From assembly GCA_049523315.1 (NCBI GenBank), contig JBEKMZ010000004.1:15980-79979 (forward strand): a stretch of DNA of 64,000 bases. Direction: 5' to 3'. Each line of letters begins with the position of its first letter. The stretch's first letter is position 1. This document shows positions 1 to 64,000 of the stretch, piece after piece. The translations under genes and the position numbers were made by a program. The notes beneath the pieces are model-generated. The model was not told where the DNA came from. It ran no database searches and worked only from the letters and a program-made list of their open reading frames with translations. The stretch is from Acidimicrobiales bacterium. GTDB taxonomy: Bacteria; Actinomycetota; Acidimicrobiia; Acidimicrobiales; Bog-793.

Positions 1-48
1 CATCAAGTCGGCTGCAGGGCACCCACGCGAGCGCACTCGCATAAGGTC

Positions 49-720
49 GTGGCGATGGACTCCGGGATGGAGGAGGTCGACGAGGGCGACACCGTCTGGC
101 GTTTCGACCGCGACTTCTTGGCGTCCAGGTGGGTCTGTCTGTGGGGCAGGGGTTGCAAGGGCATCGGCACCACCCCGGCAGAGCATCTTGGGCTCGGGTG
201 CTGCTCGGTCGGGGCCGAGTTCGGAGACGTGGACGAGGCACGACTCACGGCGGCACTGGCCGCGACGCTGTCCCCGGAGCGCTTCGAGCGTCACGCCGAG
301 GCGGCCGAGGGTGGCATCTTCAACGACGACGCCCGCAGCGGCACCCGTGTCGTCGACGGCGCCTGCATCTTCCTCAACCGCCCCGGGTTTGCCGGCGGTG
401 CGGGTTGTGCGCTGCACCTGGCCGCTATCGACGCCGGAGAGTCGCCCATCGACTGGAAGCCGTCGGTGTGCTGGCAGCTGCCGATCAAAGTCGACTGGGC
501 CGAGCGAGACGACGGTGTCGAGGTGGCGACTGTGCGCCGCTGGACGCGCCGGGACTGGGGCGAGGACGGCGAGACGATGGCATGGTGCTGCACGGAGGGC
601 GCATTGGCCTACGTCGGGGACCGCCCCGTGATCGACTCGCTGGGAGCGGAGTTGAAGGCGATCGTCGGCACCGAAGTCTATGTCGAGCTGCGGCACCGGA
701 TAAGGGGCCAGGACCAGTAG
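49..720 (+). CDS. Cys-rich conserved hypothetical protein (possible metal-chelating, YkgJ/UPF0153-like pattern)
   Basis: A 223-aa ORF with coding-like composition. It has Cys clusters 'WVCLWGRGCKG', 'GLGCCSVG' and 'DGACIFLNRPGFAGGAGCALH', which resemble CxxCxxCC-type Fe/Zn-chelating domain proteins. The family assignment is tentative. Confidence 0.55.
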   Translation: MAMDSGMEEVDEGDTVWRFDRDFLASRWVCLWGRGCKGIGTTPAEHLGLGCCSVGAEFGDVDEARLTAALAATLSPERFERHAEAAEGGIFNDDARSGTRVVDGACIFLNRPGFAGGAGCALHLAAIDAGESPIDWKPSVCWQLPIKVDWAERDDGVEVATVRRWTRRDWGEDGETMAWCCTEGALAYVGDRPVIDSLGAELKAIVGTEVYVELRHRIRGQDQ

Positions 721-926
721 CGAGACGGGTGCGGAAAATGCCTGAGGCCGTTCTCACGGCTCGAGAGGGCGACTGTCGCCCGGCGGGCGACAAGCCCGGA
801 GAGCGGCGAGGTCACCAGGATCGTTTCGGCAGCGAGCCGGACCGGGTACAAGCTGAACTCGCTGGTGGGCTGGGACGGTTCGATGACCTCGCGAAGCGCG
901 CTCGCCACGTCTAGGCGAAGGTGCAT
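678..926 (-). CDS. Small hypothetical protein, weakly DUF3107-like
   Basis: An ATG at 926 opens the 82-aa frame 'MHLRLDVASALREVIEPSQPTSEF...'. Third-codon-position G+C is very high in this frame by hand count, which looks like coding sequence. 'REVIEPSQPTSEF' resembles the remembered 'RELVxSSAQTPSEV' of actinobacterial DUF3107/TB9.4 proteins. There is no SD, and the 3' end overlaps the convergent gene. Confidence 0.3.
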   Translation of the reverse strand: MHLRLDVASALREVIEPSQPTSEFSLYPVRLAAETILVTSPLSGLVARRATVALSSRENGLRHFPHPSRYWSWPLIRCRSST

Positions 927-951
927 ACTCGAATTTGAGAGAGGAGCCCTG

Positions 952-2157
952 ATGGCCATAAATCCGATTCGGGGTCGCCGCTCACCTCTTTTCGTTGTCG
1001 CGACGATCCTCTTTGTATTCGTCGCGGGCGGGGTGACCGGCGCCGTTGTCGATCACGCCGTGAGCCACGGCACGCCATCGGGGACGGGAAGTAAGGCTCA
1101 GGCTACGAACGGCTCGTCCTCTACGACGAACGCGCCGACGACGAGCTCCACGCTCACGCCGCCCGCCCTCAGCGTGGCTTCGGTCACCCCAGCAAACGGG
1201 GCGACGGGTGTCGCGCCCAACGCGCCGATCACGGTCACGTTGTCCGCAGCCTTGTCGCAGAGCTCCCCTTTGCCGGTTCTCTCTCCGACGACGCCCGGGT
1301 CCTGGCGCACGAGCGGTGACAGCCTCATATTCACGCCGAGCCCCGACTTCGTGCCGCTGAGCGACATCACCCTTACCCTGCTTAGCGGCGCGGCCGGAAT
1401 CTTGAGCAAGGCGGGCGGCTATCTCGCTCAAACGGTGACCGAGCAGTTCCAGGTCGCGAACGGCTCGATCGTTCGACTGCAGCAGCTTCTCTCGCTCTTG
1501 GACTACTCACCGCTCGCATGGGACGCAGCTGGCGCGCCGATAGCGCCGACGGACTCCGAGGCACAGACCGCTGCGCTGTACAAACCTCCCGCCGGAAACT
1601 TCGCCTGGCGGGAACGGGGCTGGCCTGCTCGGCTGGTTGCCTTGTGGCGGCCCGGCATCGACAACGTCTTTACGCGCGGGCTCATAATGTCGTTCCAGGC
1701 CGATCACGAGCTCACCACGAACGGCGCCATGGGAGCGAGCCTCTGGACCACGTTGCTCGCCGCCCTCGCCTCCAACACGCTGAACACCGGCGGATACAAC
1801 TACGGGCTCGCGGACAAGGCCACGCCTGAGTCGCTGACGGTCTACCACGACGGGAGGATCGTCGTGCAGACCCCGGCGAATACCGGAATCGGCGCCTCCC
1901 CGACGCCCGACGGGACCTTCCCCGTCTTCGAGCGCCTGCGACAGCAGGTCATGCGCGGCACGAACCCAGATGGGCAACCCTACGCGGACCTGGTTCAGTA
2001 CATCGCCTATTTCCACGGCAACGATGCGGTCCACTACATGGACAGGGCCGACTACGGGATCCCGCAGAGCCTCGGTTGCATCGAGCTTCCGCTCGCCGAC
2101 GCGGCGCGTGTTTGGCCGTACCTCGCCTACGGAACCCTCGTGACGATCATCAACTGA
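952..2157 (+). CDS. L,D-transpeptidase (YkuD domain) with N-terminal membrane anchor and Ig-like region
   Basis: The C-terminus 'YIAYFHGNDAVHYMDRADYGIPQSLGCIELP' matches the YkuD catalytic His...Ser-x-Gly-Cys motif. The N-terminal TM segment is 'LFVVATILFVFVAGGVTGAVV', followed by a Ser/Thr-rich linker. I chose the start at 'MAINPIRGRR'. Confidence 0.85.
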   Translation: MAINPIRGRRSPLFVVATILFVFVAGGVTGAVVDHAVSHGTPSGTGSKAQATNGSSSTTNAPTTSSTLTPPALSVASVTPANGATGVAPNAPITVTLSAALSQSSPLPVLSPTTPGSWRTSGDSLIFTPSPDFVPLSDITLTLLSGAAGILSKAGGYLAQTVTEQFQVANGSIVRLQQLLSLLDYSPLAWDAAGAPIAPTDSEAQTAALYKPPAGNFAWRERGWPARLVALWRPGIDNVFTRGLIMSFQADHELTTNGAMGASLWTTLLAALASNTLNTGGYNYGLADKATPESLTVYHDGRIVVQTPANTGIGASPTPDGTFPVFERLRQQVMRGTNPDGQPYADLVQYIAYFHGNDAVHYMDRADYGIPQSLGCIELPLADAARVWPYLAYGTLVTIIN

Positions 2158-2269
2158 CTAATCCGAAAAGCGGCGACCTTGCCGACGAGTGCGAGGGCGG
2201 CAATAAGCACGCTTCCTCGGACGTGAACAGTCTCGCCGCAAGAGCACCATGCACGGGCTCTAGAGAAGC

Positions 2270-2608
2270 TCAGATCAGGGTTTCCCTCGTGGCAGCCGGC
2301 CCGACGAGGTAGCCGACGAGAACGAACGCGACGGCGATGCCGAGCAGAACCTCGATTGTCGTCTCCCGGTCCCCGATCGTGGCGTGGCAGGCATAAAAGG
2401 CCGATCGTTCATCAGGGCTCAGGGCGGACGGTTGCGAGGAAGGCAAGTTCGTGTCTTCGTTTCGCAGCCACCCGTAGACGCTCAGACAGGCAACCTGCTG
2501 AACGGAGTATCCGCCGGTGGGAGAGACGCTGTTGTACGACGCCGTCGCACTCCGGAAGAAGAGGTACGCACTGACGGCGACCAGGCATCCGGCAACAACC
2601 CACCACAC
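2270..2608 (-). CDS. Small two-TM membrane protein, hypothetical
   Basis: This is the C-terminal 112 codons of ORF 2270..3016. They have high GC3 and two hydrophobic segments ('WWVVAGCLVAVSAYLFF' and 'VLLGIAVAFVLVGYLVG'). The upstream part of the ORF is an R/S/P-rich junk translation. The GTG start at 2608 is a guess. Confidence 0.4.
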   Translation of the reverse strand: MWWVVAGCLVAVSAYLFFRSATASYNSVSPTGGYSVQQVACLSVYGWLRNEDTNLPSSQPSALSPDERSAFYACHATIGDRETTIEVLLGIAVAFVLVGYLVGPAATRETLI

Positions 2609-3058
2609 GGTTCGTGATCTGACGGGAGACGCGGAAAAGGCGGAGGCAGGCCGTCGATCAGGTACGCGCAAGGGGGGCCTCCACGCACTGTGTACTGGTG
2701 AACGGCTCAAACGATTGTGGCACGGCGTGCAGCCTACGCTCGTGGCCGCCAGCCCAGCGAGAAACGACCTTGCCCTCTGACCTCGCCGATCTCGCGTGAA
2801 CCCCGGGTCCCGGTGCGCTCCGGCGACAACTTCGTAACGGCCTGTTCGCTCGGGTTCGGGAAAAACCGCTGGCGCGAAGCGCTCGATCAGGACATACTTC
2901 TCGCACGGTGCACGGCTCCCAGCTTCCCTCGCAAGGCAACCGGGGGTCGTGCACTTCCTATCGACACGGGCTGCTCCGCCCTTGAGCACAGGCCTCGGGG
3001 GCGAACCCGAGGGCATCGCCCAGCGGGTTGCGACGGGTCGGCTCAGCTAGCTCAACGC

Positions 3059-4141
3059 TCATGATGACTTCTCGAGCGAGGGAATCAGGTAGCCGAAGAC
3101 CGCTATCAGAGTCCCGATGAACATGACCGCCATGCCGCCGATCCTCAGCGGACGCATGGCGGTCATGAGACCACCAGCGCTGGAGATCGCCACACCGACA
3201 GCGCCGATCCAGCCGCTCAGCTTGGCGAGCCTCGTGGATCTCCAGACGCGGGCGAGCAGTGTCACTGCCCCACCCACGAGCAAGATGCCGAGGACCGAGT
3301 GGACAAGGTAGATGGCCGCTCCTCTCGATGTCGACCAACCGCTCGGGCGTCCGATCGGCACGGCAATCAACGCCAGGATCCCCAACACCAACTCGACTCC
3401 TATGAGAGCAGCAAGCGCGGTTGCCATCCTGGCGGTCGTGCCTTCGACAGTCACCTCTCGCGGGGCGCCCGCTGCCGTGCCCGCCTTGCTGTTCGCGACT
3501 TGCGTGCCCTGTTTGCGGACCCTCAAGACCTCGGGATCCTCGTGGATCAAGTACCACCAGCCGTAAATCGCGATGAGGGCGAATACCGGCCATTCGACCG
3601 AGTAGACCCAGCTGAGCTCGTTTCCCGCCAGCGCTCTTGTGGCTTGCCACCAGCCGGCGATCACGCATGCGGGCGCGATGACAGCGACCTCGACATGGAG
3701 CAGGAGTGCTCTGCGCGAGAACCAGCGTCGCCTAAGGGTCGGATGACCTGGTTGCGGCCGGTCGGCGCATCTTCCGACCGGGAGCTTCGTCGGGGCGCTG
3801 TTGGCTTCGAAGCGCTTCGTCATCTTCCGCTCGGCGACGAAGGCACAAAAGGGCACAGTGCCTGCTAGTAGAACGAGGGCCATCTGCCACTTTGGTATAC
3901 GGAGTCTCCGCGTCAGGCGAAAGGCAACGTAGAGATAGACGATGTACAAAAAGCCGTGAATCGTGCCGACATCGTTCACAACTTCTGGACGACCCGCAGC
4001 GAGCTGCAGTGGTATGCCGACAAAGACGAGCACGATGAGAAGTGTCGCGGTTGTGAAGGCCATCACCCGGTAGCGCACGAGGAGGCCGCGCCCTACAGGG
4101 CTTGTCTGTGCCTGATCGCTCTCAGGTGCTTCTAGAGTCAT
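3059..4141 (-). CDS. Polytopic membrane protein with N-terminal DUF3817-like domain
   Basis: 'TIHGFLYIVYLYVAFRLTRRLRIPKWQMALVLLAGTVPFCAFVAERK' is the pattern I recognise as DUF3817. About six further TM helices follow. The start is taken at 'MTLEAPESD' and could lie upstream. Confidence 0.7.
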   Translation of the reverse strand: MTLEAPESDQAQTSPVGRGLLVRYRVMAFTTATLLIVLVFVGIPLQLAAGRPEVVNDVGTIHGFLYIVYLYVAFRLTRRLRIPKWQMALVLLAGTVPFCAFVAERKMTKRFEANSAPTKLPVGRCADRPQPGHPTLRRRWFSRRALLLHVEVAVIAPACVIAGWWQATRALAGNELSWVYSVEWPVFALIAIYGWWYLIHEDPEVLRVRKQGTQVANSKAGTAAGAPREVTVEGTTARMATALAALIGVELVLGILALIAVPIGRPSGWSTSRGAAIYLVHSVLGILLVGGAVTLLARVWRSTRLAKLSGWIGAVGVAISSAGGLMTAMRPLRIGGMAVMFIGTLIAVFGYLIPSLEKSS

Positions 4142-4372
4142 GTCGGCATCTGCACTGCAGAGAAGTCCAGCTGACGGGTCCTCGATGGGCGAAGAGACTA
4201 CCTCCCACGCTTGCCGGATCCGGTTTGGTCGTCGGTGGCGAAGTGTGCCGCTCGACTGCCTCGTCGAGGAGACGCCTTGTTGCGCGTGATGCCGAGATCT
4301 CCGCAACCGCCTTTTCGGTCTGCGCCGCTTCCTACGAGCTCCCGGGTGCGGCGACTGACAGCTCGATCGCGG

Positions 4373-4708
4373 TCAGGACTGTTGTTCCTCCTCTACGGTC
4401 AGCTCCGCGGCCGGGTCAGCTTCGAGGCGGGCGTCGGGGATCGGCAGGCCGCTGCGGATCGAGTAGCCGAAGGTGCCATCCTCGAGCCTGCGTTCGGCCC
4501 GATCCAGGGCAGCCAGCCGATCGCGCAGGCCTCCAGCGAGTGCGTCGTCGGTCTCCTCGGCGGTGAGCCTCTCTGCCGGATCGGTCAGGTCGCCAGGCTC
4601 ATTGGCTTGTTCTCGATCTTGCTCCGCGTCTTGCTCTGTCTCTTTGAGCAGCCTCTTCACGCGGCTGCGCTCCTCGTCCAGCAGCGTTCGAGCGTGCTCT
4701 TGGTCCAC
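4373..4708 (-). CDS. TraR/DksA-family protein lacking all zinc-finger cysteines
   Basis: A 111-aa acidic coiled-coil N-terminus is followed by 'RLEDGTFGYSIRSGLPIPDARLEADPAAELTVEE'. This aligns with the DksA C4 finger region 'C..CG..IP..RL.A.P....C..C', but the protein contains no Cys at all. Confidence 0.6.
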   Translation of the reverse strand: MDQEHARTLLDEERSRVKRLLKETEQDAEQDREQANEPGDLTDPAERLTAEETDDALAGGLRDRLAALDRAERRLEDGTFGYSIRSGLPIPDARLEADPAAELTVEEEQQS

Positions 4709-4845
4709 TGTCCCCCCTCATGCTCTCCCGATGTCGCCTCACGGTCGACCAGTCGGCCGCTGCGCCAGGGCGCTTGTGCGCGGCGCCTTTCATGGTGGCA
4801 CCGACCGAGTGACCCGGACAAGGAGGGGCTTGTTGGTACTCGTGG

Positions 4846-6096
4846 TCAGCCCCCTGCGATGACCCTCGGTCCTCTCCGCCACGACACGTACCGCCAAGCC
4901 CAGTTCAAGAGCACAGAGGTCCTGTTGCGCACGCCGGTGAGCACGGCTATATGCAGGCCCAGCCAGGCGAGCCAGGCGGTTGTCCCTCGCAGGCGGATGC
5001 CTCTTGGCAACTCGGCCACCGCGGCTCTGCGGCCGATCGTCGCCATGATCCCCTTGTCCCGGTAGCGGAACCTCCTCGTCTCCCCGCCGGAGATCAGCCG
5101 CTGAATCTGCTCTCCCACGAGCCGGCCCTCCTGGATCGCCTGCTGTGCAAGCTGCGGCAAAGGTGGCCCCTGCCCGTCCGAGCGCGCGGCTGCCATGTCG
5201 CCGATGGCGAAGACCTCGGCAAACCCGGTCACGCGGAGGTCGTCGTCGACCTCTAGACGGCCGCGTACCTTCGCAAGCTCGAGCGCGTCGGTCAACTGGC
5301 ACGGGCCGACTCCGGCCGCCCAGATGACGAGCTGGCACATTATGGTCTCCCCGGAGCCGAGCACGGCTCGGTCCGAGCTCACCTGCTTCACACTCTCCGG
5401 GCAGCGAACCTCCACGCCGCGGCGTTCGAGCACGCGTAGGGCATACGCGCTGAGCTTGGGGTGAAACGCGCCGAGGAGACGTTCTTGCTGCTCGACGAGC
5501 ACGATGCGCGAGAGGGAAGCGTCGAGCTCTGCATAACGGGTACCGAATTCCATCTTGCGCAGGTCGGCGAGGGCGCCGGCCATCTCCACACCCGTCGGGC
5601 CGCCGCCGACGACAACGACGGTCAAGTCACCTTCGCGCGCCCCGTGCGAGGAGGCCCGCTCGACGCTCGCCAAGGCAATGTCGCGCACCGCGATGGCGTC
5701 CTCCATCGTGTAGATCGCTTTGGAGTGCTCGCGCGCCCCCGAGACGCCGAAGTACGTCGTACCAGCACCTGCGGCGAGGACGAGGTAGTCGTAACCGAGC
5801 GCCGGGCCTTCCGCGAACGAGATGCTGCGGGCGGAGAAGTCGACGGACGCGACCTCGTCCCGGCGGAACCGCACCGAGCGGCGCAGGCTCGTGTAAGCCC
5901 GGATCGGGTAGGCGATGTCACCCGGGTTCAGCCCGGCCGTCGCGACTTGGTAGAGCAAGGGCTGGAAGGTGTTGTAGTTGTGGCGGTCGACGAGGACGAT
6001 CTCCACCTCTGCTTTGGCCAAGGACTCACAGACCGCAAGGCCTCCGAAGCCCGCCCCTATCACGACGACCCGGGGTCGGTGGCTCGCCCTGCCCAT
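4846..6096 (-). CDS. ndh: Type II NADH dehydrogenase (NDH-2)
   Basis: 'RVVVIGAGFGGLAVCESL' is the first dinucleotide fold and 'LTVVVVGGGPTGVEMAGAL' the second. 'NYNTFQPLLYQVATAGL' is typical of NDH-2, and the C-terminus has an amphipathic/TM tail. The start is taken at 'MGRASHRP'. Confidence 0.9.
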   Translation of the reverse strand: MGRASHRPRVVVIGAGFGGLAVCESLAKAEVEIVLVDRHNYNTFQPLLYQVATAGLNPGDIAYPIRAYTSLRRSVRFRRDEVASVDFSARSISFAEGPALGYDYLVLAAGAGTTYFGVSGAREHSKAIYTMEDAIAVRDIALASVERASSHGAREGDLTVVVVGGGPTGVEMAGALADLRKMEFGTRYAELDASLSRIVLVEQQERLLGAFHPKLSAYALRVLERRGVEVRCPESVKQVSSDRAVLGSGETIMCQLVIWAAGVGPCQLTDALELAKVRGRLEVDDDLRVTGFAEVFAIGDMAAARSDGQGPPLPQLAQQAIQEGRLVGEQIQRLISGGETRRFRYRDKGIMATIGRRAAVAELPRGIRLRGTTAWLAWLGLHIAVLTGVRNRTSVLLNWAWRYVSWRRGPRVIAGG

Positions 6097-6213
6097 CGCC
6101 GGACCATCGAGGCGGCCCGCAAGAAGGATCGAGAGGAATCGCCTAGCGCGAAGCATCGAAACTCGGTAGGGGCGACATGTCACGGGTCATAGTCCCGCCG
6201 TCGCGCTCGAAGC

Positions 6214-6654
6214 TCAGTCAGGCTCGGTGTTCACGATCAGCAGATTGCACGGGCTGTGATGGGAGACCTTGTTGGGTACGCTCCCGAGCACGAACCGGGT
6301 CATGCTGTTCATGCCCCGGTTGCCGACCACGAGCAGGTCGGCACCTACCTCCTCGGCCGTCTTCACGAGGGCGTCCGCCACATCCTCTCCGCCGCGGCTG
6401 TGCACCTCGACGCTCACGCCCAGCCGTTCGGCCTCGCCGCGAAGCTTCGAAGCGTTGGCCTCGGCCTGCTCACGCATTCTGTCGATCTCGACCTGCCCGC
6501 CGCTCGAGTCGGAGAATCCCGTCTTGACTGCCGGGTGGACCACCTGGACGGCGTGCAGCTTGGCGCCGGACATCTGCGCCAGGCCGAGGGCGTGTGAGAC
6601 GGCGACCGATGCCCGGTCGGACCCGTCTGTGCCGACAACGATCACCTTGTACAT
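6214..6654 (-). CDS. Universal stress protein (UspA family)
   Basis: 'MYKVIVVGTDGSDRASVAV...' and 'ADLLVVGNRGMNSMTRFVLGSVPNKVSHHSPCNLLIV' form the canonical USP ATP-binding C-terminal motif. Confidence 0.9.
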   Translation of the reverse strand: MYKVIVVGTDGSDRASVAVSHALGLAQMSGAKLHAVQVVHPAVKTGFSDSSGGQVEIDRMREQAEANASKLRGEAERLGVSVEVHSRGGEDVADALVKTAEEVGADLLVVGNRGMNSMTRFVLGSVPNKVSHHSPCNLLIVNTEPD

Positions 6655-6847
6655 AGCCGTGGGCCCCCTTGTCCAACGCAGCGGTGACGCGCGCTTGGAC
6701 AGCTCGACGTAGTTGACCGCAATCTACAGTCCGGCTCGACGCCCGGCAACGGGATTCTTGTTGTCACATTGGCTTTCGCCGCCCAGCGGGGCCCCGATTT
6801 GTGCTGCGCGAACGTGACGGGAGGGGTATTGTCGTGCGAAGGAAATT

Positions 6848-6870
6848 GAGGGGGGACTTCGGAGGGGGGA
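6848..6870 (+). promoter_or_regulatory. Duplicated purine-rich element GAGGGGGGA (x2) immediately upstream of the oxidase operon start codon
   Basis: 'GAGGGGGGA cttcg GAGGGGGGA' lies at 6848-6856 and 6862-6870. The GTG start is at 6874. The proximal copy is a plausible SD. The role of the distal copy is unknown. Confidence 0.35.
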
Positions 6871-6873
6871 ACT

Positions 6874-7539
6874 GTGCCGAAGGTGGGGAGAGTCGCCGTC
6901 ACGCTCGCGCTGCTTGCCGCGATCGCTGGCGGGCTGGCATTCGCGGGTGTGTCGCTCACGTCCCAGCCCCTCACTGTCGATTACATCGCGAGCCCGGGCC
7001 AACCTGTAGCCGTGACGATGCAGACCTTTGGCGCATACGGTCACGGGATCCATCCGACCTGGGTGAGCTACATGACTCGCTCACCTGACGGCCAGTGGCT
7101 CCACACCACTATCTGGCAGGTGCCCGCCCATACCAGGGTCAATGTGACCATCTACCAGTACGACTCCGGCAGCCCATTGCGCAACCAGGAGATCGGGCAG
7201 GTGCAAGGGACGATCGGCGATGTCGCCACCTTGAACGGCAAGACCTTCAGTGTCATCAACTCCAACGCCGGCAACGGCGTCGGCCACACCTTCTCGATGC
7301 CCAGCCTCGGCATCAACGTCCCTCTCTACGGGAACAACGCGAACGCGAACCTGTGCGCGGCGGGGCCCTGCACGACCTCGTCGCCTAACAACGTCATCAA
7401 GTTCTCATTCATGAGCCCCGGCCCGGGCACCTACCCCTGGCAGTGTTTCGTGCCGTGTGGGTTGGGCTTTTTGTACGGCAACGGTGGACCGATGCAAACA
7501 GTTGGCTGGATGGACGGATTCATGAAAGTGGTCGCCTGA
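6874..7539 (+). CDS. Membrane-anchored/secreted cupredoxin-fold protein, CoxII-like with variant CuA motif
   Basis: The N-terminal signal/anchor is 'VAVTLALLAAIAGGLAFAGV'. 'GVGHTFSMPSLGINVPL' is comparable to the CoxII His-strand. 'WQCFVPCGLGF...GGPM' retains C-x3-C-G of CuA but not the second His. The stop TGA (7537-7539) overlaps the coxII ATG (7539). Confidence 0.7.
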   Translation: MPKVGRVAVTLALLAAIAGGLAFAGVSLTSQPLTVDYIASPGQPVAVTMQTFGAYGHGIHPTWVSYMTRSPDGQWLHTTIWQVPAHTRVNVTIYQYDSGSPLRNQEIGQVQGTIGDVATLNGKTFSVINSNAGNGVGHTFSMPSLGINVPLYGNNANANLCAAGPCTTSSPNNVIKFSFMSPGPGTYPWQCFVPCGLGFLYGNGGPMQTVGWMDGFMKVVA

Positions 7540-8549
7540 TGTCGAGCGAAAGCACAGGTCAAAGCGAACCGGTACCCGGACCTGGGGCGAGCTCCGGGTC
7601 TGCGCGATCCGCCACAGGTCCATCTGGCGACTCGCGTCACGGGTGGCGCATCATCGGCCTCTGGATCGTTCTGTCGGCGATAGCGGACCCGCTCTTTTAC
7701 TACCTCGCCGGACCGCACATCCCGCCCGGGACCATGAGCAACACGGCCGACGGGGCCCAATTCGACTTCAACATCCTTCTTGTCGCAGCTTTGCCGGTCA
7801 TGATCGCGGTCTGGATCTACATGGGGTATGCGATCGTCAATTGGCGGGCATCACGCGGCGGCCCCGAGCCGGTGGGTGGCCCCCGTGCGCGCAGCAACCT
7901 GCCAGTACAGACGACCTGGATCGTCTTCACGACTGCGCTCGTGCTGTTCCTGTTCGGGTTTGGGACCTATGAGCTCGTTCAGCCTGGAGGTGCCGGGGGC
8001 GGGCAGGGGCCGAGCCCGATCTGGACACCCGCCTCTCACTCGGTGCTGCCCATCCAAGTGATCGGCCAGCAGTGGAAGTGGACCTACCGTTACCCGACAT
8101 TCGGCGGTTTCGAGACGAGCGATCTAGTCGTCCCTGACGACACGGCCATTGCGTTCCATGTCACATCTCTGGACGTGATCCACGACTTCTGGGTCTACCA
8201 GCTCGGGGTCAAGGCCGACGCGAACCCCGGCCAGGACAACGTCGCGTTCACGACCGCGCAGCAGCTCGGCAGTTTCGTCGTCCGCTGTGACGAGCTCTGC
8301 GGTTTGTGGCACGGCTCGATGTACAACTACGGCAAGGTCGTGACTCCCGCCCAGTTCGATTCCTGGGCCAAGGCCACAGAGAGCCAGCTGGCCGCCAACA
8401 CCAAATTCTTGCCGCCATTCGCTTGGACCTACACGCCCGACGCGAACGGGGCGGACGGGGGTTACTACCCCGACAACGTTGACCCGTACAGTCCGGTGGA
8501 GACCTACGGGGCGAAGCAGCCCGGTGAACCGCTCCCGTCCAAGGCATAA
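7539..8549 (+). CDS. ctaC: Cytochrome c oxidase subunit II (CuA subunit, no cytochrome c domain)
   Basis: 'DVIHDFWVYQLGVKAD' and 'VVRCDELCGLWHGSMYNYG' give the full CuA H...CxExCGxxHxxM signature. There are TM helices N-terminally and no CxxCH heme motif. Confidence 0.9.
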   Translation: MSSESTGQSEPVPGPGASSGSARSATGPSGDSRHGWRIIGLWIVLSAIADPLFYYLAGPHIPPGTMSNTADGAQFDFNILLVAALPVMIAVWIYMGYAIVNWRASRGGPEPVGGPRARSNLPVQTTWIVFTTALVLFLFGFGTYELVQPGGAGGGQGPSPIWTPASHSVLPIQVIGQQWKWTYRYPTFGGFETSDLVVPDDTAIAFHVTSLDVIHDFWVYQLGVKADANPGQDNVAFTTAQQLGSFVVRCDELCGLWHGSMYNYGKVVTPAQFDSWAKATESQLAANTKFLPPFAWTYTPDANGADGGYYPDNVDPYSPVETYGAKQPGEPLPSKA

Positions 8550-8627
8550 CCGGAGCCGAGATATGAGGACGAACGGGATGTGTGTGTGCGACTGGTCCCA
8601 TCTCGACGATGGAGGTAGCTGAGCGCA

Positions 8628-10649
8628 ATGGCAGCGAGCACAGCCGACACCGAGGACCCGGCCTTCCCGGGTGAGATCCCGCCGAGCCACGGGATCATCG
8701 ATACTCGCTCCGACTGGCTCAGACCGCACTTGGGCTGGGCGATGGTGGGCGCCGTTGCCGGGTGGTTCTTCGGCCGCTACGTGGGCGACCTCATCGCCTC
8801 GGGCTGGGCCGTGAGCCAGAACACGACGATGAACAACGTCGCTGTTGTGCTCGGCCTGTGCTTCGGCGTCCTCGGATGGCTCATCGGCATCGGTGCCCTC
8901 ACATACCCGATGTTGAAGATGCTCGGTCGGGAGCCGGCACCGGCCCCGCCGACGCGCTCTTGGGTGCGCTACTTCCGCTTGACCGAGGACCACAAGGTCG
9001 TCGGCTTGCAGTACCTCATAGGAGTCCTCCTCTTCTTGTTCACCGCTGGGCTGTTGGCAATGGCCATCCGCACGGAACTGCTCAGTCCGACCAGCCATGT
9101 CTTCGGCCCCGGCACCTACATCGCCATCGTCGGCGAGCACGGCACCATGATGATGATGATGGCCAGCTCGGCCGTCATCGGCCCCCTCGGCAACTGGTTG
9201 GTCCCGCTCATGATCGGTTCTCGCAGGATGGCGTACCCGCGAGTGGAGGCCGTCTCCTTCTGGGTGTTCATGGCGGGCTACCTCGTGATCATGACGGCTC
9301 TGCCGCTCGGTGGCTTCCCGACGGGCTGGACGGCCTACGCACCGCTGCAGACCCAGGCCTATCCCGGTATGGACGCCTATCTAGTCGGCTTTGCGGTCAT
9401 CGGTCTCGGCATGATCATGGCCGGGTTCAACCTCGCGGCGACGATCATCAACTACCGAGCACCGGGCATGACATGGAGCCGGGTCCCGATCTTCGTATGG
9501 TCCGTGCTGGCGACCTGTGCCCTGCTCGTGCTCGCGACGCCCACGCTCATGGTGGCGGGCTATCTCGGCGTCTTGGACCGCACCGTCCAGACGGCGTTCT
9601 ATGTGACCGAGCACGGAGGAAGCAGCTTTTTGTGGGAGAACCTTTTCTGGTTCTTCGGCCATCCAGAGGTGTACATAATGGCCCTGCCTGGCTTCGGCAT
9701 CGTCATGGAGATGCTGCCCGTCTTTACGAGAAAGCCCCTCTTCGCCTACAGGGTTGCCGCCGCCGGGATGATCGGGGTCGCACTGCTGTCCTTCTTCGTC
9801 TGGCAGCACCACCTGTTCCAAAGTGGCATCAACCCCGACATGAGGCCGTTGTTCATGCTGACAACCGAGCTGATCTCAATCCCGACCGGGTTCTTGTACC
9901 TGGTTACGCTCGGGACGCTCTGGCGGTCGAAGATGCGCTTCGAGGTGCCGATGCTGTTCTGTCTCGGCATGCTGTTCAACTTCCTCATCGGGGGCATCAC
10001 CGGCGTGTTCCTCTCCGATGTCCCCGTCGACGTGACCGTCCACGGAAGCTTCTTCGTGATGGCGCACTTCCATTACACGATCATGGGCGGTCTGATATTC
10101 GCCTTGTTCGGTGGCCTCTACTACTGGCTCCCCAAGATGACCGGCAAGCAGCTGAACCAGACACTGGCCAAGATCCACTTCTATGCGTTTTTCGTGTTCT
10201 TCAACTGCACGTTCTTCCCCTTGTTCCTGGTGGGCCTCTTGGGCCAGCCACGGCGCGTCTTCGAATACGCCCGCAACCTGCAGACCCTGAACGACATCTC
10301 GTCGGTCAGCGCCTTTTTGCTCGGCGCGTCGTTCTTGATCTTCATCTTCAACTTCGTGTGGTCGGTCTACATCGACCCCGTGAAGGCCCCGGACAACCCG
10401 TGGGACTCGCGTGGCCTCGAGTGGCAGACACCGACGCCGGTGCCGTGGTTCGACTTCGTGCGCATCCCGGTCGTGATGTCTGACCCCTATCGCTACGGGG
10501 AGATCGACGCTCCGGCGGTGGCGGATCTCGGCGCCGCTCCGCTCGTGTCGGTCGGAGCGATGAGCTACGGGGAAGCCGTGAGCCCGAGAGCGGTCGAGTC
10601 TCTTCCCCACGAGCCTGGGGATCTCGACCCACGTCCACCCATCTCGTGA
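8628..10649 (+). CDS. ctaD: Cytochrome c oxidase subunit I with ~110-aa N-terminal 2-TM extension
   Basis: 'FWFFGHPEVYIMALPGFG' carries the His-Tyr of the A-type active site. 'HHLFQSG' and 'HFHYTIMGG' are also present. The canonical N-terminus 'EDHKVVGLQYL' only begins near residue 120. An SD 'GGAGG' lies upstream of the ATG at 8628. Confidence 0.95.
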   Translation: MAASTADTEDPAFPGEIPPSHGIIDTRSDWLRPHLGWAMVGAVAGWFFGRYVGDLIASGWAVSQNTTMNNVAVVLGLCFGVLGWLIGIGALTYPMLKMLGREPAPAPPTRSWVRYFRLTEDHKVVGLQYLIGVLLFLFTAGLLAMAIRTELLSPTSHVFGPGTYIAIVGEHGTMMMMMASSAVIGPLGNWLVPLMIGSRRMAYPRVEAVSFWVFMAGYLVIMTALPLGGFPTGWTAYAPLQTQAYPGMDAYLVGFAVIGLGMIMAGFNLAATIINYRAPGMTWSRVPIFVWSVLATCALLVLATPTLMVAGYLGVLDRTVQTAFYVTEHGGSSFLWENLFWFFGHPEVYIMALPGFGIVMEMLPVFTRKPLFAYRVAAAGMIGVALLSFFVWQHHLFQSGINPDMRPLFMLTTELISIPTGFLYLVTLGTLWRSKMRFEVPMLFCLGMLFNFLIGGITGVFLSDVPVDVTVHGSFFVMAHFHYTIMGGLIFALFGGLYYWLPKMTGKQLNQTLAKIHFYAFFVFFNCTFFPLFLVGLLGQPRRVFEYARNLQTLNDISSVSAFLLGASFLIFIFNFVWSVYIDPVKAPDNPWDSRGLEWQTPTPVPWFDFVRIPVVMSDPYRYGEIDAPAVADLGAAPLVSVGAMSYGEAVSPRAVESLPHEPGDLDPRPPIS

Positions 10650-11329
10650 GCGGAGACATCATGGCTGACGAAGTCGCACCCGCAGAGTCCTTCCCGATGT
10701 TGCGGGAGACGCCGGAGGAGATCGCCTACGAGCTGAGCGCGCACGAAGGGGCGCTGTGGACCGGCAGCCGCATGCTGATGGGCATTTGGGCCTTCGCATT
10801 CGCGGCACTGGGGTTCGCGTACTTCTACCTGCGCTCCGCGAACAACGCCAACCTTTGGCGCCCCGCCGGTATTACCGCTCCCACCGGTGCCGGAGCGGCC
10901 GTGTTCGCGTTCTCGCTCGCGAGCGCCTTTTTGGCCGGCTACGGCCTGTGGCGCTTCCGGCAGGGCTCCTCGCTCGACTGGCAGGTGGCGGGATGGACGG
11001 CGGTCCTGTGCACTCTCACGGCGGTATCGCTGCAGATCTGGCAGCTGACGGTGCTGCCCTTCTTCCCCGGGTCGAGCGGCTATGCGTCCTGCTTTGTCGG
11101 TTGGGCAGGCATGAACATCGCGATGCTCCTCTCTGGGGGATACTGGCTGGAGACGCTCTTGGCCCGACAGCTTCGCCTGCGCCGTGCGGTAGCCGAGGAC
11201 GGGGGAGTGGCCCGCTCCTCTTTGCCGGCTGTCCGGCTCTTCCGCGTGAACCTGGAAGGCTGCACCTACTTCTGGGTGTTCATTGCTTTTGTGGCCTTCT
11301 TCTTCTGGGTGCTCTTTTACGTGGCGTGA
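10646..11329 (+). CDS. ctaE: Cytochrome c oxidase subunit III-like membrane protein
   Basis: A GTGA overlap joins it to the coxI stop. It has about five TM helices ('MLMGIWAFAFAALGFAYFYL', 'CTYFWVFIAFVAFFFWVLFYV'). Position and topology fit a short subunit III. The sequence-level assignment is moderate. Confidence 0.7.
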   Translation: MSGDIMADEVAPAESFPMLRETPEEIAYELSAHEGALWTGSRMLMGIWAFAFAALGFAYFYLRSANNANLWRPAGITAPTGAGAAVFAFSLASAFLAGYGLWRFRQGSSLDWQVAGWTAVLCTLTAVSLQIWQLTVLPFFPGSSGYASCFVGWAGMNIAMLLSGGYWLETLLARQLRLRRAVAEDGGVARSSLPAVRLFRVNLEGCTYFWVFIAFVAFFFWVLFYVA

Positions 11330-11407
11330 GTGCAAGACCCATGCGACCAAGAGATCCCGGGTGTGCCCGAAAGGCGAGGCCGGGGTCGAAAGGTGGACGA
11401 TAGACAA

Positions 11408-11515
11408 GTGAGTGAGTACTTTCTCGGCCCGCAGGTGATGACACTTGCGATCCCGCTCGGGTTCTTCCTGTTGGTGTGCTTCTGGGGGTTCTTCCAGCGC
11501 GGCCCATCGCGATGA
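11408..11515 (+). CDS. Candidate 35-aa single-TM mini-protein
   Basis: GTG at 11408 opens 'VSEYFLGPQVMTLAIPLGFFLLVCFWGFFQRGPSR'. GC3 is about 83% by hand count. 'AAGGTGG' lies about 12 nt upstream. The stop overlaps the ctaG start (ATGA at 11512-11515). Confidence 0.35.
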   Translation: MSEYFLGPQVMTLAIPLGFFLLVCFWGFFQRGPSR

Positions 11516-12291
11516 CTTCCGGGGCCGCCGGAGGGCGTCCCGGGACGAGGATTGGTGAGCTTCGCCGGTGGTGCGCCTTCGCCGCCTTGCTGGCGGCGCT
11601 CGCCATGGTCGTGCCGCCCCTGTACGAGCTCGCCCGTCGCTATCTGTTCGTCGAGGCGATACAGTTTGCCGTTTTTGCCATGGTGATCCCGGCGCTTTTC
11701 GTCCACGCTGCCCCGATCCGGCGTTCCGGCCGGTCGGCTGGCGGGGGCGAGTCCCGGGATCGGCGGCCAAGGTGGGCCGAAAGCCTGGCGACCTCCCGGC
11801 GGCGCCATCCTGAGCCCGCACGCGCTCTGGCGTTCCTGCTGCTGTTCATGTGCGCGGCGGTGGCCTGGCGCACCCCGGCGGCCGTCGACGCCATCGAGCG
11901 CCAGCCATGGCTGCTCGTCGCCGAGGCGATCAGTCTGGTGGTGGTCGGAGTCGCTTTCTGGTCCGAGATCGCGGAGTCCGGTCCAGTCGTCCCACGTGCA
12001 CGTCGGCCGTTGCGCGCGGTGATGGCCGCCGTGGCCATGTGGACGGTGTGGACAGTCTCTTACCTGGCCGGATTCTCGAGCACCTCTTGGTACCCGGCCT
12101 TCCACCACGTCTCCGGGCGCGGTCTCAGTGCTGCCGCAGATCAACAGTTCGCGACTGGCGTGTTATGGCTCGTGGGATGTGTGGTGTTCATGCCGGTCGT
12201 GTTCTGGAACCTGCTCGCCTGGTTGCGCAGCGAGGACAGCCGCGAGATCGACTTTTACGGCTCAGTGGCCGGCCAGAAGACCGCCTCGTAG
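11512..12291 (+). CDS. ctaG: Cytochrome c oxidase assembly factor CtaG-like (caa3-CtaG family) membrane protein
   Basis: A polytopic membrane protein with 'YLFVEAIQFAVFAMVIPALFV' and 'MWTVWTVSYLAGFSSTSWYPAF'. The pattern and operon position fit Bacillus-type CtaG. This is a motif-level call. Confidence 0.65.
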   Translation: MTSGAAGGRPGTRIGELRRWCAFAALLAALAMVVPPLYELARRYLFVEAIQFAVFAMVIPALFVHAAPIRRSGRSAGGGESRDRRPRWAESLATSRRRHPEPARALAFLLLFMCAAVAWRTPAAVDAIERQPWLLVAEAISLVVVGVAFWSEIAESGPVVPRARRPLRAVMAAVAMWTVWTVSYLAGFSSTSWYPAFHHVSGRGLSAAADQQFATGVLWLVGCVVFMPVVFWNLLAWLRSEDSREIDFYGSVAGQKTAS

Positions 12292-12307
12292 GTTTCGGAG
12301 GCGCTGG

Positions 12308-12973
12308 TCAGGCGGCGAGCGAGGACCTCGAATCGGGTAGTGCCGGCATGTCCGGCTCCTGGAGACGTGTGCCCAGGATCTGGTCGGCGGCGCTGATGTC
12401 GGCGAAGGCAGCGGCGCGGTCGGAGGCCAGAGTCCGCTCCCGTGTCGAAAGGTCACGCTGGGCGCTCTTGTCGTTCGGGTGGCTGAAGAGCGTCTCCAGA
12501 TCGGTGATGGCTCCGAGTGCGTCAGAAGTGGCCCACTCGGTCGCCGTCGCGACGAGATCCCCGAGGCGCTTTCCTGCCGACGAGCCGGGGACCTCGATGC
12601 TAGAGAGCTCGTAGATGCTGTCGTCGGTGAACGAGCAGGCGGCGAGATCCTGTCGCAGGAGTGAGGGCGCCTGTTGCTCGTCCGCGGTCGTGAGCGAGCC
12701 CGCAAGCTGTTGTGCGTGGATCTCGAACGACTCTTTTGCAGCGAAGGCACAAGGGGCGATGTCGGTGTTGACCTCGGTCATGACGCCCCTCCCGGCCGAG
12801 ATGTTGGCAGCGTTGGAGCCGTGGACCGGGAGGTCGGAAATCACGGTAACTGCGAGCACGACGATCGTTCCCAGGCTCACGAGCAGGGCGCGGCGTCGAT
12901 ACCAGGGCCGGGCCGGTGACTCGGCGGTGACCTGGTCGGCCCCCTCGCCCGGCGGTCGTTGGCCGGTACTCAT
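12308..12973 (-). CDS. Membrane-anchored hypothetical protein, translationally coupled to SCO
   Basis: A 221-aa ORF with a single N-terminal TM ('ALLVSLGTIVVLAVTVISDL') and an extracytoplasmic, likely helical domain with two Cys ('IAPCAFAA', 'LAACSFTD'). It shares a 4-nt overlap with the SCO stop (12970-12973). I recognise no family. Confidence 0.6.
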   Translation of the reverse strand: MSTGQRPPGEGADQVTAESPARPWYRRRALLVSLGTIVVLAVTVISDLPVHGSNAANISAGRGVMTEVNTDIAPCAFAAKESFEIHAQQLAGSLTTADEQQAPSLLRQDLAACSFTDDSIYELSSIEVPGSSAGKRLGDLVATATEWATSDALGAITDLETLFSHPNDKSAQRDLSTRERTLASDRAAAFADISAADQILGTRLQEPDMPALPDSRSSLAA

Positions 12974-13827
12974 CGGCTGTCCGCGAGCTGGGTGGCGTAG
13001 GTGGCGATACCCTTCGCGAACTCGCTCATTTCTGAGGCGGGTAGCTCATAGGTGCCCGAGGGGCGGCTCTCGTTCGCCGACGGCGTCGCGCTGAAGGCGA
13101 ATCGGCCCGCACCGTCGAGGAAGTAGATGACGTCATTGTGCTCCACCGTACGCGTCGCGGTGTCGAAGCTCACGATGACCCCGTAATTGCTCCATACCGT
13201 GTTCAGAGCGGAGAGCGGCCCGGTCAACATGTGCCAGTTGGGCAGTCGTCCGAGCCCAGTTTTGGCGAGCACCTGATCGAGGCCGGAGACGGCTGTAGCT
13301 GCCGGATCAGTATTGACGGTGAGGAATCCGACGCGACTCGCCAGAACTCCCAGCCTTGCGTCCGCCTGCTCGATCTCATCGGCGATGACAGGACAGATGT
13401 CGTTGCAGCGCCCGTCGAAGAACGAGAGCACGACGACCTTCCCGCGCTCGTCGGCGAGCGAGAAGCTCTGGCCGCGCTGGTCGACGAGCGAAATGGCTCG
13501 AGCATGGCCGGGCGTCATGCGCGACAGCCCCATGAAGCCTGCGAGTGCTCCTGGCACAGTCGTCTCGTGCTCCGTGCTCGAAGCGGCGGGCGGACGCGAC
13601 GAGGCCGGCACTGCCGTCGTCGTGCTCGGCGGAGTCGGATTGATACCAGCTGCGGTCAGGACGTGCTCGAGCAGCGCCCCTCCGATTCCGAGCACGGCGG
13701 CCGCGAGCAACACCCAGTACACGAACTTGCGCGGGATGCGCGACGGGCCGGCAGCGAATGCCGCGGCCCTGTCTACAGGACCGTCCTCAGATGCGCCGGC
13801 CGAAGAGGATCCAACCGCGTCCGTCAT
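12970..13827 (-). CDS. SCO1/SenC-family copper chaperone (thioredoxin fold)
   Basis: 'VVVLSFFDGRCNDICPVIADEI' carries the CxxxC copper site, with a distal His in 'TVEHNDVIYFLD'. The N-terminal TM anchor is 'FVYWVLLAAAVLGIGGALL'. Confidence 0.85.
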   Translation of the reverse strand: MTDAVGSSSAGASEDGPVDRAAAFAAGPSRIPRKFVYWVLLAAAVLGIGGALLEHVLTAAGINPTPPSTTTAVPASSRPPAASSTEHETTVPGALAGFMGLSRMTPGHARAISLVDQRGQSFSLADERGKVVVLSFFDGRCNDICPVIADEIEQADARLGVLASRVGFLTVNTDPAATAVSGLDQVLAKTGLGRLPNWHMLTGPLSALNTVWSNYGVIVSFDTATRTVEHNDVIYFLDGAGRFAFSATPSANESRPSGTYELPASEMSEFAKGIATYATQLADSR

Positions 13828-13852
13828 CGGCGGTGGTGCCGCGCCGGCTTGG

Positions 13853-14833
13853 TCACCAGGGGTGGACGAGTGCGTCGACGCCCATCGCCACGAACAGAAC
13901 CGTGAGATAGGTGATCGAGAAACCGAACATTCGCATGGCGCGACCGGGTCTCGGGTCGCGGCAAAGACCGACCGCGTGATAGAGGAATGCCGCGCCGGTC
14001 ACGGCCGCCGAGGCTGCGTAGACCACACCGAGGTGAGCGGCCGGGATCAACACGAAAGAGAGGGCGACGACGGCGACGGTGTAACAGAGGATCTGGCGCG
14101 TCACCTTCCCCATGTCCGCTACCGACGGCAACATGGGGACGTGTGCAGCCGAGTAGTCGTCGCGGTAACGCACCGCAAGTGCCCAGAAATGCGGAGGAGT
14201 CCAGAGGAATATCAGGCCGAACATCACAAAGGGTGCCGCCGACAGCCGGCCGGTGACGGCGCTCCATCCGACGAGCACGGGCACCGCGCCGGCGGCACCG
14301 CCGATCACTATGTTCTGTGGCGACAGCCGCTTGAGCCACGTCGTGTACACGCCGAGATAGAACGCAGTCGCCGAGATCGCCAATATCGCGGAGAGCAGGT
14401 TGACGGTCGTCGCGAGCAGGGCGAACGACGCGACCTCGAGGAGGCAGGCGAACACAACCGCCGCCCGTGGGCTGATCATTCCCGTGACGAGGGGCCGGTG
14501 CTTGGTTCGTTCCATTACCGCGTCGATGTCCCGGTCGTAGACCATGTTCATCGCGTTTGCCCCGCCGGCCGCGAGCGCTCCGCCAAGCACTGTCAGAATT
14601 ATCAGACGAATCGGAGGCACACCTTTGGCGGCGACAAACATTGTCGGAACCGTAGTGATGAGCAATAGCTCAATGATCCGCGGCTTTGTGAGGGCGACAT
14701 AGGCCTTGAAACGTGCCCCGAACCGACGTGCGCCGTCGATCGTGCGCGGCAGCTCCAGGAGCGTGACGCGACCTAGCAAACCAGGTTCGGGCTTTGAGAT
14801 TCCCCCCACAACAGCATTTGCGCCTTGACGCAT
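13853..14833 (-). CDS. ctaB: Protoheme IX farnesyltransferase (heme O synthase)
   Basis: '[17 protein letters not shown]', '[23 protein letters not shown]' and '[12 protein letters not shown]' are UbiA-family CyoE/CtaB motifs. This is the 326-aa C-terminal part of the artefactual 916-aa ORF, with its ATG at 14833. Confidence 0.9.
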
Positions 14834-15021
14834 CCCGAGAAGGGTAGTGCTGATTGTGATCGATTGTTCCCGCGTCCTTGGGAGGGGCTTCTCCTTGCAG
14901 CAGCGGTGACAGGTAGTGCCCGAGTGACTACTGAAAGCGTCGAAGCGATCAGCTGCAGATGTTGGGATCGTCTCGTCTCGTACCGGTAGAGCCCGCTGGA
15001 GGCCCATCCGGCCGGCTCCAG

Positions 15022-16500
15022 TCACTCCTCGCCGAGCGGCGGCGCGTCGAGCGCGCAATGGCTGTGTTGGCGATGACGGCTCATCGCACGCTGCCTCTCG
15101 GATTGCGCCGGGTTGCGGATACCGACGGCGGCGATGACACCACCGAGCACGCACATCGTGGCGGAGATGATCATCGCGTGGCGGAACCCCGCCGAGAGCG
15201 CCCGGGTGTGGACATAGCCCTTTCCGGAGATACCGGCCAACGCCGGCAGCACGGCGACGGCGAGCAGGCTTCCCACTCGAGCGACGTAGTTGTTCACTCC
15301 CGAGGCGATCCCGGCGTGCTCGGCCGGAGCAGCACCGAGAGCCGTGGTTGTCAATGGCGCGACGGTGATCGCGAGGCCGAGCGCGAAGACCAGCACGGCC
15401 GGGAGCACACCGCTTGCATAAGAGAGCGAGCCCGTGCTGCGCACGAGGAGGGCGAGCCCTGCGCCTATGACGATCGGACCGAGTCCCATTTGCAGGCGTG
15501 GGCCGATCCGCGCCGAGAGCTGGCCGGAGCGTGCCGAGAGGAGCAGCATCACCACGGTCAAGGGGATGAGGGCCGCTCCCGCCTCCAAAGGTGTGTAGTG
15601 GTTGACCACCTGCAGCTCGACGGGTATGAGGAACAAAGCCCCTCCGAGAGCCGCATAGACGATGAGGGTCACGACGTTGGTCACTGAGAACTGCCGCTCG
15701 CCGAACAGTGCGAGGGGGAGCATAGGAGCGTCCGTGAAGCGTTCGACCATCACGAAGGCGACCCCGCCGACGACACCGCCCAGCAGACCAACCAACACCG
15801 CCGGGGAGCCGAAGCCGTGAGCCGGCCCCTCGATGAGCCCGTAGGTCACTCCGGCCAACGAGACCATGCCCACCGTCGCGCCCACGACGTCGACACGACC
15901 GCTCGCCGCCGGATCTCGCGACTCGGGCACGTGACGTGTCGACCATGCCAGCACGAGCGCTCCGACGGGGATGTTGATGAAAAAGATCCAGCGCCATGAA
16001 GCGGCCGCGATCAGGTACCCGCCGAGCAGAGGGCCCGCGGCGGAGGCGAGTCCTCCGAGGCCGGACCAGGCGCCGATGGCGCGGCCGCGATCGGCCTGCG
16101 AGAAGGAGGCCTGCAAGATAGCGAGGCTGCCGGGAGTGAGCAGTGCCCCTCCCACACCCTGGATGACGCGGGCGACGATGAGGACCGATGCACTTGGCGC
16201 GAAGCCGCACGCGGCCGAGGACAGAGCGAACCAGATGACGCCGACGCCGAACACCCTTTTTCGCCCGAACCTGTCGCCGAGCGAGCCACCGAGCAAGAGC
16301 AGCGCCGCCAGCGTGAGCGTGTAGCCGGTCACGACCCATTGCAATGTGCCGATCGGGGCGTTGAACCTCCGCCCGATCGTGGGGAGGGCGATGCCAACGA
16401 CGGTGGCGTCGATGGCCGCCATGCCCGAGCCCAGCACCGTCGCTGCGATCACCCACCGCCCGACGGCGGACTTGTATGCGAGGCCCGGAGAAGTCCCCAC
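15022..16500 (-). CDS. MFS transporter, DHA2 (EmrB/QacA-like, 14-TM) family
   Basis: '[20 protein letters not shown]', '[30 protein letters not shown]' and many TM segments. Confidence 0.9.
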
Positions 16501-16556
16501 CGGCGGTCAGCCTAAGCCGGGCCGGCGACCCGACCGGCCGAAGCCGCTCGCATCTG

Positions 16557-17294
16557 TCAGCTCTTAGTTCGGGTCCAGGCCGGGCTCGAGCTCCCGAGCA
16601 CATGCGCGGTCGCGGCGACGCCCAGGGTCACGATCACAGCGATCACAAGGGGGAGGACGATCTGGTGGTGGACTACGAAGCTCGCGCCGACGACGGCCCC
16701 GGCGAGCATCGTGCCGACCGCGACAAGGCGACGACCAGCCTTGGATCCCGTCCCACCGCCGATCGCGCTGTCAGCGGCGATTCCCGTGATGGTCAAGGTG
16801 AGCACGGTGGTGGTCAGGTCGGGCACTGCGAGCTTGCGCGCCGTGGCATTCTGGATCCCCATCCCGACCGCCAGCACGACGATGAGGCCGTAGTGGTAGC
16901 CGGAGGCAATCGGCTTGCCACTGAGCGCGGCGAGGGCCATTCCGGTCGCGAGGAACACGACCTGCACGGTCGCCCCGGAGCCCAGGTGGCGTCCGCGATG
17001 GTGCCCGAACCGGGACCCGAGTTGACCCCCGACGAGGCCGCCGACGACGAAGGACGCTATTGAGACGAGGGACGCGTCGATAGAGAACCCGGGCGCACCG
17101 ACCAAGGCGAAGCCCAAGAGCACGACGTTGCCCGTCATGTTGGCGACGAAGACGTGGCCGAGGACAAGGTAGCTGAACGCATCGACCAGGCCCGTGACGA
17201 GCGTCATCGAAACCAGCAAGGGCGGCAGTGGGCCGAAAGGGCTGTCTCGGTTCCACAGAAACGTTTCGCGGATCTCAGCGAGAAAGCCAGTCAT
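16557..17294 (-). CDS. YoaK/DUF1275-family membrane protein
   Basis: '[37 protein letters not shown]' is the motif I recognise for DUF1275. The start is taken at '[10 protein letters not shown]' (ATG at 17294). Confidence 0.8.
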
Positions 17295-17588
17295 GCGGCG
17301 CTCCTCCGGTGTACACAACAGGTACGGTGGCGACGGTTGGACGCGGGCGACCACAAGATGAGCCCTGCACGATGTTAAGGGACGCTCTGTTCTCTTCGGT
17401 CCGTGCCAGCGGTGCGGTGCCCGCCCGAGCGCAGGTGATTGAGCCGTCTTCTTCTGGCGAGCACGGCCGGGCGGGCTTCTGGGTGACTCGATGGCCGGTG
17501 TTTCGACTACGCGTTCGCGCCTCACTGGATTCTGACAGTGTCACTGGCTGAGACCAGTGCGTGTCGGTTGACTGGACCGGTGTTGGAG

Positions 17589-18167
17589 ATGACCTACCGG
17601 ACGGATGTCCACAGCGGTGCCGGGGGCTTTGAGGCTGTCCGCGATCACTAGGAGGCGCTCACCTGCGACGCCCAGGTCTTCGTTCAGTTGCCAAAGTGGG
17701 TGGAGAACCTCGATCCCGAAGGGGTCATCTGGTTGTCGGTCACAGATTGCGACCGCCCTATCGCGGCGGCGGCCCGGCGCTTCCTCGTGAGCGTCGCAAG
17801 GTCGCGCCGCGTCGCGGTGCGGTCGCTGTTGATCGACGACCGTCCTGCGGCCGCCCAGCTCGCGGTCCAGGTACAAGACACCCTGTTCTTGATGGGGACC
17901 GCCTACGACGAGTCGGTGCAGCACCTGAGCCCCGGGGACATTCTCGTGGCTGACCTCATAACCAAGGCGTGTGACGATCCCACCATCAACAGGATCGACT
18001 GTTGGGAACGTGGCTGGCACGACCGCTGGGCCACAGTCACCGCGCCGATGTTCCGCCTCGTCGCCTTCAACCCGCGCTCGCCGACATGGCTCGTGGCGAA
18101 GGCGATCTGGACTGGGCTCGGCACTGTCGGCAAGCAACCGAGCCGCCTGGGCTTTGCCGGGTCGTAG
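17589..18167 (+). pseudogene. Decayed GNAT (Acetyltransf_6/CelD-BioF2-like) gene with in-frame TAG
   Basis: ATG at 17589 gives 'MTYRTDVHSGAGGFEAVRDH', then TAG at 17649-17651, and the same frame continues 'EALTCDAQVFVQLPKWVENL...LIDDRPAAAQLAVQ...LSPGDILVADLI...DCWERGWHDRWAT'. Only about 190 codons remain, where this family is normally about 350-400 as I remember it. Confidence 0.45.
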
Positions 18168-18196
18168 CCGGGCGCGCTCTCGGGACGGGTTCGCTA

Positions 18197-18988
18197 CTAG
18201 CCCGGCCAGTTCGCCTCGCGTCTGTCGACGAAAGCTGCAATGCCTTCGCGACGGTCAGCCGAGCCTGCCGCCTCCAGCCAAGCCGCGTGCTCCACCTCGA
18301 GCCCTTCGGCCAGGGGCCGGCCCGTTCCGAGCCGGATAGCGCGCTTTGCGGCCCGAACGGCAACCGGGGAGTTCACGGCGATCCGGCGGGCAATCGCCAG
18401 GGCCTCTGAGCGAGCACTTCCAGCAGGGACTTCGCGATCGACAAGGCCGAGACGGAACGCTTCGTCGACCTCGACGCGCCGACCGGTGAGGATGAGGTCG
18501 GTCGCGCCGGCCGAGCCCACCCGCCTTGGCAGCAACTGGGTGCCGCCTCCGCCTGGCACGAGGCCGACAGATACCTCGGGCAGGCCGAGAACCGCAGTCG
18601 CGTCGGCGACGATGAGATCGCACGAGAGGGCTATCTCGAGCCCACCCCCGAGGGCATAGCCGGCGACGGCAGCGATCGTGGCGACAGGGATCGAGAGGAG
18701 CCCTGTGAACATGGCCCGGATGAGCGGGCGCTGCTGCATCATCTCGTTGTCGCTGAATCGGTTGCGCTCCTTCAGGTCTGCCCCTACGCAAAAGGCGCGC
18801 TCGTTCGAAGACGAGATGACTACTGCGCGTATGCGGCCGTCATCGGCGAGCTGGGAGGCGATCGAGCTGAGCTCGATCGCCATCGCACTCGAGATGGCAT
18901 TTAGCTGGGCCGGCCGATTCAAGATGATCTCGGCGAGGTGACCCTCCCTGCGCAGCTCGACGAGACCGGAGCTGGCAGCTTTGCTCAT
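18197..18988 (-). CDS. Enoyl-CoA hydratase/isomerase family (likely methylglutaconyl-CoA hydratase)
   Basis: '[11 protein letters not shown]' and '[24 protein letters not shown]' are crotonase-fold signatures. The gene lies divergent to the methylcrotonyl-CoA carboxylase operon. Its ATG is at 18988. Confidence 0.85.
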
Positions 18989-19058
18989 CGCGACGACGTT
19001 AACGTTTCGTCCCGAGGGGGCGCAGCGCGCGGCCGGGGTTCGAGGAGGCCAGACCAGC

Positions 19059-20651
19059 TTGCACGACGAATCAGTTGAAGCAGCGGACACGGGTTCCGGC
19101 CCAAGAGCGTCGGGGCGCAGTTTGCGCGAGCTCACTGAGGAGCTTCGTGACCGCCTCTCGGTCATCCGCCGCGGTGGAACCGAAGCAGCCCGCGATCGCC
19201 ACCTGGCGCGCAACAAGCTGCTCGCCCGCGAGCGCATAGACCGTCTCGTCGACCCCGGGTCGCCGTTTCTCGAGCTGTCACCGCTTGCCGGCTACGAGCT
19301 TTATGACGAGGTGCTACCCGCCGCAGGCCTCATAACCGGGGTGGGACAGGTGTGTGACCGGCCGTGCATGATCGTCGCCAACGACGCCACCGTGAAGGGC
19401 GGGACCTACTTCCCGGTGACTGTGAAAAAGCACCTTCGCGCGCAGCACATCGCCGCCGAGAACCGTCTCCCTTGCTGCTACCTAGTCGACTCGGGCGGCG
19501 CCTACCTACCCTTGCAAGCCGAGGTGTTCCCGGACCGTGAGCACTTCGGCCGGATCTTTTTCAACCAAGCGCAGATGTCGGCTGCGGGCATCGCTCAGCT
19601 CGCGGCGGTGATGGGCTCGAGCACCGCGGGCGGGGCTTATGTCCCCGCGATGTGCGACGAGAACGTCATCGTCGCGGGCCAGGGGACGATCTTTTTGGGT
19701 GGCCCACCGCTCGTCAAAGCGGCGACGGGAGAGGTCGTCACCGCCGAGGAGCTCGGCGGAGGTGAGGTGCACGCCAGGTTGTCCGGCGTGGTGGACCATC
19801 TCGTGGCCGACGACGCCGAGGCGCTCTCGGTTCTCCGCTCGATAATCGAGACCCTGGAGCCACCGGGTCCTGTTGCTCTGGACCGGACCGACGCGGCTGA
19901 CCCCTTCGAGGACCCAGCCGGGATCTACGACGTGGTCCCCGGCGACCTGCGCACCGTATATGACGTGCGCGAGGTGATCCGCCGCATAGTCGATCGTTCG
20001 GAGCTCACAGAGTTCAAGGCGCTCTACGGTCCGACCCTCGTCTGCGGTTTCGCGAGGATCTACGGCTACCGGGTCGGGATCATCGCGAACAACGGCATCT
20101 TGTTCAGTGAAGCCGCGCTGAAAGGAGCGCACTTCATCGAGCTGTGCGCCCAGCGCAAGATCCCCCTCGTCTTCCTGCAGAACATCGCCGGTTTCATGGT
20201 CGGGCGCGAGTACGAGGCGCGGGGCATCGCGAAGGACGGGGCCAAGCTCGTCACCGCCGTCGCCTGCGCCGCAGTGGCGAAGTTCACCGTCATCATCGGG
20301 GGCTCGTTCGGAGCCGGCAACTACGCGATGTGCGGGCGCGCCTATGACCCCAGACTGCTGTTCATGTGGCCGAACGCGCGAATCTCGGTGATGGGTGGCG
20401 ATCAGGCGGCCACGGTTCTCGGTGCGGTCGGCCGCCCCGGATCGGCCACAGGCGCAGACCTCGAGGTCGACCCCGCCGGCGACTTGCGTGCCACCTACGA
20501 GAGGGAAGGGTCTCCTTACTACTCGAGCGCGCGGCTGTGGGACGACGGTGTGATCGACCCGGCCGATACGCGCCGGGTGCTCGGCATCGGGCTTGAGATC
20601 GCTGCCGGTGTCCCGACGAGCGCGACGCGGTTCGGGATCTTCCGGATGTGA
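19059..20651 (+). CDS. Methylcrotonyl-CoA carboxylase beta (carboxyltransferase) subunit
   Basis: '[31 protein letters not shown]' and '[26 protein letters not shown]' are acyl-CoA carboxylase CT-domain patterns. The start is uncertain (TTG at 19059 gives about 530 aa, and the ORF opens at 18981). Confidence 0.85.
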
Positions 20652-22639
20652 GCAGCCACTTGCGCTACGAGCGGCTCCTAGTCGCCAACCGCGGTGAGAT
20701 CGCCGCCCGTGTGCTCCAAGCCGCGCGAGGCCTCGGCCTGTCGACAGTCGCGGTCTATTCAGAGGCGGACCGCGACGCGCCCTACGCCGGCCTTGCCGAC
20801 CTGTCCGTGTCGATCGGGCCCTCTGCTTCGGAACAGTCCTATCTGAGCCCTGCGGCTCTGATCGCGGCTGCGAAGCTCACCTCGGCCACAGCGATCCACC
20901 CTGGGTACGGCTTTTTGTCGGAGAGCGCTCCGTTCGCCCGGGCCTGTGTTGAGGCGGGCCTGGTATTTGTCGGTCCGCCAGCGTCGGTCATCGAGAAGAT
21001 GAGCCGGAAGGACGAGGCCCGCCGGATCGCGGAGAGCGCCGGTCTTCGCGTCCTTCCTGCCGCCGAGGGCGCGCATGACGACGAGCTTGTGGCGTCCGTC
21101 GTCGGAAAGATCGGCTTTCCTGCGCTCATCAAGGCGGTCGCCGGCGGAGGGGGAAAGGCGATGCACGTGGTCGCCGATGAGAAGGAGCTGCGCCGGGCGC
21201 TCGCCTCCGCCCGGCGTGAGGCCGAAGCGGCCTTCGGGGACGCCGCGGTGATGGTGGAGCGCTTCGTCGAGCACGGCCGCCACGTCGAGGTTCAAGTCGT
21301 CGCCGACGAGGCCGGCAACTTCGTTCATCTCTTCGAGCGTGACTGCTCGGTGCAGCGCCGCCACCAGAAGGTCATCGAGGAGGCCCCGGCGCCGGGCATC
21401 GATGAGGCCGTTCGCGACCGGCTTTGCGCCGACGCAGTGCGCCTGGCGCGTACGGTCGGCTACCTCAGCGTCGGCACCGTCGAATTCCTCGTCGCCGGCG
21501 GTGAGACCTACTTCTTGGAGATGAACACCCGACTCCAGGTCGAGCATCGCGTCACCGAGGCTGTCACTGGCCTGGATCTCGTCGGGTTGCAGCTCGAGAT
21601 CGCCCAGGGACTGCCCCTTCGCTTCACGCAGGCCGACGTCGCCTGCGCCGGCCACGCGATCGAGGTCCGGGTATATGCCGAGGACCCCGAGGCCGGGTTC
21701 CTGCCCCAGGCTGGGACTCCGAGCTTCGTCCGGTTCTCCGAGCACGCCCTCGTCGACGCATCGGTCAGCGAGGGACGCGCTGTCACCACCTTTTACGACC
21801 CGTTGCTCGCCAAGATCGTCGTCGCCGGCCCATCCCGCCGGGCGGCGCGCGACCGGCTCATCCGCGCCCTCGACGAGAGCGCAGTATTCGGCCTGAAGAC
21901 CAATCTCGGCTTCTGCAGGCGACTTGTCGCTTCACAGGTCTTCGCGGAGGCTGCGATCGACGTCAACACCTTGGACCGGGGACCAGTGCCAGCCTCCCGG
22001 GTAGATGGCTTCGCCGCCCTTGCGGTCGCCGCGAGCATATTGGTAGGCCGTGGATCTGACTCGCCACTCGGCGCCGCCGACGGTTGGCGGCTGGGCGGTC
22101 CGTCGGCACCGGTGACCCTTCAGCTGTGCGGAGAGGAGGGCGACCACGTGGTCGTCGTCGACCGCGAAGTGGGGACGGTCCGCTGTGGGGGTCACAACTT
22201 CGCGCTCGAGGTGCTCGAGCGGTCGGAGAGCCGCCTCAGATGCTCGATCGATGGGTCTATCGGCTCGTTTCATTTTGTCGCCGATCGAGCCAGCGTCACG
22301 ATCGGCTACCGGGGATCGACGTACGCATTCGACCTGTGGCGCCGCGCAGCGGCCTTGGCGGCGGCGCGTCCCGGCGGCGACCTCATCAGCGCTCCGATGC
22401 CCGGCGTCGTGCTCGAGCTCGAGGCGCGCCGAGGGGCGAGGGTGCGCGAGGGGGAAGTGCTCGCCGTGCTCGAGTCGATGAAGATGGAGTTCCCCCTGCG
22501 CACGCCACGAGATGGTGTCGTGGCCGAGGTGTGCGTCGCGAGGGGCGACCAGGTCGAGCTCGACGCGCCGTTGGTCCGCCTCGAGCCGCCCGAAGATGCC
22601 GGTGGCGAGCCGACAGATCGTCTCGAGGAAGGGGTGTGA
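20648..22639 (+). CDS. Methylcrotonyl-CoA carboxylase alpha (biotin carboxylase + BCCP) subunit
   Basis: '[13 protein letters not shown]', '[10 protein letters not shown]' and '[14 protein letters not shown]' mark the ATP-grasp biotin carboxylase. The C-terminal biotinyl-Lys motif is 'LESMKMEF'. It shares a 4-nt overlap with the upstream gene. Confidence 0.9.
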
Positions 22640-23610
22640 GCGTGCACGACACGGAGGAGTCCGGCAAGCCCCGACGCGATCGCAGCCGGGTCCGACTGAA
22701 CGGATTGCCGGCCGAGGTCACCTTGTACGAGGTCTCCCCGCGCGACGGCTTGCAGAACGAGAGCGTCGTGGTCCCGGTCGCGGCGAAGCTTGAGCTGATC
22801 TCGCGCCTTTTAGGCGCGGGGCTTCGCTCTCTTGAGGTGACGAGCCTCGTGCGCCCTGACCGGGTGCCTCAGCTCGCCGACGGCGACGAGCTCCTGGCGC
22901 GCCTCGAGCGCCCCGACGGGGTCCGCCTCGGGGTGCTCGTCCCCAACCTGCGCGGGCTCGAGCGGGCGATGGCGGCGTCGGTCCGCGAGATAGCGGTGTT
23001 CGCGAGCGCGACCGAGTCGTTCGCGATGGCGAACCTGCACCGGAGCCGGCGCGATTCGATGGCTATCTTTGCCGAGGTCGCATCGAAGGCCCGTGACGCC
23101 GGGATGGCGGTCCGCGGCTACGTCTCGATGTGCTTTGGGGACCCGGACGAAGGCGCAGTCGCGCTGGGCGATGTCGTGGCGGTGGTGAGCGAGCTGTTCG
23201 ACATGGGCTGCTACGAGGTGAGCGTCGCGGACACGATCGGGGTGGCGGCCCCCGGCCAGGTCCACGAGCTGTTGGACGCGCTCGACCGGGCCGGGATCGA
23301 CAGAGGCTCTATCGCCGTGCACTTCCATGACACCTACGGACAGGCGCTAGCGAACACGCTCGCCGCGCTCATGGGCGGGGTGACTACGGTCGACTCGTCC
23401 GCGGGCGGCCTCGGAGGCTGTCCCTACGCGAAAAGCGCCACCGGAAATCTTGCCAGCGAGGACCTCGTGTTCATGCTCGACGGTCTCGGGATAGCGACCG
23501 GCGTCGACCTCGCGGCACTCGTCGAGACTTCCAGGTGGATGGCTGCACAATTGGGCCGGCCGTCGCCCTCCAGGGTCGTCGCCGCGATGGGGGAGGAGAC
23601 GAGACTGTGA
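22636..23610 (+). CDS. Hydroxymethylglutaryl-CoA lyase
   Basis: 'VTLYEVSPRDGLQNE' and 'HFHDTYGQALANTLAAL..GV..VDSSAGGLGGCPYA' are HMGL-like signatures. A GTG start (22636 or 22642) overlaps the upstream stop. Confidence 0.85.
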   Translation: MSVHDTEESGKPRRDRSRVRLNGLPAEVTLYEVSPRDGLQNESVVVPVAAKLELISRLLGAGLRSLEVTSLVRPDRVPQLADGDELLARLERPDGVRLGVLVPNLRGLERAMAASVREIAVFASATESFAMANLHRSRRDSMAIFAEVASKARDAGMAVRGYVSMCFGDPDEGAVALGDVVAVVSELFDMGCYEVSVADTIGVAAPGQVHELLDALDRAGIDRGSIAVHFHDTYGQALANTLAALMGGVTTVDSSAGGLGGCPYAKSATGNLASEDLVFMLDGLGIATGVDLAALVETSRWMAAQLGRPSPSRVVAAMGEETRL

Positions 23611-24788
23611 GTGCCGCGTTCGACCACCGGCTGCCGGAGGTGCTAGCCGAGTTCCAAGCCGTTGTGCGCCGCTTCGCGCGGGAGGAGGTGGCACCGGTCA
23701 TAGGCGATCTCTACGAGCGAGGCGAGTTCCCCTACGGCCTTGTCGCGAAGATGGCGGCGATGGGGCTTTTCGGCCTGCCGTTCCCCGAGGAGTACGGCGG
23801 GATGGGAGCGGGCCCGCTCGCGCTGCCGGTCGCCTTGGAGGAGCTCGCCCGCGTCGACTCGTCGGTCGCGGTCACCCTAGAGGCGGCGATCAGCCTCTCC
23901 GCGATGCTCATCTTCCGTTTCGGCACCGAGGATCAGCGCCAGCGCTACCTTCCCCCGCTCGCAAGAGGCGAGAGGCTCGCCGCCTTCGCCCTCACCGAGC
24001 CCGGGGGAGGCTCCGACGCCGCGGCTTTGAGGACCGTCGCCCGCCGGGAGGGCGACGAGTACGTGTTGAGCGGGACCAAGGCTTTCATCACGAACTCGGG
24101 CACCGACATCACCTCGCTCTTGATTGTCGCGGCGGTGACCGGGAGCCAGGCGGGCGGGCGCTCGGAGATCTCCTCTTTCATTGTCCCGGCGGACACGCCA
24201 GGCCTTCTCGTCGGAAAGAAGTACTCGAAGGTGGGTTGGCTGGCTTCCGACACCCACGAGTTGGCCTTCGCGGACTGCCGGGTCCCTGCGGAGAACCTTC
24301 TCGGGGCCGAGGGCCGCGGCTACGCGCAGTTCCTCGAGGTGCTCGACGAGGGCCGCATCGGCGTTGCCGCCATCGCCGTCGGGCTCGCGCAGGGTTGCGT
24401 GGACGAGTCGGTCCGATACTGCTCGGAGCGCGAGGCCTTCGGGCACCGGATCGGGGAGTACCAGGCGATCCGCTTCAAGATCGCCGACATGGAGGCCAGG
24501 GCGCACACGGCCCGCCTCGCCTATCTGCACGCCGCGTCCAAGCATGCGTATGGCGAGCCGTACAAGAAGGAGGCGGCCATCGCCAAGCTCGTCGCATCCG
24601 ACGCCGCCGTGCTGAACGCTCGTGAGGCGACGCAGATCTTCGGTGGCTACGGGTTCGTCAACGACACGCCCGTCGCCCGGTTCTGGCGCGACGCGAAGAT
24701 CCTCGAGATCGGCGAGGGCACGAGCGAGGTGCTGCGGATGCTGATCGCCCGCGAGCTGGGTGTTGGCAATCCCGGCGCTGAGAGATGA
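23607..24788 (+). CDS. Acyl-CoA dehydrogenase (isovaleryl-CoA dehydrogenase by context)
   Basis: 'FALTEPGGGSDAAAL' and 'QIFGGYGFVNDTPVARFWRDAKILEIGEGTSEV' are ACAD signatures. A GTGA overlap joins it to the HMG-CoA lyase stop. Confidence 0.85.
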   Translation: MSAAFDHRLPEVLAEFQAVVRRFAREEVAPVIGDLYERGEFPYGLVAKMAAMGLFGLPFPEEYGGMGAGPLALPVALEELARVDSSVAVTLEAAISLSAMLIFRFGTEDQRQRYLPPLARGERLAAFALTEPGGGSDAAALRTVARREGDEYVLSGTKAFITNSGTDITSLLIVAAVTGSQAGGRSEISSFIVPADTPGLLVGKKYSKVGWLASDTHELAFADCRVPAENLLGAEGRGYAQFLEVLDEGRIGVAAIAVGLAQGCVDESVRYCSEREAFGHRIGEYQAIRFKIADMEARAHTARLAYLHAASKHAYGEPYKKEAAIAKLVASDAAVLNAREATQIFGGYGFVNDTPVARFWRDAKILEIGEGTSEVLRMLIARELGVGNPGAER

Positions 24789-26788
24789 GCGAGCTGTTGT
24801 GGGAGCCGCCGGAGGAACGGCGCCGGTCCTCGCTCCTCGCCCGGTACCTCGAGTTCCTGCGGCGGGACGGGGGGGACTTCGCTAGCTACGAGGAGCTGTG
24901 GCGATGGTCCGTCACGGACCTCGAAAGCTTCTGGTCCTCGATCTGGCGCTTTTTCGATGTGGGCGCTCCGGCCCCGACAAAGGTGCTCTCGGACCGGTCC
25001 ATGCCGGGTTGCAGATGGTTCCCCGAGGCCAGTTTGAACTACGCCGAGCAGGCGCTCAGGAAAAGGGAAACGGCCGACGGCATGGCGGCGGGTGACCGGC
25101 CGGCGGTCATCTCGTTGTCCCAGACGCGCGGCCCGGTCGAGTTCTCCTGGCCCGATCTCGCCGACGCGGTAGCCCGTGCGCGTGCAGGCTTGCTCACCCT
25201 CGGAGTGGCCAAGGGCGACCGGGTGGTCGGCTACCTCCCGAACATCGCCGAGACCATCGTGGCATTCCTCGCAACCGCCGGCATCGGGGCCGTTTGGTCG
25301 TCCTGCCCGCCTGAGTTCGGCCCGCGCAGCGTCCTGGAGCGGTTCTCGCAGCTCGAGCCCAAGGTCCTCCTCGCCGTCGACGGCTACCGCTACGGCGAGA
25401 AGACGATCGAGCGCGTGCAAGACGTCGTTGCGATACGAGAGGGGTTGCCGTCGCTCGAGGCAACTGTCATCTTGTCCTATCTGGGCACGAAGTCACCTGC
25501 GGGCGCGATCGGGTGGGATGCGCTCGTCGCGTCGGGGACGGCTCCCGACGCCGTCCTGGTGCCTTTCGATCACCCCTTGTACGTGCTGTTCTCCTCGGGC
25601 ACGACGAGGAGGCCGAAGGCCATCGTCCACAGCCACGGCGGGATCGCTCTCGAACATCTGAAGGCCATCGGTCTCCAGAGCGACCTGACGGCGACGGACC
25701 GGTTCTTCTGGTACTCGACGACCGGATGGATGATGTGGAACTTCCTCGTGTCGGGTCTCCTCCTCGGAGCGTCCGTCGTGTGTTTCGACGGAGACCCGGG
25801 GTATCCGGGCCTGTCGGCGCTCTGGTCGATGGCCGAGGAGAACGAGGTGACGTACTTCGGCACGAGCGCCCCCTACCTGATGGCCTGCAAACGTAAGGGC
25901 TTGCGCCCCGGCACCGAGTTCGACCTGTCGCGTCTTCGCTCTGTCGGCTCGACCGGATCGCCACTACCGGCCGAGGGCTACCGCTGGGTGTACCAGGAGG
26001 TAGGGGCTGACCTGCAGCTGGCCTCGGTCAGCGGCGGCACCGACGTGTGCACCCCCTTCGTCGGCGCGAGCCCCCTCCACTCGATATATGCCGGGCGCAT
26101 ACCGTGCCGTTACCTCGGTGCGGCGGTGGAGGCTTACTCGCCCGACGGCCGCCCGCTCGTGGGCGAGGTCGGTGAACTGGTCCTGACGGCCCCGATGCCG
26201 TCCATGCCGCTAGGGCTTTGGGGTGACGGCGACGGCGCGCTCTACCGGGCGGCCTATTTCGACAGGTTCCCCGGTGTCTGGCACCACGGCGACTGGATCA
26301 CGGTCTTTGAGGACGGGTCGTGCGAGATCACCGGCCGTTCGGATGCAACGCTCAATCGAGGCGGCGTTCGGATCGGCACCGGTGAGCTCTACGCAGTCGT
26401 GGAAAGCATCGCGGGCATAGAGGACAGCCTCGTGCTTCACCTGGAAGACCCCGACGGCGGGCCCGGCCGCATAGCCCTCTTCGTCGTGCTCGCAGACGGC
26501 ACCGAGCTCGACGAGACCCTCGTCGGGCGCATCCGCGCCGAGCTCTCGGCACAACTCTCGCCGCGGCACGTGCCCGACATCGTCCAAGCCGTGCCCCGCG
26601 TGCCGCGCACGCTCTCGGGCAAGAAGCTCGAGGTGCCGGTGAAACGGATCCTCATGGGCGCGCAAGCGGAAAAGGTCGCCAGTGCCGAGTCCCTCCTCGA
26701 CCCGCGCTCTCTCGAGGTGTTCCTGGACGCGGCACGGCCCGCTATCTCCGGTGGGAAAGACGCGACGCCCGGGGGCTCCGCGACCTAG
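24785..26788 (+). CDS. Acetoacetate-CoA ligase (acetoacetyl-CoA synthetase)
   Basis: The N-terminus 'YEELWRWSVTDLESFWSSIWRFFDV' is typical of acetoacetyl-CoA synthetases. 'LFSSGTTRRPKAIVHSHGG' is the AMP-binding motif. An ATGA overlap joins it to the upstream gene. Confidence 0.9.
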   Translation: MSELLWEPPEERRRSSLLARYLEFLRRDGGDFASYEELWRWSVTDLESFWSSIWRFFDVGAPAPTKVLSDRSMPGCRWFPEASLNYAEQALRKRETADGMAAGDRPAVISLSQTRGPVEFSWPDLADAVARARAGLLTLGVAKGDRVVGYLPNIAETIVAFLATAGIGAVWSSCPPEFGPRSVLERFSQLEPKVLLAVDGYRYGEKTIERVQDVVAIREGLPSLEATVILSYLGTKSPAGAIGWDALVASGTAPDAVLVPFDHPLYVLFSSGTTRRPKAIVHSHGGIALEHLKAIGLQSDLTATDRFFWYSTTGWMMWNFLVSGLLLGASVVCFDGDPGYPGLSALWSMAEENEVTYFGTSAPYLMACKRKGLRPGTEFDLSRLRSVGSTGSPLPAEGYRWVYQEVGADLQLASVSGGTDVCTPFVGASPLHSIYAGRIPCRYLGAAVEAYSPDGRPLVGEVGELVLTAPMPSMPLGLWGDGDGALYRAAYFDRFPGVWHHGDWITVFEDGSCEITGRSDATLNRGGVRIGTGELYAVVESIAGIEDSLVLHLEDPDGGPGRIALFVVLADGTELDETLVGRIRAELSAQLSPRHVPDIVQAVPRVPRTLSGKKLEVPVKRILMGAQAEKVASAESLLDPRSLEVFLDAARPAISGGKDATPGGSAT

Positions 26789-26816
26789 CGGGCCCAAGTC
26801 CCGCTCGGCAACCACG

Positions 26817-27908
26817 GTGCTAACTTGGCCGTGGAGAGGAGCAGACACGGAGACATATCGGATCGCAGTCATCCCGGGCGACGGCATCGGAGTGGAAGTA
26901 ATCTCCGGTGGCCTCACCGTGCTTCGGCGGGCAGCCGAGCTAACCGGAAGCTTCGCCATTGAGCCTACCGAGTACCCGTGGTCGTGTGAGTGGTACCTGG
27001 CCCATGGCGCGATGATGCCTGAGGACGGCCTCGAACAACTTCGCGACTCAGACGCTATTTATCTAGGGGCCGTCGGGTACCCCGGTGTGGCTGACCACGT
27101 CTCGCTGCGTGGCCTCCTCCTGCCGATTCGTGTCAACTTCGACCAATACGTCAACCTTCGGCCGATCGAGTTGTTCGAAGGTATCTCCGGCCCATTGCGG
27201 GATCTCGGCCCGTCGGATCTCAACATCCTCTGCGTACGAGAGAACACTGAGGGCGAATACGCGGGTATCGGCGGTCGATTTCGGGAGGGACATCCTGACG
27301 AGACGGCGATCCAAACTTCCGTCTTCACTCGGCGGGGTATCGAACGCGTAGCGCGCTTCGCCTTCGAAAAGGCGCGGCTCCGGCGAAGAAGGTTGGCCAG
27401 CGCTACCAAGTCCAATGCCCTCCAGTACACCGCTGTGCTGTGGGACGAGGTCGTCGCTCAAGTCGCCGATGAGTTCCCGGACGTGGAAGTGACCAAGTAC
27501 CACATCGACGCGCTCGCGGCGAAGTTCGTCTCGGCTCCCGCTGCGCTCGACGTGGTTGTGGGCAGCAACCTTTTCGGCGATATCCTCACCGACCTCGGCG
27601 GGGCTTTGCAGGGTTCGCTCGGCCTTCCCGCTGGCGCCAATCTCAACCCCGAGCGCCTATTCCCCAGCATGTTCGAACCGATACACGGTTCGGCGCCCGA
27701 CATCGCTGGGCAAGGCGTTGCTAATCCGATGGCAGCTGTCTGGGCGGGAGCAATGATGCTTGAGCATCTGGGCGAACAAGAAGCCGCGCGGATCGTCATG
27801 ACCGAACTTCGCCGGGTCGCAAGGGATGGTCCACGAACAGCCGACCTTGGCGGCACGGCCACCACTGCCGAAGTTGTGCAAGCGATCACAACTGCCCTCG
27901 AAAGGTGA
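26817..27908 (+). CDS. Tartrate dehydrogenase/decarboxylase-like (isocitrate/isopropylmalate dehydrogenase family)
   Basis: 'YRIAVIPGDGIGVEV', 'NLRPIELFEGI' and 'NLFGDILTDLGGALQGSLGLPAGANLNP' support the family. The start codon is ambiguous (GTG at 26817 without an SD, see the findings). Confidence 0.85.
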   Translation: MLTWPWRGADTETYRIAVIPGDGIGVEVISGGLTVLRRAAELTGSFAIEPTEYPWSCEWYLAHGAMMPEDGLEQLRDSDAIYLGAVGYPGVADHVSLRGLLLPIRVNFDQYVNLRPIELFEGISGPLRDLGPSDLNILCVRENTEGEYAGIGGRFREGHPDETAIQTSVFTRRGIERVARFAFEKARLRRRRLASATKSNALQYTAVLWDEVVAQVADEFPDVEVTKYHIDALAAKFVSAPAALDVVVGSNLFGDILTDLGGALQGSLGLPAGANLNPERLFPSMFEPIHGSAPDIAGQGVANPMAAVWAGAMMLEHLGEQEAARIVMTELRRVARDGPRTADLGGTATTAEVVQAITTALER

Positions 27909-27984
27909 TCTTCGGCGCTGAGGGGATCTCGAGCGTGGGCGACTCCGGCTGGCCACAGGCCCAGAGGTGATTGAAGCGCTCGAG

Positions 27985-28190
27985 TTATGGGGCTCCGAGC
28001 AGCATATCTTCGTGACCTTCCCATGAGGTGATTGGCGGGTATGCGTCGGGCTCGGTCATTACCTCGATCAAAGAGACTGTGTCCGCGCCAAGGGAGTGGC
28101 TAGCACGGGGGAGAGATCGGACGGGTCTTCGACTCGTACCGCATTTGCCCCGCAAGCGCGGGCGATCATGCAATGGCCACCTGCGGCGGC
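27985..28190 (-). pseudogene. C-terminal remnant of a thiamine-diphosphate-dependent enzyme (acetolactate-synthase-like), frameshifted
   Basis: One minus-strand frame reads '...MIARACGANAVRVEDPSDLSPVLATPLAR'. After a shift near 28085-28095, another frame reads 'DTVSLIEVMTEPDAYPPITSW...*'. Together these mimic the ThDP-enzyme C-terminus 'DF..lA.a.Ga....V..p.eL...l..al....P.liev.vd.....P'. No upstream body is present. Confidence 0.45.
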
Positions 28191-28298
28191 AGGGTGCGTG
28201 TCACCGACGGCCGTGCTGGGGGCGGATCTCCTCAGAGCAGGCAGAAAGGCGCCGGGGTAGATTTGAGCCCGACCGAACGAGTGACCGGGGGGGTTGCG

Positions 28299-28661
28299 AT
28301 GGCAGGACTCGAGCGTAAGCGTTTCGACGAGGCGGACGAGACGCGTCCGTTTGTCGACAAGGGGCAGGTGGAGCTAGTCAGCATCGGCGGTGGCGTCGTG
28401 GGTCGCGCAACCTTCCAGCCCGGCTGGAAGTGGTCAGATCACGTCAAGCCGATCGTCGGCACTGGTAGCTGCCAGGCGGCGCACGTTGGATACGTCGTCT
28501 CTGGTCGCCAGAGGATTCTGATGGATGATGGCACTGAGCTTGACATCAGTGCTGGCGACGTCGTCTCCATACCGTCCGGACACGACGGCTGGACCATTGG
28601 CGACGAGCCCTGTGTCGTGCTCGACTTCGCCGGGATGGCCAACTACGCAAAGCCGAGCTGA
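28299..28661 (+). CDS. Cupin-domain protein
   Basis: The 120-aa protein from 'MAGLERKRFDEADE' includes 'GRATFQPGWKWSDH' and 'GYVVSGRQRILMDDGTELDISAGDVVSIPSGHDGW', typical of a small cupin beta-barrel. A G7 run (28287-28293) serves as a possible SD. Confidence 0.75.
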   Translation: MAGLERKRFDEADETRPFVDKGQVELVSIGGGVVGRATFQPGWKWSDHVKPIVGTGSCQAAHVGYVVSGRQRILMDDGTELDISAGDVVSIPSGHDGWTIGDEPCVVLDFAGMANYAKPS

Positions 28662-28818
28662 CGCTCGGCTGCTGGCGTCGGTGATTGCCACCGCTGCAGC
28701 GCGCCCGCGTGATGGATGCCGGAAGCGGCGATGAGCTCTCCGAACCGATCTGTCAGAGGCCCGGGTCACTGACGCTGAACGACCGCGGAGACGCGACCGG
28801 CCTCGATTCGGGTAGACC

Positions 28819-29400
28819 ATGAGCGTGGCTGAATCTCCGGACCCGCCTCGCGAGACACCCGAAGCCTTGCAGACACGCCACACCGGTCTCAGCCCAGATG
28901 ACCCATTTGCGACGCCGTTGGAAGAGCGTCGGCCGGATAGGCGGTTTCGCGGTCGCCTTGTCGCCCCGGTGACGGTCTGGACGGCCGGGTCAGCAAATCG
29001 ACGCGCCGGGCTTACTGTCTCGTCGCTGCTCGTCGCCGAGGGCGACCCTGCCGAGGTGCTTGGGCTTATCGATCCGCTGTCGGATCTTTTCGACGTGCTG
29101 GTCGAGCGGGGGAGCTTCGTCGTCCACGTGCTCGGCACGGTCGATCAACGACTCGCCGGGATGTTCGCGTTCGCCTACCCGGTCGACCCCTTCGAGGAGG
29201 TCGAGACGGTGGACGGTGAGTTCGGGCCGGTCATCCGCGGTACTCGTCACACTCTCGGTTGTCGTCTCGGCGGATCTGAGGAGCTGGGTTTCCAGATGCT
29301 GGTGCGAGGACGCGTCGCCGCGCTCGAGATCGTGGCCGATGCAGGACAACCGCTCGTCCGATACCGAGGCCGTTACCGCAAGCTCTCGCCGGAGGACTAG
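28819..29400 (+). CDS. Flavin reductase-like (FMN-binding split-barrel) protein
   Basis: 'FRGRLVAPVTVWTAGSANRRAGLTVSSLLVAEGDPAEVLGLI' and 'FVVHVL...LAGMFA' match the pattern I recognise for actinobacterial flavin reductase domain proteins. Confidence 0.7.
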   Translation: MSVAESPDPPRETPEALQTRHTGLSPDDPFATPLEERRPDRRFRGRLVAPVTVWTAGSANRRAGLTVSSLLVAEGDPAEVLGLIDPLSDLFDVLVERGSFVVHVLGTVDQRLAGMFAFAYPVDPFEEVETVDGEFGPVIRGTRHTLGCRLGGSEELGFQMLVRGRVAALEIVADAGQPLVRYRGRYRKLSPED

Positions 29401-29411
29401 GGCCTTTTCCT

Positions 29412-29570
29412 GTGAGCCCAGCGGCGAGCCACGACTCTGTCAAGCGCAGCTATGACGCGCTCGCCGAGCAGTACGAGGCCCGCACCGGCGGTGAGCTTGC
29501 CTATAAGCCACTCGATCGAGCCCTGTTGGCCGAGACGCGCCGCGCCTACGTGCTTGCTCGAGGTTCCTAG
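29412..29570 (+). pseudogene. N-terminal stub of a class I SAM-dependent methyltransferase
   Basis: GTG at 29412 opens 'VSPAASHDSVKRSYDALAEQYEARTGGELAYKPLDRALLAE...' (52 codons). The 'YD.lAe.Y......l..kp.DRalL' lead-in is typical of these methyltransferases. It ends before any GxGxG motif and runs into the 3' end of the convergent LLM gene. Confidence 0.35.
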
Positions 29571-30568
29571 AGGCTCGCTGCCGCCGGGATGATCATGTCC
29601 CGGTATGCCTCGAGGGTCTCGGGGATCTTGTCGTGCATCAAATAGAGGGCGAACTGGTCGACGCCGATGTCCGCCAACTCGCGCAGCCGTTCGATGTGCT
29701 GTTCAACGGGCCCGAGAAGGCAGAACCTGTCCACGATGTAATCGGGCACGAAGTCGACCGACGGGTTGCCCGCCTTGCCATGGTGGCTGTAGTCGTAGCC
29801 CTGACGGTCCCTGACGTAGTCGGTGAGGGCGCGTGGCACCTCGGATGACTCCCCGTAGCGAGCGACGAGGTCGGCCACATGGTTGCCGACCATCCCCCCG
29901 AACCAGCGCAGCTGCTCGCGCTGGTGGACGAGGTCTTCGCCTACGTAGGCCGGCGCCGCCACACAGATCGTGAGCTCGTCCGGGTCGCGACCTGCCGAGC
30001 GTGCCGCAGCCCGGACAGAGTCGATCGTCCAACGAGCGATGTCTGGGTCTGCGACCTGCAAGATGAGCCCGTCTGCCCGCTCGCCGATGACCTGCAAGGC
30101 TTTCGGGCCGTAACCCGCGCCCCACACCGGCAGGCGGCTGTCGGAGGCCCACGGCAGCTTGACGCTGACCCCGTTGAGGATTGCCTCACGGCCCTCGGCG
30201 AGCTCCTTTATGGCGGTGATCGCCTCGGCGAATGTCTGCATGCTCGTCGGTTTGCGCCCGATGACTCGCAGCGCTGAGTCGCCGCGCCCGATGCCGCAGA
30301 CCGTCCGGTTTCCGAACATGTCGTTCAAGGTCGCGAAGATCGAGGCAGTGACCGAGACGTCGCGAGTGGCGGGATTGGTGACCATCGGGCCCACCTGGAT
30401 GTGAGAGGTGGCGGAGAGGATGTTTGCGTAGATGACGAATGGTTCCTGCCACAAGACGCACGAGTCATAGGTCCACACGTGGCTGAAGCCGGCCTGCTCG
30501 GCTTGACGGGCGCGCTCGATCACCCAGCTCGCGGGTGGGTCGGTCTGAAGGACGACGCCTATGTCCAT
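29567..30568 (-). CDS. Luciferase-like (LLM class) oxidoreductase, probably F420-dependent
   Basis: A 333-aa TIM-barrel LLM pattern with 'MDIGVVLQTDPP...AEQAGFSHVWTYDS' and 'GNRTVCGIGRGDSALRVIG'. The size and N-terminus resemble Mer/F420-dependent LLMs rather than RutA-type monooxygenases. It sits 12 nt downstream of the dihydropyrimidinase gene. Confidence 0.8.
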   Translation of the reverse strand: MDIGVVLQTDPPASWVIERARQAEQAGFSHVWTYDSCVLWQEPFVIYANILSATSHIQVGPMVTNPATRDVSVTASIFATLNDMFGNRTVCGIGRGDSALRVIGRKPTSMQTFAEAITAIKELAEGREAILNGVSVKLPWASDSRLPVWGAGYGPKALQVIGERADGLILQVADPDIARWTIDSVRAAARSAGRDPDELTICVAAPAYVGEDLVHQREQLRWFGGMVGNHVADLVARYGESSEVPRALTDYVRDRQGYDYSHHGKAGNPSVDFVPDYIVDRFCLLGPVEQHIERLRELADIGVDQFALYLMHDKIPETLEAYRDMIIPAAASL

Positions 30569-30580
30569 CGTCGCCCGGCT

Positions 30581-31984
30581 CTATCTCAGGGCCTGGGACA
30601 GGCCGCGGGGGACGAACCGCCCGTGGCCGGCCTCGCCCGAGTACGCCCCGGCGGAGATGATCCGCCGCCCGCGGGAAAAGACCGTTTCGACACGACCCTG
30701 GATCGTCATGCCCTCGTAGCAGGAGTAGTCGACGGCCATGTGGTGCTTAGAGGCCGAGATCGTCTGAGTGGCGGCCGGGTCGTATATCACGATGTCGGCG
30801 TCGGAGCCGGGGAGGACGGCTCCCTTTTGGGGGAAGAGGCCGAACATCCTCGCCGGGTTCGTCGAGGTGACCTCCACCCAGCGGGGGAGGGTTATCTCGC
30901 CAGAGACGACACCTTGGTAGATCAGGTCCATCCGGTTCTCCACCCCCGGAAGGCCGTTCGGGATCTTGGTGAAGTCCCCGCGGCCGAGCTCTTTCTGCTC
31001 GACGAAGCAGAACGGGCAGTGGTCCGTGGACACGACCGACAGGTCGTCGGTCCGCAGGCCGCGCCACAGCGCCGCCTGGTGCTCCCGCGGCCGCAGCGGG
31101 GGAGTGCAGACGAACTTCGCCCCCTCGAAGTCGGGGCGCGCCATGTCGTCCTCCGACAAGAACAGGTACTGGGGGCACGTCTCGGCAAAGGTGTTCTGCC
31201 CGCGGTCCCGGGCCTCCACGACCGCGGCGAGGGCGGGCGCCGAGGAAAGGTGCACTAAGTAAAGCGGCGCCTTGGTGACCTGCGCCAGGCGGATGGCACG
31301 CGACGCCGCCTCACCCTCCATCTCCGCCGGGCGGGTCAGCCCGTGAAAGATCGGGTCTGTCTGCCCGCGGGCGAGGGCGGCGGCGACGATCGCGTCGATG
31401 GCGATCCCGTTCTCGGCGTGGATCATTATGAGGGCACCGTTGCCGGTCGCCCTGTCCATGGCTTGGAGGATTTCCCTGTCAGTGGCGTAGAAGACCCCGG
31501 GATAGGCCATGAAGAGCTTGAAGCTCGTGACGCCTTGCGCGACGAGCTCGTCCATCTCCTTGAGTGAAGCCTCGTTGACGTCCGAGATGATGGCGTGGAA
31601 AGAGTAGTCGACCGCGCACACGCCGTCGGCCTTTGCCTGCCAGGTGTCCATGCCGGCTAAGAGGGACCCACCCTTGGTCTGGATGGCGAAGTCGATGATC
31701 ATGGTGGTGCCGCCCCAGGCGGCCGCCCGCGTCCCGGTCTCGAATGTGTCGGCCGAGGTCGTCCCCCCGAAGGGCATGTCCATGTGGGTGTGGGCGTCGA
31801 TGCCACCCGGCACCACGTACTTGCCCGTCGCGTCGACGACGAGGTCAGCGTCTTGTTGCCAGAGCTCCGACAGCCCGGAGAAGCCCGCGGCGAGGGCCGC
31901 GACCTTCTCGTCTTGGACCAGGACGTCCATGGGCGAGGCGCCGTCGGGTGTGACGAGGGTGCCCCCTTTGATCACGGTGCGCAT
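30581..31984 (-). CDS. Dihydropyrimidinase / D-hydantoinase
   Basis: 'VPGGIDAHTHMDMPFGGTTSADTFETGTRAAAWGGTTMIIDF', 'SFKLFMAY' (carboxylated-Lys region), 'IHAENG' and 'VVSTDHCPF' form the cyclic amidohydrolase signature set. Confidence 0.9.
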   Translation of the reverse strand: MRTVIKGGTLVTPDGASPMDVLVQDEKVAALAAGFSGLSELWQQDADLVVDATGKYVVPGGIDAHTHMDMPFGGTTSADTFETGTRAAAWGGTTMIIDFAIQTKGGSLLAGMDTWQAKADGVCAVDYSFHAIISDVNEASLKEMDELVAQGVTSFKLFMAYPGVFYATDREILQAMDRATGNGALIMIHAENGIAIDAIVAAALARGQTDPIFHGLTRPAEMEGEAASRAIRLAQVTKAPLYLVHLSSAPALAAVVEARDRGQNTFAETCPQYLFLSEDDMARPDFEGAKFVCTPPLRPREHQAALWRGLRTDDLSVVSTDHCPFCFVEQKELGRGDFTKIPNGLPGVENRMDLIYQGVVSGEITLPRWVEVTSTNPARMFGLFPQKGAVLPGSDADIVIYDPAATQTISASKHHMAVDYSCYEGMTIQGRVETVFSRGRRIISAGAYSGEAGHGRFVPRGLSQALR

Positions 31985-31986
31985 GA

Positions 31987-32829
31987 TCAGGCCTCACAGA
32001 GCTGTTCGTAGGTCTCCGGCCGGCGGTCCCTGTAGAAGGCCCAGATGCGGCGCACCTCGTCGATCACACCGAGGTCGAGATCGCGCACCACCACGGCCTC
32101 GTCTACGTCCGAGGCGACCTCGCCGACGAACTTGCCGCGCGGGTCGACGAAATAGGACTGACCGTAGAACTCGTTCGTCCCGAGCGGCTCTGTGCCGACC
32201 CGGTTGATCGTCCCCACGAAGTACTCGTTCGCAACCGCGGCTGCGGGCTGTTCCAAGCGCCACAGGTACTCAGAAAGGCCCCGGCTCGTTGCGGAAGGGT
32301 TGAAGACGATCTTGGCGCCCGCGAGGCCGAGGGCTCGCCAGCCTTCGGGGAAGTGGCGTTCGTAGCAGATGTAGACGCCGATCCGGCCGACGGCGGTGTC
32401 GAAGACCGGGTAGCCGAGGTTGCCAGGGCGAAAATAGAACTTCTCCCAGAAGCCGGAGACCTGAGGGATGTGGTTCTTGCGGTGCTTGCCGAGGTACCTA
32501 CCGCTGGCGTCGATGACAGCCGCGGTGTTGTAGAAGATTCCGGGCTGATCGACCTCGTATAGCGGGACGATGAGCACGACGCCGAGCTCTCGCGCCAGAT
32601 CCATGAACTGCCGGATCGTCGGGCCGTCGGGGACCGCCTCGGCGAAGTTGTACCACTCGCCGTCTTGGACCTGGCAGAAATAGGGGCCGTTGAACAGCTC
32701 TTGTAAGCAGACGACCTTGGCGCCGGCGGCGGCGGCTTGGCGGACGGAACGGATCGCGTTCTTGCTCATCGTGTCCTTGTCCCCCGCCCACTGGGCCTGA
32801 ACCAACGCCGCCCGCACCAAATCAGCCAT
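31987..32829 (-). CDS. Carbon-nitrogen hydrolase (beta-ureidopropionase / N-carbamoyl-amino-acid amidohydrolase-like)
   Basis: The Glu-Lys-Cys triad context is 'VVCLQELFNGPYF', 'GKHRKNHIP' and 'IGVYICYERHFPE'. Its stop lies 2 nt from the dihydropyrimidinase start. The start is taken at 'MADLVRAALVQ'. Confidence 0.85.
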   Translation of the reverse strand: MADLVRAALVQAQWAGDKDTMSKNAIRSVRQAAAAGAKVVCLQELFNGPYFCQVQDGEWYNFAEAVPDGPTIRQFMDLARELGVVLIVPLYEVDQPGIFYNTAAVIDASGRYLGKHRKNHIPQVSGFWEKFYFRPGNLGYPVFDTAVGRIGVYICYERHFPEGWRALGLAGAKIVFNPSATSRGLSEYLWRLEQPAAAVANEYFVGTINRVGTEPLGTNEFYGQSYFVDPRGKFVGEVASDVDEAVVVRDLDLGVIDEVRRIWAFYRDRRPETYEQLCEA

Positions 32830-32957
32830 GCCGTCCCCCTTCGCGCCTGGTGTGTCCGGCAACACTCGCGCCGGAGCCAATCGCTGTCAACGGCGCGCGA
32901 AGCCGACAGCGTGGAGCAAGATGAGCCTGCGCAGACGTCTGGAGAGGGGAGGCCTAG

Positions 32958-34049
32958 ATGGTTCACGAGGTGCGGGGCGTCATCGCCCGCGAGAAGGCAG
33001 CACCCGTCGAGGTGACCACGATCCTCGTGCCGGACCCGGGTCCGGGAGAGGCGCTCGTGCGGGTGCAGGCGTGCGGCGTCTGTCACACCGACCTGCACTA
33101 CCGAGAGGGCGGGATCAACGACGAGTTCCCGTTCCTTCTCGGTCACGAGGCCGCCGGCATCGTAGAAGCCGTCGGGCACGATGTCAGCTCCGTCGCAGTG
33201 GGGGACTTCGTCGTCCTCAACTGGAGGGCGGTCTGTGGCCAATGCAGGTCGTGCCTGCGAGGCAGGCCGCAGTACTGCTTTTCCACCCACAACGCCGCCC
33301 AGAAGATGACGCTCGCGGACGGTACCGTTCTCGCGCCCGCGCTCGGGATCGGAGCGTTCATCGAGAAGACACTCGTGGCCGCCGGGCAGTGTACGAAGGT
33401 GGACGCCCGCGCCCGCCCGGAGGCCGCCGGCCTCCTCGGCTGCGGTATCATGGCCGGGCTCGGCGCGGCGATGTTCACGGGCGAGGTCGGCTTCGGCGAC
33501 TCGGTGGCGGTGTTCGGGTGCGGCGGCGTCGGGTGCGCGGCGATAGCAGGTGCGCGCCTCGCCGGGGCATCGACGATCATCGGCGTGGACCTCGACCCTC
33601 GCAAGCTTGAGCTCGCCGTTCAGTTCGGGGCGACACATACCGTGAACTCCTCCGAGCGCGACGCCGTCGAGGCGATCCGGGCACTCACGCAGGGCAACGG
33701 CGCGAACGTCTGCATCGAGGCCGTCGGCAACGCGAAAGTGATGGAGCAGGCATTCTTTGCCCGCGACCTCGCCGGGACGCTCGTCCAAGTCGGCGTGCCG
33801 ACGCCCGAGATGCGCATAGATCTCCCGATGATCGAGTTCTTCGGTCGCGGCGGGCGGCTCAAGCCGAGCTGGTACGGGGACTGCCTTCCCTCGCGCGACT
33901 TTCCGATGCTGATCGAGCTCTACTTGAACGGACACCTCGACCTGGACCGCTTCGTGTCGGAGACAATCGAGCTCGACGCGATCGAGCAGGCCTTCGCCCG
34001 CATGGAGCGGGGAGAAGTCCTCCGCTCGGTGGTGCTGATCTCCGCTTAG
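32958..34049 (+). CDS. Zn-dependent class III alcohol dehydrogenase (S-(hydroxymethyl)mycothiol dehydrogenase-like)
   Basis: '[38 protein letters not shown]' and '[15 protein letters not shown]' give the catalytic and structural Zn sites. '[14 protein letters not shown]' is the NAD fold. Confidence 0.85.
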
Positions 34050-34058
34050 AAAGAGGGC

Positions 34059-36514
<2,456 letters not shown>

Positions 36515-36629
36515 GCCTTAAATGTAACAATGCACCGAGTGCAGGTATTCCTGACGGCGCCGCACCGCCGTCACCCAGCCGGATGACCGCGGTGCTCGGG
36601 CACGGTCCAAGGACTGGGAAGGACGCGCA

Positions 36630-37393
36630 ATGGGCGAAGTGAAGATCGCGAGCGGACGGGGTGACATGGCTTGTTACCTCTCCTCTCCGGCCGGAGAGGG
36701 TCCTTGGCCGGGAGTCGTGGTGATCCACGACGCTTGCGGCATGAGCAACGACCTCCGCCAGCAGGCGGATTGGTTGGCGTCGGAGGGCTATATGGCGCTG
36801 GCGCCCGAACTTTTCATTGGGGCCGGAAGGTGACCTGCATGCGCTCAATCATGCGCGACCTGCGGGACAGGCGGGGATCGTCCTTCGACGACGTGGAGGC
36901 GGCTCGGGGTTTCCTCGTCGCCCAAGAGAGCTGCACCGATAGGGTCGGGGTCATCGGATACTGCCTGAGCGGAGGGTTCGCGTTAATGCTTGCCCCCGGC
37001 CATGGCTTCTCGGCTTCGAGCGTCGACTACGGCGCCGCGCCGAAACGGGCCGAGACCGTGCTTAGCGGCGCTTGTCCTGTCGTCGCAAGCTACGGGGCCA
37101 AGGACCGCGCCCTTCGCGCGGCGGCACCGCGACTGGACCGCGCGCTCAGCGAGACGGGGGTCGAACATGACGTAAAGGAATATCCGGGAGCCGGGCACGG
37201 TTTTCTCAACGATCACGAGGGAGCGCACGACCACGTGCCGGTGCTGTTCGTCGTGATGGGAAGACTCATGGGCGCCAACGGACACCACGCGGCCGCGGCC
37301 GAAGACGCCCGCCGCCGCATCGCCGCCTTTTTCCGCGCGTACCTCAACTATCACGGACAGAACAGAACGGAGAACACATGGAAGCTTCGCTGA
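36630..37393 (+). pseudogene. Dienelactone hydrolase-family gene interrupted by a 1-nt frameshift
   Basis: Frame A (36630..36833) reads '[40 protein letters not shown]'. Frame B continues '..[17 protein letters not shown]...[16 protein letters not shown]...YPGAGHGF'. The two join cleanly if one base is added near the T-run at 36810-36818. Confidence 0.7.
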
Positions 37394-38151
37394 CACCCTG
37401 GGTCGCAGCCCTGCGGCGCTCACATGACACCTTGGCGCTCCTCGTCGGGCCGCTCGGCACCGAGGAGCTGCAACGGCGTTCTTACGACTCGGAATGGTCG
37501 ATAGCCCAAGTGCTCTCACACCTCGGGTCCCAGTCAGAGATATTCGGCCTCTTCCTCGAGGCAGGGTTGAGCAGGCAGGACCCGCCCGGAGGCGAGGTGT
37601 TCGCCCCGATATGGGAAGCCTGGAACACCCGCGACCCGCAGTCACTGGCGACCGGCACCTTGAAGGCGAGCGAGACAGTGGTAGGCCGCTTTGAGTCCCT
37701 GACTCCAGACGAGATCGAAAGGTTCCACTTGAACCTGTTCGGGATGGAGCTCGACGCGACCGGGCTGAGCCGGCTGCGCCTCAGCGAGCTTGCTCTTCAC
37801 ACCTGGGACGTCGCGGTGGCTCTTGATCCCACGGCCAAGGTCCTCCCCGACGCGGTCGCTCTGCTCGTCGACACCCTCGGACAGCTGGCCGCGAGAGGCG
37901 GCAAGCCCGACGGGACCATTCGGCGCGTGCTCGTGACTACGACAGAGCCCGAGCGCCACTTCATCCTCGAGACGGGCGAAACCGTGGTCCTCACTGCCTC
38001 TGGTCCCGACGCGGGCGAGGCCGGGCTGTCGCTTCCCGCTGAGGCATTCGTTCGCCTCCTGTATGGCCGCCTCGATCCCGCCCACACTCCGGTGCTCGAG
38101 GTCCGGGGCATCGATCTCGACGAGCTGCGGCGGGTGTTCCCGGGCATCTGA
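37378..38151 (+). CDS. DinB/maleylpyruvate-isomerase-N-terminal (mycothiol-dependent enzyme family) protein
   Basis: '[44 protein letters not shown]' is the DinB_2-type four-helix N-domain with the His of the metal site, as I recognise it. Confidence 0.7.
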
Positions 38152-38405
38152 GCACGAGCGGGCCCTCGCAGGCCTCGAGAAGCTCGAGGACGAGGCCGTC
38201 GCGGCTTGGCGGGGTTGCTGCAACTGAGACGGGACGTCCTCGGTGCGGGCGTCGCTGGAGGCGCACACCAGGCCGACAATTCTCCAGGATCTCGGCCATT
38301 CGGGCGGCCAACGCGAGCGGACGCCTCATAGTCAGGTGAGTGCAGATGTCCGGGCCGGGCGCCCCTGGGCAGCTTCAAGCCTCGCCGATCGCTACCGTGA
38401 CATAC

Positions 38406-40175
38406 ATGAGCAGTGCACCGCGGCGGCGGCGCGCGGCTTCGTACCGATCCCTCTGGCGGCTGCGGAGCTACGTTCGGCCTTACACGCCCCAGATGCTGGC
38501 CATGTTGGCGTGCGCGACGCTAGCCGTGGCGGCCAGCACGCTGATCCCGCTCGTGCTCGAGGCAGTGGTGAACGGGCCTATTCACCGAGGCGACCGCGGC
38601 GCGCTCGTGCCGATGTTCCTGATCGCCCTCGGTCTTGGTGTCGCAGAGGCCAGTTTGATTGTGGGGCGACGCCGGGTCCAGTCCGTTGCCATCCAGAACA
38701 TCGAGCGGGAGATCCGCAACGGGATGTACGCCCGGCTGCAAAGGCTGCCAATCGAGTTCCACGACCGGTGGCAGACTGGCCAGCTCCTTTCCCGGACCAC
38801 GACCGATCTCGGCACCATCAGGCGCTTTTTGGGCTTCGGCGCCATCTTCTTGGTCGTCGACGCCATGCAGTATCTCGCCGTGATGGCGCTTCTGGTCGCG
38901 ACCTATCCGCCGCTTGGGACCCTGGCGGTGGTGACGACCCTGCCGGTGATCTGGATCGCCCAGCGCTTCGGGGCCGGATACTCGCGGATCTCACGTCGCC
39001 TTCAGGACCAGCAGGGTGACCTCGCGACTCTTACCGAAGAAGCAGCCAGCGGCATGCGGGTCGTCAAGGCCTTCGGGCGCGGTCGCCTGATGCAGGACCG
39101 CTTCGGCGCTTCGGCCCGCACGCTTCGCGGATCTGCTCTCGAGATGGTGCAGTTGCGGGCCCGTTTCTGGGGATTGCTCACGCTCGTCCCCAACGTGACG
39201 ATGGCCTTTTCCGTGCTGATCGGGGGTATAGCCGTCGCCCGCGGGGCGCTGTCGCTCGGAGCCCTCGTCGCCTTCACGACCCTGCTCGTCCTGGTGCAGT
39301 TCCCGATCATCGACCTCGGCTGGATACTGTCGATGGCCCAAGAGGCGGCGACGGCGGCAGATCGGGTCTACGAGGTCTTCGATGCGGCAATGGTCGTCGA
39401 CGACCGGCCAGGCGCGACCGCGCTCGTGGCCTCAAGAGGGCGTCTTTGCTTCGAGCACGTCAGCTTCTCCTACCCGGACAGGCGCGAACCGGTGCTGCGC
39501 GACGTCAATCTCACAATCGAGCCCGGCGAGACGGTGGCGATCGTCGGCCTGACGGGTTCGGGCAAGAGCACGCTGGCGTGTCTTCCCAGTCGCTTGTACG
39601 ACGTCAGCTCCGGACGCGTCACCCTCGACGGGCACGACGTGAGGGACATGACGCTCGAGTCGCTGCGGCGCCATGTGGCGGTCGTCTTCGAGGAGCCCGT
39701 CCTGTTCTCTATGAGCGTTCGCGAGAACCTCGTTCTCGGCCGTCCCGACGCCTCCGAGTCCGCGATCGCCGAGGCGCTGGAGCTCGCCCAGGCGGGCTTC
39801 GTCGCCGAGCTGCCCTGGGGCTTGGACACGCGCATCGGAGAGCAGGGAATGGCTCTTTCGGGAGGGCAACGCCAGCGCCTCGCCCTCGCCCGCGCCGTGC
39901 TCGCCCGTCCTTCGGTGCTAGTGCTCGACGACCCGCTCTCGGCCCTCGACGTGAGCACCGAGGCCCTCGTCGAGGAGAGCCTGAGAAGAGTGCTGCGAGA
40001 CATGACGGGTCTTCTCGTCGTCCACCGGCCTTCGACGGTCGCGCTCGCGGACCGGGTCGCCTTGTTGCGCAGCGGGGTTCTCGTCGCCTTCGGGACCCAT
40101 CACGAGCTGATGGAGAGGCCCGACTACGCGTCCGTCCTGTCTGTTGACTACCAGGGCTCGAGGACCAGCCCATGA
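38406..40175 (+). CDS. ABC exporter, fused permease-ATPase (half-transporter 1)
   Basis: A six-TM N-domain, then 'GLTGSGKST' (Walker A), 'LSGGQRQRLALARA' (signature) and 'VLVLDDPLSALD' (Walker B). The start is taken at 'MSSAPRRRR'. Confidence 0.9.
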   Translation: MSSAPRRRRAASYRSLWRLRSYVRPYTPQMLAMLACATLAVAASTLIPLVLEAVVNGPIHRGDRGALVPMFLIALGLGVAEASLIVGRRRVQSVAIQNIEREIRNGMYARLQRLPIEFHDRWQTGQLLSRTTTDLGTIRRFLGFGAIFLVVDAMQYLAVMALLVATYPPLGTLAVVTTLPVIWIAQRFGAGYSRISRRLQDQQGDLATLTEEAASGMRVVKAFGRGRLMQDRFGASARTLRGSALEMVQLRARFWGLLTLVPNVTMAFSVLIGGIAVARGALSLGALVAFTTLLVLVQFPIIDLGWILSMAQEAATAADRVYEVFDAAMVVDDRPGATALVASRGRLCFEHVSFSYPDRREPVLRDVNLTIEPGETVAIVGLTGSGKSTLACLPSRLYDVSSGRVTLDGHDVRDMTLESLRRHVAVVFEEPVLFSMSVRENLVLGRPDASESAIAEALELAQAGFVAELPWGLDTRIGEQGMALSGGQRQRLALARAVLARPSVLVLDDPLSALDVSTEALVEESLRRVLRDMTGLLVVHRPSTVALADRVALLRSGVLVAFGTHHELMERPDYASVLSVDYQGSRTSP

Positions 40176-41998
40176 GCGCGCACGAGGCGTGGCGCGGCAT
40201 AGCGGCCGAACAAGTCGAAGAGGTCCCTCAGGCCTGGACTGGACTGCTCCGCCGCCGCACCCGCCACCTGCTGGGATCTCTCGCCGCGCCCCACCGTCGG
40301 GCGATCGGCTGGCTCGCAGGCGCCATCTTGGTCTCCAACCTCGCCGGCACGGCGATTCCCTACCTGGTCGGGCTCGGGATCGACCGCGGGGTGAGTGCGG
40401 TGCGCCACGACGACTACATGCCGATCAGCGTCATCACCGCGCTGATCCTTGTCTGCGCGGTCGCCCAGGCCATCTTGTACAGGGTCTTCGTCGCCGGCTC
40501 CGGCCGTATCGGTCAGGAGATCCTGCTCGAGCTGAGGGAGAGGGTCTTCGGGCAGTTCCAGCGTCTCAGCCTCGCTTTTCACGAGCGGTACACCACGGGC
40601 CGGATGATCTCGCGCCTCACTTCGGACCTCGAGTCGATCAACGACATGTTCACCCTCGGCCTCGACACGCTCATCAACGCGGTGCTGTCGGTCGTGAGCG
40701 TCGGCGTCATCCTCCTCGTCTTGGACCTTCCGCTCGGCCTCGTCTGCCTGTCGGGGTTCATCCCGCTTTTCTTCTTGTCCCGCTGGTACCAACGCGAGTC
40801 GACGAAGGCCTACCGCAACACGAGAAACGCCATGGCACTGGTGATCGTCCACTTCACCGAGTCGTTGCGGGGTATCCGGGCGGTGCACGCCTTCAGGCGC
40901 CAGCCGCGCAACGACGAGCTGTTCGGTCACCTTTCGGAGGGCTACCGGGCTGCGATGAGCAGGTCGTTCCAGCTCCTCGGCATCTACTGGCCGGGAATCG
41001 TGCTCGTAGGCAACCTGACGACCGCGGCCGTGCTCCTTTACGGCGGCAACAGGGTAATCGGTCACGAGATGCAGGTCGGCGTGCTGGCGGCCTTTGTCCT
41101 GTACCTCCGCCGGTTCTTCGAGCCGCTTGGCGAGGTGAGCCAGTTCTACGACTCCTTCCAGGCAGCAGCGGCCGGGCTCGAGAAGTTGGCCGGCGTGCTC
41201 GACGAGACCCCGGGCGTGCCGATGCCCGCTCACGGCGTCGCGATCCCTGAAGAAGGGCTGAAAGGAGTCGTCGAGTTCCGCAGCGTCCGCTTCGGGTATA
41301 GGCACGGGACCGACATCCTGTCATGCTTCGACCTCCACATAGCGGCCGGGCAGACCGTCGCCTTGCTCGGGGCGACGGGAGCCGGCAAGAGCACGGTCGC
41401 ACGCCTGCTCGCCCGTTTTTACGATCCGCTCGAAGGAGAGGTTTCCATCGACGACATCTCCCTGGCGGCGATGGACGAGACCTCGCTCCACCGGGCTGTC
41501 GCCATGGTGACCCAGGAGAGTTTCCTGTTCTCGGGCAGTCTGGCCGAGAACATCGCCTTCGGCTCCCCGGCCGCGAGCGATTCGGAGATCGCCTCCGCCG
41601 CCCGCGCGGTCGGTGTCGACTCGATCGCGGAGGCGCTCGGCGGCGGATACGAGAGTGACGTCGGCAAGCAGGGCTCGCGCCTGTCGGCAGGGCAACGTCA
41701 GCTCGTTGCCCTGTCTAGGGCGATGCTCGCCAACCCGGCTGTTCTCGTCCTCGACGAGGCGAGCTCGTCGCTCGACGCCCCGATGGAGCGGCTCGTCCAG
41801 TCCGCCCTCAAGACGGCTCTCGCGGGCCGGACGGCGGTGATCATCGCTCACCGGCTCTCCACGGTCGAGATCGCCGATCGAGTCGTAGTGATCGAGTCCG
41901 GCCAGATCGTTGAGGACGGCCCACCTGCGCAGTTGCTCGTTGAGGGATCGGGCCATTACGCCGCGCTTCACGAGGCCTGGCGCTCGAGCCTCGTCTGA
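40172..41998 (+). CDS. ABC exporter, fused permease-ATPase (half-transporter 2)
   Basis: An ATGA overlap joins it to the upstream partner. Motifs are 'GATGAGKST', 'LSAGQRQLVALSRA' and 'VLVLDEASSSLD'. This is a heterodimeric type I exporter arrangement. Confidence 0.9.
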   Translation: MSAHEAWRGIAAEQVEEVPQAWTGLLRRRTRHLLGSLAAPHRRAIGWLAGAILVSNLAGTAIPYLVGLGIDRGVSAVRHDDYMPISVITALILVCAVAQAILYRVFVAGSGRIGQEILLELRERVFGQFQRLSLAFHERYTTGRMISRLTSDLESINDMFTLGLDTLINAVLSVVSVGVILLVLDLPLGLVCLSGFIPLFFLSRWYQRESTKAYRNTRNAMALVIVHFTESLRGIRAVHAFRRQPRNDELFGHLSEGYRAAMSRSFQLLGIYWPGIVLVGNLTTAAVLLYGGNRVIGHEMQVGVLAAFVLYLRRFFEPLGEVSQFYDSFQAAAAGLEKLAGVLDETPGVPMPAHGVAIPEEGLKGVVEFRSVRFGYRHGTDILSCFDLHIAAGQTVALLGATGAGKSTVARLLARFYDPLEGEVSIDDISLAAMDETSLHRAVAMVTQESFLFSGSLAENIAFGSPAASDSEIASAARAVGVDSIAEALGGGYESDVGKQGSRLSAGQRQLVALSRAMLANPAVLVLDEASSSLDAPMERLVQSALKTALAGRTAVIIAHRLSTVEIADRVVVIESGQIVEDGPPAQLLVEGSGHYAALHEAWRSSLV

Positions 41999-42005
41999 GG
42001 ACGAT

Positions 42006-42039
42006 TGCCCGGGTCCGCAGTGCAATCATGACCCGGGCA
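42006..42039 (+). terminator. Perfect 10-bp stem hairpin after the ABC exporter operon
   Basis: 'TGCCCGGGTC' (42006-42015) pairs with 'GACCCGGGCA' (42030-42039) around a 14-nt loop, 8 nt after the stop. There is no U-tract. It is followed directly by the palindrome TGACAAATGTCA (42040-42051). Confidence 0.45.
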
Positions 42040-42110
42040 TGACAAATGTCACGAAGAAGTCGTGAGTCAACGCACTGTGCGAACTTCGCAGTCGCTGCCA
42101 AGATCGAGCC

Positions 42111-43241
42111 ATGGCTACTTACGACGATCAGCCCAACGGCATAAGCCTTCTCGCGCTCAGCAAGTCCTACGGCGAAGTCCGGGCCGTACGGGGGATCGAG
42201 TTGTCCATCGCCGCCGGTGAGACAGTGGCCCTGCTCGGACCCAACGGGGCGGGCAAGACGACGACGATCGACATGGTGCTAGGACTCACCCGACCCGACA
42301 AGGGAAGCGTGTCGGTGTCCGGCCTCTCGCCCGCCGAAGCGGTCAAGGCCGGAGCCGTTGGGGGGATGCTCCAGACCGGGCAGCTCATCGAGTACCTAAG
42401 TGTCCGCGAGCTCATCACGATGGTCGCCTCGCTTTACCGTCATCCGCTCGGGGTGGACGACACGCTCCGCCTGACCGGCATCGACGACATCGCCGACCGG
42501 TGGGAGACGAAGCTTTCCGGGGGCCAGACCCAGCGAGTGCGCTTCGCGATCGCGCTTGTTGCCGACCCGGACCTGCTCGTTCTCGACGAGCCGACGGCGG
42601 CGCTAGACGTCGAGGGTCGCCGGGACTTTTGGACCGCGATGCGGGCGGTTGCCTCTAGAGGAAAGACCGTCCTGTTCGCGACGCACTACCTCGAGGAGGC
42701 AGATGCCTATTCGGACCGCGTCATCCTCATGGCCCGGGGCCGTGTCGTCGCCGATGGTCCTCCTACCGAGATCAAGGCGAAGGTCGGGGGCAAGACCATC
42801 CGCACCACTCTTCCCAGCGCGGATCTGGGCGTGCTCGGCAGCTTGCCCGGCGTGGCCAAGGTCGAGGGGCGCGGCGACGCAGTGACACTGTCATGCCTCG
42901 ACTCCCAGTCGTCTGACTCGGCGCTTCGCGAGCTGCTCATGCGGTTTCCTGAGGCGCGCGACCTAGAAGTGCGCGGCGGCGGGTTGGAAGAAGCCTTCTT
43001 GGAACTTGCCGCCGATGAACTCGCCGCGAGCGCCCTCGCCGATGGCGTGTCGCCCATCACCGCCCGCGAGCGCGACGTGCTCGTGGCCGCTCGTCCCGGA
43101 GCCACGGTCTCGGAGATCGCCGAGCGCCTCTTTCTTTCCGAGGGGACGGTCCGCAACTACCTCTCCGCCGCGATCGCGAAGACGGGAGCCCGCAAGCGCG
43201 CCGAGGCGGTCCGCACAGCCGACGGGCAGGGGTGGCTCTAG
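42111..43241 (+). CDS. ABC-2/DrrA-type ATPase fused in frame to a NarL/LuxR-type HTH (GerE) domain
   Basis: Residues 1-300 form a complete ATPase ('GPNGAGKTT', 'LSGGQTQR', 'LLVLDEP', 'ATHYLEEA', ending 'LEEAFLELA'). Residues ~313-376 read 'SPITARERDVLVAARPGATVSEIAERLFLSEGTVRNYLSAAIAKTGARKRAEAVRTADGQGWL', the C-terminal effector domain of a response regulator. No permease, kinase or receiver domain is nearby. Confidence 0.8.
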   Translation: MATYDDQPNGISLLALSKSYGEVRAVRGIELSIAAGETVALLGPNGAGKTTTIDMVLGLTRPDKGSVSVSGLSPAEAVKAGAVGGMLQTGQLIEYLSVRELITMVASLYRHPLGVDDTLRLTGIDDIADRWETKLSGGQTQRVRFAIALVADPDLLVLDEPTAALDVEGRRDFWTAMRAVASRGKTVLFATHYLEEADAYSDRVILMARGRVVADGPPTEIKAKVGGKTIRTTLPSADLGVLGSLPGVAKVEGRGDAVTLSCLDSQSSDSALRELLMRFPEARDLEVRGGGLEEAFLELAADELAASALADGVSPITARERDVLVAARPGATVSEIAERLFLSEGTVRNYLSAAIAKTGARKRAEAVRTADGQGWL

Positions 43242-43347
43242 GTGATCTGCGTGGACTTATTCCCCGAGAGCCGATAAGGTTTCCATACTGTTACGAACTG
43301 GGGGCAAACGGGTGCCCTTAGTCAACTCGATTAGGAGGGGAGTTTTC

Positions 43348-44568
43348 ATGAGGAAATTGCTCATGAAGGCCGGTGTGCCGCTCGTCGCGGGAGCACTTGT
43401 GCTCACCGCTTTCAGCGGAGCGGCGTTCGCGAACGCCAAGCATCCGGCCACCGCAAAGCCAGTCTTCGAGCTCGCGTACGAAGGGCCGCTTTCGGGTGGC
43501 AACGCTGTGCTCGGCCTGGACCAGACCTACGCGGTCCAGTACGCCATCAACCAAGCGAACTCCGGGATGTCCCAGTTCGGCAAGCTTCCCTTCACGCTCA
43601 AGTACGTCGGTAAGGACGACCAGGGCTCGGGGACGCTGTCGCCGACCGATGCCCAGGAGCTCACGGCGACCCCAGCCGTCATCGGTGTTGTCGGGCCGGC
43701 TTTCTCGGGCGCCACCAAGGCAGCCGAGCCGACGTTCAGCTCTCATGACCTTGCGACCGTGAGCCCCTCGGCGAGCCTGCCTGCCCTTGCCGACTACGGA
43801 TGGAAGAACTTCTTCCGGGTCATCCCGGACGACGACGTCCAGGGACCGGCCGACGCCCTCTACGTCGACCAGAAGCTCCACCTGAGCAAGCTGTACGTCG
43901 TCAGCGATGCCAGCACCTACGGCGTCGGCCTGGCCAACGCCTTTGCCTCCCAGGCCAGGAAGGACGGCGCCACGGTCACGAGCGGCGTGTTCCCGGGCAC
44001 GACACAGTGCAGCGACGGCACGGCGAGCCCCACGCAGTACCCAGATGACGCCGCCATTGTCGTCAAGGCGCACCCGCAGCTGCTGTTCTACGCCGGTTAC
44101 TACTGCGACCTCGGCTTGCTTCTCACAGCGCTCCACAAGGCGGGCTACATGGGCAAGGTGTTCAGCGACGACGGCAGCGACTCCGGCGCGCTCGTTAAGG
44201 CAACTAACCCGTCCAGCGCGGCGAACGGCGTGTACGCCAGTTGCGGGTGCGCGGTGCTCGGCACGACCAAGGCTGACAAGGCGTTCGCGGCAGGCTTCAA
44301 GGCTCTCGCGCGTATCGCCCCGGCCGTCTACTCGGCTGAGTCGTTCGACGCGGCGAACACGATCATCGACGAGCTCAAGATCCTCGCATCCGAGAAGGGC
44401 GGAACGATGAACATCACTCGTGAGAACGTCGTCAAAGGCCTTCACAAGATCAGCTTCATCGGCCTCACCAAGACGATCTCGTTCAAGGCTAACGGGAATA
44501 TCGCGGCGACGAAGATCTACCTCAACGTGGTGCAGCACGGCGCCTTCGTCCAAATCGGAGTCGAGTAG
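43348..44568 (+). CDS. Branched-chain amino acid ABC transporter substrate-binding protein (LivJ/K-like)
   Basis: The signal peptide is 'MRKLLMKAGVPLVAGALVLTAFSGAAFA'. The body shows a type I periplasmic-binding fold pattern ('VIGVVGPAFSGATKAA', 'LYVVSDASTYGVGLA'). An SD 'AGGAGGGGA' lies upstream. Confidence 0.9.
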   Translation: MRKLLMKAGVPLVAGALVLTAFSGAAFANAKHPATAKPVFELAYEGPLSGGNAVLGLDQTYAVQYAINQANSGMSQFGKLPFTLKYVGKDDQGSGTLSPTDAQELTATPAVIGVVGPAFSGATKAAEPTFSSHDLATVSPSASLPALADYGWKNFFRVIPDDDVQGPADALYVDQKLHLSKLYVVSDASTYGVGLANAFASQARKDGATVTSGVFPGTTQCSDGTASPTQYPDDAAIVVKAHPQLLFYAGYYCDLGLLLTALHKAGYMGKVFSDDGSDSGALVKATNPSSAANGVYASCGCAVLGTTKADKAFAAGFKALARIAPAVYSAESFDAANTIIDELKILASEKGGTMNITRENVVKGLHKISFIGLTKTISFKANGNIAATKIYLNVVQHGAFVQIGVE

Positions 44569-44592
44569 CACCTCTAAGCGGCTGTTGAGGAA

Positions 44593-44628
44593 CCGGGCAC
44601 TTCGCAATAGCGAGGTGCCCGGTTTTTT
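44593..44628 (+). terminator. Rho-independent terminator/attenuator after livJ
   Basis: A 13-bp stem 'CCGGGCACTTCGC'/'GCGAGGTGCCCGG' (one G-U pair) with an AATA loop, followed by TTTTTT (44623-44628). This is a rare canonical terminator in this GC-rich window. Confidence 0.75.
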
Positions 44629-44694
44629 GTCTTGGGTACTCCGTCTGAGACTGAGTAACCTGCTGCCCAAGGTTGAGGGGAGTGATCTGGACGC

Positions 44695-45642
44695 ATGCAT
44701 TGCCCGGCGTTCATCGCGAACAACAACATCTGGGTTTCGCTCGTCGTTGGGGGCCTCGCCAACGGGTTCCTCTACGCGCTCATCGCCCTCGGTTACACCC
44801 TTGTATACGGTGTCCTCAGGCTGATCAACTTCGCCCACTCCGAGGTGGTCATGTCCGGCGGCTTCGGTGGCCTGTTCGCCATGCGGGCCATCCTCGGCTC
44901 GTCCACCCCGTCCGGCTTCTGGGCGGTCGGGTTCATGCTCGTCGGCATCGTCGCAGGTGCGGCTGCCGGGGGCGCGGCCGCGTTCGTCCTCGAGCGGGTC
45001 GCCTACAGGCCACTGCGAAGGCGCAACGCCCCGAGGTTGACCTACCTCATCAGCGCAATCGGGGCCTCCTACTTCCTCTACAACCTCGCCGGCAAGGAGT
45101 TCGGGCGCTACACGGCTTTCATACCGACGCCGCAGGTGATAACCGGGCACGCCTTCTTCCTCTGCGGGGTCGGTGTCCAGTCCGTCTGGATCCTCACGAT
45201 GGTCACCGCTCTCGTGCTGCTGGTCGTGCTCGACACCGTCGTGAACCGCACCAAGCTCGGCAAAGGCATCCGTGCGGTCGCGCAGGACGCCGAGACGGCG
45301 AGCCTCATGGGCGTTCACATCGACCGCACGATCGCGCTCACCTTCGTGCTCGGCGGCCTCATGGGCGGCGCGGCCGGGTTCCTGTTCGGCCTCCAGTTCG
45401 GCGTGATCTACACGATGGGCTTCGTCCCGGGCCTCAAGGCCTTCACCGCCGCCGTCCTCGGAGGCATCGGCAACATCCGCGGGGCCATGATCGGCGGTCT
45501 CATGCTCGGCGTCTTCGAGAGCATCCCGCTGCGCTGGATGTCGGCGGAATGGCAGGACGTCGTCGCCTTCGGGGTGCTCGTGACGCTGTTGCTCTTCCGC
45601 CCGACGGGCATCCTCGGCGAGCGACTGGGGAGGGAGGCATGA
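44695..45642 (+). CDS. livH: Branched-chain amino acid ABC transporter permease
   Basis: 'LANGFLYALIALGYTLVYGVLRLINFAHSEVVMSG' and 'AVAQDAETASLMGV' are the LivH signature. Confidence 0.9.
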   Translation: MHCPAFIANNNIWVSLVVGGLANGFLYALIALGYTLVYGVLRLINFAHSEVVMSGGFGGLFAMRAILGSSTPSGFWAVGFMLVGIVAGAAAGGAAAFVLERVAYRPLRRRNAPRLTYLISAIGASYFLYNLAGKEFGRYTAFIPTPQVITGHAFFLCGVGVQSVWILTMVTALVLLVVLDTVVNRTKLGKGIRAVAQDAETASLMGVHIDRTIALTFVLGGLMGGAAGFLFGLQFGVIYTMGFVPGLKAFTAAVLGGIGNIRGAMIGGLMLGVFESIPLRWMSAEWQDVVAFGVLVTLLLFRPTGILGERLGREA

Positions 45643-47783
45643 GCGCTACGAGCGCGGGCATCGAGGGCCGACCCGACCCCCGGCCCGCCGGTGCCCGTGA
45701 CCGCTCGCTCTCGGCACAGCTCGCCTCGCTCGGTGCCAACCCCTTGATACGCCGGCTCGCCATGTGCCTGTTGGGCGTCTTGGTGGTGGCCGTCATGACC
45801 GGCCCCCCGGGCACCAACGCCGCCCCAACATCGGGCTTCACAGGTGCGCTGCAGTTCCCGCGCTTGTTCTGGTTCCTCGGTGCCGGCGCGGTGATCTTCG
45901 CCCTCATCACCCTCTCGCAGACGATGGGAACGGCAGCTAGCGCGTGGGCCAACCGGGCCCGGACATATCTGCGCAGCCTGACGGCGCGCCGCCTCGTTCG
46001 CCTGGCGCTCGATCTGGTCGTCGTCCTGGCGGGCTTTGTCTGGGTGTCGTGGATCTCGCCGAAGGACACCTGGAAAGGAGGTCTCTGCCTAGAGATCGGC
46101 TTTGCCTTCGCGGCGATGGAGCTTGTCGTCTACCTCTTCGAGTCGAGGTCCTTGCGGACAGCGAGGCTCGGTGGCTACGCGTTGGTTGCCGTCTACGGAG
46201 CGCTGGCGTGGATGCACAACCCGGTGTCGAAGTACCTCAACTCGATCCAGGCAGTGCCCCACGACCGGACCCTCGGGGTGCTGCTGTTGTGGATCGGCCT
46301 TGCGTTCATCGTGCTCGAGGGCTTGCTGTGGGTCCTGGCGCTCGCCCGCAAGGCGATCGAGCCCCGGCGGGGCAGGGGGCTCCTCAGCCTCGGTGCCCTC
46401 GTCCTGCTCGCTTACGGATGGTTGATGTGGACGCACTGGTACGGCTGGCGCGCCTCGACGCCGCACTCGGTGGCGCACTGGTTCGCGTCGATCCATCTCA
46501 TTCCCCATTCCAACGAGGGTGGTCTCGCCGTCATGAGCGTCGGTGCGATCGCGTTGATATGCGCCGCCGCCTGGGTGGCTGTGGACCTCGTTCGCGCGAT
46601 CGGGGGGGCTCGGCCCGGGCGCGCCCGGTACGAGTTCACCGGGATCACCAAGCAGGCGAGGTTCTCCTTCGGCAAGACCTCGATCACCCTCGCGGCCCTG
46701 CTGATCGCGATCCAGTGGCCTTTGCACATGAACGCCGGCATCCAGTCGATCCTCACGACCCAGGTCGCGATCTATGTCCTTCTCGCCATGGGCCTCAACG
46801 TCGTCGTCGGCTTCGCGGGTCTTCTCGACCTCGGCTATGTGGCGTTCTGGGCGATCGGTGCGTACTCGACGGCTTATTTCACCGGGGCGCTTCCCATCCA
46901 ACCGCCGTTCATACTCAATCCCTTCTGGATCATCCCCTTCGCCATCGCAGCCGCGATGCTGACCGGCGTCCTCCTCGGGACACCCACCTTGCGCCTTCGC
47001 GGGGACTATCTCGCCATCGTGACTCTGGGCTTCGGAGAGATCATCGAGATCATCGCCAACAACCTCGACGGGATCACGGGCGGGCCGGCCGGCACGCCGG
47101 GAGTCATACCGCAGTTCTCGGTGCATTTCGCCTCGGTCTCCTACAACTGGACCGGGACGGTGCTGCCTTACTACTACCTGATACTCGGGGTGGCGGTCAT
47201 CTTCACGGTGGCGTTCAGCTTCCTCGAGCACTCCCGCGTGGGGCGGTCCTGGACAGCCATCCGTGAGGACGAGGTGGCGGCCGATTCCATGGGCATCAAC
47301 GCCCTTAAGTACAAGGTCATGGCTTTCTCGATCGGCGCCTCGACGTCCGGGTTCGCCGGGGTGTTCTTTGCGAGCCAGGTGCAAAGCCTCGTGCCGAACG
47401 ACTTCATCGTCCAGACCTCGATCCTTATCCTCGTCTTCGTGATCTTCGGAGGCATGGGCTCGATCGCGGGGGCGGTGGTCGGCGCCTTCGTGATCCAGTG
47501 GCTGCCTCAGTACCTGCAGGTCCGCTCCTTCCAGGACTACCAGTTCCAAGACGAGTTCATCTATCTCGGGGCTCTTTTGATCCTGCTCATGATCTTTCGG
47601 CCGCAGGGGATCATCCCCTCCCGCCGCCGGCGCAGGGAGATCCTGCTCACCGAGGAAGGCGTCGGCCATGCCGAGAGCCCGGGCGGGCCGGTGCGGCTTA
47701 CCTCCATGGGTGAGGAGCTGCCTTCGGACTACGGCAAGCTGTCGCTCGACGAGCCTGGCTACATAGGCCCGGAGACCCGATGA
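45639..47783 (+). CDS. livM: Branched-chain amino acid ABC transporter permease with ~380-aa N-terminal polytopic extension
   Basis: An ATGA overlap joins it to livH. The canonical LivM core starts near 'VAIYVLLAMGLNVVVGFAGLLDLGYVAFWAIGAY' (about residue 390) and includes 'AIREDEVAADSMGIN'. About eight predicted TM segments precede it. Confidence 0.9.
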   Translation: MSATSAGIEGRPDPRPAGARDRSLSAQLASLGANPLIRRLAMCLLGVLVVAVMTGPPGTNAAPTSGFTGALQFPRLFWFLGAGAVIFALITLSQTMGTAASAWANRARTYLRSLTARRLVRLALDLVVVLAGFVWVSWISPKDTWKGGLCLEIGFAFAAMELVVYLFESRSLRTARLGGYALVAVYGALAWMHNPVSKYLNSIQAVPHDRTLGVLLLWIGLAFIVLEGLLWVLALARKAIEPRRGRGLLSLGALVLLAYGWLMWTHWYGWRASTPHSVAHWFASIHLIPHSNEGGLAVMSVGAIALICAAAWVAVDLVRAIGGARPGRARYEFTGITKQARFSFGKTSITLAALLIAIQWPLHMNAGIQSILTTQVAIYVLLAMGLNVVVGFAGLLDLGYVAFWAIGAYSTAYFTGALPIQPPFILNPFWIIPFAIAAAMLTGVLLGTPTLRLRGDYLAIVTLGFGEIIEIIANNLDGITGGPAGTPGVIPQFSVHFASVSYNWTGTVLPYYYLILGVAVIFTVAFSFLEHSRVGRSWTAIREDEVAADSMGINALKYKVMAFSIGASTSGFAGVFFASQVQSLVPNDFIVQTSILILVFVIFGGMGSIAGAVVGAFVIQWLPQYLQVRSFQDYQFQDEFIYLGALLILLMIFRPQGIIPSRRRRREILLTEEGVGHAESPGGPVRLTSMGEELPSDYGKLSLDEPGYIGPETR

Positions 47784-48625
47784 CCGACGCCGCGCCCGAA
47801 CGCTCGCCGCTAGAGACGACCGAGGTCGTCTTCGACATCGAGAAGGTGACTCTGCGCTTTGGCGGGGTCACGAGCCTTGCCGATGTCTCGCTCAAGTTGC
47901 ACCAGGGCGAGATCCTGTCAGTGATCGGCCCGAACGGGGCGGGCAAGACCTCCCTTTTCAACTGCCTGACCGGTGTCTACACGCCCCAGGAAGGCACGAT
48001 CGTTTTCACCCCGAAAGACGGGCACCCGGTGAGCGTGATCGGCCGCAAGCCCTACAAGGTGAACCGGCTCGGGGTAGCGAGGACCTTCCAGACCTCCCGC
48101 ATGTTCAACGCGCTGACGACTTTCGAGAACGTGAAGATTGGCGTCGAGTCAAAGCAGCATACGGGACCGATCGGGGCGATGCTCCGGCTGCCCCGCACCC
48201 GGCGCGAGGAGCACCAGAGCGACTTGAGGACGCTCGAGCTTTTGAAATTCGTCGGGCTCACAAGACGGGCGAACGAGCTCTCGAGCTCACTGCCCTACGG
48301 GGACCGACGGCGCCTCGAAATCGCCCGGGCACTCGGGACGAACCCCGAGGTGCTCTTGTTGGACGAGCCTGCCGCGGGGACGAACCCGGCCGAGAAGGTC
48401 GAGCTCGCCGAGCTGATCCGCAAGGTGAACAAGCAGCTCGGTGTCACAGTGCTGCTGATCGAGCACGACATGAAGCTTGTGATGTCGGTGGCAGAGCGGA
48501 TCATCGTGTTGAACTTTGGCCAGGTGATCGCACAAGGCTCCCCGGCCGAGATACAAAGGGACCCGGTCGTGATCAACGCCTATCTGGGCTCGCCTGATGA
48601 CGACGCCGCGACGGAGCAAGCCTGA
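47780..48625 (+). CDS. livG: Branched-chain amino acid ABC transporter ATP-binding protein
   Basis: 'GPNGAGKTSLFN', 'LPYGDRRRLEIARAL' and 'LLLDEPAAG'. An ATGA overlap joins it to livM. Confidence 0.9.
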   Translation: MTDAAPERSPLETTEVVFDIEKVTLRFGGVTSLADVSLKLHQGEILSVIGPNGAGKTSLFNCLTGVYTPQEGTIVFTPKDGHPVSVIGRKPYKVNRLGVARTFQTSRMFNALTTFENVKIGVESKQHTGPIGAMLRLPRTRREEHQSDLRTLELLKFVGLTRRANELSSSLPYGDRRRLEIARALGTNPEVLLLDEPAAGTNPAEKVELAELIRKVNKQLGVTVLLIEHDMKLVMSVAERIIVLNFGQVIAQGSPAEIQRDPVVINAYLGSPDDDAATEQA

Positions 48626-49341
48626 TGGCGATGCTCGATGTCACCGGCGTGGAGGTCCGTTACGGAGCCGTCCCGGCTCTGCACGACTTCACAATCTCTG
48701 TCGAGAAAGGAGAGATCGTCACCCTGCTCGGCGCGAACGGCGCCGGCAAGACGACCACGCTCCGGATGATCTCGGGGCTGCACCACGCCTCCTCGGGCAC
48801 GGTCCGCTTCGAGGGCGTCGACATCTCGCGTTTCGCGGCGCACAGGACCGTCGAGCTCGGGATCAGTCACGTTCCCGAGGGCCGGCGGATCTTCCCGCAG
48901 ATGACTGTGCTCGAGAACCTCGAGATAGGTGCCTACCACAAGCAGCACGGCCAGAACACCAAGCTTGACGAGGTCTACGAGCTCTTCCCGATCCTGAAGG
49001 ACCGTCGTAAGCAGCAGGGAGGCAACCTCTCCGGGGGCGAGCAGCAGATGCTCGCCATCGGGCGGGCCCTTATGGCTGAGCCGAGGTTGTTGCTCCTGGA
49101 CGAGCCTTCGATGGGGCTGGCCCCGCTCTTCGTGCAGACGATCTTCGAGATCCTGAAGACGATCCGCGAGCAGGGGGTCACGGTCTTGCTGGTCGAGCAG
49201 AACGCGGCCAAGGCCCTGCAGTTGGCCGATCGGGGTTATGTGCTCGAGAACGGGAGGATCGTGCTCCAGGACTCCGCCGCGACCTTGCTGCGCGACGACC
49301 GGGTGCGAATGGCCTATCTTGGCGAGGACATCGGGCACTGA
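48625..49341 (+). CDS. livF: Branched-chain amino acid ABC transporter ATP-binding protein
   Basis: 'GANGAGKTTTL', 'LSGGEQQMLAIGRAL' and 'LLLLDEPSMGLAP'. Confidence 0.9.
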   Translation: MAMLDVTGVEVRYGAVPALHDFTISVEKGEIVTLLGANGAGKTTTLRMISGLHHASSGTVRFEGVDISRFAAHRTVELGISHVPEGRRIFPQMTVLENLEIGAYHKQHGQNTKLDEVYELFPILKDRRKQQGGNLSGGEQQMLAIGRALMAEPRLLLLDEPSMGLAPLFVQTIFEILKTIREQGVTVLLVEQNAAKALQLADRGYVLENGRIVLQDSAATLLRDDRVRMAYLGEDIGH

Positions 49342-49394
49342 GACAGCGCCCGATGTCTGCCGGGCCATTCACCTAGCGGTGATGCAGTGACACG

Positions 49395-50561
49395 ATGTCT
49401 GTCATGATCCCTGTTAAGTCGTCCCGGCTCCGCTCTTGGTTGTCGGGCGGCGTCGGGCTCGTCTTTGCAGCGGCCATCGTCGCATCTGCACCCGCCAGGG
49501 CCGTTGCCACCGCCTCGAGGGTGGCCGCGCGCACCCCGACAGTGTGGCTCTGCAGGCCGGCAATGGCCGACGACCCGTGCAGCACGAGCCTCGCGACGAC
49601 GGTCGTGCAGGCCTCGGGGGCAAGATCGGTCACGAGCGCAAAGCCCGCCACGGCCTCGAGGTTCGACTGCTTCTACGTCTATCCCACCGTCAGCGAGGAG
49701 ACCTCCCTGAACGCGGATCTGAGGGTGCAGAAGTCCGAACGTGCCGTAGCGGTCGCCCAGGCCTCACGTTTTTCCACCGTCTGCCGGGTCTGGGCGCCGA
49801 TGTATCGCCAGATCACCCTGGCGGGTCTCGAGACGGTTCCGATCGGGACCTCACCGGTCATCGAGACTGCCTACGACAGCATCCGGGCGGGTTTCGAGGA
49901 CTATCTGGCGCACGACAACCACGGTCGGCCGATCGTGTTCATCGGCCACTCCCAGGGCGCGGCGATGTTGATCATGCTGCTCGAGCACTTCGTCGACGAG
50001 AACGCCGCCTTGCGTCGCCGGCTCGTGCTGGCGGTCATCCTCGGCGGCAACGTGGTCGTGCACATTGGCGCGCTCACAGGCGGCAGCTTCAGGCACATTC
50101 CGCTGTGCACGGCACTGGGGGAAACAGGTTGTGTGATCGCCTACTCGAGCTTCCCGGGCGAGCCTCCTTTTGCCTCGCTCTTCGGGAGGCCGGGTCAGGG
50201 TGTCTCGCTCCTGTCCGACCAGCTGACGAGGCGCGGCGAGCAGGTCGCCTGCGCCAACCCTGCAGCCCTTGGCGGCGGCAGCGGCGCCCTCTTGGCGTAC
50301 TTCCCCTCCGATGGCCTCGAGGCGACGCCGTGGGTGGAGTACCCGAAGCTCTACAGCGCGCGCTGTGAGAGCGCAGGCGGGGCGACCTGGCTCCAGGTCA
50401 CCAAGGCGTCTGGCGCCACGGACCATCGCGTTGTCGTGACCGAGACAGATGGGCCGGACTGGGGATATCACCCTTATGACGTCAACCTTGCCCTCGGCAA
50501 CCTCGTCGCAGACGCCGCCCGCGCGGAAGCGTCGTGGTCCGAGGCCGCCGGCCGTAACTAG
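49395..50561 (+). CDS. Secreted DUF3089-like alpha/beta hydrolase
   Basis: A signal-like N-terminus, then 'FDCFYVYPTVS', 'VWAPMYRQITL' and 'IVFIGHSQGAAMLIMLL' (GxSxG nucleophile elbow), the pattern I recognise as DUF3089. Confidence 0.7.
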   Translation: MSVMIPVKSSRLRSWLSGGVGLVFAAAIVASAPARAVATASRVAARTPTVWLCRPAMADDPCSTSLATTVVQASGARSVTSAKPATASRFDCFYVYPTVSEETSLNADLRVQKSERAVAVAQASRFSTVCRVWAPMYRQITLAGLETVPIGTSPVIETAYDSIRAGFEDYLAHDNHGRPIVFIGHSQGAAMLIMLLEHFVDENAALRRRLVLAVILGGNVVVHIGALTGGSFRHIPLCTALGETGCVIAYSSFPGEPPFASLFGRPGQGVSLLSDQLTRRGEQVACANPAALGGGSGALLAYFPSDGLEATPWVEYPKLYSARCESAGGATWLQVTKASGATDHRVVVTETDGPDWGYHPYDVNLALGNLVADAARAEASWSEAAGRN

Positions 50562-50643
50562 GCGCGAGGCGCCCCCGACTCTGCCCTGTGCTGTGCAGGG
50601 ACCCACAGCTCGAATACGGTTGCAGCCGACAAGGAGGTTCGCA

Positions 50644-51567
50644 ATGCTGATCGTCGGGACCAGGGCGCATCTTGAGGACCTCGACCGCTCGTACACCTAC
50701 GCCGAAGACGTCCTTGTCACCGCGGTGGCGGTCAGTTCGTTTTCCGGGGGAGTCGGGAGCTTGCTGGCCGGCAGCGCCCGACCGACGTGGAGCCTTCTCG
50801 ACGGGGAGCGCATCGTCCTCCTCGACGAGTTCGACATGACCTTTGTGACCGGCCTTGCCGGGCCCAAGGCCCAGGCAATGGCAGCCGCGGCCGGGGGGAC
50901 CCTCGTGGTCGGGCTGGAGGGCGCGCATCTCGTCACCGTGTCGCCGGACGGCACCGTCAGCGAGCTACCCGCCTTCGACCAAGTCGCCGGCAGGGAGTCC
51001 TGGAGCAACCCTGCGGGCCCGACGCCGGAGCTGCGCTCCATCGCCGTGTCGCAGAGCGATGTCTGGTACGCCAACGTGCACGTCGGGGGACTCTGGCGGT
51101 CGGACGACCAGGGCCAGTCATGGCGCAACGTCATCGCGCCCGAGTCCGACGTCCATGAGGTCGTCACAGGGTTCGGTGGCACCGTGGCCGTCGCGGCCGC
51201 GATCGGCTTCGGCTGGAGCACCGATGGCGGCGAAACCTGGCAGTGGATGACAGACGGCCTCCACGCCGGCTATGCGAGGGCTGTCGCGCTCGACGGCGAG
51301 ACCGCGTTTGTCACCGCGTCGACCGGTCCCGATACCTCGGACGGCCGACTCTTTCGTTGCCGCCTCGGCGCGAGCTTCGAGGCGTGCGGGTCTGGGCTCC
51401 CGGAGTCGTTCCCCTTCAACCTCGACACAGGATCGGTGGCGGCCTCGGGAGGTCACGTCGCTCTCGGGACCCGCAATGGTCATATCTTCCGCTCGAGCGA
51501 CAGCGGCTCGAGTTGGGAGTTGGCCGCTGAAGGGATGCGACCTGTCCGCGTGCTGCGCTTCAACTGA
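50644..51567 (+). CDS. BNR/Asp-box repeat beta-propeller protein
   Basis: Three SxDxGxxW Asp-boxes are present: 'SDDQGQSW', 'STDGGETW' and 'SSDSGSSW'. I see no signal peptide. An SD 'AAGGAGG' lies upstream of the ATG at 50644. Confidence 0.7.
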   Translation: MLIVGTRAHLEDLDRSYTYAEDVLVTAVAVSSFSGGVGSLLAGSARPTWSLLDGERIVLLDEFDMTFVTGLAGPKAQAMAAAAGGTLVVGLEGAHLVTVSPDGTVSELPAFDQVAGRESWSNPAGPTPELRSIAVSQSDVWYANVHVGGLWRSDDQGQSWRNVIAPESDVHEVVTGFGGTVAVAAAIGFGWSTDGGETWQWMTDGLHAGYARAVALDGETAFVTASTGPDTSDGRLFRCRLGASFEACGSGLPESFPFNLDTGSVAASGGHVALGTRNGHIFRSSDSGSSWELAAEGMRPVRVLRFN

Positions 51568-51948
51568 GCCTTCGGTGCTGCCGGCTTAGAAGTTCACCGG
51601 TCGACGCCTCGTCGAAGGTAGGCCTTTTGGTCTTGGAACGACCGGCGACGCCACAGCGCCGCGCCTGTTCGTCGAGCTGGTCGCGGGTCTGGTCGCGTCG
51701 CGGCGCGACCTCGGGGCAGCGCGCCGAGCGAGATCATAAGGGCCACCTGAGAGCAGAGGACGGTCGATGTCCTTTCAAATCTGCGGACGGCGCCTGGCCA
51801 CGGTGCCGGGTGTCGCAGCGTCCGCGCTATGGCACGGTGCGCCTGCACTACGGGTCTGTTGTGCCAGTATGGGCCGGAAACCCGCCTCCAGGGGTCCATC
51901 ACCAGGCGTATGACCGCGCCCGGGGCGCGAGCACGAAAGGGGTCACCA

Positions 51949-54900
51949 ATGACCAGCGGGAGCGATTCACAGCAAGCCAAATCCGTCGCGCGCGAACCGG
52001 GACTGTCACCTGGTAGCGCTGCGAGGCGAGGCCGTCGCCTCCTGGCTACAGGTGCTGCGTTGCTCACATGCGCTCCTTTCCTGGCGATGCTGCCCCCGGC
52101 GCTCGCTGGGGCCGGCGCGCGGGCCATTTCTATGGTCACGGTCGCGGCCGCGCCGCAGATCCCCCTCGGCGACAGGGCCCTCGGCTCGATCGCTGCCGGG
52201 TCGATGCAGGCCGGCATGGTCGTGCTGCGGCCGCAAGACGAGTCCGCCCTTACCAGCTTCATCGCCGCGGTCACCGACAAGAACTCGCCTCGGTTCCACC
52301 AGTACCTGGCGCCGGGGGCCTTCGCCCAGCGCTTCGGCCCGGCCCCCTCGAGCATTGCCGCCGTCAAGGCCAAGCTCTCCGCCGAGGGGCTGCGGGTCAC
52401 CAACATCTCGCGCGACGGGCTCATCGTTAGCTTCTCTGGCTCTGCCGCCAAGGTCGAGTCGGCGTTTCGGACCGGGATCGAGCGATACCGGCTCGCCGAC
52501 GGGGCGATCGGCCAGGCGACCACAGGCGCGGTGAGGATGCCGTCGTCGATCGCCGGCTCGGTTGTCGCGGTGATCGGCTTGAACAGCCTCGTCCATGACG
52601 AGGCAGCCGACATCCGGCCTGGGCCGCCGTCGGTGCAGCACACCTTCAAGGCGGCGAAGGCGCCGAGCTTCTCGCACCCTGCAGGCTCGCCTACTGCTTG
52701 CGGGGCGGCTCAGCTCGACGCCGAGACCTCGGGCGGGCTCACCGATGACGAGATCGCCAACGCGTATGGCGCATTCGGCCTCTACCGCCTTGGTGACTAC
52801 GGCAGCGGGGAGCACGTCGCCGTCTACGAGCTGCAGCCGTTCCTCAAAAGCGACATCGAGACATTCGACACGTGCTACTTCGGCGCCGCCGAAGCTGCCC
52901 AGATGTCGGGCAACAAAGGGAACCTCGCCGGCAGTCGCCTTTCGATCATCCCGGTCGACGGCGGTGAGCCCCAGCCCGGGCCCGGCAGCGAGAACGACGA
53001 GGCCACCCTCGACATCGAGGACGTCTCCGCGATCGCCCCGGAAGCCAATATCGACGTTTACGAGGCTCCCAATTCGAACTCGGGCGGCTTTGACGAGTAC
53101 GCCGAGATCGTCAACAACGACACCGACCAGGTAGTCACCTCGAGCTGGGCCGCGTGCGAGCAGCTCCTCCAGCTGGCCGTCCCCGGCGTCCAGCAGGCGG
53201 AGAACCTCCTATTCGAGCAGGCCGCCGCCCAGGGCCAGACAATTCTGTCCGCGGCCGGTGACACCGGCGACGACGAGTGCAACTCGACCCGCCAGATCGA
53301 GCCCCCCGCCGGCCAGAACCTGCTCTCGGTCCTCGATCCGGGCAGCCAGCCCTATGTCCTGTCCGTCGGCGGTTCCACGATCGACGACGCCACCCAGCCG
53401 GCCCTCGAGCACGTCTGGGACGACGGCGCGCAGTGGGGCGCCGGCGGTGGAGGCATCTCGCAGTCCTGGACGATGCCCGCCTGGCAGGTGCCGATCGCCG
53501 ACACGACGGGGAACAAGGCGGACATCGCCCACGCCGAGGCCTATGAGGTCGCGACGGCCAAGTCCTCGGCCCCTGATACCAGCCCGACCTTCTGCGACGG
53601 CGCCTTGGGCCTTCCGGCAGGAACACTGTGCCGCGAGACTCCGGATGTCTCGGCACAGGCCGACGAATTCACGGGCGCGGTCACCCTTTACGGCAAGTCC
53701 CTCGGCTTCGGCCCCGCCGACGGCTGGGCGACGATCGGCGGCACCTCGTCGGCGACGCCGATCTGGGCTGCCCTGCTCGCCCTCGTCAATGCCTCCCCGT
53801 CATGCTCGGCCGACAAGATAAACGGCGTACAGGACGTCGGCTTCGCGAGCCCGATCCTCTACGGCATCGCCGCCAACGCGACCGCGTATGCGACGTCCTT
53901 CAACGACATCGTCTCGGGCAACAACGACGTCTACGGCCTCGACAATGGGCTCGTGTTCCCGGCGCGGCCCGGCTACGACATGGCTTCGGGACTCGGTTCC
54001 CCGCAGCTGACCACGCTGACGGGTGGCAACGCTCTCGCCTTTTACATGTGCGACTACGCCGGACAACTCGCCCCGCCGACGGTGACCGGGCTCAGCCCGT
54101 CGTCCGGGTCGACGGCGGGCGGTTACCCGGTGACGGTCTCCGGATCAGGCTTCGGTACCGCCTCGAGCCCGAACGTCACGAGCGTCGAGGTGGGCACGAC
54201 ACAGGCCAATAGTTTCGCCGTGCTCAACGCCACGACACTCACCGTCGTGATTCCGCCGGCGAAGGCGGTCACGCCTACTGCCTCGCCCAGCCCCGACAGC
54301 GGGGCCGGCCCCGCCGCCATAGTGGTCCACCTCAAGAGCGGGGCGTCGAACATACCGAGCGCGACGGACCTGTTCGAGTACCTGGACGAGAGCTCATTGC
54401 CAGCGGCCGTCCCGAGCGTCACGGGCGTCGGGCCCTACGGCGGACTGGAATCCTCGCCCGCACCTGTGACCATCTACGGCTCCGGGTTCACCGGGGCGAC
54501 CCAGGTCAGCTTCGGCGGTGTGAACGCTGCCAGCTTTGAGGTGAAGAACCCGTACGAGATCAAGCTGACCCCGCCCGCCTACTCGACACAGACCTGCGCG
54601 GGCCTTCCCACCACTGGTGTCTATGCGGGCGAGAACGCCACGAACGACATCTGCCAGGTGCAGGTCGTGGTCACCAACGCCAACGGCTCCAGCGCGAAGG
54701 GCTCGATCCTGCCGCCGTACGAGGGCTCGATCACCTTCGACTCCATGGGCGCCGAGGAGGCGCCAGCGGGCTATGAGATCGCACCGCAACCCACCGAGTT
54801 CGACTACGTCCCCACCCCGACGATCACGTCTGTCTCGACGGGTACGGTCGCCGATCTCAGCCAGTGCGTCGCGCCGGCAACTGCGTTGTGTAACGCCGTC

Positions 54901-56799
54901 CATTTGGCGAGCGAGGCCGGTGGGCCGGCCAGCTTGGTCACCATCGAGGGGACCGGCATGAACGGTCTCACGTTGGACTACGCCTTGGTGGGGCCCTCCG
55001 CCAGCGAGAATTCCGTCCTGAGCCCGGTGGCGGCGACCGGCACATCGCTGCAGCTGGTCGCCCCGGCCCTGGTCAAGTCCGGCGCGCAGGCGACCGTGGA
55101 GCCAGTCACGCGCGAGGTCCGCTTCGTCTCGACGGCCGGCATTTCCAACGATTCCAAGATCGTCTACGCCGGCGTGCCGAAGCTGTCGGCGGTCGTCGAC
55201 CCGCGCACCGGCCTGCCGGGCGTGCCCGACTCGTTCACCTGCGCGAGCTCGCCGCCGAACTCGGGTTGTGGAGCGCCGGTCGACATCAGCGGCGTTGGGC
55301 TGCTCCAGACGGTCGGCCCGATCGGTTTTGTGGACAACCAGACCGGCTACTCGGTCGGGACCCAGTACAGCTTCGCCGTCAAGAGCGACAAGGAGCTGAC
55401 CACCGAGTCGGTGGCGCAGAACCCGGCCATCATCGACGTCGAGGTCTGCACCAACACCGGTTGCAGCTACAACCCGGGTTCAGACGAGCTGGCGGTATAC
55501 CCACCCGGCAATCCGAAGCTCGAAAGCATCTCGACAACGAGCGGGCCCGCTCACGGCGGGAACGTCGTCGTTCTGACCGGGAGCAACCTCGGTTGCGTCG
55601 TGGCGGTCGGCTTCGGCAAGGTGGTGACACTTTCGACCTCCAACGCCCAGGCGTTGTTGGTCTGTGGCACCACGAACCTGATCGCTGTCCTCGTCCCGCC
55701 CGGAAAGGCGGGGACGACGGTGCCTGTCAGGGTCGCAACGGTGGAGAGCTACTTCGACCACGGGGGCAGGGCGAGCAACTCGATCCCTTACACCTACACT
55801 CCGAGCACCCCGAGCGGGCCGAGCACCGTATCGGCGCTACCGAGGGCGGGGGCAACGACGGTCAGGTGGTCAGCGCCCGCGAGCGACGGGGGCAGCCCGG
55901 TCACCGGTTACATCGTGACCGCTTCGTCCCCAGGTCTCGCGAGCGAGCGTCAACTCGCCGGTGCCACCAAGCGGAGCCTGACCTTCACCGACTTGCAGGC
56001 CGGGGCGACATGGCTCTTCAGCGTGAAGGCGACCTCGAACAAAGGCGTCGGGCTCAGGACCGTGTCGGGCACGGCGGTGCCGAGCCTCGGCGACGATGGG
56101 TACCTGGTCGAGACACAGGCCGGTGCAATCCTCGGATTCGGTGACGTCGGTTCGCACGGCGGCATCGCGGGCGAGGGCTCTGTCCCGGCCGGCTTCGCGA
56201 CGACACCCTCGGGCCTCGGCTACTGGGTCGTGAGCACGACAGGCGCGGTGACGGCGTTCGGCGACGCGTCGTTTTTCGGCGAGGCGTCGAGGAAAGATGT
56301 CGCCGGCATCGCTGCCATGCCCGACGGCAAGGGCTACTGGATCGTTACGCAGTCAGGCGCAGTCCAGGGCTTCGGTCGGGCGAGGACCTATCCGGGCAAG
56401 GCGCCGAAGGGCACCGAGATCGTCGCCATCGCCTCGTCGTCCACCGGCAAGGGCTATCTGTTGACGGGGATCAACGGGTCCGTGACAGCCTTCGGGGACG
56501 CCCGCTCACACGGGTCAGTCGCCGGCGAGAAGCTGAGCGAGCCCATCGTGGGCATGGCGACCACGCCGGGCGGGAGGGGCTACTGGCTCGTGTCGGCCGA
56601 CGGCCGTGTCTTCTCGTTCGGTGACGCGCCCTTCTACGGCTCGCTTGCCCACAAGGCCATCCCCGCGGCGATCGTCGGGATCGCGGGCACTCCCGCAGGT
56701 GACGGGTACTGGCTCGTGGCCGCGAACGGCAAGGTCTACAACTTCGGCGCCGCGCAGAACCTCGGCAGCGCGCCGAACGCCTACGCCATCGGGCTCTAG
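51949..56799 (+). CDS. Giant secreted sedolisin (peptidase S53) with pro-kumamolisin propeptide, ~5 IPT/TIG-like domains, FN3 and C-terminal propeller-type repeats
   Basis: The leader is Tat-like ('SAARRGRRLLATGAALL'). The propeptide reads 'SPRFHQYLAPGAFAQRFGPAPSSIAAVKAKLSAEGLRV...VESAFRTGIERYRL'. The catalytic Ser motif is 'IGGTSSATPIWAALLALV'. 'PTVTGLSPSSGSTAGGYPVTVSGSGFG'-type IPT modules repeat. The FN3 is 'VRWSAPASDGGSPVTGYIV'. An SD 'AAAGGGG' lies before the ATG at 51949. Confidence 0.85.
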   Translation: MTSGSDSQQAKSVAREPGLSPGSAARRGRRLLATGAALLTCAPFLAMLPPALAGAGARAISMVTVAAAPQIPLGDRALGSIAAGSMQAGMVVLRPQDESALTSFIAAVTDKNSPRFHQYLAPGAFAQRFGPAPSSIAAVKAKLSAEGLRVTNISRDGLIVSFSGSAAKVESAFRTGIERYRLADGAIGQATTGAVRMPSSIAGSVVAVIGLNSLVHDEAADIRPGPPSVQHTFKAAKAPSFSHPAGSPTACGAAQLDAETSGGLTDDEIANAYGAFGLYRLGDYGSGEHVAVYELQPFLKSDIETFDTCYFGAAEAAQMSGNKGNLAGSRLSIIPVDGGEPQPGPGSENDEATLDIEDVSAIAPEANIDVYEAPNSNSGGFDEYAEIVNNDTDQVVTSSWAACEQLLQLAVPGVQQAENLLFEQAAAQGQTILSAAGDTGDDECNSTRQIEPPAGQNLLSVLDPGSQPYVLSVGGSTIDDATQPALEHVWDDGAQWGAGGGGISQSWTMPAWQVPIADTTGNKADIAHAEAYEVATAKSSAPDTSPTFCDGALGLPAGTLCRETPDVSAQADEFTGAVTLYGKSLGFGPADGWATIGGTSSATPIWAALLALVNASPSCSADKINGVQDVGFASPILYGIAANATAYATSFNDIVSGNNDVYGLDNGLVFPARPGYDMASGLGSPQLTTLTGGNALAFYMCDYAGQLAPPTVTGLSPSSGSTAGGYPVTVSGSGFGTASSPNVTSVEVGTTQANSFAVLNATTLTVVIPPAKAVTPTASPSPDSGAGPAAIVVHLKSGASNIPSATDLFEYLDESSLPAAVPSVTGVGPYGGLESSPAPVTIYGSGFTGATQVSFGGVNAASFEVKNPYEIKLTPPAYSTQTCAGLPTTGVYAGENATNDICQVQVVVTNANGSSAKGSILPPYEGSITFDSMGAEEAPAGYEIAPQPTEFDYVPTPTITSVSTGTVADLSQCVAPATALCNAVHLASEAGGPASLVTIEGTGMNGLTLDYALVGPSASENSVLSPVAATGTSLQLVAPALVKSGAQATVEPVTREVRFVSTAGISNDSKIVYAGVPKLSAVVDPRTGLPGVPDSFTCASSPPNSGCGAPVDISGVGLLQTVGPIGFVDNQTGYSVGTQYSFAVKSDKELTTESVAQNPAIIDVEVCTNTGCSYNPGSDELAVYPPGNPKLESISTTSGPAHGGNVVVLTGSNLGCVVAVGFGKVVTLSTSNAQALLVCGTTNLIAVLVPPGKAGTTVPVRVATVESYFDHGGRASNSIPYTYTPSTPSGPSTVSALPRAGATTVRWSAPASDGGSPVTGYIVTASSPGLASERQLAGATKRSLTFTDLQAGATWLFSVKATSNKGVGLRTVSGTAVPSLGDDGYLVETQAGAILGFGDVGSHGGIAGEGSVPAGFATTPSGLGYWVVSTTGAVTAFGDASFFGEASRKDVAGIAAMPDGKGYWIVTQSGAVQGFGRARTYPGKAPKGTEIVAIASSSTGKGYLLTGINGSVTAFGDARSHGSVAGEKLSEPIVGMATTPGGRGYWLVSADGRVFSFGDAPFYGSLAHKAIPAAIVGIAGTPAGDGYWLVAANGKVYNFGAAQNLGSAPNAYAIGL
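56090..56796 (+). repeat. Six tandem ~38-42-aa coding repeats 'GYW[LIV]V...G.V..FGDA...G'
   Basis: Repeat units start 'GYLVETQAGAILGFGDVG', 'GYWVVSTTGAVTAFGDAS', 'GYWIVTQSGAVQGFGRAR', 'GYLLTGINGSVTAFGDAR', 'GYWLVSADGRVFSFGDAP' and 'GYWLVAANGKVYNFGAAQ'. They form the C-terminus of the S53 protein. Confidence 0.75.
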
Positions 56800-56821
56800 C
56801 ACTCTGGCATCCGGCGCCTCG

Positions 56822-56856
56822 CGCCACGTGCAGCCCCTCGGCCGCTGCACGTGGCG
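56822..56856 (+). terminator. 13-bp perfect hairpin after the S53 gene
   Basis: 'CGCCACGTGCAGC' (56822-56834) pairs with 'GCTGCACGTGGCG' (56844-56856) around a 9-nt loop, 23 nt after the stop. There is no U-tract. Confidence 0.5.
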
Positions 56857-56961
56857 GGAATGGCGCGCGCCACAGTTCGGTAACCTCGAAGGCGGTGGCC
56901 GCTCGTCCGTTTCAGACCTCGGGGAGCGGCAGTACGCAGGATCAACAATCAAGGAGAGACC

Positions 56962-57543
56962 ATGCTTGGTATCGGTGACCGTTTCCCGGAGTTCTCGCTC
57001 ACAGCGCTCGTCCCCGGCGACCTGAGCGCACTCGAGGCCAAGACGCCCGAGGACTACTTCACGAAGATCGACTCTTCGACCTACGAGGGGAAATGGCGCG
57101 TCGTGTTCTTCTGGCCCAAGGACTTCACCTTCATCTGCCCGACCGAGATCGCCGAGTTCGGCCGTCTCAACACCGAGTTCTCCGACCGGGACGCGCAGGT
57201 GCTCGGAGGTTCCGTCGACAACGAGTACGTGCATTACGCCTGGCGCAATCAGCACGAGGACCTTAAGAACCTGCCCTTCCCGATGCTCTCGGATCTCGAC
57301 CGGCGTCTTGTCGCGGACCTCGGGGTGCTCAACTCCGACGGAGTCGCGGACCGGGCGACTTTCGTCGTGGACCCAGACGGGATCATCCAGTTCGTCATGG
57401 TGACCGCCGGGTCGGTCGGCCGAAACGTCGAGGAGGTGCTCCGGGTGCTCGATGCCTTGCAGACCGACGAGCTGTGCGCCTGCAACTGGCACAAGGGTGC
57501 GGCGACGCTTGACGCGAAGGCGCTCATGACAAAGAGCGCCTGA
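56962..57543 (+). CDS. ahpC: Alkyl hydroperoxide reductase C (peroxiredoxin)
   Basis: '[23 protein letters not shown]' carries the peroxidatic Cys motif. An SD 'AAGGAGAG' lies upstream. Confidence 0.95.
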
Positions 57544-58100
57544 TGGGCGTTGCTGTCCTGAAAAGCGCTCTGCCGGCCTTCGCGAAGGACCTCCGGCTCA
57601 ACCTCGACTCCACCATCGCCGTCTCGACCCTGCCCGAGCAGCGCCTCTGGGGCACCGTGCTGGCGACGGCGGTCGCCTCCCGAGGAAGGCGTGCCCTCCT
57701 GGAGCTTGCCGATGAGGCGAAACAACACCTCTCCGGAGAGGCCTTCGACGCTGCCAAGGCCGCTGCGGCCGTCATGGCGATGAACAACATCTACTACCGG
57801 AGCAAGCATCTGTTGGCTGACGAAGGGGCGAAGGACTACGAGGATGTCCCCGCTCGGCTTCGCATGCAGGCGATCGCCACGCGGGGCGGTGTCGACGCCG
57901 AGGACTTCGAGTTCTGGTGCTTCGCCGTGAGCGCCGTGAACGGCTGTGGCGGATGCCTGGCGGCGCACGAGCACAAGCTGCGCGAGCTCGGCTTGAGCAG
58001 GGAGCAGATCCACGAGGCGCTCAGGATCGCGTCTGTCGTCCACGCCGTGGCGGTCACACTCGAGGCGGAGGACGCGACGGCCGGGGTCCCCGTCGTCTGA
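57543..58100 (+). CDS. ahpD: Alkylhydroperoxidase AhpD (carboxymuconolactone decarboxylase family)
   Basis: '[23 protein letters not shown]' carries the CxxC redox motif. Its start overlaps the ahpC stop (TGATG). Confidence 0.9.
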
Positions 58101-58175
58101 TCTCACTTGCCCACGGGCCGAGCGCACTCAGTGACCGAGCGCGCCGGGCCTCACGCTTTTCAGAGCGGGCGCGAC

Positions 58176-59399
58176 CTAGGACAACAGGCGTCCCGCCAAG
58201 ACCGCCAACGCCCGGGTCGTGGCGTAGAGGTCGCTGACCGGGACGTGCTCGTCAGGCCGGTGGGCGATCGTCACATCGCCAGGGCCGAAGACCACCGCCG
58301 CAGAACCTGCGGCCTCGTACCAGGCGGCATCGGTTGCAAAGCGCATTCCCCGGCGATACTCCGCCACGGTGCCGCCGAGGTCGGCGATGGCGCGATTGAG
58401 GGCACGCTCCAGGCCCGAGGAGCCCCCGCCCTTCAAGGCCGGGAAGGCAACGGTCCGCGTCATCTCCCAGCTGAGCCCGGGGCGCTCGCCTTTGAGCCGG
58501 CTCAAGAGGTGCCGCAGCTGCTCCTCGGCCCCATCGAGGCTCTCGGAGGGGAGAACGCGGCGGTCCACGGTGAGCTTGCAGCAGTCGGCGACGGTCGAGG
58601 GACCTCGGCCACCTTCGACGAGCCCGATCGAGATCGTCGCCGGCCCGATCCCAGGGAAGGGGAACTTCGCCAGGCGGCCGTTCTCAGCCTCCACGAGGCG
58701 AATGAAAGCGGCGGCGTCGTGGATCGCGTTGCGGCCGTCCTCGGGATGCGAGCTGTGCACCGCCGTGCCGGAGAAGGTGATCTCGAAGTTGAGCTGCCCG
58801 TTGCCGACCCCGAGCACGCACCCGCTCGAGGGCTCGGCGACGACGACCCAGTCGGCGCGACGGCTGGCGGCCGCTCTCCTCGCGCCGGCGGAGGCGGCCT
58901 CTTCGTCGATAACGGCGTGAAGGGCGAGCGTGCCGCTTAGCTCGAAACCGGATCTCTTGAGCGCGAGCAGAGCCGCCGTCATGGCGGCCAGGCCCGCTTT
59001 CATGTCGCAGGCGCCCCGCCCGAAGAGGAGGCCCTCGCAAAAGCTCGGCTCGAAAGGGCGGCGGCGCGTCCAGCCTTCGCCGGCCGGCACGGTGTCGAGG
59101 TGGCCGCACAGCACGAGCGTCGGCCCGGAGACGCCGATCGTGGCGTACAGGTTCGGCCGGCCCGGCTCCACTTCCTCGAGGTCCCCGGCGACGCCCCGGT
59201 CCTCGAGGAATGACGACAGGTACTTCGCGCACGCCCGCTCGTTGCCGGGAGGGTTCTCGCTCGGCCGGGCGATCAGGCCGCAGGCGAGCTCGAGCGCCTC
59301 GCGCTCGTCGATCACCTCGAGGATGCGGCGATCGCGATCATCGAGGCACCCGGCGGCTCCGTCGGCGCCGTTTGTGCCCGGGGCCGACGGGGGGACCAT
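58176..59399 (-). CDS. M20-family metallopeptidase/deacylase (ArgE/DapE-like)
   Basis: 'LVLCGHLDTVPAGEGW' and 'GLLFGRGACDMKAGLAAM' are the M20 metal-binding and catalytic motifs. Confidence 0.85.
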   Translation of the reverse strand: MVPPSAPGTNGADGAAGCLDDRDRRILEVIDEREALELACGLIARPSENPPGNERACAKYLSSFLEDRGVAGDLEEVEPGRPNLYATIGVSGPTLVLCGHLDTVPAGEGWTRRRPFEPSFCEGLLFGRGACDMKAGLAAMTAALLALKRSGFELSGTLALHAVIDEEAASAGARRAAASRRADWVVVAEPSSGCVLGVGNGQLNFEITFSGTAVHSSHPEDGRNAIHDAAAFIRLVEAENGRLAKFPFPGIGPATISIGLVEGGRGPSTVADCCKLTVDRRVLPSESLDGAEEQLRHLLSRLKGERPGLSWEMTRTVAFPALKGGGSSGLERALNRAIADLGGTVAEYRRGMRFATDAAWYEAAGSAAVVFGPGDVTIAHRPDEHVPVSDLYATTRALAVLAGRLLS

Positions 59400-59435
59400 A
59401 CTTCGCCAAGCTATGGCAAAGCGAGAGGAGACGTC

Positions 59436-60341
59436 GTGACGACTACAGGGGTCGAAGGGCCCGCGGCTAGGAAGGTGGGCTTCGCCGGTCTCGGGACGAT
59501 GGGCTCGGCCATGGCGGCCAACCTGGCCCGGGCCGGGTTCGAGCTAAGGGTGTGGAACCGCACCCCGGGTCGGGCCGGTGCGCTAGTGGCGCTCGGTGCC
59601 ATCGAGGTCGCAAGCCCGCGCGAGCTGGCGGGCGCGTCCGAGGTCGTCGTGACGTGTGTGACCGATTCGCCTCAGGTTGGCGAGGTCATCTTCGGGCCCG
59701 ACGGCCTGGCCGAGGGTTTCGCCCCTGGCTCGCTTTTGATCGACTGCTCGACGATCAGCCCGGCGAGCGCCCGGGAGTTCGCGGCGCGCCTGGAGGCTCA
59801 TGGCGTCGCCATGCTCGATGCGCCAGTCTCGGGCGGCTCGGAGGGTGCGGTGGCCGGGACGCTGACGATCATGGTCGGTGGACAGGCCGCCGAGCTCGAT
59901 CGGGCCCGCGACGTCCTCTCCGCCATGGGCCACACGATCACACATCTCGGCCCGGTCGGATCTGGTCAGGTCGCCAAGGCCGTCAACCAGGTGATCCTGT
60001 GCGGCACCTACCTGGGCGTGGCGGAGGGGATCGTGCTCGCATTGAAGTCCGGCATGGACGCCGCGGCCGTGGTGAGCGCGCTTTCGGGCGGGGCGGCGGG
60101 CTCGTGGATCCTCCAGAACCGCTCCGGGCGCATGATCGAGGACAGCTACCCGCTCGGTTTTAAGATCGCGCTGCACCGAAAGGACATGGCGATCGCGCTC
60201 GAGCTCGCCCGCAGCATCGGGGCCGTGCTCCCGGTCGCCTCGCTGGCGGCGTGCTTCGAGGACGGCCTGGTCGCCAACGGGCATGGCGACGACGACAACT
60301 CCGCCCTCGCCCGCATCATCCGCAGCCTCTCCGGCATCTGA
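59436..60341 (+). CDS. NAD(P)-dependent 3-hydroxyisobutyrate/2-hydroxy-3-oxopropionate reductase family oxidoreductase
   Basis: 'VGFAGLGTMGSAMAANLARAGFELRVWNRT' and 'GSGQVAKAVNQVI' form the HIBADH-type fold signature. Confidence 0.85.
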   Translation: MTTTGVEGPAARKVGFAGLGTMGSAMAANLARAGFELRVWNRTPGRAGALVALGAIEVASPRELAGASEVVVTCVTDSPQVGEVIFGPDGLAEGFAPGSLLIDCSTISPASAREFAARLEAHGVAMLDAPVSGGSEGAVAGTLTIMVGGQAAELDRARDVLSAMGHTITHLGPVGSGQVAKAVNQVILCGTYLGVAEGIVLALKSGMDAAAVVSALSGGAAGSWILQNRSGRMIEDSYPLGFKIALHRKDMAIALELARSIGAVLPVASLAACFEDGLVANGHGDDDNSALARIIRSLSGI

Positions 60342-60351
60342 GGGCCGGGGG

Positions 60352-61059
60352 CTACTCGCCGGAAGGTCCCCCGGCCACATGGACGATCACGAACGGGGTC
60401 AGCTCGTCGCCCTGGCCCATGGGGTTGTCGAGCAGGACGAGACGTGCGGTCGCCTTGTCGAGGGGCATGTCGGGGCTCATCCCGAGCACCTCGACGTTGA
60501 TGTTGTTGCCGTCGATGATCACCACCGGGTGGCCGAGGAAGCGGGCGAAGCTCGCGCAGGCCTTGTCCGGGTCCGCGGGCCCGAGCATGGCGAACTCGTC
60601 GAAGGGCGCGACCGTGTCCGGGTTGAAGCCGTCGATCTCGGCGATGCGGTGGCCGGCTATCCGGTAGAAATCCCCGTGGCGCCCGAACAGCTTGGTGATC
60701 CCCCCGACCACCATCGCGAGAGCCGCCCGCGTGGAGCCGGTCTGCATGATGGCGACCTGCATCTTGCGCGGGTCTGAGAAGGCGACGTCATTTGCGTACT
60801 TGCGGGTGCCCTTGACGATGAGTTTGGCGAGCGGCCCGGGACGGACGACCGAGTAGTGGACGACGCGGCCCTCGGAGATGGCAACGACCTTCTCCGACAT
60901 CGCCACCCAGTCGCCTTTTTTGAGAAGCGGCCGAACGTGGGTGTCCAAGAGCGGCTCGAGGTCCTCTTTGATGTGGATCAGGTGCGTGTGCACCAAGACG
61001 CGCTCGTAGGTTCGCCGACCGATCTCGACTGCCGCCACCGGGCCTTGGTCCGCGACCAT
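60352..61059 (-). CDS. Stand-alone CofE-superfamily (F420-0:gamma-glutamyl ligase-like) protein, divergent motifs
   Basis: 'KKGDWVAMSEKVVAISEGRVV' parallels CofE 'GD.lvv.s.viSKAEGR'. 'IAEIDGFN' parallels 'NAGIDASN'. 'VVIIDGNNINVEVLG' replaces the 'IITDTNGR' motif. 'LLDNPMGQGDELTPFVIV' parallels 'LLMGEGG.G.P.VvvRG'. The comparison is from memory of archaeal CofE. Confidence 0.6.
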   Translation of the reverse strand: MVADQGPVAAVEIGRRTYERVLVHTHLIHIKEDLEPLLDTHVRPLLKKGDWVAMSEKVVAISEGRVVHYSVVRPGPLAKLIVKGTRKYANDVAFSDPRKMQVAIMQTGSTRAALAMVVGGITKLFGRHGDFYRIAGHRIAEIDGFNPDTVAPFDEFAMLGPADPDKACASFARFLGHPVVIIDGNNINVEVLGMSPDMPLDKATARLVLLDNPMGQGDELTPFVIVHVAGGPSGE

Positions 61060-61084
61060 CAGCTCCCGCCCTCAGCTGGCGAGG

Positions 61085-62917
61085 TCATCGGACCGCCACC
61101 GGCGAGTCGACATAGCGCTGTAGCCAAAGCTCGGTCACGAGCACGCGCCAGAACGCGAGCCCGTCGCCCGGCTTGCCGGCGAGCCAGGCGTCGAGCTCTT
61201 CGACGAGACGGGCTGGGTCGAAGATTCCCCGGGAGGCCAGTGCCGGGGAGGAGAAGACCTCGCGGATCTGCGCGACCCGCTCGCGCGTCCAGGCAGCCTC
61301 CGGATTTGTGAAGCCGATCTTGGAGCGCCTCGTCCGGTTGGCCTCGGGCATCTTTCCTTTCATGGCCTGACGGTACACGTAGCGGTTCCACCCTCTCTTG
61401 ATCTTCTGGTCGATCGGCAGCTTGAAGACGAACTCGACCAGCTCGTGGTCCAAGAACGGGACCCTCGACTCGATCGAGAAGGCCATCGAGTTCTTGTCCT
61501 CGTAGCGCAAGAGGTTGGGCGTCGAGTACCGCAGGACGTCGTCGGCGAGCCGGGTGTTCAAGTTGCGGCTCGGGTGGTAGTCGAACTCGGCGAGCTCCAA
61601 GGGCGTGGCCGTGAGCAGCTCCGGCATCGAAAAGGGTCGCTTCGCGCCCGGGCGCCGCGTGGAGAGGAGCTCGCGGGCGTAGCTCTTGTACAGGTCGCGC
61701 CCCAGCATCGCCTCGCGGGCCGCGGCAAGGTAATGGCGCTGGTCGACGGCCGAGCTCAGATAGGTGCGGAAGTAGGGGAGGTAGCCGGCGAGGAGCTCGT
61801 CACCCCCGTTGCCGGACAGGATCACCTTCACCTGGCCCTTTGCGATCCGGTAGACCGAGTAGTAGGCGTACGGCGCCGAGGAGATCGTCGGCTCTTCTTG
61901 ATACCAGACCCATTCCATGATCTCGTCCCAGAACTGCTCCACCGTCGGGTAGGCATAGTGCGGGACGCTTCTTACATGTCGTTCGACGGAATGAACGTAG
62001 TCACTCTCGTCAATGCTCTGGCCCGGGTACAGGGCGGAGAAGGTGTGAAGCGAGCCCTCGGTGTGGGTGTCGGTTCCCGAGCCCATGAGTGCGGCCATGA
62101 CCGAGGAGACGCCGCTCGAGTCGAGGCCGCCGGAGAGCGACACGCCGACCGGTACGTCCGCGATCATGTGTCGGCGGATCACCCGCTCGAACAAGTCCGC
62201 GAAGCTCTCGGCGTACTCGGTGTCACCGAGCGACGACGAGAACTCGGGGTTCACCTCCGGCGACCAGTACTTGGTCGTGGTCGTGCGGCCGTCCGCGCCG
62301 ACGGTCATGTGGTGACCTGGCAGGAGCCGCTTGACGCCGGCGAAGAACGTCTCCTCGCCGGCGTCGTGCACCCGGTGGAGCAAGAAGCGGTAGAGCACGG
62401 CCATGTCGGGAGCGCGTGGGACCCTGGGGTCCTGGAAGAGCGCCTTCAGCTCCGAGGCGAAGCAGAAACGGCCCGGGGCAAGGTTGTAGTAGAGCGGTTT
62501 TATCCCGAGCCGGTCGCGGGCGAGGTACATGACGTGGCGGCGCGGGTCGACAACGGCGAAGGCGAACATGCCCACGAGGTGGGTGACACACGAGTCGCCC
62601 CACTGCTCATAGGCGCGCAGCACCGTCTCTGTGTCCGAGTGGTCCGAGACGAAGCGGTGCCCCGCCCGGACGAGCTCTGTGCGCAACTCGGCGTTGTTGT
62701 AGAGCTCGCCGTTGAAGACGATGCACGCCCCGGTCTCGCGCGAGCGGATCGGCTGCTCGCCGCCCTCGATGTCGATGATCGAGAGGCGCCGCATCCCGAC
62801 GGTGAACTCCTCGCCCAGCTCCGCCCCCCACGAGTCGGGCCCACGGTGCTCGATCGAGGCCAGCATGGCATCGAGCAGCCCAGGGTCGCGGCCGGTGAAC
62901 CCGGCTATGCCGCACAC
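61085..62917 (-). CDS. asnB: Asparagine synthase (glutamine-hydrolysing) family amidotransferase (AsnB/LtsA-like)
   Basis: 'MCGIAGF' gives the Ntn Cys2. 'HRGPD' and 'FNGELYN' are present, and the PP-loop is 'VGVSLSGGLDSS'. Confidence 0.9.
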   Translation of the reverse strand: MCGIAGFTGRDPGLLDAMLASIEHRGPDSWGAELGEEFTVGMRRLSIIDIEGGEQPIRSRETGACIVFNGELYNNAELRTELVRAGHRFVSDHSDTETVLRAYEQWGDSCVTHLVGMFAFAVVDPRRHVMYLARDRLGIKPLYYNLAPGRFCFASELKALFQDPRVPRAPDMAVLYRFLLHRVHDAGEETFFAGVKRLLPGHHMTVGADGRTTTTKYWSPEVNPEFSSSLGDTEYAESFADLFERVIRRHMIADVPVGVSLSGGLDSSGVSSVMAALMGSGTDTHTEGSLHTFSALYPGQSIDESDYVHSVERHVRSVPHYAYPTVEQFWDEIMEWVWYQEEPTISSAPYAYYSVYRIAKGQVKVILSGNGGDELLAGYLPYFRTYLSSAVDQRHYLAAAREAMLGRDLYKSYARELLSTRRPGAKRPFSMPELLTATPLELAEFDYHPSRNLNTRLADDVLRYSTPNLLRYEDKNSMAFSIESRVPFLDHELVEFVFKLPIDQKIKRGWNRYVYRQAMKGKMPEANRTRRSKIGFTNPEAAWTRERVAQIREVFSSPALASRGIFDPARLVEELDAWLAGKPGDGLAFWRVLVTELWLQRYVDSPVAVR

Positions 62918-62932
62918 AGTGGTCTGTCGGGC

Positions 62933-63691
62933 CTACGAGGTGGTAGTAGTGGGAATGGTCGTGACCGTCGCCCCGGCCGGGACCTCGAACAACGATGCCG
63001 GCGGAGACCACGAGTAGCTCTTGATCTCGAACTCGGCGGACTTAGCCGCCGCGCTCACGTAGCCGAGGATCCCCTGGGCGGTCACGCACACCTCGCTCGT
63101 GGTCTGGTTCGGCTTCTTGCCGCTCACTACCACGGCACAGGTCAACTTGAAGCCGTTGACCGTCATGGACGCCGAGCTGATCGTGACACCGTGCAGGGCA
63201 GCGGCGACCGAGTAGATCTTGAGGAAGTCGATCCAGTACGCACCCGAGTAGAGGGCGTAGGCCAACTTGGAGGTGTTGAGGCCGGAGAGGTCGGTCTTGA
63301 GGCACTGCCACGCCGCGCTCGCCGAGGAGCGACTGCACTCGAACTGGCCCGCGGTGCTGGCAAACAGCCGCGTCTGAGCTCCGCTCGAGGTCGTGTCGAC
63401 GAAGGCAAAGTCATGTGGGGGCGTGGCTGCGTAACTGATCGTCGCCGGCGAACTACCCGTGGTCACCCAGGTCGCGTCGTACGACGTCGTCGAGTCGCCT
63501 GCCTTGATCTTCGCGCTAAGCGAGTTGATCGCGGCGCTGCCGTGCAACAGGTTGTGAACGGCCTTGACCGCGTTGACGGCCTTGCTGATTGCGCTGCAGC
63601 CCGTCAGCCCGAGAGCGAGCGGGATGACGACCACTGCCACTGCGATCGTCTGGCGACGAGAAGCTCGATGGGCCCGCCCAGGATGGATCAT
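62933..63691 (-). CDS. Lipoprotein, hypothetical
   Basis: The leader 'RRQTIAVAVVVIPLALGLTGCSA' has a lipobox (L-T-G-C). The mature domain has two Cys pairs and a C-terminal Thr-rich tail. It lies 15 nt upstream of asnB on the same strand. Confidence 0.65.
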   Translation of the reverse strand: MIHPGRAHRASRRQTIAVAVVVIPLALGLTGCSAISKAVNAVKAVHNLLHGSAAINSLSAKIKAGDSTTSYDATWVTTGSSPATISYAATPPHDFAFVDTTSSGAQTRLFASTAGQFECSRSSASAAWQCLKTDLSGLNTSKLAYALYSGAYWIDFLKIYSVAAALHGVTISSASMTVNGFKLTCAVVVSGKKPNQTTSEVCVTAQGILGYVSAAAKSAEFEIKSYSWSPPASLFEVPAGATVTTIPTTTTS

Positions 63692-63840
63692 CGTGTCACC
63701 TCGCAGCTCTGGGTCGTAGGTTGATGCCCCAGGATAGATGGTGCACAGCCCCTCGTCGGCGACCTGCCCGAAAGGGCCGCCTCGCAAGCCCGCTCGCGCG
63801 TACGGGGCTTGCGAAGTTGATTCCAGACTGTTTCGATCGG

Positions 63841-63846
63841 TATAAT
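63841..63846 (+). promoter_or_regulatory. Candidate -10 hexamer TATAAT for a leaderless transcript
   Basis: A perfect TATAAT sits in a local AT-rich patch ('ggTATAATagaaatATGtac'). The A of the ATG (63853) lies 7 nt after the hexamer, which is the geometry of actinobacterial leaderless mRNAs. Confidence 0.35.
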
Positions 63847-63852
63847 AGAAAT

Positions 63853-64000
63853 ATGTACTCGCCCCCTCGCCTGCCGGCGGCACAGCAAGCTAGCGGTGTG
63901 CGAGACGGTTCGATAAGCCGGCAGCGACAGGAGGACTTGGCAGACGAGGTGCTCGGCGTCGCGGCGGACACGATGGAGCGCTTGCGCGGGAGAGGGGGAG
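63853..64000 (+). CDS. Partial ORF running off the window end, hypothetical
   Basis: 'MYSPPRLPAAQQASGVRDGSISRQRQEDLADEVLGVAADTMERLRGRG...' has no stop before the window end. I recognise no family. Confidence 0.25.
   Translation, partial: MYSPPRLPAAQQASGVRDGSISRQRQEDLADEVLGVAADTMERLRGRGG

Follow-up and report, generated by a model that had tools for sequence, protein, structure and literature searches.

The Lnr proteins of Bacillus subtilis are a kinase with HisKA_3, a regulator of the NarL type and a transporter of the ABC-2 type; comparable modules are yvfRSTU in the same species and ragABKR in Streptomyces. The ragABKR genes, for which a literature search found nothing, are presumably ordered ATPase, permease, kinase and regulator, the same order as in the module described below. 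A different link between a transporter ATPase and a LuxR-type protein is found in Escherichia coli, where the ABC ATPase MalK controls the activator MalT by direct contact. MalT and the LAL proteins, which are old and conserved families, themselves contain a STAND/AAA-type NTPase. In the LnrJK-LnrLMN system, the transporter promoter was reported to need the two-component system for its induction (PMC7472640). In NarL/FixJ regulators of the DesR/VraR type, dimerisation through the receiver brings about activation, and inverted repeats are bound by dimers of the DNA-binding domain (PMC5758874).

The window, which means the whole 64-kb stretch of DNA analysed here and comes from an uncultured member of the Acidimicrobiales, contained an ORF of 376 aa plus stop with an ATG start at 42111..43241 on the + strand, labelled in the database as 'ATP-binding cassette domain-containing protein' (NCBI MGA3351864.1). 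A preliminary description had regarded it as an in-frame chimera of an ABC-2-type ATPase and the HTH domain of a NarL/LuxR regulator, and the ORF was present as described. In the Pfam search of the 376-aa protein, residues 27–163 matched ABC_tran (E = 6.8e-25, 88.7 bits) and residues 315–370 matched GerE (PF00196, E = 3.2e-11, 43.1 bits against a curated cut-off of 23.5); it was on the latter match that the chimera reading had been staked beforehand. Residues 216–299 matched DrrA1-3_C (PF13732) at 25.1 bits, slightly below the cut-off of 27.4, and this region aligned 1:1 with relatives carrying a precomputed PF13732 match. The top NCBIfam match was the drrA subfamily TIGR01188, under the curated cut-off, and the nearest solved structures to the nucleotide-binding domain were of the ABCA family. 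All catalytic motifs of an ABC nucleotide-binding domain were intact: Walker A GPNGAGKTT (43–51), Q-loop (87–91), LSGGQ (135–139), Walker B LLVLDEP (155–161), D-loop (163–166) and H-loop (H192), with LEEAFLEL at 292–299. The C-terminus carried the four-helix GerE/LuxR HTH of NarL/FixJ (DesR-type) response regulators. Pfam gave no Response_reg match in the fusion, the receiver domain with the phospho-acceptor Asp was missing, and tblastn found no homologues of the permease, the kinase or the receiver within the 64-kb window, in line with the absence of these components claimed earlier.

The ATPase-derived part (codons 1–303, 42111..43019, + strand) consisted of the nucleotide-binding domain and a putative DrrA-like C-terminal domain, and showed 82% aa identity to the 313-aa ATPase of an intact relative, L001. 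Comparison of the tails revealed that just the last ~10–11 codons of the ancestral ATPase gene were missing, and that 73 residues of a transcription factor replaced the native C-terminus of ~10 residues. The regulator-derived part (codons 304–376 plus stop, 43020..43241, + strand) consisted of the alpha6/linker segment and the four-helix GerE domain, with 96% aa identity to residues 129–201 of the L001 regulator; regulator residues 1–128, the receiver domain, were gone.

These features place the two halves close to known systems, but the whole differs from each of them. The complete nucleotide-binding domain of residues 1–303, followed by a putative DrrA-type C-terminal domain, is that of ABC-2 (DrrA/NodI-type) ATPases, whose permease gene directly follows the ATPase gene in 78 of 80 species-representative loci, whereas the fusion has no adjacent permease. 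The intact L001 regulator matched B. subtilis DesR (4ldz) end to end as its closest structure (E = 3e-46), its partner kinase has HisKA_3 as in the DesK-DesR branch, and residues 304–376 of the fusion correspond to the linker and GerE domain of a DesR-type regulator. Unlike members of the DesR/LiaR/VraR branch, the fusion is without receiver, phospho-acceptor Asp and kinase, and the alpha1-alpha5 receiver dimerisation (PMC5758874) is impossible for it. As in LnrJK-LnrLMN, the genes of a two-component system and an ABC transporter are linked in the intact ancestral module, but the window keeps just the first and last thirds of the module, as one polypeptide. The succession of an ATPase and a C-terminal LuxR/GerE HTH is superficially like that of MalT and the LAL proteins. 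The N-terminal domain of the fusion is nevertheless ABC_tran, a transporter subunit, and not STAND; the fusion is a deletion product of a single lineage, and Pfam detected no homology to MalT/LAL beyond the HTH.

The origin of the fusion was clear from three intact relatives (L001, L170 and L172), each of which has the genes for the ATPase, the permease, a HisKA_3 kinase and a DesR-like regulator in this order. The junction mapped to 43018..43021, between 43019 and 43020, at the codon boundary GAA|CTC (E303|L304), where ATPase codon 303 directly abuts regulator codon 129 with no inserted base; the colinear blastn match ended at 43018 and restarted at 43020. With identical end points, the window lacked 2330 bp compared with L001, 2328 bp compared with L170 and 2326 bp compared with L172, and the permease gene falls within the deleted 2.33 kb. 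The break points are located at domain boundaries and leave a linker of ~15 residues. No microhomology or repeats were visible at the break points in comparison with these relatives, which are just ~80% identical. Because the junction is in frame, a single 376-aa protein results. The genes flanking the fusion are also present in two of the three intact relatives, L001 and L170, two ABC exporters upstream and LivK/H/M/G/F downstream being common to all three loci; in L001 and L170 the module, with an ATPase of 313–314 aa and a regulator of 201–202 aa, is found at the same position. The complete four-gene order was found across Acidimicrobiia, Thermoleophilia and Actinomycetes. The three intact relatives together with the base-exact junction directly confirm that the fusion is the product of one deletion of ~2.33 kb within a four-gene operon. 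The clean in-frame deletion proposed in the preliminary description, for which the intact locus was to be sought in relatives, was thereby borne out, and its junction estimate of 43008–43050 contains the mapped junction; the proposed size of 2.5–3 kb was too large. The age of the deletion was resolved only to after the split from L001, because the searches for related loci in genome and metagenome collections returned no fusion and no relative closer than 75% identity.

The region upstream of the fused gene contained the inverted repeat TGACAAATGTCA (TGACA-AA-TGTCA) at 42040..42051, 71 nt upstream of the ATG. It consists of 5-bp inverted arms around a 2-nt spacer and was invariant across the window, L001 and L170. 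TGACA-N2-TGTCA was found at about -72/-71 in 50 of 57 related loci with downstream kinase or regulator genes, compared with 2 of 55 without them (Fisher p = 1.4e-21, background 0.9%). Within the 64-kb window, one match to the repeat at ≤1 mismatch was found against 0.91 expected; since this count is at chance level, the significance of the repeat comes only from the comparison with other loci. The repeat, which has stayed intact, is probably the operator for the DesR-like regulator that was lost or fused, and its conservation fits the habit of the DesR/LiaR/VraR branch to bind inverted repeats and to autoregulate (PMC4447274, PMC5758874). The palindrome named in the preliminary description has a 5-2-5 structure and is not a perfect 12-mer, and the guess that it is an operator gained comparative support. 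When 69 distinct upstream regions were aligned on the inverted repeat, two further blocks were seen at a fixed distance from it, which in the window are GTGAG (42062–42066) and GCACTGT (42072–42078; family consensus GCACTAC), both on the + strand. These blocks look like part of a putative promoter. A sigma-70 scan found no promoter on the + strand, and Rfam gave no match in the whole window, so that no known RNA element accounts for the conserved blocks of the leader. An inverted-repeat search also located a hairpin at 42006..42039 (+ strand), in which perfect arms of 10 bp enclose a loop of 14 nt. The ABC exporter gene upstream has its stop codon 8 nt before this hairpin, which lacks a U-tract; its RNA fold was calculated to be -23 kcal/mol (z = -2.7). 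The perfect hairpin mentioned in the preliminary description is thus real, but it was not conserved in L001 or L170, and for this absence it was rejected as a regulatory element of the fused gene. It was not called by the terminator scan; it is lineage-specific and may be the terminator of the exporter gene.

The search for other ABC_tran+GerE proteins, suggested together with the original observation, found no second full-length ATPase+GerE protein, either in 160 related loci, none of which (0/160) showed an extension into the GerE part, or in the two protein searches. The architecture of the fusion was confined to one 90%-identity cluster with two sequences, the 376-aa protein and a fragment (P0001). 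At least 11 other in-frame chimeras of the ATPase and regulator genes were found as independent truncation products, with different break points and mostly 50–170 ATPase residues left, so that in most of them the ATPase was truncated and destroyed. One of these, from a contig of 143 kb in the NCBI assembly GCA_000962825.1, is preceded by a degenerate operator at -72. All chimeras came from a protein-level search, which detects in-frame products only, and their number is therefore uninformative on selection. The different break points and the mostly destroyed ATPases show that the architecture recurs as a deletion scar and not as a family, and a genuine class of ATP-driven one-component regulators, the alternative offered in the preliminary description, found no support at the family level. 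The module was also eroded in other ways. L009 and L010 carry further partial deletions, and the kinase-less regulator remaining in them was under purifying selection (omega 0.07), which indicates that remnants of the module can remain useful. Many independent receiver-less derivatives of the DNA-binding domain were also found, with diverse N-terminal leaders.

Two explanations would place the origin of the junction elsewhere than in a deletion. Chimeric joins do arise in metagenome assemblies, and a search for the exact 45-nt junction in the JGI metagenome contig collection gave no match; that collection evidently also lacks the known junction-bearing contigs. But at least 6 samples yielded 8 contigs that encode the identical 376-aa protein, among JGI assemblies as well as Logan assemblies of public runs, and a ninth contig, L003, carries the junction with one further SNP. 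Both flanks were colinear with relatives over kilobases, the two break-point regions have no common repeat that might mislead an assembler, and no intact allele of the lineage above 82% identity was found in the protein collection, where the identity range between 82% and 100% was empty of relatives across 5.8 billion protein clusters. An assembly or binning mis-join of two real genes, the possibility on which the original observation could have failed, is close to refuted and would be extremely improbable; the fused allele is real and is the sole allele known for the lineage. That the fused gene was instead ancestral, and was split in the relatives by insertion of the permease and kinase genes, is a formal possibility and nothing more. 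The four-gene order and separate ATPases of 310 aa occur across several actinobacterial classes, the fusion is found in a single near-clonal lineage that branches from within a group of intact relatives, and the regulators of the relatives have complete DesR-homologous receiver domains. Judged by this phylogenetic distribution, the ancestral fusion is already refuted, with a probability even below that of a mis-join.

Compared with L001, dN/dS was 0.13 for the ATPase part and 0.05 for the HTH part. With L170, which is the proper syntenic outgroup for a relative-rate test, the window and L001 had 19 and 20 unique changes in the ATPase part, and 1 and 0 in the HTH part, respectively. With 103 mixed outgroups, the derived changes were 20 versus 13, and 5 versus 1 when only highly conserved sites of the ATPase were counted, a difference that was suggestive without being significant; considering the 19 versus 20 changes with L170 as outgroup, relaxed constraint on the ATPase part is not claimed. 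In the HTH, N362K of the fusion replaces an Asn found in 96% of 47 homologues, and the SNP of L003 results in E344G, which affects a Glu in the region of the recognition helix that is 98% conserved. These two substitutions hint at relaxed constraint on the HTH. The operator and the upstream blocks were untouched in the window. The contigs carrying the fusion differed by 0–2 SNPs per 3–7 kb, that is, the lineage is near-clonal, and in such a sampled population a recent deletion and continued selection are indistinguishable. The intact ORF, the low dN/dS and the lack of acceleration fit a very recent deletion or continued selection alike.

The above comparisons show the history of the locus. The ancestor of the Acidimicrobiales lineage possessed an operon for an ATPase and a permease of the ABC-2 type, a HisKA_3 histidine kinase and a NarL-family response regulator of the DesR type, with the predicted TGACA-N2-TGTCA operator ~71 nt upstream. 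Two ABC exporter genes lay on one side of this operon and the liv-type operon for amino-acid transport on the other. One deletion of ~2.33 kb then removed the last ~10 ATPase codons, the whole permease and kinase genes and regulator codons 1–128. The fused gene is probably still transcribed from the retained promoter/operator. Its product would be signal-blind, having no transmembrane partner, kinase or phospho-acceptor Asp; the receiver-less HTH would at most bind the retained operator, weakly or constitutively, and the ATPase half would be an orphan. We consider it likely that the fusion, of deletion origin, is a fairly recent, non-adaptive and not-yet-decayed remnant of a lost module, one of many such scars in this operon family, rather than a new regulator driven by ATP. 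That the remnant is non-adaptive is less secure than the deletion origin, which nothing contradicts.

Two functional roles can be set against such a remnant. The receiver-less HTH might constitutively drive a regulon or its own promoter independently of any signal, with the ATPase as a passenger supplying promoter and start codon. The regulator part starts exactly at the linker with the whole GerE domain kept, the predicted operator is retained, and both the receiver-less derivatives with their various leaders and the constrained kinase-less regulator of L009/L010 are consistent with this role. However, DesR/VraR-type activation needs receiver dimerisation (PMC5758874), and N362K is placed where the last helix begins, a region of contact between the DNA-binding domains in dimers of DesR/VraR-type regulators. 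Within the 64 kb of the window the repeat is matched only upstream of the fused gene, so a wider regulon was not visible there, and the number of chimeras, counted among in-frame products only, is silent on selection. We regard such signal-independent activity as unlikely. Still less probable is a neofunctionalised, ATP-gated regulator, in which ATP-driven head-to-tail dimerisation of the nucleotide-binding domains would replace phospho-receiver dimerisation and pair the GerE domains on TGACA-N2-TGTCA. Such a substitute dimeriser would be mechanistically conceivable given the receiver-dimer activation of DesR/VraR (PMC5758874). Each half is complete and no catalytic motif is lost, the two are joined at domain boundaries by the short linker, the cognate predicted operator and the upstream blocks are kept, and the low dN/dS was not accompanied by rate acceleration. 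Against it, the full-length architecture was found only once, the other chimeras have crippled ATPases, and deletion alone explains the recurrence. In addition, a deletion will leave the reading frame intact about 1 time in 3 beforehand, the near-clonal lineage gives no sign of selection after the event, and N362K and E344G vary highly conserved HTH positions. If true, an ATP-gated fusion would mean that the output of a two-component system had been rewired in nature, in one step, to give a one-component regulator that senses nucleotides.

The locus described here is a case of natural operon collapse, in which one deletion with break points known at base level reduced a four-gene transporter/two-component module to one chimeric gene. 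If the fusion were active, it would mean that a regulator controlled by phosphorylation can acquire another kind of gating through a single deletion, which would be relevant to regulator evolution and synthetic biology. For annotation, ABC_tran+GerE architectures in databases are best read as deletion scars. The TGACA-N2-TGTCA repeat, located ~72 nt before the ATPase gene, is a marker of a widespread actinobacterial module and a testable predicted operator for its DesR-like regulator, and this module has been eroded repeatedly in nature.

Inspection of the ORF at window 42111-43241 (+ strand, 376 aa, ATG start) confirmed the preliminary description of an ATPase joined in frame to a GerE domain. 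Pfam assigned ABC_tran to residues 27-163 (E=6.8e-25), a DrrA-type C-terminal domain to residues 216-299 (25.1 bits, slightly below its cut-off) and GerE to residues 315-370 (E=3.2e-11, 43.1 bits against a gathering score of 23.5). The ATPase motifs were complete, with Walker A at residues 43-51, the Q-loop, LSGGQ at 135-139, Walker B at 155-161, the D-loop and the H-loop (H192). The top NCBIfam model was the drrA subfamily, with a score below the curated cut-off. By sequence the two halves are affiliated with ABC-2/DrrA ATPases and with the DesR branch of NarL/FixJ regulators, but the ATPase half is without the permease partner that defines the former, and the HTH half is without the receiver or kinase that defines the latter. 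The relation to the ATP-binding LuxR regulators of the MalT/LAL type was limited to the HTH (Pfam).

It had been proposed that the ORF arose by deletion within a locus of ATPase, permease, kinase and regulator genes, and comparison with three relatives in which that locus is intact (L001, L170 and L172) bore this out to the base. The closest relative, L001 (GCA_964574625.1), has a contig colinear with the window on either side of the fusion, with the gene order DinB-like, two ABC exporters, ATPase (313 aa), ABC-2 permease (244 aa), HisKA_3 kinase (384 aa), REC+GerE regulator (201 aa), LivK, LivH, LivM, LivG and LivF. L170 had the same order and neighbours starting at the two ABC exporters, whereas in L172 the four genes were present in a different neighbourhood. 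By blastn, window 38379-43018 aligned with L001 6268-10908 and window 43020-49997 with L001 13239-20226; the window end points were identical against all three relatives, and the DNA absent from the window amounted to 2,330 bp (L001), 2,328 bp (L170) and 2,326 bp (L172). The window reads ...LEEAFLELAADE before and LAASALADGVSPITARERDVL... after the junction, while in the relatives the ATPase ends with LELTADDDPDEDLVKGP or LELTADENEDD... before its stop codon, and the regulator reads ...GERVVDPVLAASALADGESPFTARERDVL... at the matching point. These end points and residues place the junction between 43019 and 43020, at a codon boundary, where ATPase codon 303 runs directly into regulator codon 129. 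When the break points were compared with the relatives, neither filler bases nor recognisable microhomology was seen at the junction. About 10 last ATPase codons, the entire permease, the entire kinase and the receiver domain of the regulator were removed, and no homologues of the deleted permease, kinase or receiver were found elsewhere in the 64-kb window.

A chimeric assembly had been named as one possible refutation of this ORF. The exact 376-aa protein was found on 8 contigs (6 places among the matches listed), with occurrences in JGI samples 3300040944, 3300085322, 3300040957 and 3300041416 and in Logan assemblies SRR13201562 and SRR13202123; NCBI MGA3351864.1 is the same protein on a 107-kb MAG contig. 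Between these contigs and the window there were 0-2 SNPs over 3-7 kb. The junction is also crossed by a ninth contig, L003, which comes from a different sample and whose sole difference over 1,264 bp is A>G at window 43141 (L003 position 811). Because the junction recurs on contigs from several samples, and no repeat is common to both break-point regions, mis-assembly is very unlikely. The fused lineage is nearly clonal, and selection after the deletion is not readable from population data.

Side observations were made on the neighbouring genes. Between the DinB-like gene and the first ABC exporter, L001, L002 and L174/L175 carry a gene for hemerythrin that is missing from the window, where 38151-38379 spans 228 bp against 1,317 bp in L001 (4951-6268), a second difference in gene content near the fusion. 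With L170 as outgroup, the LivK-like binding protein (window 43312-44568) carried 52 window-specific amino acid changes against 22 in L001 (binomial p=0.001), whereas the counts for the adjoining LivH and LivG were balanced; accelerated evolution of, or recombination in, the substrate-binding protein could account for the excess. The LivM-like permease (window about 45639-47783; 714 aa, against 713 aa in L001 and 711 aa in L170) is about twice the usual LivM length, owing to a long N-terminal extension of several helices that the relatives share.

The permease directly followed the ATPase in 78 of 80 species-representative loci, and the full ATPase-permease-kinase-regulator order recurred in Acidimicrobiia, Thermoleophilia and Actinomycetes. 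No match to the fusion query continued past about residue 337 in these 80 or in 80 metagenome loci. The intact four-gene arrangement is thus ancestral. Since the L001 regulator matched B. subtilis DesR (4ldz, E=3e-46) from end to end, the lost two-component system was DesK/DesR-like. The ancestral module presumably resembles yvfRSTU and ragABKR. Another two-component/ABC transporter module that it resembles is LnrJK-LnrLMN (PMC7472640).

Upstream of the ORF, a hairpin and a palindrome had been noted as a possible operator. The hairpin (42006-42039, 10-bp arms, found by inverted-repeat search; RNA fold z=-2.7) is real, but neither L001 nor L170 has it; it begins 8 nt past the stop codon of the upstream gene and is at best the terminator of that gene. 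The palindrome fared better. The TGACAAATGTCA inverted repeat (42040-42051) is invariant in L001 and L170, although within the window alone its match count was at chance level. Allowing one mismatch at most, within 160 nt upstream of the ATPase start, the repeat was found in 50/57 related loci with kinase or regulator genes downstream and in 2/55 loci without two-component genes (at least 3.5 kb of downstream sequence each), against a background of 0.9% of 170-nt windows; the Fisher p=1.4e-21 is inflated because the loci are phylogenetically related. The modal position was -72/-71 relative to the ATPase start, and GTGAG (+22 from the repeat; window 42062-42066) and GCACTAC (+32; 42072-42078) blocks were conserved across loci. 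Dimers of regulators from the DesR/LiaR/VraR branch bind inverted repeats, and autoregulation is common among these regulators (PMC5758874; PMC4447274). From this habit and the association with two-component genes, we infer that the DesR-like regulator has the repeat as its operator. The 42040-42078 region is likely a control region of putative operator and promoter elements, and the fusion gene has kept this ancestral region intact. It was also observed that TGACA-N2-TGTCA with GTGAG (+22) and GCACTAC (+32) is a marker of four-gene modules across several actinobacterial classes (loci L001-L163).

The alternative reading of the ORF, a novel ATP-driven regulator architecture, found no support as a family. 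In a search of 5.8 billion protein clusters, the sole other protein of the same architecture was P0001, a 291-aa fragment of the same gene; all other top matches (at most 82% identity) were ordinary ABC-2 ATPases of ~310 aa from MAGs of Acidimicrobiales and other Actinomycetota. An exhaustive HMMER scan with residues 216-376 against 1.84 billion cluster representatives gave no second full-length ATPase+GerE protein among the best 150. Other ABC_tran+GerE chimeras did exist: the same 150 included at least 11 further independent in-frame ATPase'-'regulator chimeras, in which an N-terminal portion of a homologous ATPase precedes the C-terminal portion of the homologous regulator, each with a different junction (P0123, P0155, P0163, P0169, P0170, P0176, P0207, P0223, P0251, P0261 and P0264, with L176 5001-5501 listed alongside), a number uninformative on selection because a protein-level search sees in-frame products only. 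The ATPase residues retained were 1-62 in P0123, 1-85 in P0169, 1-~105 in P0261 and 1-~167 in P0176; P0169 lies on a 143-kb contig of NCBI assembly GCA_000962825.1, with a degenerate operator copy at -72. Because essential ATPase motifs are missing from most of these chimeras, deletion, not common function, explains why the domain pair recurs. The scan also gave a few chimeras of the kinase'-'regulator and permease'-'regulator kinds, as well as regulators in which the receiver carries an internal deletion.

Among the best 150, the ATPase (at least 11) exceeded the kinase (3) and the permease (2) as fusion partner of the regulator, though its gene is the most distant; this may be a bias from clustering or ascertainment, or deletions that eliminate both membrane proteins may be preferred. 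In P0140 (291 aa) the order is reversed, with the receiver (regulator residues 3-127) before the ATPase C-terminal domain (ATPase residues 216-304), which, given the module gene order, would need a duplication junction, not a deletion. Separately, P0136 (3371 aa), P0220 (2854 aa), P0160 (1084 aa), P0254 (584 aa), P0210 (534 aa) and P0126 (464 aa) contain 3-10 tandem GerE-like stretches related to the fusion HTH, an unusual repeat architecture.

As to whether the fusion still functions, the ATPase part had a dN/dS of 0.13 against L001 and the HTH part one of 0.05, both inside the range seen for neighbouring genes, and with L170 as outgroup the window lineage and L001 had 19 and 20 unique changes in the ATPase part and 1 and 0 in the HTH part. 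These low ratios and balanced counts point to constraint. The sole window-specific HTH change, N362K, replaces an Asn shared by 96% of 47 homologues; the residue opens the last helix, a helix that in NarL/FixJ regulators of the DesR/VraR type contributes a dimer contact of the DNA-binding domain (PMC5758874), and the L003 SNP is E344G, at a Glu 98% conserved among 47 regulator homologues; these two changes at conserved sites suggest relaxation. Substitutions at ATPase sites conserved to at least 89% numbered 5 on the window branch and 1 on that of L001 with mixed outgroups, a non-significant difference. Taken together, the sequences fit a recent, not yet decayed deletion and are also compatible with maintenance by selection.

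Since membrane partner, kinase and phospho-acceptor are lost, the fusion would no longer sense the ancestral signal. Its HTH may still bind the putative operator; DesR/VraR-type regulators normally require receiver-mediated dimerisation (PMC5758874), so the receiver-less fusion should bind weakly, unless dimerisation is provided by its ATPase domains. We consider it probable that the protein is what a deletion left behind, with no new ATP-dependent mechanism, residual operator binding included. That constitutive HTH function is physiologically relevant, a reading which overlaps this residual binding, seems unlikely. A true ATP-gated regulator, for which the complete ATPase motifs would speak, is more improbable still, and would concern this single protein, not a family.

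Partial deletions of the same four-gene module were found in two further species representatives: in L010 (6001-7836) the ATPase and an intact regulator remain, with the permease reduced to a stub of 22 aa, and in L009 (6001-8467) the ATPase and permease remain, while a ~50-aa stub of the kinase is joined to the regulator. Between them, omega was 0.20 for the ATPase and 0.07 for the regulator, indicating purifying selection. Repeated erosion of the module by internal deletions forms, with the conserved putative operator, the most reusable result of the analysis, and this operator marks a widespread actinobacterial transporter/two-component module.
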